From NCBI RefSeq assembly GCF_002105155.1, contig NW_019029011.1, positions 186,001-250,000 of the forward strand: DNA of 64,000 bases. Reading direction: 5' to 3'. Under the pieces are notes generated by a model that was not told where the DNA came from, made no database searches, and saw only the letters and a list, made by a program, of their open reading frames with translations. The position numbers and the translations under genes are program-made. Below, in pieces: positions 1-64,000 of the stretch; positions within the stretch are counted from its first letter, which is position 1, and every line of letters begins with the position of its first letter. Origin of the DNA: Lobosporangium transversale (lineage: Eukaryota).

Positions 1-10985: not shown

Positions 10986-12459
10986 ACACAAGTATTTGGG
11001 TGCCGGCATACCCACAAAAAATTTGTAAGTTCTGTTTATTTTCGTCTCCTGTATCCTCTCTACCTAATCTTTTGCCTCTGAATTTCTGGACTAGCTTTGA
11101 AAATCGTACAGATCAACAGATACGAAGGAGAACCAATCAACGCCTCAATACTTCGCGATGGATCCAATGACTACAATCTTCTTGAAGGCAGATACAGACC
11201 CTGCCTATTGGTTTGCTGCTGCAGTGATCTTTAAGCCTTATCTAAATAGCAGGAGGGTATTTGGGACATATGTACTTATCATAATTATCGATGACACTTA
11301 AACCATATTCGTATAAGACATTTCACTTCGAAACGTCTTCTTTCCCTAGGACTTCCTATCATAAAAACCATGACTCCCAATTTAGCCTTGTGCTCTGACA
11401 ACGACTCATGATTTTTAAATGTTATTAGATTTTGGCATCGATTTTGTTTCCTCTGGATCCATGAAGAGGAAAAACAGTCGTTTCATTTGCTGTATCTTCA
11501 TCTGGCACCCTAAAGCAGATGGACGAGTATCATGCCGATCGCCTCAGCATAAGGGTTCGACTTATTATAAAAGGATGCAGCTATTACTTCGATAGAGTAA
11601 TCATTGGCGATTCAGGTGTCTACCATAGAGGTTCTTTACAAACTCGCGAGTTGAGATCTTCTTTGGGAAACACTGTCCAATGTCTAGAACAGAAATGCCT
11701 GCCATGAAAATTTGATACCGGCTGTAGTACATCAACAACATGTATAGCCGTTGATCTTTCCGTTGGTTACCAAGGAAATATACTCGCCTTATCTAAAGAA
11801 TCCCTTTGCTAACCTAAGGAGAATAATGAGCGTTGCCTATGAAGAGAAATAAAATACATAAGAGCATTGTCCTTTTTATTAACGAAAGCTGCTTTTTCGG
11901 CAACTACCACTGGCAGTAAGAACGCTGGTTTAACTCATTTGAGATCTTGGTCGCTGTAATATCCAGTAGTCTGCTAAAATGAGTGCGAATACTTGTCATG
12001 ATTCCCCTGACAAGCTCTAGCTGCGGTACATATAGGGGGGTGTCGTCATATTTTCTTTGTTGGCTGAAGATTGGCAAAAGGCGCGGATGCGCGAAATCAT
12101 CTCATAAAAACGTCCCTCTATATCACGGACTGATGTGCTTGAAATAGCCATTGGACTGTCCTCTCATTTTCAGTAATTTTTCAAGCAAAAAATACTCAGC
12201 TGGCCTAAGTACAAATATCTTTATTAATTCGAGAATATTTTCAATGCCTTCTGCCTGCAACTATTGTCACCTTTGCATGAGCAATCAAAGGTCAAACTAT
12301 GAATTAATATACCTTTAGAATTTTTCTCTTTACAATTTAAGGAGAAAGAAAGACAACACTTTAGAATAACAGTTACATTAATTAGGCAATAATCTACATG
12401 CACAAGGGCCTGTTAAATTCATTTTTATTTCAGAGATTTTTTTTTTTTTTTTTTTTTTT

Positions 12460-15400
12460 TTACAGCCATTGCAGCCAAGTACAATCCATCTGAGCGTATT
12501 TAAGTGGATTGGACGCTTGTGAGATTAGATCCAAGATTGTCTGATTGGCTGGGATGTTGGTGCCACGGCCCTTCTCTCGCTCCGGCTTACATGATAGTAG
12601 TGATGTGCGCTTCAATACTTGTTCCACCGTTGAATTCACGCGTTCACCCAAATTCTGTTCATTTAACGGCTTCATACCTGCTGTAAACCAACTCACCAAT
12701 TCATCTCGAATAAATATACCCAAGTATTGATCAAACTCAAACTCGGGCTCTGTCAAGCATCTCGCTATCGACATGAGTGAGCTTGTGAATACACCCTCAA
12801 CGCCTGTCGGAGTAATAAAGTGTTGAATGTTGGGCGTGAACCGGAAAGGCACTGGTTCAGAATTCGAAAAAGTTGTTGTTTGCGGAGAGAACACTTAAAA
12901 AAAAAAAAAAAAAAAAAAATAAGGCATTTAATTGATATGCATAGAGTGCACAGGTATGTATACTTAGTTTTGATAAAGCTGTCTTATGTTTTCTTACCTG
13001 GGAGCATATCTGATGTCCAAACGTTTCCTGTCTGCAATGAAATAAACCACTTGGTAGGGAAGCGGTGGCCAATACTCATAATGTACGTCAGGAACGTCAC
13101 AGATGCCATTTGTGCTGTGAACTGCTTGCGGATCATCCATAAGTCAGTGTACGACTTCATGTTACGTGCCATAAAATCTGTCAAGATCGTTTCTGGGATC
13201 ATCTTGGATGCAATTTCATCCGCAATCTCCATCTTGAGATTCAGCATATCCGCTTGCTTCTTGATGTCCATGCCAGCCTTAACTTTCGCAGTGTAGTACA
13301 TGATAGGATCATCCTTGTGGATACCAATCATGTGACAATGTTCCTCAAAGACTCCATGCAAAGACGCATACGAGGGATCATCCTGAAGGATTCGGATCTG
13401 TGGCGCTAATGGAATAATAAGCGGCAAGTGAAAAAATAGATTACGCTTGCGACTTTCTTTTTTCCTTTCAAGGATTCTACAGTTGAAGAAAAATAAAATC
13501 AGCACAGCTTTAGTGTCTCCTGATCAATACTATTGAACACTTTTTTTTTTTTTTTTTTTTTTTTCATCGTAGCTCAATCATAGTCAACTTACTCATTCAG
13601 GATCCTAAAGAGCTGCATCACACGTTCTTCTCTGCGTCCTTGTCGAGAAGCAGGTTGTTGCACAATAAACGGATGTAAGCTTCCATCATGGCCGCGGATA
13701 GTCAGTCTTCGGCTACAGTTCATAGGACCACGCAAGAGCTCTACTTCAGACTCAAATCGATCAATTCGAACAAAGTCATTACTGTTATCCTTCAATAAAA
13801 GGTACTGCCCTGGGATGTCGACATCCTCAAACTTTTGATGCTGGAACTCTGCCAAATAATGGCTCCAGTTCTCAAGCTGTTGTCTTCTGGGTTTGCTATC
13901 TAGAATATCCTCAAATTTATCTCTCCAGCGTTGCAGTCTGGTCACAAATTGGCTCAGTGTAGGTTTGTTGGCAATAAAATCATGCACAAATGCTGCTTTC
14001 ACTTGTGGTTGAAACAAATTCTCAGAGAATCGAGTCAGGTTGGCCTCTGTAACATTAGAGAGCTGCTCGCTCTCATTGTTGAGGATCAAACGTTGAAACA
14101 ATTGCTAAGGATAGTAATCGTAGTAGAATAAGAAAATATTTTAAAACATAAATAAATGAAGTTAGTAACTAAGCAAATGTCAAATTTTTATGGTCATCAG
14201 GAAAAAAAAAAAAAAAAAAAAAAAACTGAAGGGTACCTGGAAGCTGTCTGTCAACAATGCAACGATGAGACGGTACATATCCTCTTCTGGAGAAGGCTTC
14301 AGACGCTGTTGAATCTGATCAACAATAGATTCCATTGACAATGCTAATAGTGGGTGGGCTGTCTTAAGAATATTCATGATATCATCCACGTGCTCCCAAG
14401 GTTTACGCATAGGATTGACACCTGTAGCGTTAGTGACTAAGCCTGGAAATTGCGCAGTGATCTGCTGAAGCCTTGCTTGTGCTTGAGCATGAGCTTGAGC
14501 TTGAGCATGGACATTCGCTTGCGCTTGTGCATGAATCTGCACTTGGGTTTGAACTTGTGTCTGCGCTTGGGCTTGGGCTTGAGCTTGAGCTTGTGCCTGA
14601 GCTGGATTTTGTTGAGCTTGTTGGACCAACGCCTGGAGATTGGCCTGTGCCTGATTCAATGCCTGTGCTTGCATTTGTAATTGTGCTTGTGCTTGAGCTA
14701 AGTGTTGTGCAGTGGCTTGAACCTGTGCTTGTGCTTGCATCAATAGCTGCTGAGCTTGTTGCTGTTGAGCTTGTTGTTGTACCTGCTGCTGGGTTTGTTG
14801 CTGAGCCTGCTGGGTTTGTTGCTGCTGTTGAGCCGGAACATTTTGCTGTCCCTGTGGGTTCTGTTGCGCCTGTTGAGCCTGCTGTACCTGTTGCCCTTGT
14901 TGACTGGGTTGATTTGCTGTTTGGGCTGTCAGTTGATTAGAGGCAGTATTAGGAGTGCCGGGCTGTGGGGACTGAGGCCCATTAGTGGTACTGGTAGCCG
15001 GCGTCGTTGCAGTAGCAGCAGGGGTTGATGTTGTGGCTGCAGCTGGAGTCGTGGCTGGATTTGTATCAGCGGTCGAAGTTGGCTGGGTTGTCGGAGTTGA
15101 TGCAGAAGTGGGAGTCTGTGTCATGGAAGGTCCTGCGACTGCAGGCGTGGTAGGAGTCACTGGTGTAGTAGCGCTTGTCGTATTGATATTTGTCTGACTC
15201 GATGCTTGCTGATTCTGCTGGTTTTGTTGTGTGGCGTGGCCTGCTTGCTGTTCCTTTGCCTGCTGGTTCTGTGCCAATTGCTGCGCTTGTTGTTGAGCTT
15301 GCTGGCCTTTTCTCATAGATGCATACTCCTCTCTCAGCGTTCGCAGTGAGAAATGAAGGGCCTATGTCATAAGTAGAAAGGTATATCATAAGTAACAAGA

Positions 15401-18400
15401 GTTTTTAAGCTATAGTGACGACCCCAAATCTAATGATTATAAACATAGAGGATGGGTACTTGCCTGTGGGAATGACTTGGCGATCTTCATCAGAATGTGG
15501 CGGGCATGCTTGGCTTCTTTTTGGTGTGTGAGTGACAAAAGAAGCTGGGGAATAAATGTGATCCAGTACCAGACAGGTACCTCTCCTTTGAAGGCTTCAA
15601 ATGCACGATACACAGTGCCTTGACTGTCATCCTGTGTCATGAGCCACTGGATTCGCACAAGATACTTCCTGGACTTAGAGCTCTTGTAGATACCAGCAGC
15701 TTGCAGGTAACAGCTTACAGCATGACTGGCTAGAGTGATTTCCTTGGGTTTCTCCTTAAACTGTTGATCATTGTAGTTACCCCATGCTGCCCATGCCTTG
15801 GCAAGTCCCAAGTCGATTTGCACTGCGTTCACAAATGCCAAGTTGGCTTCATCATGTAGAGATAACTTAGCGAGGAACATCCCCTTCATGGTAAAAAACT
15901 CGGCCTTTTGATTTGAGCTAAAATACATAAGGTTTGTATTGTTGATAACCTCGAGTCCTGTGGTCAATTCCGCCTCATTCTGGAAATGACACTTGGCTTG
16001 CTCTCGCAGCTTCAAGAAGGCTTCTTGAATCTCAATATTTGGTAATGTATAGATCTTCGTTAGTTGATTGATACAAACATCCGCCAGTTGGTGTTTTCTC
16101 GCAACATGAGCAAATCGATTGATGATCCAGGCGGTTTCATGATAGCCTCTGTACGCAAAGGAATTGGAATTAGAGCCACCAGTACCAGGGGTGACAGACG
16201 GCAGCTGGTGGATTAGTGGTAAATAGGTCTTATTGATTGCTGAGAATATATGTTGACGCCAGGCTACAAGATCGCTCCACACATTGATATCGTCCCATGT
16301 GTTGGGTAATCTTTCTCTCCAAGTCTGAAGCGTGCTTTTCAGGTCCTGAGATTTGCTTTCCAGATTCAGTGCTGTCGTGCTTGCTAAACTTTGATAGATC
16401 TGATTTGCTTCAGTGAGTTCAACAAACTGCTGGAAGACTTGTAGGAGAGGTACATGAGTCTGAGACACTACTTCCGGTAGTGTATGCCATTTCCACAGCG
16501 ATAGCTGGACGCCTTCATCGCATAGCTTGGCAAACTCTGAAGTGTTCGCCTCTGTCGATTGCCCATGAGGTTGATTGGCTTTGATGAGGGCCAAGAATGC
16601 CTCAAACACACGACGCCGCGGCGTTGGTGCTTCCGTGATCGAGTATACTAGTTGCTCCATGACTTCACGTTCTGAAGTCCAATCCGAAAGCCTCCAATTT
16701 GACTCTAACAGCAGTTCAGTGTTGTTTTCATGCTTAGCAAGATCTGCCAAAATGTCCCAGCTTTGAAGCTTCTGTGTGCAGGTAATCCAGTGATCCTCCC
16801 AAAGTGAGTATTCTGATTCTGTAAATTGTAAAGCCCCTGTCCTTGCTTTGTTGACTGCGCTTTCGTACATGATCTGTGCTTGTTGCCACATTCCACTCTG
16901 CTCATAGGAGATGGCTGCATTTGTCTCTGAGTACAGGCAGCGACGTCTCCAAAGACCATAAAACATGTCTTCTTCCCCTAGTGTCGTATACAACTCTGCT
17001 AGAGCATCCAACGTGCTATTCCGTAACTTCTCCTCATCTTTAACTCCGCTGGTATCGCTAGGTTTACCATCAGGGATCGAGTTTTGCAGCAAATGCGTCG
17101 CGGTATGCCAAGCACAGAACCTCTTGCCCAAGTATTTGACAAGATGAGGAGGAAGACGGATGGCTGGAGTACAGCGTGATATACCTTCTAGCAGGGCCTG
17201 GATAACATTGGGGCGTGTATCTTGTTGCTTGTTATGGTATTCTTTTGCTAGTAGCGGGATCAAAATCTTTGTCAGTTCTTGCTTTTCCTTGGTTGAGGTC
17301 GCTGACCAGTAAAGAGGGAAGAGATCAGTCCAAAGACGGTGCGTCACCACGGGGTCCAGATGTTGCAGCTGCTTGAGCGGCAAAATGACATCGTTCGTAT
17401 TCAACAGGTTGATTTGAGCCAAGAATTCGCGATGCTTTGTCAAGAATTCAAGCAACTCAGGGGAGCCTTTAGTCTCAATTTCATCTTTTCTTTCCGCGAC
17501 TACAACTCCGACTCTCTGGATAGGTTTAGTCTGGAGTCCATCTGATGAGAGTGGTAAGGCTCTGGGCTTAATGACAACCCCAAACAAGATATCGAGTGCT
17601 TGCTGAAGCCAGCATTGGCCACCAAGATATTCCCATGACTGACCACCAATAACATATGTCAGACGAGTGTACAGTGACCGACCGATGCTTCTGTCAAAGA
17701 TATCTGCAAATTGGTTCCGAAGGCGCGGGTTATCGCTCCTGGTGCCCATCAAGAATGCTTGCTCAAGTCGCACCGTGAGCTCTGAACGGGCAAAGCTTGG
17801 GTCATTATAGATGGCTACAACAAGCTCCAGAAAGTCTTCGATCAACTTCTTATCACCCCGCGTTTCCAGACACATCATCTTGACCATCAAGCTCGCTTTT
17901 TCCTTGATCGTTGGGAATGTTTCTGTCTTTCCTGTAACCCATTCTGTTGCCATATCAAGGATAGCTCTTGAGAGCTCAACGTCTGTTGACTTTTCAATTA
18001 ATTGGATTAATGATGTCAAGTACCAGCGTCTTTGATCACCAAGGTGGGAAATTCTGAGTTTAAGTAGTCGAAGGGCCGTAATAAGCATATTGGTCGAGGA
18101 GTCAGGGCCTGTGGACTGGCTAGCACTAGTTGCTTGTGTAGGCGAGATATGGTCCTTGGTCAGCTTACTTACAACCTTCATCACACCTGGGACAAAGGCG
18201 TCAATCGCATCTTGCCGGAATTGACACGATGATTGGATCAGTGTTAAAACAGAGTAAAGGTTTGTCAAATTCAAAAGCCCGTCATTGATTATGACATCTA
18301 CCGCAGCGATGAACGACTGAACATCTGACGAAGGGGGCAGTGATGCGGATGTGGAGGCTGAAATATGCTTATAAATAAGATCCATGATGGGCTGAAGGTT

Positions 18401-21400
18401 CGTCACAATGCGAGGGTTATCAGACATTAAACACCTATCCAGCAGACGATAGAGTTGTGAAATATGGCTCAAGAACCAGGGACCAGATTTGTTTTCAAGT
18501 AACACGAGTAGGACCTCCAACGAGTTGCATGCTACCACTTGATTGGTATCATTCAATTCTGGCGGCAAAAGAGTACGCTCTAAGAATTGAAGCCGCACGT
18601 TTACCTCAGGCCAGAATTCGGCACTCAGAAACTCTCTCAGCAATTCTACAGCACGAAATGGCAGACCCTTCTTGGATAACGGCTCTGCAATCGCGCAAGC
18701 AAACCTGACAAGGAAGTTGATGACGCTCTCGCGTAAAGCAAGATTTGGCGTATATGATGACGTAGTGACCGGCGCAGCGACACCTGTCGTCGCGACTGTC
18801 GCTGTATCAATTTCCATAGCACTCTTAGCATCTCCAATACGACGGCGTTCCCATTTGAGGATTAGCTCGGCTAGATTGATAGTCAATGCACGACTTTCAA
18901 GGCTTGCACTCTGAACAAGACCCAATTTGGATAATGTAGTAACAATTTGAGGTAAGAAGTGCTCACGGCTCTCATAGAATAGATCAGGATGGCGGACAAG
19001 CAACTGGTAGACATTCATCAATTGAGAACCACTATGGCCATCCTCAACCAATACTCGCTGAGTCCAACGAGCCCACGTCGGATACTTGGGGGATTCTGTA
19101 GAAGGGATTCTCCTGGGAAGCACCGGCGCAACAATATCCAGTGCCTGTTTTACCAAAGCTTTAGCTTCTGACTGGTGAGCTCTAAGAAGTGCAACATAAA
19201 TTTGGATGATAATTTTGCTTGGGGTCTCATAGGCTGCGATAAATCGTGCAATCAGGACATAGGCAGCTTGCTTTCCCGTAATATCGTCGAGCTTGAGATA
19301 ATTCCAACCAAAAATGATAATGTCTTTCCTGGCCTCCGCGATCAAGTCTGATGCGAATTGCAGGATAAGCGAGGTCATTTGAAGCAGCTCGATCCTCAAT
19401 GCATCGTCCGTGTACTGATTATCCTCTTGGTTTTCGCTCAATAATGGCTGCCAGATCTTGGAGTGGATCTCAGTGATCATGGCATGGTCGATAACGTTAA
19501 GGTAGTCAGAAAATCCCCGAGAGAAAGTAACTAGAAGCATAGGATTGATGATCACTCTAAGCGATTGCATCTTAACTCCCTGAGAGACTTCACTGTTCTG
19601 GAACATGACGAGAAATTGCTCCAAAATGGCACGCTTCCTGGCAGCTGGGGCCTTGATGGCGATCTCCTCTTGGTAAAACATCTTTAGGAAACTGAAATCG
19701 ATTACGGTTTCTTGCGTGAAAATGCTGATCATCTCAAAGATCACCTCCACATCATCTGGATTATGCTTGAGATAGAGAATGAATGCTTCGACCAAATACT
19801 GGGATTCACGCAATGCAGGCAACGATAATGTATCCTCCGTCTGAAGGCGTTCTAAACGAGCGGGTGTACGCCACATGTTCAAAAGCGAGTCTAAAACAGG
19901 TCGGTTAGTCGAAATAAAATCCTCATTGAATTTGCAAACAGCCCTTGTAATCGTAAGTCCATGGAACTGGACAGATGCATCAGCATTGGAAAATGTCTTA
20001 GCGATCAATTTTTCAGGGTTTCGAGTAATTTCTGCTCGTAGCGGTGCAGCAAACTCAAGAGACAGTAGATCTACGAACAGTCGACTGTGTTGTTCTTGCG
20101 TCAAACGGTCGAGGAAATATTCTACAGCCTCTTCACTATATCGGTTCAGGAACTTTAATAGAGAATGTCGGAAGGGACTAGATGCAGCACGACGCAGGTG
20201 GCTTTCCATTTCAAGGACAACGGTGACAAGTTGGTCCAAAAAAATGTTTGCTGCTTGTGGGAGAAGGCAGAAGACGTTCAGGATACCAACAATGATCCGG
20301 ATCTCCTGGTTTTCACTTAAAGGTTTGCCGGCACACTCTTGCAACATCGTCGGCTCAGCCCATTGTCGCAAATGATCCAGCAACTTATAGCCGATCTCTA
20401 CTTTAAAGTAGTTGACAAGGAGTTCCAGTAGGCGAGCAAGGCCCTCAAGGCCTGCAACAGTCAGGCGTTTGTAATCTGCAAGATTCATAAGGATGGGTCT
20501 CAAACCAGCCTGGAGCAGGTCGCGAGGTAACTTGTGTTGTTGCTGCAAAACCTGTTTCAGCCCCTTATTCGCAACTTCCACCACTTCAGAGGATTTGCTA
20601 TATAGCGATTTGAAGAAAACGGAAATAATACGCTGTCTTGTTTGATTCTGCTTATTGGAGCTGAAGTCGTTGCAAGCCATAGCTGCTGAAAGTAATTTGA
20701 TACACACAATTCGAAGATTAATGAGTGATGATGCACTCTTGTACTGCGACGTCTTATGAACCAACGCTTGATCATCGGCGTCTGCTAATGCTAATGCCTC
20801 ATGTAAAAGCCTAATAAGCTCGTCGTTGAACTCGAGGAAAGGAGGGCTCAGTGATAGACAAAAGGTGATTGCATCGATATGTCCAATAAGCATCGCAAAT
20901 GGAAGTGCGCGTAAGGGCTTTGCAAAGATTGGAGTCAAAAGTCGATCACGCACAGGCGCAAGAAGCTCAGTCTTATCGTTTCCTGTCAGATCTGCGAGCA
21001 ATTGAAATGATGACTGGATGGTTTCACGCACTGAACTATTCGAGTTGGAAAGCTCAGAGATCAAAAGTCCGATTAAGTTGTTAAATTTCACCTGTCGATC
21101 GGCTGATTCTCCAATGTCCTCGGGGCGGTTGCAAACTTTAAGAACGTGTGAAAGGGTCTGGGTAGCGTCATCAACGTTTCCGGTTGCCAGTTCTGGTGAC
21201 ATGTCCTTCAGAATGTAAAGTAGGGCTTTCACAAATTCCAATTCATGATCCAACATCCACTTGGCGCCCATATCCAGTTGAGAACACATAATGGAAATTC
21301 CGAAGCAACCACCACTCTTTCGATACCACTCCTGCTTATAGCAGCTGGAAGAGAACCTAGTTGCAAACAAATGAAAGACTGGAAGCTGAAAGAGTACATC

Positions 21401-23653
21401 CTTGCTTGAAGTAATAGTGGTGCACGTCTCATACAGCAACTGGAGCGCAGACTCGGTTAATTTTCTTAGAGTTAGGTTTTCCGATGTTGTAATATCTACA
21501 ACTGCGTCAACAAAGACGTTCGTATCTAGATACATTTGGCCCTTGATGTGATGGACGTCAAATGTGAGTGATTTTGATTCCTTGAAATCCAATGCCTCGC
21601 CAACATGAAGCAATGCAAAATGGCGAATGATTCCTTGTAAGAATGACCAAGCATCGTCTCTGAGCTCATCAATTGAGGCAGCCATGAATAATGAACGGAT
21701 TACAAGGCCCAATGCACGTTCCTGAGCCAGCTTTTTGCCTGCAGGAGGTGATCTCTGAGTATGGGATCGTTTATGGTCGAATTTCCCAAGATTTCCAGGC
21801 TCGTGATCAATCTCCATGGTTGAAAGTGCTGTGCTGGTACGTGAAGGAGAATCTTGGGATGTAAAGATTGCTATCCTCTTTTGGATTTGCTCTGCAAGAT
21901 CGTCTGGTCCGAGGGAAGTGTCGATAAGAAGCGGAACACACCCTTTCAAGAATTTGTAAGCGTGCTCGCGGTAAAAGATGTTGGCATTAGCATCCTCAAG
22001 CGTTTGCGCTGCAAGCGCTAGTGTTGCATCCAGAGGTAAGTTATGTGGCTTCAATGATGGATCGAAGTATATTTTAATGTCAACGCCCACGTCCGCAGGT
22101 GTGTGATACTGAAGCTTGGGCGGATATTTGAGCATTCTGCGATTCCTTCCACCAAGCTTCCCCAAAATCCTCATTGCTGCATGACTGTGCATAGGGTTAT
22201 ATGGGAGAGGCTTGAGATGTTTCCAGAGAGCATTCATGAGCTCAGTGATCACAGGCGCCATGATAGGATCCAAGAATTCCTGAGTCAGATTGTCAATACA
22301 CAGCTCCAGTGTCCTGAGGCCTTGACTCACAAGCTCCGAGTTTGCCTGAAGAGCCAATACCAGAGGGTTCATTAAGTAATTAAGATAAGGGAGAAGAACA
22401 CTCAGCCGTACCGGGACAGTCAAACAAAGTTCAATGAATAATTCTCTCATGTGTTGCTTATTTGCTAACGCAAGTAAGCCATTTAGGCTCTCCAGTAAGA
22501 CTTGCAAAAGTGGCTTGACCTCATTGTAGAGTAATTCAAATCGACCTCCTCCGATGCTCCTGAAGAGATAGCGTAATAATATAAAATAATTGACTGGTTT
22601 CTTTGCTTTGGTTGATAGCTTAATTGAGTTCATGATGATGTTGCCGAGGTGTGGCTGCAAAACAACCTCGTTCGCTTCTGGAAATGGACTCACTGCCCTG
22701 AATGCGCACTTAAAAAGCCGAAGAAGAACATATGAATAATTTTGATCTTCTCCGCCCAGTTTGTCCAGTCGATCCACCAAGAATCTGAACAAGATCCCCG
22801 AAAGGTTCTGTGAAACTGTCTCATTCGCTAGTAAAACTTGAGGGATTAACAGGAGCGAAATGTTGTGTAGTGTTTGATCAAAGAGGAAGCCCATCTGCGA
22901 TGTAAAGACTTCCTGGAAGATGGCAGGATCTGCAATTGTAAATATAAGCGCAAAGTGCTCAAGCGTCTCCTTCTCCTCCTTTGACGTAAGGCGCACTCGA
23001 CCAGCAGGCGTAGCGTCCAAAGCCGATTGATCTTCAATAGGTTGGGGTGCGGGTGTAGAGTTATCGACCCCATCCAATGTATAATAGTCAAAACATTTGA
23101 GGCCTTCCTGAAAGAGTCTCGTAAAGATTTCTGACAATTCCTGGACATATTCGCGTGGGGTAGCTGGGTTCGCTCCTGTTACTACCCCAACCTCATTCAA
23201 ATTCTTAAGGTTAATCAAGATAGTTTTCATGCCAACAACTAAGTTCTTGAATAGAAACCGTGCCTCTACAGAGATAATAAAGCAACGTCAAGTAAAGCCT
23301 GTTAGCGTTATAGGATATAGTTAATTTATCAGATAATCGATGCTAAGGGCATTTTTCAGCTCCTACCCTTTGCGGGATCAGGTTGAACATCGTTTGAGAT
23401 CGGACTAGTGTGAATAGAGCGCGCCTTTTCAAAGTCAAAATCCTCTTCTGTCACCTCATCACCATTCTTTTTTCGCTCGGCCTGCTTTTGTATTGCAGGA
23501 AACGCGCGATTCAGTGATGCAAATTTGTTTGTAAATGTGTCTAGAATCTTGATTAGAAGGATTTTTCCTAAAAGTGAAGAGGATGTAAAATTAGATGCCT
23601 TCAGTGGTTATTTTTATTTTCTTTTTAAATTGATTTATAAATTAGTAGATAAA

Positions 23654-23692
<39 letters not shown>

Positions 23693-25210
23693 AAAGAAAA
23701 AAAAAGCTAACCTTCGCCGTTTGGAATTCGAACAATGCAAACCACAAGATTCAACAAGAGTTTGGCACACATTGTTTGAATACTATATGCCATGCTAGGG
23801 TCATGCAAGTTCCTTGAGTAAATATAGACTGTCTTTGCGAGCTGAGTTGGAGTCAATTCAGTGCGGACGTGGTGAATCAAATCCGCCAAGATACTGTAGG
23901 CATAAGGCCGCAATGTCTCATAAGATGTAACACCAGTTCCGACAAGTACTTTTTCATTGAGCAAGATATCGATTTTGGGTACAAATGCTTGTCTGAAATC
24001 AATAGACAAAATATGCTTCGTCGCCACAAGAAGTTCCTATTATCAATAAGTAGGGCGATGAGTTTCGCAGAGGTTCTTATTTCAAGCCACAATAATGGGC
24101 CTAATTTCGTTATTCACACTCACCTTCCTAGTGGCCGCCGCTTCAGGTGGGCAGTCACGCAAAAGACGGACCACAAAGTCTGGAATAGCATTTTGATGGG
24201 GCCGTAAAACGTTTGCAGAGCCTCGGAGGATATATGCGAGAAATGACATGGTCTATTCCCATTTTTTTATATATATGCACAATTAACTTTCATGCTCTCA
24301 CTGCGGGCTGTGGTGAAACCGAAATTCGATATGGCACTTGGTAAATAAATCTCACCTTGACTTGAGCAACAATAAAGTCCAAATACACGCTTCTATTACG
24401 AATACCAGGACTGACTCCAACGAAAATCTCACCACGAGCTGCTGCCATACGCTGTGCCTCAGCTTGTTGACTTGCTTGTAAGCTCAAGGTCTATTTAATA
24501 AGATAAAAGGTTAATTTTAGAATGGAAGAACTAGTCGAATCAATCAACGCCTCCAAATAGCTTTTGCTGGATTACCTGGATAATCAGCGGGATAAATGTT
24601 GCAATATTGGGATTCACAAATTGGCGATGCGTTTGGAAGAGCAACACGACAATAATAGGGCATTCTGTCAACACTTTAAAACTGAACAAACTCTTAGCGA
24701 GGACCTTGGAAGGTTGATCAGGCATATCCGATGCGGGTGAGACTGGGCGAGGTGATGTGAGTGCTGATGGGCCACCAGGCTGTTCATCGAAGGAAGATAA
24801 ACAATAGTGATCAGTTATGAATTGATTGGAGTATTGATGGTAGCAAGCTATGATTTATTTCAGGAGGACATACTGTTTGACCCAAAGGAGTTCCAGGATT
24901 ATCGAAGTTGTCTTTTACTGTTTGTTCCATATTCCTGTACATTTCCTGAACAATATCGATGAAAGGTTGTACTTGGTTCTCCAAGATTTGCTTATATGAA
25001 CGGTGCAGATCGATTATGGTTTTCAGACAGATGACCGCATTGTCCTCGTTCTCAACTCTGAGAAGATGCATGAGCAACTTTAGTAAGTCAGGGGCGTATG
25101 TACGAAATGAATCATTGTGTGGAAAACGATGGAGAATCTCCAGAATAGTACTGCGTAGTTTCTAAAAAAAAAAAAAAAAAAAAAAAAGTAATTAGAGCGA
25201 CAATCGTATT

Positions 25211-25243
<33 letters not shown>

Positions 25244-25650
25244 TATATAAAAAAATAAAAAAATAAAAAATAAAAAAAAAAAAAAAAAAAAAAAACCGAC
25301 CTGCTCGGGAGCATTACTTGCAAAGACTGGTTGACCGTTCATTAATATGTCTGTAAAGACTGGCATCAAAATTGATAAAAACCGCGCATATTCGACTGAT
25401 TGGAACATCTCGACCGAATCCCGAAGCTCTGAGGCAATCTTTACCTTGAGCTTAATTTCTATTAAAAAAATAATAGTAATAGTAATAACAGAAGGGAAGA
25501 GAGACAATAAGTATATATGCTGGGTCAGCACACTACCCAGTAATTACTTGATGTAGCCTCTCAGATGTCTGCTTCTGATATCTTACCTAGGCCAGGATCA
25601 GACAAGCGAGTAGCAAAAACCTCACAGTTGACAACCGCTGGTGCAGCCAT
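12460..25650 (-). CDS. TRA1: Tra1/TRRAP PIKK-family pseudokinase scaffold of SAGA/NuA4, multi-exon
   Basis: [38 protein letters not shown] region [33 protein letters not shown], and the FATC end [11 protein letters not shown]. The ATG at 25650 ([10 protein letters not shown]) is inferred from exon structure. Confidence 0.97.
14460..15316 (-). repeat. Low-complexity Q/QA/TP-rich coding insertion in Tra1
   Basis: (QA)n, polyQ and T/P-rich tracts lie between ALHFSLRT and [11 protein letters not shown]. Confidence 0.85.
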
Positions 25651-26362
25651 GATGCTTCAATGTTTGGATGCGTGATATATATATATATCTATTATAGATC
25701 AAATGATTGACAATAGTGCGTTAGTCTCAATAATCACGATAGCGAAGATGGCAAAGAAAGCAAAGATGGCAAAGATAACATTGATACCCAAGCAAGATAG
25801 ATTTTAATTATTTTGCTAAATTACGTTGTTGTGTATATGTGACCAATATAATGCCAAATGCTCTAGTGATTCAGGAATAGAATCTGTTTCAAGGCATGTA
25901 CAAGGAGGATATCTGCACGCGAACAATCAAGCCTTTCAATAATCTTCTCTTTCAAGATATATTTCCTTTAGAAATCAGTTGTAAAAAAAAAAGCGCGTAA
26001 ACGTTTTAAAAAATAAAAGGGAAATAGGTGAAGGCTCTGTTCTAATAAAATAAAGAAGGAAAGTATCGTAAAAAGCAAGGCGAAGGTAGAGGGAAGGTTG
26101 TTAATGTGGACAAGCGGAATGAGAACAATGGAAGAAAGAGAGAAATGTCTTAATAACTCCAGGGACACAAATTAAAAATTTTGTGGGCAAACCAATTCGA
26201 GAATTCATTTTTGTTGTCACATGATCAGTAGCCCTGTTCTTAAACTTCACCGAAAAATACTATTATCGTATGCACTACCATTTCAACCCACTTGTGAAAC
26301 TTCTTTCCGACATCATGCACATCGTTTCATAAACAAATCAATCCTCATTAATAACTCCCTTA

Positions 26363-26589
26363 ATGGCTCTCTTGGCTACTGTCACTGGATTCGCTACATT
26401 CGGCGTCGCCGCTCGTGCTTTCGCTTTAACTGTTCAACGCCGCCCCATCGTAAGCGGTAAGGAATTTTTTCTTGTCAACGTTGGATCAACACATCAACAC
26501 ATCCACACACACACACACACACACACAGACACACACACACATACACACACACACAACGCCAATAAGATATTTGTTTGCATTAGGTTGTT

Positions 26590-26621
<32 letters not shown>

Positions 26622-26916
26622 GATAACTAATGGCAACAGCAATATTCCACATCAGCTTTATATCAGCACACCAAATTGTGATGGCGTATGATAAACACCA
26701 TACAGGAGAATTAGCAGAAAGATTGATTGACTTGTATTTAACTAATAAATTTTGATACATTTAGGATTTGTTGGATATGGCATTTCAGCGACTGCCTTCG
26801 GAGGCCTTGGATATCTTGTTTACGGCATTGAGCAGAGACAGAATAAATTATTGAAGGAACGTAAGGAGGCATTGACGGCCAACCGTGAGAGAAGACTTGT
26901 TGCTCAAGATGCATGA
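26363..26916 (+). CDS. NADH:ubiquinone oxidoreductase accessory subunit, NDUFC2/B14.5b-like (fungal 14 kDa subunit), 2 exons
   Basis: Exons 26363-26456 and 26765-26916 give MALLATVTGFATFGVAARAFALTVQRRPIVSGFVGYGISATAFGGLGYLVYGIEQRQNKLLKERKEAL..., with two TM helices. Confidence 0.7.
26495..26556. repeat. (CA)n microsatellite in intron
   Basis: Imperfect CA run directly visible. Confidence 0.9.
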
Positions 26917-27320
26917 TAAGTCATATTCACTGAGATATCAACAGATATGAACAATTAAATGTTTCAAAGAGCAAGAATAAAAATAAAAATAAAATAGTAA
27001 AATAATGAGTTTGATCCTTTTGTTGTGTAATCAGTCTTCCTCCTCACCTATCAATTATTTCTTCCTCAACAGCATTATTCATTTCGCCAACAAAATACTC
27101 CGATATCATGGTTTCTTGCGAGATAAAATTTATTACTGCGCTTTCCTGTTAATTTGTTCTAAAACTATATCATGAGATAAAATAATGATAATAATGCGAA
27201 GAGAATCCTGGAACATGGGATGAGAGTAGGATCATTGTCGACGAAACTTTTCTCGTAGTTCTATAAATGACAAGTACTAATGAGTCAGTAATGCCTTTAT
27301 TACACAATCTTATCAAGATG

Positions 27321-28091
27321 CTATGTACTAATAGTGGATATTGGTCCTGATGACGCTGTAGCGGATGAAGCTATAGCCTCTTGTTGCTTGACTCGACTCA
27401 TAAATCCTGCAACACGAGACAAATCAAGACTGGCACCATCGCTTTCCACCGCCAATGTCAATGGAACTAACATGTCATCCACTTTATCCAACGGAATATT
27501 GCAGCAGATGGCGATAACCTTTTTACAAAGAAGCTCGTTTGCGGATGTCTTGCTTCTCGTTTCTGCTAATTCTTGAGAAAGCTCCTCGTCGTTCTTTTGA
27601 TACGCATAAACCCTCGACCGCAAATGAATTACGTCCTCTTCTGCCAACCTTTCCCGCTCTAAACCCGCTCTCAATTGCTCTTCAGGCCCTTGAATAGATG
27701 ATGGCCTTGGAGGCGATTTGGGTACTTGGACGTTGAACAATGCATCAATATCATCATTGGTTCGGAGCTTACTCATATAACCCTTCTGGCTTCGCGTCTT
27801 TTGCGATTCCTCCTCTAGAGACAGCTCCAAATTTTTAATCTTTTGGTGAGCCTCCTCCAACTGCTGAACTTGAGTGCGGCACTGGCTGATCGTCCTGCGG
27901 GTTTCAGTAAGATCACGGGTGGCCTTTCGAAGAAGGTTTTGTGTATCCTGTAGTTGGTTTTGTCTTGTCATGATTTCTTGAGAAAATTCCACATCCAATT
28001 CATCAACCATCTTTTGCACCACTATTTGTAGGAAGGATAATATTAGAATACATGAACTATGCCAATATACTTCTGAAATAAGCCTTAAAGG

Positions 28092-28127
<36 letters not shown>

Positions 28128-29767
28128 CCTGACATGATCTCCTTGCCACGCTTTCCAGCTTGATTTTCTTTGGATGGATCCACAGACACGATAGGAGTGT
28201 AAGTGCGAGGCATAAATGGTTGTTCTGAAGGCCCAGACTATATGTTATAAATATATGCATAAGTACGCAGAATACAGCATCTAAACCTTCTGCATTGAGC
28301 CATATAAATGAGAAGTGGAGACTTTCTGATACTTACAGGAATATCATCTATACCAAAATCCTCAGCTTTCAGACCGACCTTATTCTCAATCTCACGGTTG
28401 GCGCCAACATCAATTAAGAACTTAGCCAAATATCTATCTCCAACCCGGGCCGCAATTGTCAACGCTGTATCGCCATTCTTGTCCTGAATATCAATTAATG
28501 ATGAAAAATCGCCCCCATTGCGTGCAATCCACTCTAAAAGACACTCTATGTAATAGTGCGCAGCAGCACCTCGGCCTCGCATCCCCGCTGTAACAGCAAT
28601 ATGATGTAGAAGTGTTCGGTTCTTACGATCCACAATTGGAATGGCTTTATGGAGGATATTGAGCAAGCGAGGAAACGATTGCTTATCAAAGTTATTGGTG
28701 ACAAGGACTGCCCTCACTAATGCAGATTCTCCACTGTAGTTGACTCGACGAATGTCTGCGTTTTTTTGGACAAGCAACTCCAAGACTTGAATCCTTGCTA
28801 GCGCCGCCGCCCAATGTAGTGCGGTATGGCCCTGATCATCAATGATGAGATCGATATCGAGATCACTTGGAATGATAGGGTCGGTCAGCAACGGTGGAAT
28901 TTCCTGTGATTCATCATTCAAAAATATAGCCATCAATATAGACCGATATTTTTCAACACCTTCTAATGGTTCATCCATCATATGATCCATTCCATGGTCG
29001 GCTCGAATTGCGTTGCTGGATTCATAGTCGAATGTATTGCCTTCTATTGGAGGATCTTGATCATATAGTATGGGTGAACTAGCTCTTGTCCGTTTGCGAG
29101 GAGGCTGATCCATGTTCCATTGAGGGGAGGGTGGAATAGAGGGCGACGAAGCATTGAAGGACGGATGAAGAGGTGAAGGTGTCATTGAAGGTGCATTAAA
29201 CGTCTGTGACCCACTAGGTTTTGCAGATGTGCTCCGTGCCCTCTTGTACATGGGACTTTGCCGTGGAGATGCTGCCTCTTTTACTGCTTTGACATTTTCT
29301 TTTGCCTTTTGAGCCACCATTTCCTTGGTTGGCGTGACATTGTCCACTTCACCTTGATGAATATCATATTCAAATAATGCGCGTAAATATGGCTCAACAT
29401 TGTATTCTTTGGCCAAATCTACTCCTCGCTGGAATGGCACCCTAGAAGAATTAAATAATAATCAAGAATAACAATTCAAACAATATCAGCATAATACAGT
29501 GGTTAACAACAGAGTATGATTTTCGTTTTGAACATACCATGTCCCTTGGTATTTGCCATAACCTCCTTGGACCTTCTCATGTTCACCTGTGAGTACATCG
29601 CGCTCTAGAATCTTTGTACGCTTGCCCTTTTCGATGCCAGCAACCTTAAGAATCTGAGTTGCATTCAAATGAGAGTCCTCCTTTCGACGCATGACCGCAA
29701 TGCCTCGACACATCAACTCATATACTGGTACACCCGAGTACACAGCCGTGTATATACTGCCTGACAT
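27321..29767 (-). CDS. MBP1: MBF/SBF G1/S transcription factor (Mbp1/Swi4/Res-type APSES + ankyrin repeats)
   Basis: [18 protein letters not shown]...[10 protein letters not shown]...[15 protein letters not shown]; ankyrins [13 protein letters not shown] and [14 protein letters not shown]-terminal coiled coil. The exact paralogue identity is uncertain. Confidence 0.88.
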
Positions 29768-29895
29768 ATTTCTTTTCGTGATTCCTGCAACTGTACGTAG
29801 TATGTATTTTTATCTTCTTTTTTCTATTTTTTATATCAAGAGTGATGAGAGTGTAAGGATAAAGTTGAATGGACGCAAATTAAGGGTCATTAATC

Positions 29896-29913
29896 ACGCG
29901 CCTTAACGCGAAA
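29896..29913. promoter_or_regulatory. Two MCB/SCB-like ACGCG cores upstream of the MBP1-type gene
   Basis: cACGCGccttaACGCGAAA: cores 10 bp apart, about 130 bp upstream of the ATG at 29767. Confidence 0.55.
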
Positions 29914-29989
29914 GATTCAGCATTTGTCTTTTCTTCTGTTGTGAAGAAGCGAAACATCATTAGTATTTTATTTAATAATAGCCTACTGA

Positions 29990-32900
29990 TCATGAAGCAC
30001 CTAAGGATAACTGCAAAATGTCGATGCCTTTTAGCATTGCAACCCATTCCAACACCTTTTTCTCGACCTCTAGTTGGCCCTCGATGTCCTCCTCTGCTAC
30101 AACAAGCACCGTAGGCATAACTGGTGCGCCAGGAATCACTAGCGGCGCATGCTGAAGTTCCAAAGCCGTTTGGAATGATCGTCTGCATTTGGTCCTAGAG
30201 GATGAGGGTAAGGGCGAGGATGATCTTACGATCGAAGATGACGAATGATACTCCTCGATCTGTTCCTGCACTTGTTGCAGTGCCATTAGAAGGCCTGCCT
30301 CACTCAGTTGTAACGCCTTAAGCAGAGCGCGAATACTGGGTGTGGCCTTAATACCGAGGGATGTTAGGCAATTGTCGACAAAATACGTGAGATCAATCTC
30401 CAATTGCTTGGCTCCAGAATCTGACAATCGCGAAAGATAATGATCCTTGAAAACGAGATTCGTTGACTGACCAGCAGATGAAGAAGCCAATGCAGGCGAT
30501 GATACACCTGCAAAGCGGTTGTGTTGAGTAATTGTTGGAATAATTGCTGCTGGAAATGATATCTGCTTCTGATTAGGATTATAAAGACGTTCAATTAACG
30601 TGTGCATCGCTGCCCGAGAGAGCGATGTAATCCATCGAAGCATTACAGTCAGATCATCTTCTTCAGTCATCTCATGCTCTCTATAGTCTTGGTATTCCTC
30701 CTTGATAGCAATATCGCTTTTGCCAACACTAAGGTCCTCTCCATTCACTTTGTCTACCACTACACCATCTTCATCTCCGTCAATGATGGCACTGGATGGC
30801 TGTTCTGTAGAATCCTGACGGTGAGTGGAATCGAGTGGCCTATCAGCATATGGTAATAAGTGAATACCAAACCGAAGTCCAAGATCACCTTTGTACATGT
30901 CAAAAGTTAGTGGCAAGCCCGAAAGCTGGCGGAGTAGCTCCTCCATATAATCACTGGGACTTGACCTAAATTTGATCACATCCGTGCGCGTACCGCCCAA
31001 AGTACTCTGATGAATTCGTCTTGTGCTCCTTAGATCGCCCTGTCCCTGCTGATCAATGCCTTCTGTCCAGCATGAAAGCAGCGCTATATCAGACAGGGGA
31101 CGTACTAATGGGATATATATGGAGTCGAAAATAAAGCGCTGGCATAACCTCGCTAAATGGGCTGCATACTGGTGGCTTTGAAGGTATAGGTGGTTGGGCT
31201 TGGGCTCCAGTCCCAAATCAGTCTCTGCAGAAAGACGGTCCACTCCATCACTAGCGAGCCCTCCAGTTACGGCTTGATCCTCCTTCAAGTCTGATTTCTT
31301 GACAATCTCTAAGATCTCTTGTAAGCGGAAGCTGTTAAGGTTGGATTGCTGGAGCAGCGCGATCGAGGCGTTAGGAGGCTGAATCGCCAGCCTAGCTCCC
31401 GAACCGGATGATCCGTGATCAAACATGGATGATGTTGTAGATGAAAGGTGGTGAGACCCTTGTTGATCACTGTCTAGACTTGCCCTATCGACCTTTATCA
31501 AATCCTCTACGCCAAGCAGCGCTTTCTTTGTCTTGATATCAAGATATTCGAGCTTGAGGCAGAGTTGACGGCAGAGGACCATCAACCGGAGCCCCATTTG
31601 GAATGAGCGCTGGTTCTGCTCACTGACATCTTCATCCCATCCTTCTGAATCTTCACCCTCATCTTCCTCGTCATCTAAAGCTTCATATTTGAGACCTGCA
31701 TTAGGATTTCTGCTACGGTCGTCGTACTTCGATTGACTGCTAAGAGTCTCGTCCACTTGTAGACCTGCTTTCTGTCGGCAATTCAGCAAAATCTCTGTAT
31801 AGCGATCTATTATTTCCTTGAAAAAATTATTGATCCCATCCAATAATCCTGGAGCTCCGAATCCATGTGTCAAACGTATACAACGCCCAATAGCTCCTTC
31901 TGCTAGACCGAACGCAATGTTGTTGGCGTTGGCCATAATCTTTACAAGATTGGAGCTGATCTTAGAAAGCTCCTGATACCGCACTGAATTATCCGAATGG
32001 GGCGCCATTGAGGGCATAGACTTGATGAGCAAGGACTGTAAATGAATGCCTTCCAGCTTTCCATAATCACGTTGATAGGGCATAAATGGTTCATACAGAA
32101 TAAATGCCCATTCATTGGGGTCGTGGATAGATCTAATCTCATGTGATTCAGGTCCAATTGATGATCGTATGGAATGTGTCCCCATACCATCTTTTGTATC
32201 AGCGCCTTGTACAAGAGTACCTGCTCTTGGTCGGCTACCAACATGCTCACGTTGGTTTCCAACTAACGGCTGTGAGACAATCCGCTCCAGCATTGCTCCA
32301 AATGATTCTGTGGCTGAGAAGGCCGAGATCCAAACTGGTAAACTTCCCTCGTCTCCAAGAGATTTGCCAACATGCTGTAAAACTATCTGCATGTTGGGAT
32401 CAATATGGGTGAAAATATCCTGGACAAGACTGTGGATCGTCGCAGCTGGATCCGAGAAAATTGTACTGATCCATGCAAATTCATCACGCAACATGCTAGA
32501 TGCATCTTTATAAAATGCATGCAATACTGAAAGAAAATCCTTTGAGTTTACAGCTGCATTATTGGGCGTCAATGATACAGTACTACTACTAGTTTTATGC
32601 GAGCTTATGTTGATCGCTTCGACCAAGGCTTCCCATTGCTGTAGTAAAGGAGCGCGCCGTTGAGAGTTGTAATACTCTTGAAACTTTCCCTGGCGACTGA
32701 TAAGCCCAAATGCAGTGATGAGGCTTTGACATAATGCAGTATCCTTTTGTTCGAGTGCTTCCTTGACTTTGCCCATTAACTGCCGCTCTAGTTGGTCCTT
32801 AAGTGCCAATAGGAGTGCCATACGATCGCCCTCGACAATAGTATTTTTGTAAACCACAAGTGAGCGTTCTGCCTCTGATAAGCGCATAGCAGCACGCATA

Positions 32901-33842
32901 AAATCGCCTTTAGTCAAGATTTCATTCGCTTCAGCTTCGAGGTTTCTCCAGTTCTCAGCCTCTCTTAGTGAAGCGTGTGTGGCCTCCATACGAGTTTTGA
33001 CCAAATCCAGGTACTTGAGCCGATCCAAGGACTGAGCCGTTTCAGATGAATCGACCAAGTTGATATCGCTTCTGACGAGCTGAATCCCTTCCTGCAATGT
33101 TTTTGTCTCTTGTCGTAATTGGTCGAGTTCATGGATGAGACGCGGAAGGGTCTTAACCATCTCTTGTGTTGTGACAGAAAGAGCAGTAGAAGTCTGATTA
33201 GCGAGAAGGTGGAGTTTTGTAAGGTAATTCGTGGCATGCTGAGTCAAGAATGCGTTATGGCTTTTGAATGCCGCTGTATTGGCCTTTTGCTGCTGTTGGC
33301 TCTCAGATGTCGAAAGAATAGTAGTGGATACGGAAGGAGATTGCAATAACGCGTCTTGATCAGCTTGGTTTTGGCCATCATCTAGTAAAGCAGACCAATC
33401 AACCCATACCATCCAATAATTATATATTTGCAGTATATTTATTGGGTGAATGATTCAATGTACAAAGAGACTCAAGGGCTCGAGTTGTCCTCTCCGGCTT
33501 ACCAAGTACAGGGTCGAGTGCTGGGGTTTGCAAGAGGTCTAAGGATGCATCTAGCGAGACATCTGAATCATTTAGCGTATTTAACGAGACCGATGGTTTT
33601 ATTGCACCACTTGCGTTTGCATTAGTGCTCGTTTGTGGCAACGATGAAGCGTGTGCTGAAATACTATTGACAGTTGTTGCAGTTGAAGAAGGTCTAGATA
33701 AGGTCACGTCAAGGACAGAATTAATCCATGTCTTGACATCAAAGTCAGGCGCAATGAATACTGGATCGATGGTTAGTCCCTGTCCCTGCGAGGGAGTGCT
33801 CGACAGCTGGCTGGGGGCTATCGGCCGTGCTGGAGGGGGCAT
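29990..33842 (-). CDS. COG7: Conserved oligomeric Golgi complex subunit 7, 2 exons
   Basis: FIAPDFDVKTWINSVL, YLTKLHL...KTLPRL, LDLVKTRME...LREAENW, CIRLTHGF, GAKQLEIDLTYF; intron ~33382-33501. Confidence 0.85.
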
Positions 33843-34031
33843 CTAGGTTGCAGTACAAGTGAGGAAGAAGAAGGATGGTGATGAGAAAAAGAAACACATT
33901 TTTCCATCATCCATCCATTAACCTTCCCATGAGGTTGGGCAACATGAAAAAGCCACAATCGTGCCTGGAAAAAAGTGCCTGTTGCCTCAAGCTGATCTTA
34001 TTCATGTCTTCCATTCTCGCTCTTGCTGGTC

Positions 34032-35084
34032 ATGCTATCATCAGTCGTCCTTGCTGCCACTGTAACCGCCACTGTCGCATTGCCTGTGCTTGTTAGCTCA
34101 ATTATTCGTCGTCGCAGGATTATAGAGAGAATTTCTCTCATTCCGCATGACAAAGAACGCGTTGTGATCATCGGGGCAAGCTCAGGGATTGGATTAGAGT
34201 TAGCGAGGATCTATGCACATCGTCATGCACATCTCGTTATCGTTGCTCGTAGAGAGGAGCTTCTAGAACAGTTGGTGCAAGAATTAGGTACCATTGCAGG
34301 ATCAATACACGCTGTACAAGGGGATATCACTGCACCTGAGGATGTCCGTAGAATTACGATTGAGTCTTTAGGCGCGTTGCGTGGGGGCATAGATACATTA
34401 ATTATTTGTGCAGGAGTAATCTCAGTGCTGCCTTTCGAGGAGCTGGCGGGAATCAACTGTACAACTGCAAACAGAACCTTGAGCTCTGACAATGCCGAAT
34501 ACACACATCTGATACCCGCCAACCCTCAAGCGGCGTTGGAAGCATCTATTAAGATTATGAATGTCAACTATCATGCACCTCTCAATCTGACTAGCCACTT
34601 TCTCCCTGCATTAATACAAACCAGTTCTGCCGGGAATATTATTGTGGTTTCATCCATGGCTGGCAAGATTGGAGCACCCACACGCTCCATCTACTGCGCC
34701 AGCAAGCATGCAGCGCAGGGATTTTTTGACGCATTGGGAATGGAAGTTGAACGAACAGGGGTACATGTTGGAATCGTGTCTCCGGGCACTGTAGATACTG
34801 ATCTCCGTCAATCTGCTGTAGATTTGCCTAAATCAGAGGCATATGACTTGTCATCATCTTCATCAGCTCAAGCCAATACTTCCAGATCTGAGCTCAAGAG
34901 GATTGCAGGCACGAAAAAGGGTGCGATGACAGCGCATGCGTGTGCAGAGGGGATTGTTCGTGCATCGGATTATCGACAGCATGATGCAGTTATGCCATGG
35001 TTCTACCAAATGAGCCTAATACTCAATCTAATCAGCCCTCCGTTAGTTCGATGGCTGGCCAAGAAGAAGTATGGTTATCTGTAA
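34032..35084 (+). CDS. Short-chain dehydrogenase/reductase (DHRS7B-like) with N-terminal membrane anchor
   Basis: IIGASSGIG Rossmann motif, catalytic SS...YCASK, SPGTVDT. Confidence 0.9.
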   Translation: MLSSVVLAATVTATVALPVLVSSIIRRRRIIERISLIPHDKERVVIIGASSGIGLELARIYAHRHAHLVIVARREELLEQLVQELGTIAGSIHAVQGDITAPEDVRRITIESLGALRGGIDTLIICAGVISVLPFEELAGINCTTANRTLSSDNAEYTHLIPANPQAALEASIKIMNVNYHAPLNLTSHFLPALIQTSSAGNIIVVSSMAGKIGAPTRSIYCASKHAAQGFFDALGMEVERTGVHVGIVSPGTVDTDLRQSAVDLPKSEAYDLSSSSSAQANTSRSELKRIAGTKKGAMTAHACAEGIVRASDYRQHDAVMPWFYQMSLILNLISPPLVRWLAKKKYGYL

Positions 35085-35279
35085 AATAGTGTCATGCTTT
35101 CATTAAAATAAACCGTTCAACATTATGGAGAAGAATCAATGTCATACTTACGACATGTGTGCAGTACGATCTTGACCCAAAGCAAAGAGAGTCGGCTAGT
35201 TTGTTCAGGTGCTTGAACATCCCTTGCTGTCATTATATGGATTACGTTCCTCAGATCTGCCAGCGAGTCTTGCATATCC

Positions 35280-37808
35280 TTCAATATACACTCTCTTTTT
35301 TGCCTGCTGTACTGTTGCATGCTATACAGCACAACCCCTCCCACAGGGCCATAATTTCCTCTTCAAACGCTCGGGCGGTGGCCTCTTCTCGCTCTCTCTT
35401 CTTTTCTTCCCTCTCTTTAGCTCTCATCCCATTCAGTTGGTGCGGTAAAGCTGGCGAAATAATACTCACAAGAGAGGGTCATACGCCGAACTTTACGTGC
35501 TTGTGCTGTTTAATACGCAAAGGGGTAGTACCATATTGAGCATCGAAGTCGTCGTAGACCCTTGTCGCCAAATACATGTGCTTGCAAGGGGTCTTTTGTC
35601 GGATATAGTCAGGGTATGAATATGACTGAAGATCCCTCTCTACGTCGCACTCTACTCCGGATTCTGTAAACGACTTTATCACGAACCGTAAGAAATGAAA
35701 GAACGATTAGAACCCATCCATATACAATCAAACTTGTGAAATTGTCGATCATCGACAGATACCTCTCTCGCGACCAACTTCTCAAATATTATAACCCTTA
35801 CGTCCGCGAAACTCACTGACATCGCCGCTCGACAGCCTTTCTTAGTTGTACTGTGAGTGCGTTACAGAATGTATTCCATACTCAACCTTGAATTACCATC
35901 CCGACCAATGACCCATTGCAATATGTAGATTAAGAAAGTCATTCGTAAACCGCGCTTCCTTAGCGCATGTGCCTTTAAAACTTTGAACCAAGAGTCCATA
36001 AGGTTGTTTGTCTACATGCTGGTAGACCTATTAAATGAATTAGAATGACGGATATTGCGTTTCATTGTGTCAGTCGTTTAATACCGTTTACCGCTCTTTT
36101 AGCTACCTCTTTCACATAAAGCACTCATCTTGATCTCCCCCCTTTCGCGATCTAGTTCCCTTCCATATATAGGGAAGACTTCGGTCCTGAGATCATTAGA
36201 GTTATAGAACTGGTTTTTGATCCTATTCTACACACCATCTGCTCTTTTGTCAGACCCTGCAATACGCATCTCTTTAAGCAAAGCCTTGAACTACTCTCAG
36301 TTTCGCTCCTAAGAGATATAGAGACGCGTTAAAACATTGTTGCCAAGGTATCTTGATACAATATCAACATGATATATCTTATCCTGAATTTATTCCTGAA
36401 TGCCATCACTCTGTGTCATGGACTGATCCATGAACTTTGATATCTTGGGGTCGCACTCGGTTCTGAACCACGAGAACCATCCCTCTAATGTAGTGGTATC
36501 TTCACACCGCTGCTAAACCATGCCTAAACTTACAATGACTAGCTGTAGAGGATATAGGCAACTGGCATGACATTTCGAAATTCGACTCTTCACAAAGTAG
36601 GTAGACTGAAGGGTCACTATTCTTTTTCCTCCTGCCTTTTTCATTCCGCAAGGGCCTAGCGACCCTCCATGTTGGAGTCCATGCAGGCTATCAAACTGCT
36701 ATCCTCCATAACTTGTTGAAGATTACAATGAGGACAATAAATAAAGTAAACACCAGGAGGATTATACAGTGAATCTGAGCGATTCTTACCTTCAAATGAA
36801 AGTTTGTCCATCAAGCAATCAGCTAGCTTTGCGGGTGGTTGACACCAATGTCATTAGCAAACTATCCTTTGCCTCTATTTGCTTGAATCCCCTTCATCCA
36901 TTCGTCTACACTAGTGACAACATTGTCGCCTCCAGTGAGCTCCTACATTTGTTTGCGATAGACGTCTCTACGTACATCATTGTAAGTAATAAGTAGGCTT
37001 GGAAGAATACTTTCTTCCCTTCTTCAAGTTTTAAATCATGGAATGTTAACCTTGACCTATGTAAGCGCAACAACATCCAATACATATTAGTACGATCATT
37101 ACCGACTGTAGATTTTCTTTGATTTACATTTTCCCTTATATATTTCCAGTCATAGCCGCTGGAGACAATTGACCTCATCCAGTTGCACCCGTCAGGGCCT
37201 ATGGAAGAGCGGCTCTGGACTTGTTAAAGCTTCATGGTTGTAGTGTTTTTAATATTCCGTCGTAGCCCAATCTCCTTCAAGGGGTTTTTGGATTCTGATA
37301 TATACCGGGTATTTGTTACCAGTTGAATTCCAGTGAATGACCAGCTTTTTTCTCGAACTTGGGCGCAGAAGTACTTGGTTGACCAATCGAATTACTTGGG
37401 CAGCCGCAGCCAGGATAAACCTTGTTGTGAGTAGAAAGCCTTTTATCCAGATTCTCTTAGTGGCCAAGAAAGAATCCAAAATCCTTGTTCGACCACTCTG
37501 ATTCTTAATCCACAATCCTTTCTTGGCTCCAAAATGCTCGGAACGCATTGAATGAGGAAAACGTAGTAAAAGGATCGGATACCTCTTGGTTAAAATAGGG
37601 ATTCACTGATTCATGTGTATTAAAATTTGGAGAATATGGCAAGATACACATTCCACAATGCGCACAAATCACGAAGCTGATATCGACCAATAAAATCAAC
37701 CCTATACTCCTTTATGCAAACGTCCAACAAACATGGATCCCATACATCCCATCTTTTGAATAAATAGTTCTCTGTGGGCTTACATCTTATTCTTACTGCT
37801 TCATCCAT
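35280..37808 (-). mobile_element. Decayed Mutator/MULE transposase pseudogene
   Basis: Minus-strand fragments in the expected order: N-terminal finger-like YPVYIRIQK...HYNH (~37300), IACMDS (~36680, first DDE Asp), KFMD (~36430), TNNLMDSWFKVLK (~35990, E-motif region), SWIM-like YPDY...PCKHMY (~35580). Many stops and frameshifts. Confidence 0.75.
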
Positions 37809-38116
37809 CTTATTGTCTGATAGAAACTTTCAATCGTCAAGGGATACATGTTGAACACTCGTGAGCAGAGCAGAAGAGAAAGAGGGATAAGCAACGATCT
37901 ACTGGCATATTTTGCGGCCTCTAGCGTACCACTGGCACCATTGATCCGATCGGTTCACATCAGTGGGAAAAAAAAGAACGTGAAAACCGCTACGTATAGG
38001 GCTCTTATTTCTTTTTTCTGTTTAACCCTACGCCAATTTCTTTTATTCACTTTTCCTTCCCTTAATAGTCCCATTGATATTTCACATTACATCCTTACCC
38101 ATACTACCTTTTAGTA

Positions 38117-40061
38117 ATGGGAATCGAGAGCCCTCGGTCTCCTCTTCTAAAGAAGGGCTACGAGACGACTCTTCACTACTACGCATCAGCCTGCTCGATC
38201 TTTAACCCTTCCAACTCCTTGAGCCACAGTACCTATACCAGACTCGATATCCCGGGAACCTTACTCCAATCATTCCCTAGATACAGCCCACAAGATCCTG
38301 GAAAGAGGGCTGGGAGGTATAGAACGCCTGGGAACCTTGCCCACTATCTCGGTGGCGACCTCTGTGAGGGAAAAAGGCTTACTCATATACACTGAGAGAA
38401 GGTGCGAGCCAAGGCATTGATAGACGCTTAAGAAGGGCTCGACGAGCCAGATTGACGCGTGGGAAGCAAGCGTCGGATCTGAAAGAAACAATTCTTGACC
38501 ATTACAAAGGCATTATAGGTAAAGCCTTTCACTGATCGAAGGAAGCATGAGATTTGTTCGCGAAGCACCTGTGGAGCAAGAACTGACTTACTCAAGAATG
38601 TTAATTCCAAGTAAACGTCGCTATTGTGACTGGTTGCCAGCTCGAAGTTATTGTGCCTCGAGACAGTGATTCTGGTGTATAAGCTTACAAATGTACTTGC
38701 CACCCTGAGCATTACACGGGTTCAGCTAACAGTACTGTGCATAGTGAGCAACTGGCAGCCCGACTTGGAAACATCCCTAACTACGAAATTGCCAGGAAGA
38801 AGGATGGATAAATTAATGGCATACTATAAAAAAAAGTCTAAAAGTTTGGATATCATATTAAAGTCCCTCTTTTTTAAAAAAAGAAAAAAAATACCCCAAG
38901 AGCATTGTATAAGACCCTTGTGAGACAATGAAGTGAAGAGAAACAGAGTAGCTGACAGGCACTTTGAAGACACTATACGGATTTCCGTGGATCAACAGCA
39001 AAGCAAATGCCTGTCAGCTTCACTTCAGACTCCTGTACTTGGTTTGAATAGAAGGTGGCGTGGTAATGTACTAGCTCTTTATCCCTTTTCCCCTGCATTT
39101 CCGTTGTTCTAGCCCACTTTTGCAACCTTTACATGGACATTGCATTCCAGAAGAACAAGTGCTCAGATACGTTCAATACCTTTCGCTCTATCGGTCGAGT
39201 TCCTTTCTAATAGCCTCCTTCTGCCGCAGGAACGAAGTATAAGTGTCGAGAGCGGTATTCATTCAAGACTCCCGAAAACTCGAGCATGCTCCTCCAGAGG
39301 TCAAAAAGCAATACAGTAGAAAGAGCAAAAAACAACTCTAACGCAGATGCTCTTGATGCTAGCGAGCAAAAGAAGCAGAAGGAAAAGGCGACAAAGCCAC
39401 GAAAAACGGTGGACGAAATGGATAAAAATGGCTTGACCAGGGCTATGCAGTATGAACACCGAACTAGGTTCTTGATATCGGAACTGTCAATGGTAACTTG
39501 AGTAGAATACTGAATGATAAGCCAAGGTTAAGACCTGCCTCCAAGAAGTCATTTGCCACGCTTCGAAGAACAAGCGTGCTTGCCAGAGAGTTATTGACCA
39601 GTACATTGAATAGCTTTCAGCTACCTCATCTGAACGGTAGATATATATTAGCACTCCGACCGATATCCATACTTTATTTTTTCTTTCAGGCCTAATCCCT
39701 TAGCTACATAGTTGTCAGTGTGAATGAATAATATTCCTCCAAGAAGTACACGAGCTGCCAAGGAATTGTGGGACAGGTTAATATCCGCTAGCTTTATTGC
39801 TCCAAATGCAACGCATTTATGCATAGAGATGTGATAACCAGCTACAACATAGCCAACATCGTCCGTGGCTATCTGCTCTACCAACAGCGACCCCCATATT
39901 TTCAGCCGATAGACAAGGATGGAAATTATTCTTGGATGGATGACAGCCGTTCAGTGTACACCAAACATCAAGCACTATTCAAGGCAGAGGGCCAAGAAGC
40001 AAGAAAAAAGCGTGTCAGCAGACACGCTAGACTAGTTTGGAGTCAACGATCTTTCCACTGA
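38117..40061 (+). pseudogene. Second PIN(XPG)-Fanzor gene, heavily decayed and internally deleted
   Basis: MGIES..LLKKGY, RLDIPGT, YLGGDLCEGK and VLATLSITRVQLTVLCIVS (PIN remnants); YEHRTRFL-DIGTV; one frame from 39711 reads VVSVNE*YSSKKYTSC...LYCSKCNAFMHRDVITSYNIANIV (RuvC-II, Zn finger, RuvC-III). Confidence 0.8.
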
Positions 40062-40770
40062 GAGTGGGTTGTGCTGTACTCAGCGTCATCACTGCCTGTT
40101 TCACACCCCGCGCCCCACGGTTCCAACAATGTTACCATGGCCATCAGCCCACTTCCCACTATTTACTACATCTGGGGTATGCCAGCATTGACACTTTTAA
40201 GCCATTGTCATTGATATTGGATGGTCGCTTATGCTTATCACATTATGTGGGCTCTTGGCAATAGGAATATCTTACATGAAGCCTACCCGTGGTTTCTCTG
40301 CTGAAATGAACGCCTCTATCACGATTTAGTTTGCTCTAAGCTGTCTCTTCCTGTCTCCTCGACCTATTGCATCTTATGCGCTGATATTATTATTTACTTG
40401 CTCCCTGGAAGGGACTCATGTCCATGAGCTCGCAATTCATTCTTGCCCCCCGCTGCTCCTGGGTTGCTACCTTGCTTCCTACCACTGTTGTTTCTGGCTC
40501 TTTAACTTAAATTGTACAAAAAGCCTTTCAAAAAAAAAAAAAAAATGGAAAATTTAGGGGTAGGTATGATAGGAGATTTCGAGTCGTTTTGGTGGGTTGT
40601 GAAGCCAGTCACTTCTAGCTACAGATAGATGAAATAACTCTAACACAATAAAAGAACAGCACACTACTCAAAGACTGAACAAGAACAGTCAGTACTCAAA
40701 TGGCTTTTGTGTAAAAGAAGGACAAGGAGCCAAGCTGTTGCTCGTTAAATAGTTAGTGGCGAACCCTCTC

Positions 40771-40817
40771 CACGTGACTAAAAACTAAAACAACGTCTGT
40801 TTGCCTATACTCACGTG
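40771..40817. promoter_or_regulatory. Paired CACGTG E-boxes (Cbf1-like TCACGTG) upstream of the 14-3-3 gene
   Basis: CACGTGAC at 40771 and TCACGTGA at 40811. Confidence 0.45.
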
Positions 40818-40973
40818 ATGCTGACCCCCCAAGTGACCCATTTCTTTTTTCTGTTCCTTGGGGCCTTTTTTTTTTTTTTTTTTCTCAACAATCGAACTCC
40901 ACATTCATATCCCTTCTTCAACCTCACCCTTTTTCTTTACAGCTATTTTTCATCTCTTCAAAAAATATCCACA

Positions 40974-42811
40974 ATGACAGAGCTTACCCGTGATAACCAT
41001 GTCTACCTCGCCAAGCTCGCAGAGCAGGCAGAACGCTATGAAGGTAATAATACAAAAGGCATTTTTTGTTTCTTACTCTTTTTTCTCACACGCATTGTTT
41101 CGTACAATCAAGAGCCTCACTGGGACATTTAAAAGCAATGCGACAACGACAATTCCAACTTGGTTCACCGCATTAGACCATGATTAAGATCGCTAGCAAG
41201 GAATCGCTTAATCATGTCTTGTCGCTCCAACAAAAAAAAAAGTGCGCGAGAGATGATTAGGTGAGAGTGAATGGCGACTTCGAACCACACCAAATGAGAG
41301 AGGATATATCCTTTGTCATCAAGTAGAAAGCCATTTTATTTTATTATTACTATTTTTTTTATTTTATAAGCTATATGGGTTGTCATCTACAAGTCTGTAA
41401 AGATAAGCAGAATGCTCAATGGCGCGGGTGATTACATCTTGCCAGAGAGGTTATTCTTCTCGTGTGGGTTATGTGTGTTTATGTTATGAGTCTATTTTCG
41501 TGATGAAGCGGTTTTTTTCTGGCAATCCTTGTCAGGTGTTACACTATCTCTTTCATAGACTATGCCTTTTTATAATTCAACTTCACGTCACATTTTCAGT
41601 GAAAGAGGTTAAGAACATGTGTGTGTTTTGATCCATTGCCGATAGAAAAAGATGGACAGGGCTCTTAGGTCTTTAATCAAGTAACAGGAAGATTGTATAT
41701 TTAAATATGTGTGTATCTGACCCGGGATCTCAAAATAAATTCCTTTGGTGTTGGCTCACGCTCTCGCTATGTCCTCCCCATAAGGAAGAGGGCCTCGTCG
41801 TGTTTTTGCAACAGACAAAAGCACGCACATGCATAAATTACACACACTCCACAGACATACATGCACAAACCATATCGTTCTCATTCGTCACCTTCATAAC
41901 AAATCGCAGTATTATTAAAAAAAAAGACTTTTGTGCTATGTCGCCATATTAACATGCTCATATCCCTGCTTGTTGGCCAATATAGAGATGGTCAAGAACA
42001 TGAAAGAGGTTGCTTTTGCTAACACGGAATTGTCAGTTGAGGAACGCAACTTGCTTTCTGTTGCCTACAAGAACGTGATTGGCGCTCGTCGTGCCTCCTG
42101 GCGTATTGTATCGTCGATTGAGCAAAAAGAGGAGTCCAAGGGCTCAGAGAGCAATGTTGCCATGATCAAGACTTACCGCGCCAAGATTGAGGAGGAACTC
42201 GCTGAGATTTGCAATGACATCCTTGATGTGTTGTCTAAGAACTTGATCCCTGCAGCTGTTTCAGGAGAGTCAAAGGTTTTCTACCATAAGATGATGGGTG
42301 ATTATCACCGTTACTTGGCCGAATTCGCCACTGGCGACAAACGCAAGGAGGCTTCTGACAAGTCTTTAGAGGCATACAAGGCAGCTGGTGAGGTTGCCAT
42401 CACTGAGCTCCCTCCTACCCATCCTATTCGCCTTGGTTTGGCACTCAATTTCTCTGTATTCTACTACGAGATTTTGAACTCTCCTGATCGCGCTTGTCAC
42501 TTGGCTAAGCAAGCCTTCGATGATGCTATTGCCGAGTTGGATACCCTCAGCGAGGAGAGCTACAAGGATTCAACTTTGATCATGCAACTTTTGAGAGACA
42601 ACTTGACTCTTTGGACTTCGGATATGCAAGAAGGTACGTCAAATCGCCAATAATCCTTATTTTTTTATGCATTTCTAGAATTCTGACCTAATCTTTTATT
42701 TCTTCCGTGTGCTCAACACCACTTCTGGGATTATATCGACATTACTCAATCACAACAGCCAACTCTAACCAGCCTGAGGGCACCGAGGCTGCTCCTGAAC
42801 CAGAAGCCTAA
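40974..42811 (+). CDS. BMH1: 14-3-3 protein, 3 exons
   Basis: [57 protein letters not shown]. Exons 40974-41043, 41986-42633, 42759-42811. Confidence 0.97.
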
Positions 42812-42910
42812 GTTCATTCGCCTTTTCTCATTTCCAAGCTTGAATCCATATCATTTGTCCAGATCAAACACCTAGCTAATAAAAGAAATAAAAAAATCGC
42901 TCCTCCTTAA

Positions 42911-43720
42911 TCATGGCGAGTAGCTATATATATAAAATTGACAATCGCTACCTCCCTGGATCAAGTAATGTTTCAATTCAGGTATCTCCCAACGCATCGA
43001 TAGAACAACCTTATGCTGGAGTTCGATAGCTTCGAGTAACAGTGGTGTTAACTTGGATAAGGCATCAGGAAGCAGATAGACAAAAAGATGTGAGCACTGC
43101 TCTATCAATCTTTTCATTGTTTGAGGTGCTTTAGAATTGGGCTCGGTGGGCATAACAGGAGAAAGAAGATCATCCTTCGTTGTCAGATCGCCATGATAAA
43201 GCTCTAGCCTAGAAAGAATATCATGCATTTCGGTCTTGGACTTGGGGTCTGTTTTTGTCTGTGCCTGGAGAAAGATCCTGTCCTTTGCTGCCTCCAGAAG
43301 TGGTTTATCCAGGTCGATACCAATGGCTCGTTTGAGCTGAGTTGAAGGAAAGGTTTGAAGGGCCTGGACCAGCACGATCCCATCGCCACAGCCAAGATCA
43401 AGGAGAGAGTCCCTGTTAGGAGTTGAAAAATGGACATGCTGCAACATATCGCTAAGAATGCCCTGTGGAGTTGGACGAAATGGAGAGATAAATCCACTTG
43501 CCCTAATCGAAAAAAGCAATTAGGAAATGGTAGACAAATAGGATAAAATACACGAGCATTTATTTATCAATTCTTACCAGTTGTATGAGAAAAGTCGAGT
43601 CGCCTTGGGCTTTACTTGGGCAAGCAAATCAGGATTGTTCTTGTAGCGATCATGTTCTTGCTCTTCAAAATCTGAACCTTTGTATGAATTTTTTGAAATC
43701 TGCTCAACCTCGTCTTCCAT
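42911..43720 (-). CDS. Class I SAM-dependent methyltransferase, 2 exons
   Basis: SPFRPTP, motif I LLDLGCGDG, AIGIDLD, LFVYLLP. These resemble FAM173-type protein lysine methyltransferases. Confidence 0.8.
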
Positions 43721-44046
43721 TTATACATTCAATCTTGATTTAAATGGTAAATACAGAAATGCAGAAATAAATGTGTGATGGAACACAATGTTAATGTCAA
43801 TTCAAGAATTTTCGAATTCCAGAATTCTTGGGCAAACAGAATATGATGACCTTCGCCTTCATGAGACATTATCATGACTACTCAATGAGAAAACAAAGTT
43901 GTCCACATAAGCCATTACTCGCAAGTACATTTATTCTATCCTCATCTACTCGGAAAAACCATGTCCATCCAATATTAACCCATACATCTATGATCTTGGA
44001 GGAGGTTATTCCGTCCCAATATGATAATGATTATAAATATTTTACA

Positions 44047-46488
44047 CTATGTACTCAGTTCGATGCCTTGTTTAGACATGGCTTTGAGAGCCTCCATTGC
44101 ACAATACCGCACAGCTTCGTGACCGCTTGTCTGGATCAGGTTAGCCAACTGTTGGATACCACCGTGGGCCGCAATCTTTTGGCTGATTTCTTTACCGCCA
44201 ATCATCACTAAATTTTTGAAACACTCGGCACCACGATGTCGCAGCTCGTCCATGCGACTGACTGCGACCGCATGGTCCACAATTGCAGCCTCCTGATCTG
44301 ACATTACATCCTCGATGGCCTTGGATTCCACCTCCTCAGAATTATCGGATTTAGAGCTAGGAACACCCAACGTTATCAGACTTGTCAAGATTTCCAAACC
44401 TCGTTCTTGAGCCATAATCATCTTGCAGACATCTGGACTCGTCGATAACACCGCTAGTGCACCTGAGGCGGCCCTTCGAGTCATAAAGTCGTCAGTGTCA
44501 GATAATGCAAGCATGAGATGGATCTTGTTCTTGCTTTTCTTAGGGTCGCTATACATCTCAAAGACAGGCTCAAAAAATATCATGTTGCAAAGAGCTTCTG
44601 TAGCAGCCCTACGAACCATGTTATTTTCTGAGAACTGAAGATTTTCCATCTTCTCGATCCCTCCTTGTTGCATAATAAGGCTTAACACTTGAACATCACC
44701 CATTGATCCGAGATTTGTCAGTGCCATTAGACTCTCAAATTGACACAATTGATCACTGCTGTCAAGAAGCCAAATAAAGGGCTTCACAAGCTCGGGTATC
44801 CGCTGATTTTTGAATGTCAAGCGAGGATCCAATGTGATGGTAAGCTTCGCAAGCGCCTGTACAGCGGCCGCTTTAGTTGATTCCGAAGATAACTCTTGTG
44901 ACTGTTGTTGCTGCTGTAGCTCAATTTGCTGTAATGCTAATGGTATTAATAACCGCACGACGCCTTGCTGAACTAGCAAACCACGAGTCTCTGGAGGCGT
45001 AATAAGGTTACGAAGCACTTGTGCAAGAGTCTGTCGAACAGTTTCAGAAGCATTCTGGCCAATTGCATGGAGAGTTGGCATGATTCCCAGCTTGACTAGA
45101 GTCATATTGCGCTGATTGACAACTTGCTCACTATCTAATGGGTCGTCCTGATCCTGGTGTAGCCGGTTTGAGGTACTTTTAGGTAGCGTGCCCGCCATCT
45201 TCTTCAATTTGAGCATCTGTTCCTGTTCTGCACTTAATCGCTTCCTGAACGCTGTAAGGTTGTTGAAGATGATGATAAGTCCATACTTGAGGGGGCTGCT
45301 CATTGTTTCTTCCCCGAGACGGAACAATGACAAGAGCAGAGGCTTGTCTGAAATGATAAATTGCTTCACACTCGGCTGGATACTCGCATATGCTAGACCC
45401 TCCACAGCATTCAGTTGAATTCCACTGTTACCATCGTTCTTATCCTCCTTGAGAAGTGTTGAAAAAAGCTTTGCAAGCTGAGCCTCATCACCAGCGTTAT
45501 CCTCTGTTTCCTCTTTAGGCGCTGATTGGCTCTGGGTTGTGTCCTCTAGGCCATTCAGCCCCACGGAGGGATCTTTACGAGCATCTGCCAGAGAAATCTT
45601 TGTTAATACAACTGCTGCAGCCCCCTTCAAATGCTGATTTTTAGTTGCTCCTCGCATTACAATCGATTTTAGGAATTCTGAGCAATGAAGGCCAATCGCA
45701 GTCCTTGTTTTGGTGTCTGCACAAGCCATGGAGAGTGTCTCTGTTAGGATGATTTGAATTTTCTCTGGCTCTAGTTCCACAGAATCCATCAACTCTACCA
45801 ATAACCCTTCCTTATTGAGGATTCCACAGCCGATCGCCATGTTCGCCTGAACAACTAATCCTAGTGCCCGATATCCTGCAATACGGGGGTTGAGTTTATC
45901 GGACCCTATATCCGCCAAAATGATCTTTGAGCTTGTGTCTCGCACATGATCCTTATTGGATGCCATTTCGAAGGCCTTAGTAAGAAGAATGACGACCATT
46001 GGCTTGAAATCCTGAGAATGCATGACTTCGCTAGTAACAGAGACTGCAGACGGCTTTGGACCACCAGGCTCTACAAGTAAGGTTGATTTGGTGGCGGTAG
46101 TGGGATTCGTGTTTGATAGGCGTAGGATTGCGGCGTACACATCGCTATCAAGTAAAGCGTCCGCAAAGGAAGTATCATTCATGACCATGCGAAGCAATCC
46201 CTTGATGATCGAGGTCTGAACTTGCGCAGCGAGACCTCCCTCTGAGGCTGAGTATTCCTTTAATTCTTGTGATGATTGCTTGGTAAGAAGCTCAGCACAG
46301 TGCCCAAGGAATTCAGCCTGCATTGCCCTGATAGGGGCTTTCTCATCCTCAGTCTTTGCGCTGGCAAGTGAGGCAACCAATGCAGAAGAGAGGTCCGTAA
46401 TGTTTTCAGGCGTGATGGCTTGATCATTATTTCCAATTATCTGGAGTAGTTCTTTGGCTTTGTCTACTTGTTCGTTGCTCCTGGACAT
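44047..46488 (-). CDS. SHE4: UCS-domain myosin co-chaperone (She4/Rng3/UNC-45)
   Basis: AVEGLAYAS, RGLLVQQG, AVQALAKL, QFESLMALTNL, MVRRAATEALCN, TRRAASGALA. Confidence 0.92.
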   Translation of the reverse strand: MSRSNEQVDKAKELLQIIGNNDQAITPENITDLSSALVASLASAKTEDEKAPIRAMQAEFLGHCAELLTKQSSQELKEYSASEGGLAAQVQTSIIKGLLRMVMNDTSFADALLDSDVYAAILRLSNTNPTTATKSTLLVEPGGPKPSAVSVTSEVMHSQDFKPMVVILLTKAFEMASNKDHVRDTSSKIILADIGSDKLNPRIAGYRALGLVVQANMAIGCGILNKEGLLVELMDSVELEPEKIQIILTETLSMACADTKTRTAIGLHCSEFLKSIVMRGATKNQHLKGAAAVVLTKISLADARKDPSVGLNGLEDTTQSQSAPKEETEDNAGDEAQLAKLFSTLLKEDKNDGNSGIQLNAVEGLAYASIQPSVKQFIISDKPLLLSLFRLGEETMSSPLKYGLIIIFNNLTAFRKRLSAEQEQMLKLKKMAGTLPKSTSNRLHQDQDDPLDSEQVVNQRNMTLVKLGIMPTLHAIGQNASETVRQTLAQVLRNLITPPETRGLLVQQGVVRLLIPLALQQIELQQQQQSQELSSESTKAAAVQALAKLTITLDPRLTFKNQRIPELVKPFIWLLDSSDQLCQFESLMALTNLGSMGDVQVLSLIMQQGGIEKMENLQFSENNMVRRAATEALCNMIFFEPVFEMYSDPKKSKNKIHLMLALSDTDDFMTRRAASGALAVLSTSPDVCKMIMAQERGLEILTSLITLGVPSSKSDNSEEVESKAIEDVMSDQEAAIVDHAVAVSRMDELRHRGAECFKNLVMIGGKEISQKIAAHGGIQQLANLIQTSGHEAVRYCAMEALKAMSKQGIELST

Positions 46489-47211
46489 TGCGTGATGTGG
46501 AGGAATGTTGTTTGTGTTCTCGAATGTTCAAACCCAGATCTTCAAGATGGGCGTGATTAACCACGTGATTTAAGGCGAGAGGCGACAAGGTCAATCCGAC
46601 TGGGGGTTGGGCTCGTAGGTAAATGTTATGGGTCTTCCTGTAAGGCTTGGTGGTAGAGCGAGAGGAATAAGTGTTGTATAATAAATGAAGTAAACCAAAC
46701 TTACCTGAGAATCTGTCAAGCAGCGTATCCGATCTTAAGATCCTAGGTGCTAGTGGTGGCTGTCAGTGTCTTTATCACAATATGTCTTGTAATTCAATTT
46801 AAAATAGGCGATGCGAATCACCGTTCAATACTCTCCATGAGCTATGGGGCCTGGTGGCATGATCATATGTCCATCTTTTTAGAGAGTACAGCTCGCTTTC
46901 TCGAAAAAGAAACAAGATTGCTTTCCAATATATAACATGTGCAACAATACTAATGATTGCTGCAAACGTGCAACACATGGTCACTATTCAAATAATAATA
47001 TTCTTTTCGCCTTGGGCGTTTGATATATCAAAAAGAATACATAGAGCTCCAAATTGGACTCGACACCGTTATTCCATGAATAATATGCACTACATTCTCA
47101 CAATTACCATACAGCCTAGTGTAAGTGTCGACCCTCCGTGGGATATCAGGATGTTCTCTAATTGTCAACTTCTTTTTATCAGCTTAAAAATGTAAAATTC
47201 TTTCATGAACG

Positions 47212-48096
47212 CTATGATCGGAAGCTCTTCGGACCCTATGTGAAAAAAGGGTGTATGGAGTTAAAATACGTTCTACAGTTGCTATAAGATGAAGATACCA
47301 ATGGCAAAGGAGGAAGAAAGCAGGCAAGGTACCATCTTGAGTGATTCTAACATGGCTTGAAGCGGCTGCAACGCAACTGACGTCAATTCTCGCTCCGCCT
47401 CTTCCACCCTACTATTGGCTTCATGGACAGAGGAGGTAACTAATTCAATTAGAAGCTGGATCGTAAAGAATAGGAAATGAGCTGTCAGCAGACATTTAGA
47501 TATTGTGATTCTAGCGATGCAATGATCGGATAGCCAACCTACTGCCAATTCATCGATCTGTCTATACATTTGATCGAGTATGTCCACACTCTCCATTAGA
47601 TCCTTTGTCTGTCTATTGAGTGTTGGTATCTGTTCTTTGATCTACAAATGGAAAGAAGAAGCAGATTCATGAGTGATACAGAATCCATTAATGTATCTAT
47701 ATTCTAAGCAATGCTATTAAGGCGTACCTGACTGATCTCTGTCCGGACACCATCTATTTGAAGAGCTACTGTTTGAATTTGAGCCTGTGTTTCCTTGACC
47801 TATAATCAGAAAAGATAATCGAGTTATTTTCTCATACATGTAGACTTCATAATTTGCAAAGAGTATAATTTAAAAATCGTTACCGCTTTTGCAGAGAGGA
47901 ACTCTACGTTAAACTCTTTAGCCAATTCCTGTGCAGCAGCGTACATTGGTTCACAAAGCTTATCGCTGCTTTCATAATTAGCTTGAGAGAGTGCGTCGAT
48001 GTCCTGCTCTATTTCTAAAGTTTGTTCTCCTAACGATGGCTTCTGGCTCTTTCCACTATTGTTCATGATGTCACTGTCTGTCCTAAATGTATTCAT
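47212..48096 (-). CDS. Small coiled-coil protein, possibly BLOC-1 subunit Cnl1/BLOS4-like, multi-exon
   Basis: GT-AG-bounded exons give ...LDQMYRQIDELA-LLIELVTSSVHEANSRVEEAERELT...GPKSFRS*. The family call is tentative. Confidence 0.5.
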
Positions 48097-48254
48097 GAGA
48101 ACGAGAATGTGGCTGACATGGAAAGGCCTAAAAAAAATAAAAATAAATAAAATAAAGAGTATTTACTTTCTCCTTTCCTCATGAACTAGCAGACTTGAAG
48201 GCAAAGGATCGTGGACAAGGCACAAACCAAATAGAAAAGAAAACGGAATCTGTT

Positions 48255-50888
48255 ATGCATGAGATTGTTACTTTGCAATTTGGCCATTATGCCAATTTTG
48301 TTGGGACGCACTTCTGGAATACTCAGGTGTGAGAAAAGGATCAAAATACACGTTTTCTACTGGAGGTGTAAGCATTTACTTAAACCTCTATTTTAATCCG
48401 ATTAGGAGGCCCATTTCAACTATCAACCATCTGCTCAGGATAATGATGCTACTCCAGAACCTCTTGACCACGATTGTCTATACCGGACTGGAATAACGAA
48501 CAGAGGCACCGAAACATATACACCAAGAGCCATGATCTTTGATTTAAAAGGTAGCTGAGATCTGGTGAAGGATCTTAATGAATATGAGGAACAAGAGTGA
48601 TTGTGGCAATGGCTAAACTATTGATTACTGACTTTGTATTTTTGTGACTCAGGGGGCTTCGGCTCAATCAATAAGTATAGGTTGTATGAGTCAGAATCGG
48701 CTCTTGACCACTACGATCTGTCATGGTAAGTTGTATGAAGTAAACTGCTGAAGTAAAAACCATTTCGGCCACATTTGGTTGAAGTAAAATTGTTTTTTTC
48801 TTTTCTCATAGGGATCCTTCAAAGATGGAGACGTTTCAGGAGGAAGAATACTCCAAATCTGCCTATCAGAAGCACTTAGAGGAAGAAGAGATGGGCGTAG
48901 GTCTTTATTTCACTTCTAATGCAAAAAAAAAAAAAAAAAAAAAAAATCTCACTATATTTTCTTATTGCTTCATTGATTAACCTGACTATTAGATAACTAT
49001 GGAGGAAGGGGAAGACGATATAGAAATGAATGAAATCAAAACTTGGTCTAATTTCAGCCGCGTGTATTTTCATCCAAAATCCATGGTGAATGTCAGTGGA
49101 TATCAGTTAAACAGTGAATTTATGCCCTTTGACGTATTCTCATATGGACGATCAGCCTTTGTCGAGACCGAGAAGGTATCAAAAGACCGATGGAGGGCTT
49201 TCTCTTTATTATTGCTCCTGTTATTATGACAAAAACTTGCTAGAGATATGGACGCTCTGACCTTCCACATCCATGAATCCTTCTTATTTCTAGGAGAAGG
49301 AATCATACGACGAAAACTTTAGATTATTCACAGAAGAATGTGATCAGCTGCAAGTTACGTGAGAACAAATACGGAATAGGTCAAAAAAAAAAAAAAAAAA
49401 AAAAAAGAATTGAAAGAATTGAATTATTGATCATTGCGATACACATTTTTAATTCTATTATACTTATTACAGGGGTTTCAAGTCATGGCGGACATTCTAG
49501 ATGGCTGGGGCGGATTCGCCACCAGTTACCTTGAGCAATTGCGAGAGGATTTTCCAAAAGCTACCGTAGTCACCTATGGTCTGAGTGACAATCAGATGAG
49601 AAAAAGTTCCACCATGGTAAAAGACACGTACTTTATTCACTTGGGCTCAATGCAAATAAGCAATTGCTAAACTTTATACTTAAATGCTCTTTCTTTCTTA
49701 TATAATATATATTATTGTTAGAAAGAGAGCCAGATATCAGCTGTCAATGAAGTGTTATCAATGACTAACCTTTCAGGCTTGTCGTCGTTTTATATTCCTA
49801 TTCGTGCCCCAAGTCTGTCTACAGTTGATACAACCGAATGGTCAAAATATATTCAGTTTGATGTAAGTAAAAATTTTGCAATTGATGATGAGAGATCTTT
49901 TATTTAATGATGATAATATACCATAGTAATTTTTTCTATTTTTTTTTTTTTTTTTTTTTTTTTGTAGCCTTCAAGTCGATATCATACAAGTGCCATCATC
50001 TCAGCGGGTATAGACTCTGCACTCCTACCATGCAGACTGCGCCACAACGTAATTCATATGCCAGATCTTGTGGGCTTGCTAAACTGGAGGAATATCACGA
50101 CTATCGGTACACTGTCCGTGGCGTTGCCCTTTCCTTTTGGCGCAGCGACGTTGCCTCGATTGATAGGTCCGCATTCGCCACTTTTAGATCTATCCTCATG
50201 GAAAATGAATTTAGTAAGTGATATAAGGAAAGAAATAATAATATGCTGCATTGTATTTCATAACTTAACAACCTTTCCCATCCAAATTTGAAAGGTTGAT
50301 AAGGCCTTTTCTCACTCTCTAGTATTACGAGGACTTGAAATGAATCAATTTACTAAATATACCACTGGGTAAGTTTTCTTCTTTCTATTAAGTAGTCTAA
50401 ATGCAAATTTATGCATCTTAATTCAGAACTACCCTGCTAATTGTAAATATATTCAACTTCTAGTACTCAGAGGGCCCCAAACGAACTTGTAGAAGAGCTG
50501 CTAGGCACATTACCGATTGGAAAGTCACTGAGTGACTCAAGGTGAACAGCTAAGAACCGGAGATGATGGTTTTATGTTCCTTTCTTTTGTGATTAGTTGG
50601 TTACAGTATCCATTGATAGTGTAGTCTTTTTTTTTTTTTTTTTTTTTTTTTCCTTTATTACAGGACCATTACGGCACTGAAGTATCCCATACCAACATCA
50701 TATCCTCGCTTTTTCAAAGGATTGACCCTTGATGGTTACCTGGAGACAGAGTAAGCTACTCTAAACATGCAATACAACATCATGCCAACAGTTTAATTCA
50801 GAATTTTCAAACTCATTTCTATCTTCTTCCTCTTCTGGACACCAGTAATTACTCGTCTAACATCCGTCCAGATGGAACAAGTAAAGGT

Positions 50889-50924
<36 letters not shown>

Positions 50925-51183
50925 ATCAAAAGAGTCTCACTCATAGAGTTCTATTTATGCTTTTTTACTTTTTAAATCAGTCAACTCAATGCCAACTCTC
51001 ACAAGGCTGGCGGCATCCAGCACCACGCGCTGGCAACTACAGATGCTTTCAAATTCTGTCAAAAAAATTGACTGGCGTCTGTTGCCGCAATTTCAGTTGG
51101 ATGGGCCTGGCAGCGTTTGTAGTGAAGAGTTTACAGAAGCCAAGGAGATTATCTTGGATATGTACGACATTTACAACGAATAA
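48255..51183 (+). CDS. DML1: Misato/Dml1 tubulin-like protein, many exons
   Basis: MHEIVTLQFGHYANFVGTHFWNTQ, TYTPRAMIFDLKG, WSNFSRVYFHPKS, EECDQLQGFQ...DGWGGF. Confidence 0.93.
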
Positions 51184-51300
51184 AAGCAATAAAAACCTTT
51201 TAGTGTCCTCAGTCTCTCCACCTCTCCGCGTGCAAATTAAACCTTCAATTATCCAGCTATATTTTATTGGTACTGATGTGCTTAGGGTGTTTTACTGAGT

Positions 51301-53858
51301 CTAGAATACTGATTCTGATTCCTTAAAAGGATCTGCGCCCAAGACACAAGACATGGGCGGCCGCCTCAATCCGCTGTCATTGCTGCTAGTGCCATTTTCA
51401 AGCATCTCGGTCGAGCTCTCATTGAGCAAGTCTCTTTTAACCTCATCGGGATCAATTTCATATTTTGACAGCAGCTCTTGCAATAATGACAGTTGCTCTG
51501 ACTTTGCTTGATAAGACTCAGGGCCTTGTGGGATGACAGGAACTCTATCAAAGACACGGCGCGCGCGGTCATAAAAAAAATCTGGTCGAGGTTTGTATTC
51601 GGCATTAGCCATAATAGACTCAATACTGCCGTAGTATTGGATCAATTTCACAGCCCTATTCGGTCCGATCCCCTCTATTGTCTGATAGGACAGGAGTCAA
51701 AAAAAAAAAAAAGATTATTATTAGATTATGTCAGATATTATACACTTTTCTAAATATACTCGACTTACACCTGAGAAATCGGTGCCGCATAGAATGCACA
51801 AGTCCCGGAATGCATCACGATTAATCCCAAGGCTCTCATGCGCAACACGTGGATTGATTTCAATGATATCTTTAGCACTACCAGGAGCGACCTGTCGTAA
51901 CAAGATTCCATTGCCAAAGACCGCTGTGTCAGTATCCTCACTGACTGAAGCATCTGCCCAGCCTTGAGTGGTCAACTGTGCGCAGATAGCTTCGGCCTCT
52001 GCTCCCTCAGCCTGGATTACTGGTTGGCCCATTGCTTGTAGTAACAACTGGCAGGACGCTACCAATGGCCATGTAACGCGCAAAGTGCGGCGCTCAAGTG
52101 TCATGAACAGTGTTTGATGGGATGAGAGGACCTCTTTAATCGTAGACGGTAGATCTTGTCGAGTCTCACTCAATGTCTCGTCCACTTTCGTAGTGTCCTC
52201 TAAGTCATCAGTCTCGCATAGCATCCCTGTTGGTTCACTCGGCCATACTGCTTGCTCATCGGCAGTCAAGTTTTCCATGAGTGGCTCCCCTATAATAGGC
52301 TCTAGGTCACTAGTCAAAGATTCCTTCCCATCAAGCCGCTCAATATCCCCTTCAAAGAGATTTGCCCTATCCGATCTACTGCTTTCTTCCTGCAGTGTCC
52401 CCGATGATATAAGTCTCGATTTTGAATCCGGTAGAAGACTTGTGGATCCGTCTTCATTTTTCACTGATTTATCCATGATCAATGGGATTTGTGAAATAGG
52501 TGGATCTGTCTTTCTTTTATCTTGGAATAGAAGCGCTTCCTTGATATCTTTCACCAGCTTATGTTCCAATTCATCTAAAGCTTTCTGTCTTTTTGTCGAG
52601 TACTGAACTAACTCCTCTGTGCTTGATATGTTAAGACTACTCTCCATATTTTCTACATACTTTAGTAGACCTTCATGGATTTTCTTGTGAATTTCAGCCT
52701 CTGAGAGAGGGCCAAAGAGGTCGGCGAAATCAAAAATCTCTTTCACGCTGAGCTGACTTATCGGAGGTAATTCTTCTATTGGTGCTTGGGTTGGCACTAA
52801 AGGCTGTGGGCCACCAGCATCCCGTGTGTCCTGAGCGGTGTTGTTGTCTTCGTTGCTGGTGTCCGCTAGATCATGCATCACATCCAAGCCTCGTGTTGTC
52901 TCAAAATTTAGCTCTAACTGCCCTAACGTATCCAAATCAGACGCGAAGGAATCAGTCTGATCATTTTCGTGTTCTGTAATACTGTCGCCCAAAATTATTG
53001 CGTCATGGGCAAGTAACCCTTCAAAATGAGCCAGATGCGAATCAAGTTTACGTAGGTCTTCTTCTGTGAACTCAGGTATATGCCATGAGGGATCATTCTC
53101 AAGATTTTCGCTATGAACATTGAAAATATCAGGGAGAGAGCTTGGGTTGGACAATGTGGATTGAGATTGAGCAGGCAGTAGGCCGTATTCCCTCAAAGCT
53201 TCGTTGGAATTTTTTGCCATGGCCAAGGGTGGTATCGGTAGTGATAATATGACTTCTTCTAACGGTAGTTGCCTCATAACTTCCTTCTGGTTATATTGAT
53301 TTTCGTGGAGAGGAGTCTTTTGTGGCTTTAACCCTTGAAGGATCGATGACGCTCGCTCCGGAGTGATTGCTTGTAGAAGTTTTGCGGGGCCCTTGAGGCC
53401 CTTCAACCGCGATTTTCGGACCTTTTCGAGCTTGAAGGAACGTTCTACTTTTTGTTTCATCTGGGCTCGACGTTGAATCTCACGTTGTTTCTCTACAATG
53501 CGATCTGGACCATCAAAGACGAATATAGGCTTAATACCATGTATCTGAAGGTATACACAGAGCTTGTACACGCCGCGTTGCACGCGTGCTGGGTGTGGAT
53601 CTAATCCATAGACTGAGGGTGTAATGCAGGAATATTTACTCGTATAAATAAATATGATAGTAAAGTCTACCATTATCCTATTTATCCCCTAAAAAAGATA
53701 AAATAAGATAAAAAATAAAAAGCAATCCTACTAAAGCGGTTGAGGTAACAGCTGACGTCGACAGCAAGTGTTTTGCCTTTGTAGCGGGAGATGTGATATC
53801 TGCCGACAGAATGAGGCGCTAAACGTTCCAATAGTGCAGTCAGGCCCTTTACACCCAT
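51301..53858 (-). CDS. Host FEN1/XPG-family 5' nuclease with long N/I spacer, 3 exons
   Basis: MGVKGLTALL, LAVDVS, PIFVFDG, EAEAICA, SEDTDTAVFG, ILCGTDFSG|TIEGIGP. Confidence 0.88.
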
Positions 53859-54169
53859 ATGATCTGATGTCTATCAATATACAGAAAAAGGAAAAGCAAA
53901 AGGAAGGAAGATATGATGATAGGGCAAGCTAGGGGAAGTGACAAGAAAGAGGATTAACGTGGCGGCAATAGAGACAAAGCGAAGAAGTACGAGGTATTAA
54001 AAAGACCTATTCGCAGAGCTGGGAATTATCAATAGATGCTGATATGCAAGTCACTTAAATCAATATTGGTGGCGTAGATCGCCATAGTAAGAAAAATAAA
54101 AAATCCCCTTTTTTGGATTTCTCTTTCGATTGACCATCAGTACAGGACATTCAACATTCAGACACAAGC

Positions 54170-57027
54170 ATGCTCATTCCTTCCTCAGTAGCCTCCTGCG
54201 TGATTCTTGGAGGACGTAGGGGGAACATTCCATTTTCAGGATTCATTACAAATGTGAGTTCTAGATTAGCAGTATCGACTAGAAAAACAGCAGCTCGTTC
54301 CTTTAAACCGTTAAAGTCAACTCGATGGTACAGTTCACATGGTACGTGTGCCTGTTTGCGTTATATTAAACCGAGCGAACAGGGGCTTTCATTTGATCCA
54401 TAACTACTACTCAACACTAAAACTTAAAAACCTCAGCGCACAAGACAGATATTGCCATCAAAAATTGCAGGAATATCGGGATTATTGCCCACATTGATGC
54501 AGGAAAGACAACTACCACAGAACGCATGCTACACTACGCAGGATTCACTCATAAGATTGGTGGTATGTCCTTGAAATAGCTCCCTTTTTATTTTGATCTC
54601 CTATCAAACTTTCGGCTTCATGGATAGAATCGCTTTTGAACAGGTATTTTCCTTATTTTGGTTTCATCAGATGTTGATAGCGGGGATACCATTATGGATT
54701 ATATGAAGCAAGAGCGCGACCGTGGAATCACCATTACATCAGCAGCCATCACATTTGGCTGGAAGGACCACCGAATCAACTTGATCGATACTCCAGGCCA
54801 CGTTGATTTTACGATCGAAGTTGAGCGCTCCATTCGTGTACTTGACGGTGCAGTTACTATCTTGGATGCTGTAGCGGGTGTGGAAGCGCAAACAGAGACT
54901 GTTTGGCAGCAGGCAGCTCGACATGGGATCCCGCGGATAGCATTTATTAACAAAATGGATCGTGCCGGTGCAGGATTTGGTAGAACAGTACGAGAAATGA
55001 GAACACGACTAGGATGTAAACCCGTTGTCTTGCAGATACCGTTTATGGAATCACCTACTGGTGCTGGAGCTGCAGCTAGCGACGCTGAATTCGCAGGTAT
55101 TGTAGATATCCTCTCAATGGAGATTCTTAGGTGGGACTCAAAATCTAAAGGAGCTAAAGTCACAAAGTCACCCCTTGATGCCTCCTATCCCGACCAGGAC
55201 CTATATCAGGAGGCAATCAGGGCTCGTATTGCACTTGTAGAACAGCTCTCTGCACTGGATGAGAGGATTATTGAGCTTTTCTTAACATTGGAGGATCACA
55301 TGGCGGTTGAATCCAGGGATCTACAGGCATCCATCCGTAGATTGACCTTGTCTTCGATAATCGTACCTGTACTTTGCGGCGCAAGCTTCAGAAATATTGG
55401 CGTCCAGCCTCTTATGGATTCTGTTGTCGATTATCTCCCTTCTCCTGATGAACGTCCTGCACCATCAGCTCGTATGCCAGATGGAAAAATGGTTGAAATC
55501 GGAACTGGAGGGTTGAAAGAGAGGCTCTGTGCGCTTGCGTTCAAAGTGATTCATGACGCACGGAGAGGACCTATGGTATTTGTTCGCGTATACGCTGGCC
55601 AATTGAATGAAAGAGTGCAACTCTGGAACAGCACTGCACATACCAAAGAGCGAGCCAATAAATTATTACAGATGTACGCTATGGATGTAGAAGAGATCCC
55701 ATATATCACTAAGGGCAACATTGGTGTGGTTTTGGGGCTCAAAGATACGAGGACAGGAGACACCCTTCTGGACGCACATGATCCTCGTAAAGGAATGACA
55801 TTAAGTGGTATCAAGGTTCCATCTCCTGTATTCTTTGCCAGTGTGGAGCCCATGTCAACTTCGGACGAAAAGCCAGTTGAGGAAGCAATCAAGGCTCTAA
55901 TCCGTGAAGATCCTTCGTTAGGAGTGCGTGTAGATGAAGAAACTGGCCAGACTCTACTTGGTGGAATGGGGGAATTGCACCTTGAGATAGCGCAGGAGAG
56001 ATTGTTGAGTGACTTCAAGGTCAAGGCTGAGATGGGACGAATGCGTATCTCGTTTAAAGAGACTATGCGTGGGGCGGGAGTCGTATCAGAGGTTCCTAAA
56101 TGGGAATATGATCGTGAAGTTTTGGGGAAACGAGGGCGTGCACGTGTTGGTGTGTCTGTAGAGAGACTTGATCAACTTGATGATGCCTCAAATGCTTCCT
56201 TTTCCTCCTTGCCCATGTCGGAAAACAGTAGTGATACTCAACCTATTAGACTTGAAGAGCATGATGGTAATAAGATCTTTATTTCGCTCACAGAGCGGAC
56301 ACCCAGTACAGATGAAGCAGGTGCACAGGCCGCTGCTGAAAAGGCAACCCTCTCTGGTTCGGTTATTCCCTCAGGGTCTACGGACCTTCCGCTTTCCGTT
56401 CTGAAGAATGCTATTAGAAATGGTGTTCTATCGGCACTTTCTCGTGGACCACTTTTGGGCTACGCACAGACGCATCTGAAAGTACGATTGACCGCTTTGC
56501 ACTTGTACGGCGCAGACTCTACTCCTGCAGCCATTTCGTCCTGCGTATCTACAGCGGTCACAGAGGCGATCCGTCTAGGAGGCAATTCTTCTGTAGGAGT
56601 GAACGAGAATAACTCTGTGTTGTTGGAGCCGATCATGGATGTCCGAGTCGAAGTGGCAGAGAAGGATGTTGGAACGGTTATTGGAGACATCAGCGGTACA
56701 AGGCGAGGCCGTGTACTGAGTCTAGATGGTCATAGTCCAGATCATCAAACGATTGAGGACGAGAGTGAATTCCAGCTCTATGCACCACCTGATTCAACCT
56801 TCACTACAGACAGCTCTATTCCTTCTTCATCGTCACCATCCATTACTACAATGACAAGTCGTAGGGCTATTCGGGCTCAAGTACCTTTGTCATCCATGCT
56901 TGGCTATGATGCTGCATTGCGTGGATTGACGGGTGGCACAGGCAAGTTTGTGATGGAGGTGATTGGTTATGGTGAGATGGATCTTGACCGGCAGCGCGAG
57001 CTGGTTAAGGAAGTGCGAGGAGGATAG
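54170..57027 (+). CDS. MEF2: Mitochondrial EF-G2 / ribosome-releasing factor 2
   Basis: [60 protein letters not shown]-terminal presequence-like exon. Confidence 0.92.
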
Positions 57028-57380
57028 AATATTAGACAAGCTTGACCAAATTGAAATAACAGGGAAATATGCAAGTCTGTTGTATCGCCATGGGCGGTGT
57101 CATCCTGTGTCATTCCCAACTCAACCTTAAATGATGCGAAATATTTGGTGGCAAGGCACAACAACTTGTCTATTTGTACCATTACACCTACATGAAAAAC
57201 TGGCATGAGTCAACGCTGATATTTGTACAACAGTGGAGAAATCGATCATGAACCTGCTCTGTCACCAAACACTTTTTCTTAAAAGCAGGAATCAAACCTT
57301 CAGATTTCGATATAAAAATCTTTTTTTTTTTTATTCTCATCATTAATTGATATACTTTCAATTTTACCTGTTGTTGTTAC

Positions 57381-58018
57381 ATGGATACTACGGTCATGGA
57401 AATCAACTCTAACGTTCCTGTCAGAAATGCTCCGCCTTGTTTTTTCTATGGCTCTCTCATGGAGTCCAATGTCCTCAATGCTGTCACACGACCAAAACCC
57501 GATGCTGAGCTATTTAGTGCGCGTGCTTCCATCAAGGTATTTTTTTTTTTATGTAGAGGATTTCTATGGGAACCAGGAAGGATCTGAAACCGATATGTCT
57601 CTACTTGCAGGGTTATACCAGATACACATATCATAACCAGCCATTTCCTGGAATGATCCCGTCAGACGATGCAGAAGAGATCGTTGAAGGCCTCTTGGTA
57701 TTTGGTCACTCGGACCTCGAACGTCATCGCCTAGACCAATTTGAAGGGCCTGAATACCCCCGTATTGTATGTTCTGTCACTGTCCATGAAAAAGTCCCCG
57801 CCAGGTTTACGATCAACAAGCTCAACGACTACGAACCCGAGACGGTCATGGATGCTTTTGTGTATGTTTTCAAGGGACCCATCGAGCATCTGGATTTGAA
57901 GAGGCCCTGGGATTACGAAGCATTCAAACAAGAGCATGTTTTGGCCTGGATGACAGCTGATGCCACCTTCAAGAGCATGGTAGAACGTACAGAAAATAGA
58001 ATTCTTTTACAAAGCTAA
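57381..58018 (+). CDS. AIG2-like gamma-glutamylcyclotransferase-fold protein, 2 exons
   Basis: FFYGSLM...|GYTRY...FPGM...VEGLLV...LDQFEG.EY.R...YVF. Confidence 0.85.
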
Positions 58019-58291
58019 ATAAAGAGGGAGCATAACATTCAAAACCATGTCTATATTTTCTATATTTTCTTTTTCCTATTCTAGCGTGTTACTTTACATA
58101 TTTGTAAAAAGATGCATAGTAAGGGAAAAATAAAATAAATACAAAAATAAAGCAAAAGTCAAATATTTAATAATTAAAAACAAAATAGAAAGCAGTGTTG
58201 TACAGAATTTTATGATACAAAGAAAAGGAAGCAGAATAGAATAAAGGATCGATGTTTATATGATTGGCAGACTTCCACTTGCATTAATTGT

Positions 58292-61142
58292 TTACTCCGG
58301 GGCTAACACTGATCCCAGGTCGACTGCAGTGGATGGTTCTGCTACGACTGCCGCAGCTCGGCAAACTGGACACTTGTTTGCCCCTGTTGTGAGCCACTAT
58401 ATAATAGATAAAAGATAACATAGCACTAGCGTTATAAGTCTAATTGTTTACATCTTATTCACAAAGTTACCAGAAATATAAGAGTCTCTTACATACCTTG
58501 TCAATGCACTCCAAATGAAAGCCATGCTTACACTTGAGCGCACGCATGTCTTCGCCTTCTTCATACTCACTCATACAAACCAGGCACTTACTGTTATCGC
58601 CGAGGGTAGTGATGTTGCGCATCCCTTGATACTCTTGTTCAAATCGCCCAACCACAAATCCGGCATTGTTGATGGCTTCTTGAGTTGTAGTAATAGGTCG
58701 AGCTGGCCCGATCAAGTTGGCTAAGGCCCATAATTCATCATAGTTTGAGCCTCCCTCTCCATCTGTACCTGCAGCCATCAAACTATTTAGATCTATATAT
58801 TTAAAAAACGAAGTAAAAAAAAGACGTGAAACGCAATTAGTACATGATACAGTTATACTTTTCAATAATGATTAATCCTCTTAATTCCCTTTATCTTTGC
58901 TTGCTCACGTACATGCTCCAGTCAAAGTCATGACGACCCATGGCGATCGATGACGCTGTCGAGAACTTGGTGTTTGGTTGTCGCTTGAACCGTCGGGTGA
59001 TGACGAAGAGTCGTTGGAATCAGAGTCTGGCTCATTTTCTGGTGGTTCTGAGAGGAACATGATAACACCACCATCCGTAAAATCGTCGCTCCTTCTGCGG
59101 TTTTCACCCTCAGCACCATCATTATCAGCAGATCCAGTAGAGCCATTTCGAGTTCGTTCACCACCAAAATTGCCTCCAATTTGGATAAAGCGAATGGTGG
59201 TACGATGGTGCCTGGGACGTGCATTAGCGTTGGGAGATGTAGGGCTAGTGTCTCCACCAGAGGGCGCAGCCTCAGTCCTCACAGTAGAAGAATTATTTTC
59301 TACATGCCCTGTATCAATAGTATTGGATGAAGGTGCGTGGTCTTCTGCGTCGTTCACTCCCTCTGAATCTTCATCACCGTTAATTCCCTGATTTGGTCGC
59401 CATGCTCGATTGACATCAGCAAGCAATCGTAAGAAGAAAGGAAGCTGGCTTAAGAGAAATTGTGATCTTTCCAAGTTGTTAGTAGATTGCATGTCATTCT
59501 CAGTTCGAGGCTCAGGGTTTGAAGGGCGATCTTCAGCATCCTGCGAGGATGATGTTTCCTCATTAGTCCTGTCGTCTGAAGGTTGAAATCCAAATGTTGA
59601 GGAACGTAGACGTTGGTGATTAAGGGTAGCAGAGGACTCTTCCTGAAAATTTTCTCTTTGAAAGTCAACAGCAGAGGAGGCTCCATTTGACCTAGTATAA
59701 TTTGGAGACGAGGTCATATTTGAATCATAATGACTTTCATGATAGCTGCTAGGCTGTTCTTCAGTAGATTGGAGTGAAGTTGCTGATGCTGACATCAAAG
59801 TCAAGTCATCAGCCTCATGAAGAGACTGCGTAAATTGATGATGAATAAGGTTTGCAACGACTTCTGGATCAGGATACGCTCCTGATTGTCTGCGCAAGGT
59901 ATCAGCAATTTCTTGAGTTTGTGCGCCAGAGTCAACGCCTTGTACTACGGACGAATCATGATCAACAAGCATCTCATGCTCCATGCCGTCGCTGTCGCCG
60001 TCGCCAGAGGAGTTTAAGGTTCCATCGCGAGAGTTTGTAAGCCCTTCAAAGAACGAATGGCCGTTGGATGAGTCTACCGCTACATTAGAGGCTGGTGAGA
60101 TGGGCTCCTGCGCGGCTCTTGTTCCAGGCCCAAGAGTAAAAGTCATGCGACTGAGGGGTAGCTCCGATCGATGTAGAGTTGGCAGCGCCGACTGTCGCTG
60201 GTTGCTGTGCATGTTGTTAAACTCTGGCGGCGGCTGTACAACATCTGCTAAGACGTTATGCTGTTCTACCGTGGAGCTATACTGTTGTTCTTGAGGATGG
60301 CTAACATAATCGGGGTCAACATCCATGTGCTCTGCACTGAAGGCCTGCATCGATGAAGTGTTAGCCAATGTACTCACAGGAGGACTGCTTGTAAATATAC
60401 TCGAAGCTCTACTGGAGCTGCGAGTGCTACGGATCGAGTGCTCATCATACATGCGCTGGATTCGAGAAAGTCCGCGCGGAGTACGACCACTTGAGGCTAT
60501 ATTGGGAGGCTGCATTCCAGGAGATCGGGTTGTAGATCGGGTAACAAGGTTAGAGCTTCCTAGAGCCGCTGCTCCACTGCGAGATATAGGTCTCTCAATT
60601 CGTGGGGCGTTAATGTGGCTGTCATCACCATTTAGGCCTGCATTACTCTCAGCTTCTGAGCTAGTGACAACGGTGCTGGATGTATCTCCAGTTTCTGGAA
60701 GCGATAAAGGTGATACACTTTGGGCTGGATGGGCACCTGGAGAGGTATTCGATTCGTCTGCATTGCCATCATCATTACCAGGGTTCGGATTTGTATTGCT
60801 GTAGCTAGCATTGGAGCTGGATGAACTACGAGAGAGTAGAGGATAGAAAGAAGAAAATAAGTTGGTTCGACGGCGCCTTTCCGTTGTGGAACGCAAGACC
60901 CGGGAAGAAGAGGACGACGGCGAATTCTGTTGTTGCCGTTGTTGTTGCTGCTGTTGTTCCTGCTGTTGTTCCTGCTGTTGTTCCTGCTGTTGTTCCTGCT
61001 GTTGTTCCTGCTGTTGTTCCTGTTGGTGTTGGTGTTGGTTCATGTGCTCAGAGTGTGCATTGTTACTAATAGTGTCGCTATCGATGTTGTTCATAGAAGA
61101 GTTTGAAATAGGTCGTCTTGGGGTCGAAGAAGTTTGTCCCAT
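58292..61142 (-). CDS. RING-H2 E3 ubiquitin ligase with long disordered N-terminus
   Basis: NYDELWALANLIG, CLVCMSEYEEGE...CKHGFHLECIDK|WLTTGANKCPVCR. Confidence 0.9.
60927..61040 (-). repeat. Coding 12-bp tandem repeat (QQQE)n
   Basis: (tcctgctgttgt)n on the + strand within the RING ligase first exon. Confidence 0.9.
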
Positions 61143-61379
61143 GATGGGAATTGTATTTTATGTCTTTCCAACGGTTCTAAAGAATTGAATGAGGAAATGA
61201 GAGAAAGAAATGGAAAACAATGAGGCTATTTTATATTACAGGTGGTCACGAGCTTGATTACCAATTTGTTTCGAGAAAGATGACACAAATACAAATATTC
61301 AGATAAAATTGTGGACAGTGCATCATGTGCTCAGAAAAAAACGTGATTTGCTTTTAATAAAGATTATAACAAAAAAATA

Positions 61380-62048
61380 CTAATAAACATATGGATCTTG
61401 TAAATACTGCTGCTGTCGCTCAAATTCTGCTTGGAATTTGTTCTGTAACGAATAAAGTAGTTGCGAGATAGGGTCCTGATGACGATGCTGCCGCCCAGTA
61501 TTCGAGTCTGAGCCTCTAGAGGCCGAGGTTATGTTAATGATGAACCAAACAATAGAAGTAACGATCGTAACAATAATCGTCAGCTTGATCAAGTTGAGGA
61601 CAGAGCGTACAACCCATGATACAACGGCATAGGTTATTTTAAAAGCTACATAGGATAACACCGCAACCAGGATGTATGTCGTTAAAGGCGTCTCTGAATG
61701 TGTTACCGAGGCAAACGCCGTGTTAATTGACGAGAAAGCCGTAGCCAGTGTGTTCATAACCAGGGATTGGAATGGTGTGCCTTGAGCATGCTGTTCCCCT
61801 TGTCCACGGTATGCATTTTGTCCAGTATAGTCTTCATAGCCTTGGTTCTTGAGTGATGACGCGTAGCTTTCGTAACTGTTCCTGCCATGCTTATTGAGTA
61901 CAGCAGTCGTGGCAGTGATGGTGTTGAGAGCCAAGTTCACGACAGCCAGAATACCCGCAACTGTGTTATTGCCAAGAACATTCGAGAGGACGGGCAATGT
62001 AACCTGTAGAAGTGGTTGATTCATTGCGATCGAGATGGAATCAGGTAC
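61380..62048 (-). CDS. Uncharacterised membrane protein, terminal exon (two C-terminal TM helices; loosely Apq12-like)
   Basis: Open frame with two hydrophobic helices, preceded by a ttttcacag acceptor ending at 62049. The upstream exon is not identified. Confidence 0.6.
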   Translation of the reverse strand, partial: VPDSISIAMNQPLLQVTLPVLSNVLGNNTVAGILAVVNLALNTITATTAVLNKHGRNSYESYASSLKNQGYEDYTGQNAYRGQGEQHAQGTPFQSLVMNTLATAFSSINTAFASVTHSETPLTTYILVAVLSYVAFKITYAVVSWVVRSVLNLIKLTIIVTIVTSIVWFIINITSASRGSDSNTGRQHRHQDPISQLLYSLQNKFQAEFERQQQYLQDPYVY

Positions 62049-62101
62049 CTGTGAAAACAAGAAAGATGAGTTTCTCTTTTTTTTATGGTGGTTGCAAGCT
62101 G

Positions 62102-64000
62102 TAGTGATCTAAGCTGGAAGCGAAGCAGCAGCGATTTTTGAGAACAAGCACGTGCTGGTTAATTTTTTCAGCATGCTGGTTCAATTTTTCAGCATGCTGG
62201 TTCGTTTTTCCAGCATGCTGGTTCGATATTTCAGCATACTTGTTAAAATTTATTAAAATTTTTAACTTGCATAACCAAGTGCTCCTCCATGCACTGCTAC
62301 CTCAGAATCTCGAGCATCAATAAAAGCTTGATTACTCACAGCTACAGAATGGATAATCCTCATTCAAACATTTGTCAGTTTTGTATATGCACATGCCTAA
62401 AAAAAGATGTCAGCCGTAGTCACCCTTCATTGCCTCTTCACAAAAAAACAAAAATGGCGTGCTAACTGCAGCTGGTGGAACAGAAAGGTTTTCATGCTAC
62501 ACAAAACCAAACACCAATTGAATGCTACAACGTTGCCTTTATCTTCTTTATCTTCTTTATCTTCTTTCCATTGTTACCCGTTTTACTTTCACACAAAATC
62601 TTTAAGAAATAATGGCAAATCATACACATGATCCTCTTCACCAGGATGAGAATGGAGAACAGGGGTATGAGGATGAGGATGAAGATGAGGATGAGTATGA
62701 GGATGGACACGAGGAGGGGAATGAGTATCAGGAGGAGCACACCAGTGACGAGGAAGAGACCCTTATACCTCGCCGAAATCAAATCGAACGAAGAATGCAA
62801 CTCCAGAAAAGTCTTCCAGCAAATAGAATCGATTCTCCCCAAACTAGTGATGCAGCCTACAATGGCGAATCGTTCGAGACGCAAGATATGCCGTGTGATG
62901 AGCTTGAGGTACTAGACTCCTATCTTGGTGCGAACCCAATCTCGTCTTCATCCCAGACGATGAGACCCATGGTAAGCATTGGTCGCGAAAAGAGGAGGTT
63001 CATCAAAACTTCTTCTCCTCCCGGTGGATTTGCGCAATCGGTTCATCATGCCAGACCAAGGACGTTTGGACGTTCTCAATCATCAACAGCTTTGCCTACA
63101 TCACGTTATAATCATACGCTACTTGCTGCACAGCAAGCCCCACTGTCATCTCTCCGTTCATCCAACAGCTTCTCCCAATATCGGGAGTCAAAACCAGGCC
63201 CATCTTCAGTCTCCTCGATTTCTACATTGAGCTCCACGCAACAGCGCAATATTTACGCGTTCAAGATCTATTAATCTTCCCTCTTTTGACTTTACACGTG
63301 CCATTGATGCTGAAGCATTGGCCAACCGGCGGAGAGAGCTGAGGGATAGTCATTTTGCATCAAACGGATGGTATGATTTGTACGAGTTACTGGATTTTGG
63401 TACCATTCCTACGCCAGAACAATTCTCTGACGCCCCTCCCTCTCAAAAAGCATTAGCCCTGATTCCAAATCAAAAATCCTTTCGCAAAAACAGCGTGATT
63501 GGTCATTTTTTCAAATCAAGCAAGGAAGAATTCCAGTGTCTGGTCCTGAAAGATGGAGTAATCTGTGGTACTACATACAAGAAAACTGGGAGTGGATATT
63601 CAAGATCTGTTCACTTAACTCAGTGCCATGGCGATTTATATAGTGCCCTCCAAGAATTTCGCAATTGTCAGAGCAGGGTTAAAGGTATCATGCTGCCACC
63701 TGATCCGGAAGAAGTTGACGTGGCTCCACCAAGAAAGGCAAAATTCGACATCGCACGAGATGAGATTGTTAATGAGAGCCTCAAGAAGCCGCTCCCTCAT
63801 GAACAAGAAGCATTCGAGGATACGCTTTTACTGCAGTTAATTCGACGATCTTCAGATCAATCATTGAAATGACCAATCCTTATTTCAATATCCCTACCAC
63901 AATGGCTATGCAAGACAGGATGGATCGACGAGTTCGAGAGATGAGACGCGAAATCAAAGAGTACATTACCTATTATAAGCTTTACGCTGCCGTCACGACA
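62102..64000 (+). mobile_element. Left part of a hAT-like DNA transposon with BED-finger transposase, probably disrupted
   Basis: Candidate terminus TAGTGATC at 62102; subterminal repeats; ORF 63318-63872 has a BED finger SVIGHFF...FQC...IC.TTY...HLTQCH; acidic N-terminal ORF 62612-63274. The catalytic DDE region is not in the window. Confidence 0.65.
62147..62244. repeat. Five ~21-bp tandem repeats with palindromic core CAGCATGCTG
   Basis: AGCATGCTGGTT units separated by 9-nt T-rich linkers; the first and last units are degenerate. Confidence 0.9.

Follow-up and report, generated by a model that had tools for sequence, protein, structure and literature searches.

Genes and remnants at the locus

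The window, i.e., the whole stretch of 64,000 nucleotides of Lobosporangium transversale contig NW_019029011.1 that was analysed, contains two decayed genes: a Mutator-like (MULE) transposase gene with introns on the minus strand (35240..37849) and, on the plus strand from 38117, the remains of a gene that fused a PIN nuclease domain to a Fanzor. Their head-to-head arrangement, proposed in a sequence-only reading of the locus, was confirmed, as was the identity of both genes. A frameshift-aware alignment of the minus-strand remnant with the spliced transposase of a relative, L005, covered residues 1-713 of 729 at 34% identity, scoring 628 as compared to 46-60 in four shuffles, and pieces of it were recovered by tblastn with E as low as 6e-15; a Pfam search of the window left the MULE undetected. 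Large DNA insertions, lying after residues 194, 272, 329, 463 and 555, matched five of the six intron positions of L005, and four splice donors were alike in the two genes (a guessed first intron was dropped when no open frame resulted). The remnant encodes a Cys/His DNA-binding region at the N-terminus and a coiled-coil tail, and it retains the first and second catalytic Asp (CMDS, FM-D); the position of the catalytic Glu reads Asp (NNLMDSW), and the SWIM motif is degraded. The start of the gene, formerly placed at ~37808, is more likely the ATG at 37849, because the first 11 residues from this codon match the L005 N-terminus. With 13 stops and 10 codon-level frameshifts per 686 aligned codons, the window copy has no intact transposase reading frame.

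On the plus strand, a pyrimidine-rich leader (0.74) precedes the ATG of a degraded EXO1/FEN1-like PIN domain (38117..38800), the N-terminus of the fusion gene, with 59% identity to P0002 over 160 residues. Intron 1 and a decayed linker and REC-side region follow (38801..39610), and could be traced by tblastn and alignment as far as L005 protein position 531. There the tblastn match jumps to residue 1138, i.e., some 600 central residues (about 532-1137) are missing, and the deletion junction (39611..39674) keeps part of intron 4. The last exon (39675..40061; three stops), ahead of which a splice acceptor was seen, encodes a Fanzor C-terminus 56% identical to L005 residues 1138-1230, recognised by the TNB domain profile PF07282 (E 2.2e-08) and showing the RuvC-II Glu beside the zinc finger (VNE), a degraded C4 zinc finger and the RuvC-III HRD. 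The internal deletion thus took the RuvC-I Asp and the TDG-motif region, and left the Glu and RD in place. The impression that both genes had decayed alike also held, as the 13 stops and 10 frameshifts per 570 codons of the PIN-Fanzor did not differ from the values of the MULE (13 stops/686; Fisher p 0.69 for stops and 0.82 for frameshifts). The window harbors a second PIN-Fanzor at 7661, whose RuvC-I motif reads DPG and upstream of which no MULE lies; a protein search with its PIN reading frame gave no match among longer proteins.

The two start codons are separated by 267 bp (37850..38116), presumably a shared promoter region, rather than by the ~310 bp previously estimated from the other MULE start. 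Nor does the pair fill the whole interval from the SDR to the 14-3-3 gene: the last 900 bp before the 14-3-3 ATG at 40974 are occupied by the remains of the 3' part of a phosphate transporter gene of the PHO4 family (about 40066-40505, plus strand; PF01384, E 0.0048, or 0.026 and 0.22 for two separate frames) and by an unrelated repeat of about 200 bp (about 40580-40783). The transporter fragment, which abuts the eroded right end, probably lies outside the element. The repeat is present in high copy number (summed contig depth in X1 up to about 4500 vs. 125, with loose ends behind 40783), and it was rejected as a terminal inverted repeat (TIR) because the left end carries no inverted copy. A related strain with a vacant SDR-14-3-3 site did not turn up: over the locus X7 gave scattered short pieces only, and X5 behaves as RNA, its missing cover over the element being no evidence on expression.

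As reported from the first inspection, the window copy displays neither TIR nor target site duplication (TSD). In a computed search 55 of 300 shuffles equalled the best inverted match (about 35167/40051), and 89 of 2000 equalled a direct repeat that was picked post hoc near 35184/40061; both were rejected as unproven ends. A Helitron-like end at 35195 was abandoned after TIR-bounded relatives turned up, and an Rfam search returned no match. The MULE side is matched, from about 35190-35195, by further copies in this strain. One sibling has the MULE 5' end, the spacer and the PIN start in common with the window (18 differences in 219 positions over 37814-38032). The near-identical sibling of this strain covers about 37710-39625 only, without the MULE body; behind 39625 a sibling continues with other sequence, and in two bins over the MULE the depth is that of a single copy. 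One same-strain contig appears to pass straight from a MULE SWIM stretch at 35589 into the Fanzor tail at 39876, as an internal-deletion derivative would.

The sibling without the MULE body, the lone PIN-Fanzor at 7661 and the lack of shared ends in the window are what would be expected of two independent insertions, one of a MULE on its own and one of a PIN-Fanzor that moves separately, which came to lie head to head in a transposon-rich spot. The equal decay of the two genes speaks against such a history, which we regard as very improbable also in view of the relatives described below.

Relatives bounded by terminal inverted repeats

Other loci with the divergent pair, anticipated in the sequence-only reading, were found in two metagenome contigs. 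L005:170-7629 and L006:218-7629 form a common unit of 7.46 kb (99.3% identity over 7463 columns) with different flanks; at either side the similarity breaks off precisely where a 25-bp TIR lies, the copies of which are 96% complementary. The unit encloses a spliced MULE and a PIN-Fanzor in divergent orientation. The L005 transposase model comprises seven exons and 729 aa, with the motifs D, D, CxxH, E and SWIM; single exons matched PF10551 (E 3.4e-04) and PF04434 (E 0.01), both below the curated cut-offs. The DDE core is open in L005 and L006, with one apparent 2-base frameshift before the SWIM motif. The L005 PIN-Fanzor is open (five exons, 1272 aa) and carries GLDLGQ, VNEYYTSKKC and HRD. The window is collinear with both L005 genes and keeps their intron positions. 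Spacer length (282 bp in L005), orientation and intron positions recur at 34-38% protein identity, and this, together with a single TIR pair around both genes and no inner ends found in L005 and L006, is difficult to reconcile with two independent insertions. Further MULEs are present in other flanks of L005 and L006, a circumstance that would favor chance association and makes nearness alone weak evidence. L005 and L006 may moreover represent one family in one organism, and the TIR-bounded evidence then rests on one family.

The ends of the element, expected to emerge from flank comparison together with a TSD of 9-10 bp, were thus defined by the TIRs, while that duplication was not found. Among the four L005 and L006 flanks there was no TSD of 8-11 bp, and the sole exact match of at least 6 bp measured 6 bp and paired both left flanks, a combination that presupposes either an inversion or mis-joined contigs. 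Where metagenome sequence is assembled over a repeated unit of 7.4 kb, the flank of one copy may become attached to another, and the missing TSD therefore says little; the flanks may also have eroded. A composite unit that did not move by the usual cut-and-paste of MULEs, in which 8-11 bp are duplicated, and instead left 6 bp or none would account for these flanks, and odd TSDs of 6 or 11-12 bp are described for Mucor Fanzor elements (PMC3627910, section 12); given the possibly mixed flanks and the MULE motifs of the transposase, we consider this mode of movement improbable.

Thirteen PIN-Fanzor loci were collected, seven of which (six families) were testable, in that their sequence extended 430 bp or more beyond the PIN start on the upstream side. 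Opposite-strand MULE sequence lay there in four of the seven, corresponding to three of the six families (L005/L006, L004 and L011), and was absent at the remaining three (L002, L007 and L008), loci that fit separately mobile PIN-Fanzors. In L004 and L011 the MULE pieces had the same position and orientation as in L005/L006, and a motif at the left end of L011 resembles the L005 TIR (1 of 500 shuffles as high). The MULE-linked PIN domains did not form one clade (three changes, with 394 of 500 shuffles as low). Overall, the proposal that the MULE is the vehicle of the PIN-Fanzor is supported by the L005/L006 unit and by the MULE pieces in L004 and L011, and we hold it very probable that both genes belong to one composite element. 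The term autonomous applies to the family; the window copy is dead, and even the L005/L006 transposase bears its apparent frameshift.

The fused nuclease and the right end

The Fanzor moiety resembles Fanzor1 (PMC10711439, PMC10530073, PMC10432273, PMC13565253) in the RuvC-II Glu beside a C4 zinc finger and in the HRD motif, and may do so in a structured right end predicted to contain the TIR. It differs in length (about 1100-1300 aa, with a PIN domain of 260 aa) and in RuvC-I, which reads DLG or DAG in P0009, P0010, P0013 and L005 in place of the Fanzor1 DPG signature. The RuvC triad D-E-D, in which the Glu comes shortly before the C4 zinc finger and RD after it, is present in P0010, P0013 and L005, and the TDG motif of the WED domain in P0009, P0013 and L005 (TNG in P0010). 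The only TnpB-family match of the profile in the PDB was the viral TnpB-like protein 9b0l (E 1.1e-04), and phmmer of the L005 RuvC-side exon against the PDB gave none.

The acidic motifs of the PIN domain (RxD, YxD, EAD, DSD, NDY) are kept in all five long relatives and in P0003, an intact relative whose PIN model (pLDDT 73) has human EXO1 and FEN1 among its Foldseek matches (E 5.6e-09 to 1e-07). According to this model, the fused domain is a FEN-like PIN fold with a helical arch and an acidic active site, and it matches the DNA-processing EXO1/FEN1/XPG branch, not the RNase PINs. It shares the fold and acidic motifs with these 5' nucleases, from which it is set apart by low sequence identity (13-21%), by its fusion to a Fanzor and by its location on a transposon.

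These features bear on what the fusion does within the composite element. The PIN-Fanzor could be cargo with a role other than re-homing, e.g., as a processing enzyme for its own omegaRNA or for intermediates of transposition, or as a binder guided by RNA. Since excision by a DDE enzyme produces a break in any case, it is unclear what an RNA-guided cutter would add (PMC13565253, section 6.2), and RNases are listed among PIN-like domains (PMC5499597). However, the preservation of all three RuvC acidic motifs in P0010, P0013 and L005 and the structural match to DNA-processing nucleases make such a role rather unlikely.

A conserved hairpin at 40010..40027 (plus strand) is a candidate for the first stem of an omegaRNA scaffold. 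It is present in all five aligned 3' ends (window, L002, L004, L005 and L010), and absent in L003. Covariation is modest, with two compensatory pairs and 29 of 30 cells paired, a level attained by 24 of 500 shuffles. The long terminal stem and TIR of the relatives are unrecognisable at the window 3' end. Right ends fold with z values of -6.7 (L005), -4.0 (L004) and -3.7 (L002), and weakly in the window (-1.8) and in L010 (0.1); folded over 300 nt, the Fanzor tail of the window did not surpass its shuffles (z -0.06). The Fanzor sense strand folds more stably at the right end in three of three cases, and in L005 an omegaRNA-like stem containing the TIR is predicted there, comparable to Fanzor1 reRNA scaffolds, which are predicted to include TIR and TSD (PMC10711439). 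Hairpins are also predicted at the L005 left end, so that the right end is not alone in being structured.

A proposed cut-resect-copy-back module

Fanzor1 genes inside Mutator-type elements of early-diverging fungi have been described, according to the paper first reporting them, without a MuDR transposase and with 9-bp TSDs. The present elements share host group and vehicle with these, and differ in that their TIRs also enclose a transposase gene, oriented divergently to that of the Fanzor, in the N-terminal EXO1/FEN1-like domain and in that no 9-bp TSD was found. As regards MULEs, TIRs of 14-500 bp and, in several groups, an extra opposite-strand ORF are reported (PMC6446971), and Mortierellomycotina MULEs are noted in PMC5751038; the word Fanzor occurs in neither paper. 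L005/L006 conform to this superfamily in the DDE transposase with SWIM, the 25-bp TIRs and the additional opposite-strand ORF, and depart from it in that this ORF is a Fanzor fusion and no 8-11-bp TSD was found. Mortierellaceae proteins of this kind are among the Fanzor HMM matches of Table S2 in PMC10711439, where "Mortierella" occurs 96 times and one row of 1186 aa begins with the same N-terminal motif; the words XPG, PIN, MuDR and MULE are absent from that supplement. No paper describing a PIN-Fanzor fusion was found, and Repbase or bioRxiv supplements may already hold such an element.

Judging from its sequence and its relatives, the locus is likely a dead, internally deleted and end-eroded composite Mutator-type transposon, whose transposase would have moved the whole unit and whose Fanzor is predicted to have served re-homing. 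By analogy with Fanzor1, transcription across the right end would give an omegaRNA with the element end as scaffold and the flanking host DNA as guide, and the RuvC domain would therefore cut the site vacated by the element, which repair from the sister or homologous copy would restore. The fused EXO1/FEN1-like domain could resect or trim the cut ends, or the excision footprint, and homologous repair would thereby be favored over end joining. We see the chances of this re-homing and resection mechanism as about even.

More tentatively, Mortierellaceae may carry an autonomous Mutator family with a self-contained cut-resect-copy-back module, in which a Fanzor and an active EXO1/FEN1-like nuclease in one polypeptide, guided by an RNA from the right TIR, force the homologous restoration of excised copies. 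If true, such a module would explain the retention of Fanzors by cut-and-paste DDE transposons. It would also constitute a natural RNA-guided nuclease-exonuclease fusion, and would show how the way in which a guided cut is repaired can be influenced. While the link between MuDR and Fanzor originally rested on transposase-less elements, L005/L006 bring transposase, Fanzor, TIRs and a candidate guide scaffold together in one defined unit, making the role of a Fanzor for a cut-and-paste transposon, discussed in section 6.2 of PMC13565253, directly testable. The dead copy in the window is important only in that it attests to the age of the arrangement and to its wide occurrence within this family of fungi.

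Two decayed genes among host genes

The minus-strand remnant (35240..37849) aligns with residues 1-713 of the 729-aa transposase of L005, one of the metagenome-contig loci, at 34% identity and with a score of 628 vs. 46-60 for shuffled sequence. Its intron places match those of the L005 transposase and its start is likely the ATG at 37849, and the Mutator transposase proposed by the sequence-only reading is borne out by the alignment. The PIN-Fanzor proposed on the plus strand from 38117 was likewise recovered, with 59% identity to the related protein P0002 across 160 residues and a TNB domain at the end of the remnant; its closest named relatives are Mortierellaceae proteins, the best being P0002, from Lobosporangium transversale. 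Of the 1272 residues in the open PIN-Fanzor of L005, the window copy retains 1-531 and 1138-1250; a deletion has removed about 600 residues, the RuvC-I Asp among them. Stop and frameshift density is equal in the two genes, in agreement with the similar decay ascribed to them, and both are dead.

The window is eukaryotic and carries spliced COG7, SDR (33996-35084) and 14-3-3 (ATG 40974) genes. A PHO4-family phosphate transporter gene survives as a decayed 3′ portion (40066-about 40505, plus strand) that begins about 40 bases beyond a conserved hairpin of the element (40010-40027), and its 5′ part is absent from the opposite side of the element; the gene was possibly destroyed by insertion of the element and an adjacent deletion. 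Beyond this fragment, just upstream of 14-3-3, lies a high-copy unclassified repeat of about 200 bp (40580-40783), whose summed depth is about 35x single copy in contigs of sequencing run X1.

A second PIN-Fanzor at 7661-about 11100 (plus strand) belongs to a very divergent subfamily (24-28% identity to the others), has an open 346-aa PIN exon, a RuvC-I "CDPG" and several frameshifts, and sits on a long branch in the PIN-domain tree; no MULE was found within 2.3 kb upstream of it. The window also holds a host-type XPG/Rad2-family gene (51724-53688, minus strand; PF00867, E 5.8e-16), which the transposon PIN queries did not detect.

The MULE and PIN-Fanzor unit in related loci

Profile searching yielded five longer relatives among 7994 candidates scored. 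Three of them, P0009, P0010 and P0013 (1129-1320 aa), join the N-terminal PIN-type domain of the window copy to a RuvC region, P0010 and P0013 extending through the zinc finger. The N-terminal domain matched XPG/Rad2 by sequence profile, and its predicted model (from the related protein P0003, pLDDT 73) resembles EXO1 and FEN1 of humans, with a best E of 5.6e-09. Relatives conserve five acidic motifs in this domain (RxD, YxD, EAD, DSD and NDY), and we take them to correspond to the FEN1/EXO1 metal sites.

Loci L005 and L006 have in common a 7.46-kb unit, 99.3% identical, and diverge at both sides precisely at a 25-bp inverted repeat. Its minus strand encodes a MULE in seven exons with CMDSTH, FMVDC, CxxH, NLAESWH and SWIM, an apparent 2-base frameshift before SWIM being common to both loci; a 5-exon PIN-Fanzor starts 282 bp from the MULE. 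Since spacer length is conserved, a shared bidirectional promoter is a plausible candidate; in the window spacer, a clear pyrimidine-rich leader occurs on the PIN side only (0.74 vs. 0.55). L005 has one copy more than L006 of an in-frame 51-bp tandem repeat right after RuvC-I (L005:6380-6560). At L006:7630-9174 a MULE of a second family, 40% identical to the transposase of L005, is arranged tail to tail with the Fanzor end, and the 3′ end of this family recurs in the left flank of L005 (L005:1-65).

The metagenome-contig scan gave at least 13 PIN-Fanzor loci; six of 13 could not be judged for an upstream MULE, having less than 300 bp before the PIN match. MULE sequence on the opposite strand was found upstream in four of the seven judgeable loci: L005; L006; L004, where about residues 217-359 are accompanied by an N-terminal piece that is out of order; and L011, which has residues 573-729 directly beside the PIN start and, at its left end, a motif resembling the L005 TIR (1/500 shuffles). 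It was absent from the available upstream sequence of L002 (555 bp), L007 (1432 bp) and L008 (497 bp). Other divergent pairs exist, the earlier observation was largely right, and its interpretation as a composite element is supported at family level. In a tree of 19 PIN domains, most deep branches of which are unresolved, the MULE-linked domains are scattered (three changes, 394/500 shuffles equally low). This pattern would fit an ancient MULE-Fanzor link with repeated transposase loss and would fit repeated capture equally; the tree does not separate them.

Aligning flanks, as the sequence-only reading had proposed, defined the ends of the L005/L006 unit by the inverted repeat and gave no 8-11-bp TSD; the sole 6-bp match (1/6 pairings) pairs the two left flanks, a duplication that suggests either that a single site was inverted or that sequences were mis-joined. 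The last 100 bases of L005 are predicted to fold (z -6.7) into a short hairpin followed by a long stem; the TIR forms the 3′ arm of this stem and is paired via G-U wobbles with the 5′ arm. The right ends of L004 and L002 fold similarly (z -4.0 and -3.7), and that of L010 lacks such a fold at 100-base length (z 0.1). Folding was better on the Fanzor sense strand in all three of L005, L004 and L002, and the L005 left end is predicted to form hairpins too. The window retains the first hairpin (40010-40027) with a compensatory change, a modest signal (24/500 shuffles as high); the terminal stem and TIR of relatives are unrecognisable at its right end, and a search of the window for a TIR or TSD gave no significant match.

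Further copies in the strain

Run X1 is possibly the source of the window, and its contigs are not independent of it. Among the matches listed, at least several other copies match the window from about 35190, and no further match lies right of about 39970. One sibling shares about 37710-39625, with 92-96% identity over the spacer and PIN start; over 38231-39466, a decayed 1.2-kb block at double depth, it is identical to the window. Adjacent sequence differs by 4-8%, and this contrast may reflect recent gene conversion, recent duplication or assembly collapse. This sibling contains the MULE start without the MULE body in the matches listed, an extent that fits a deleted composite and likewise a separate left end belonging to a Fanzor unit. 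In another X1 contig (depth 88), position 35589, in SWIM-coding sequence of a related MULE, is apparently joined to position 39876 in the Fanzor tail. Run X5, which shows spliced host genes and is guessed to be RNA, has a contig from a different copy over 39368-39616 (depth 386); this contig continues into sequence deleted from the window and hints at possible transcription of a more complete sibling Fanzor. In run X7, 95 of the 108 differences listed over 33000-44000 are G>A, the pattern expected of a converted (bisulfite-type) library.

Known Fanzor elements and a putative mechanism

MuDR-type Fanzor1 elements with 9-bp TSDs and no encoded transposase are described from three Mucorales (PMC3627910, section 12), and the available part of PMC10530073 names Crypton and Mariner/Tc1 as autonomous Fanzor partners. 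The supplement of PMC10711439 includes Mortierellaceae proteins of the PIN-Fanzor kind among its Fanzor hits, the words XPG, PIN, MuDR and MULE being absent from that file; the accessible parts of PMC10432273, PMC6446971, PMC5751038 and PMC5499597 do not link Fanzor to a MULE transposase or PIN. Searches of the full-text literature, with Repbase and most subscription papers outside their scope, showed no report of a PIN-Fanzor fusion or a transposase-bearing MuDR-Fanzor.

Beside the observed gene content and arrangement, the ends shared in one family, the conserved motifs and the predicted fold, a mechanism may be proposed. From the accessible Fanzor1 literature (PMC10711439), transcription of the right end would yield a guide RNA with the TIR as part of its scaffold. 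Following available portions of the PMC10530073 discussion and of PMC13565253, including section 6.2, Fanzor would cut the vacated site and repair would restore the element. We add that the EXO1/FEN1-like domain might resect or trim the ends, a putative role that would favour homologous repair.
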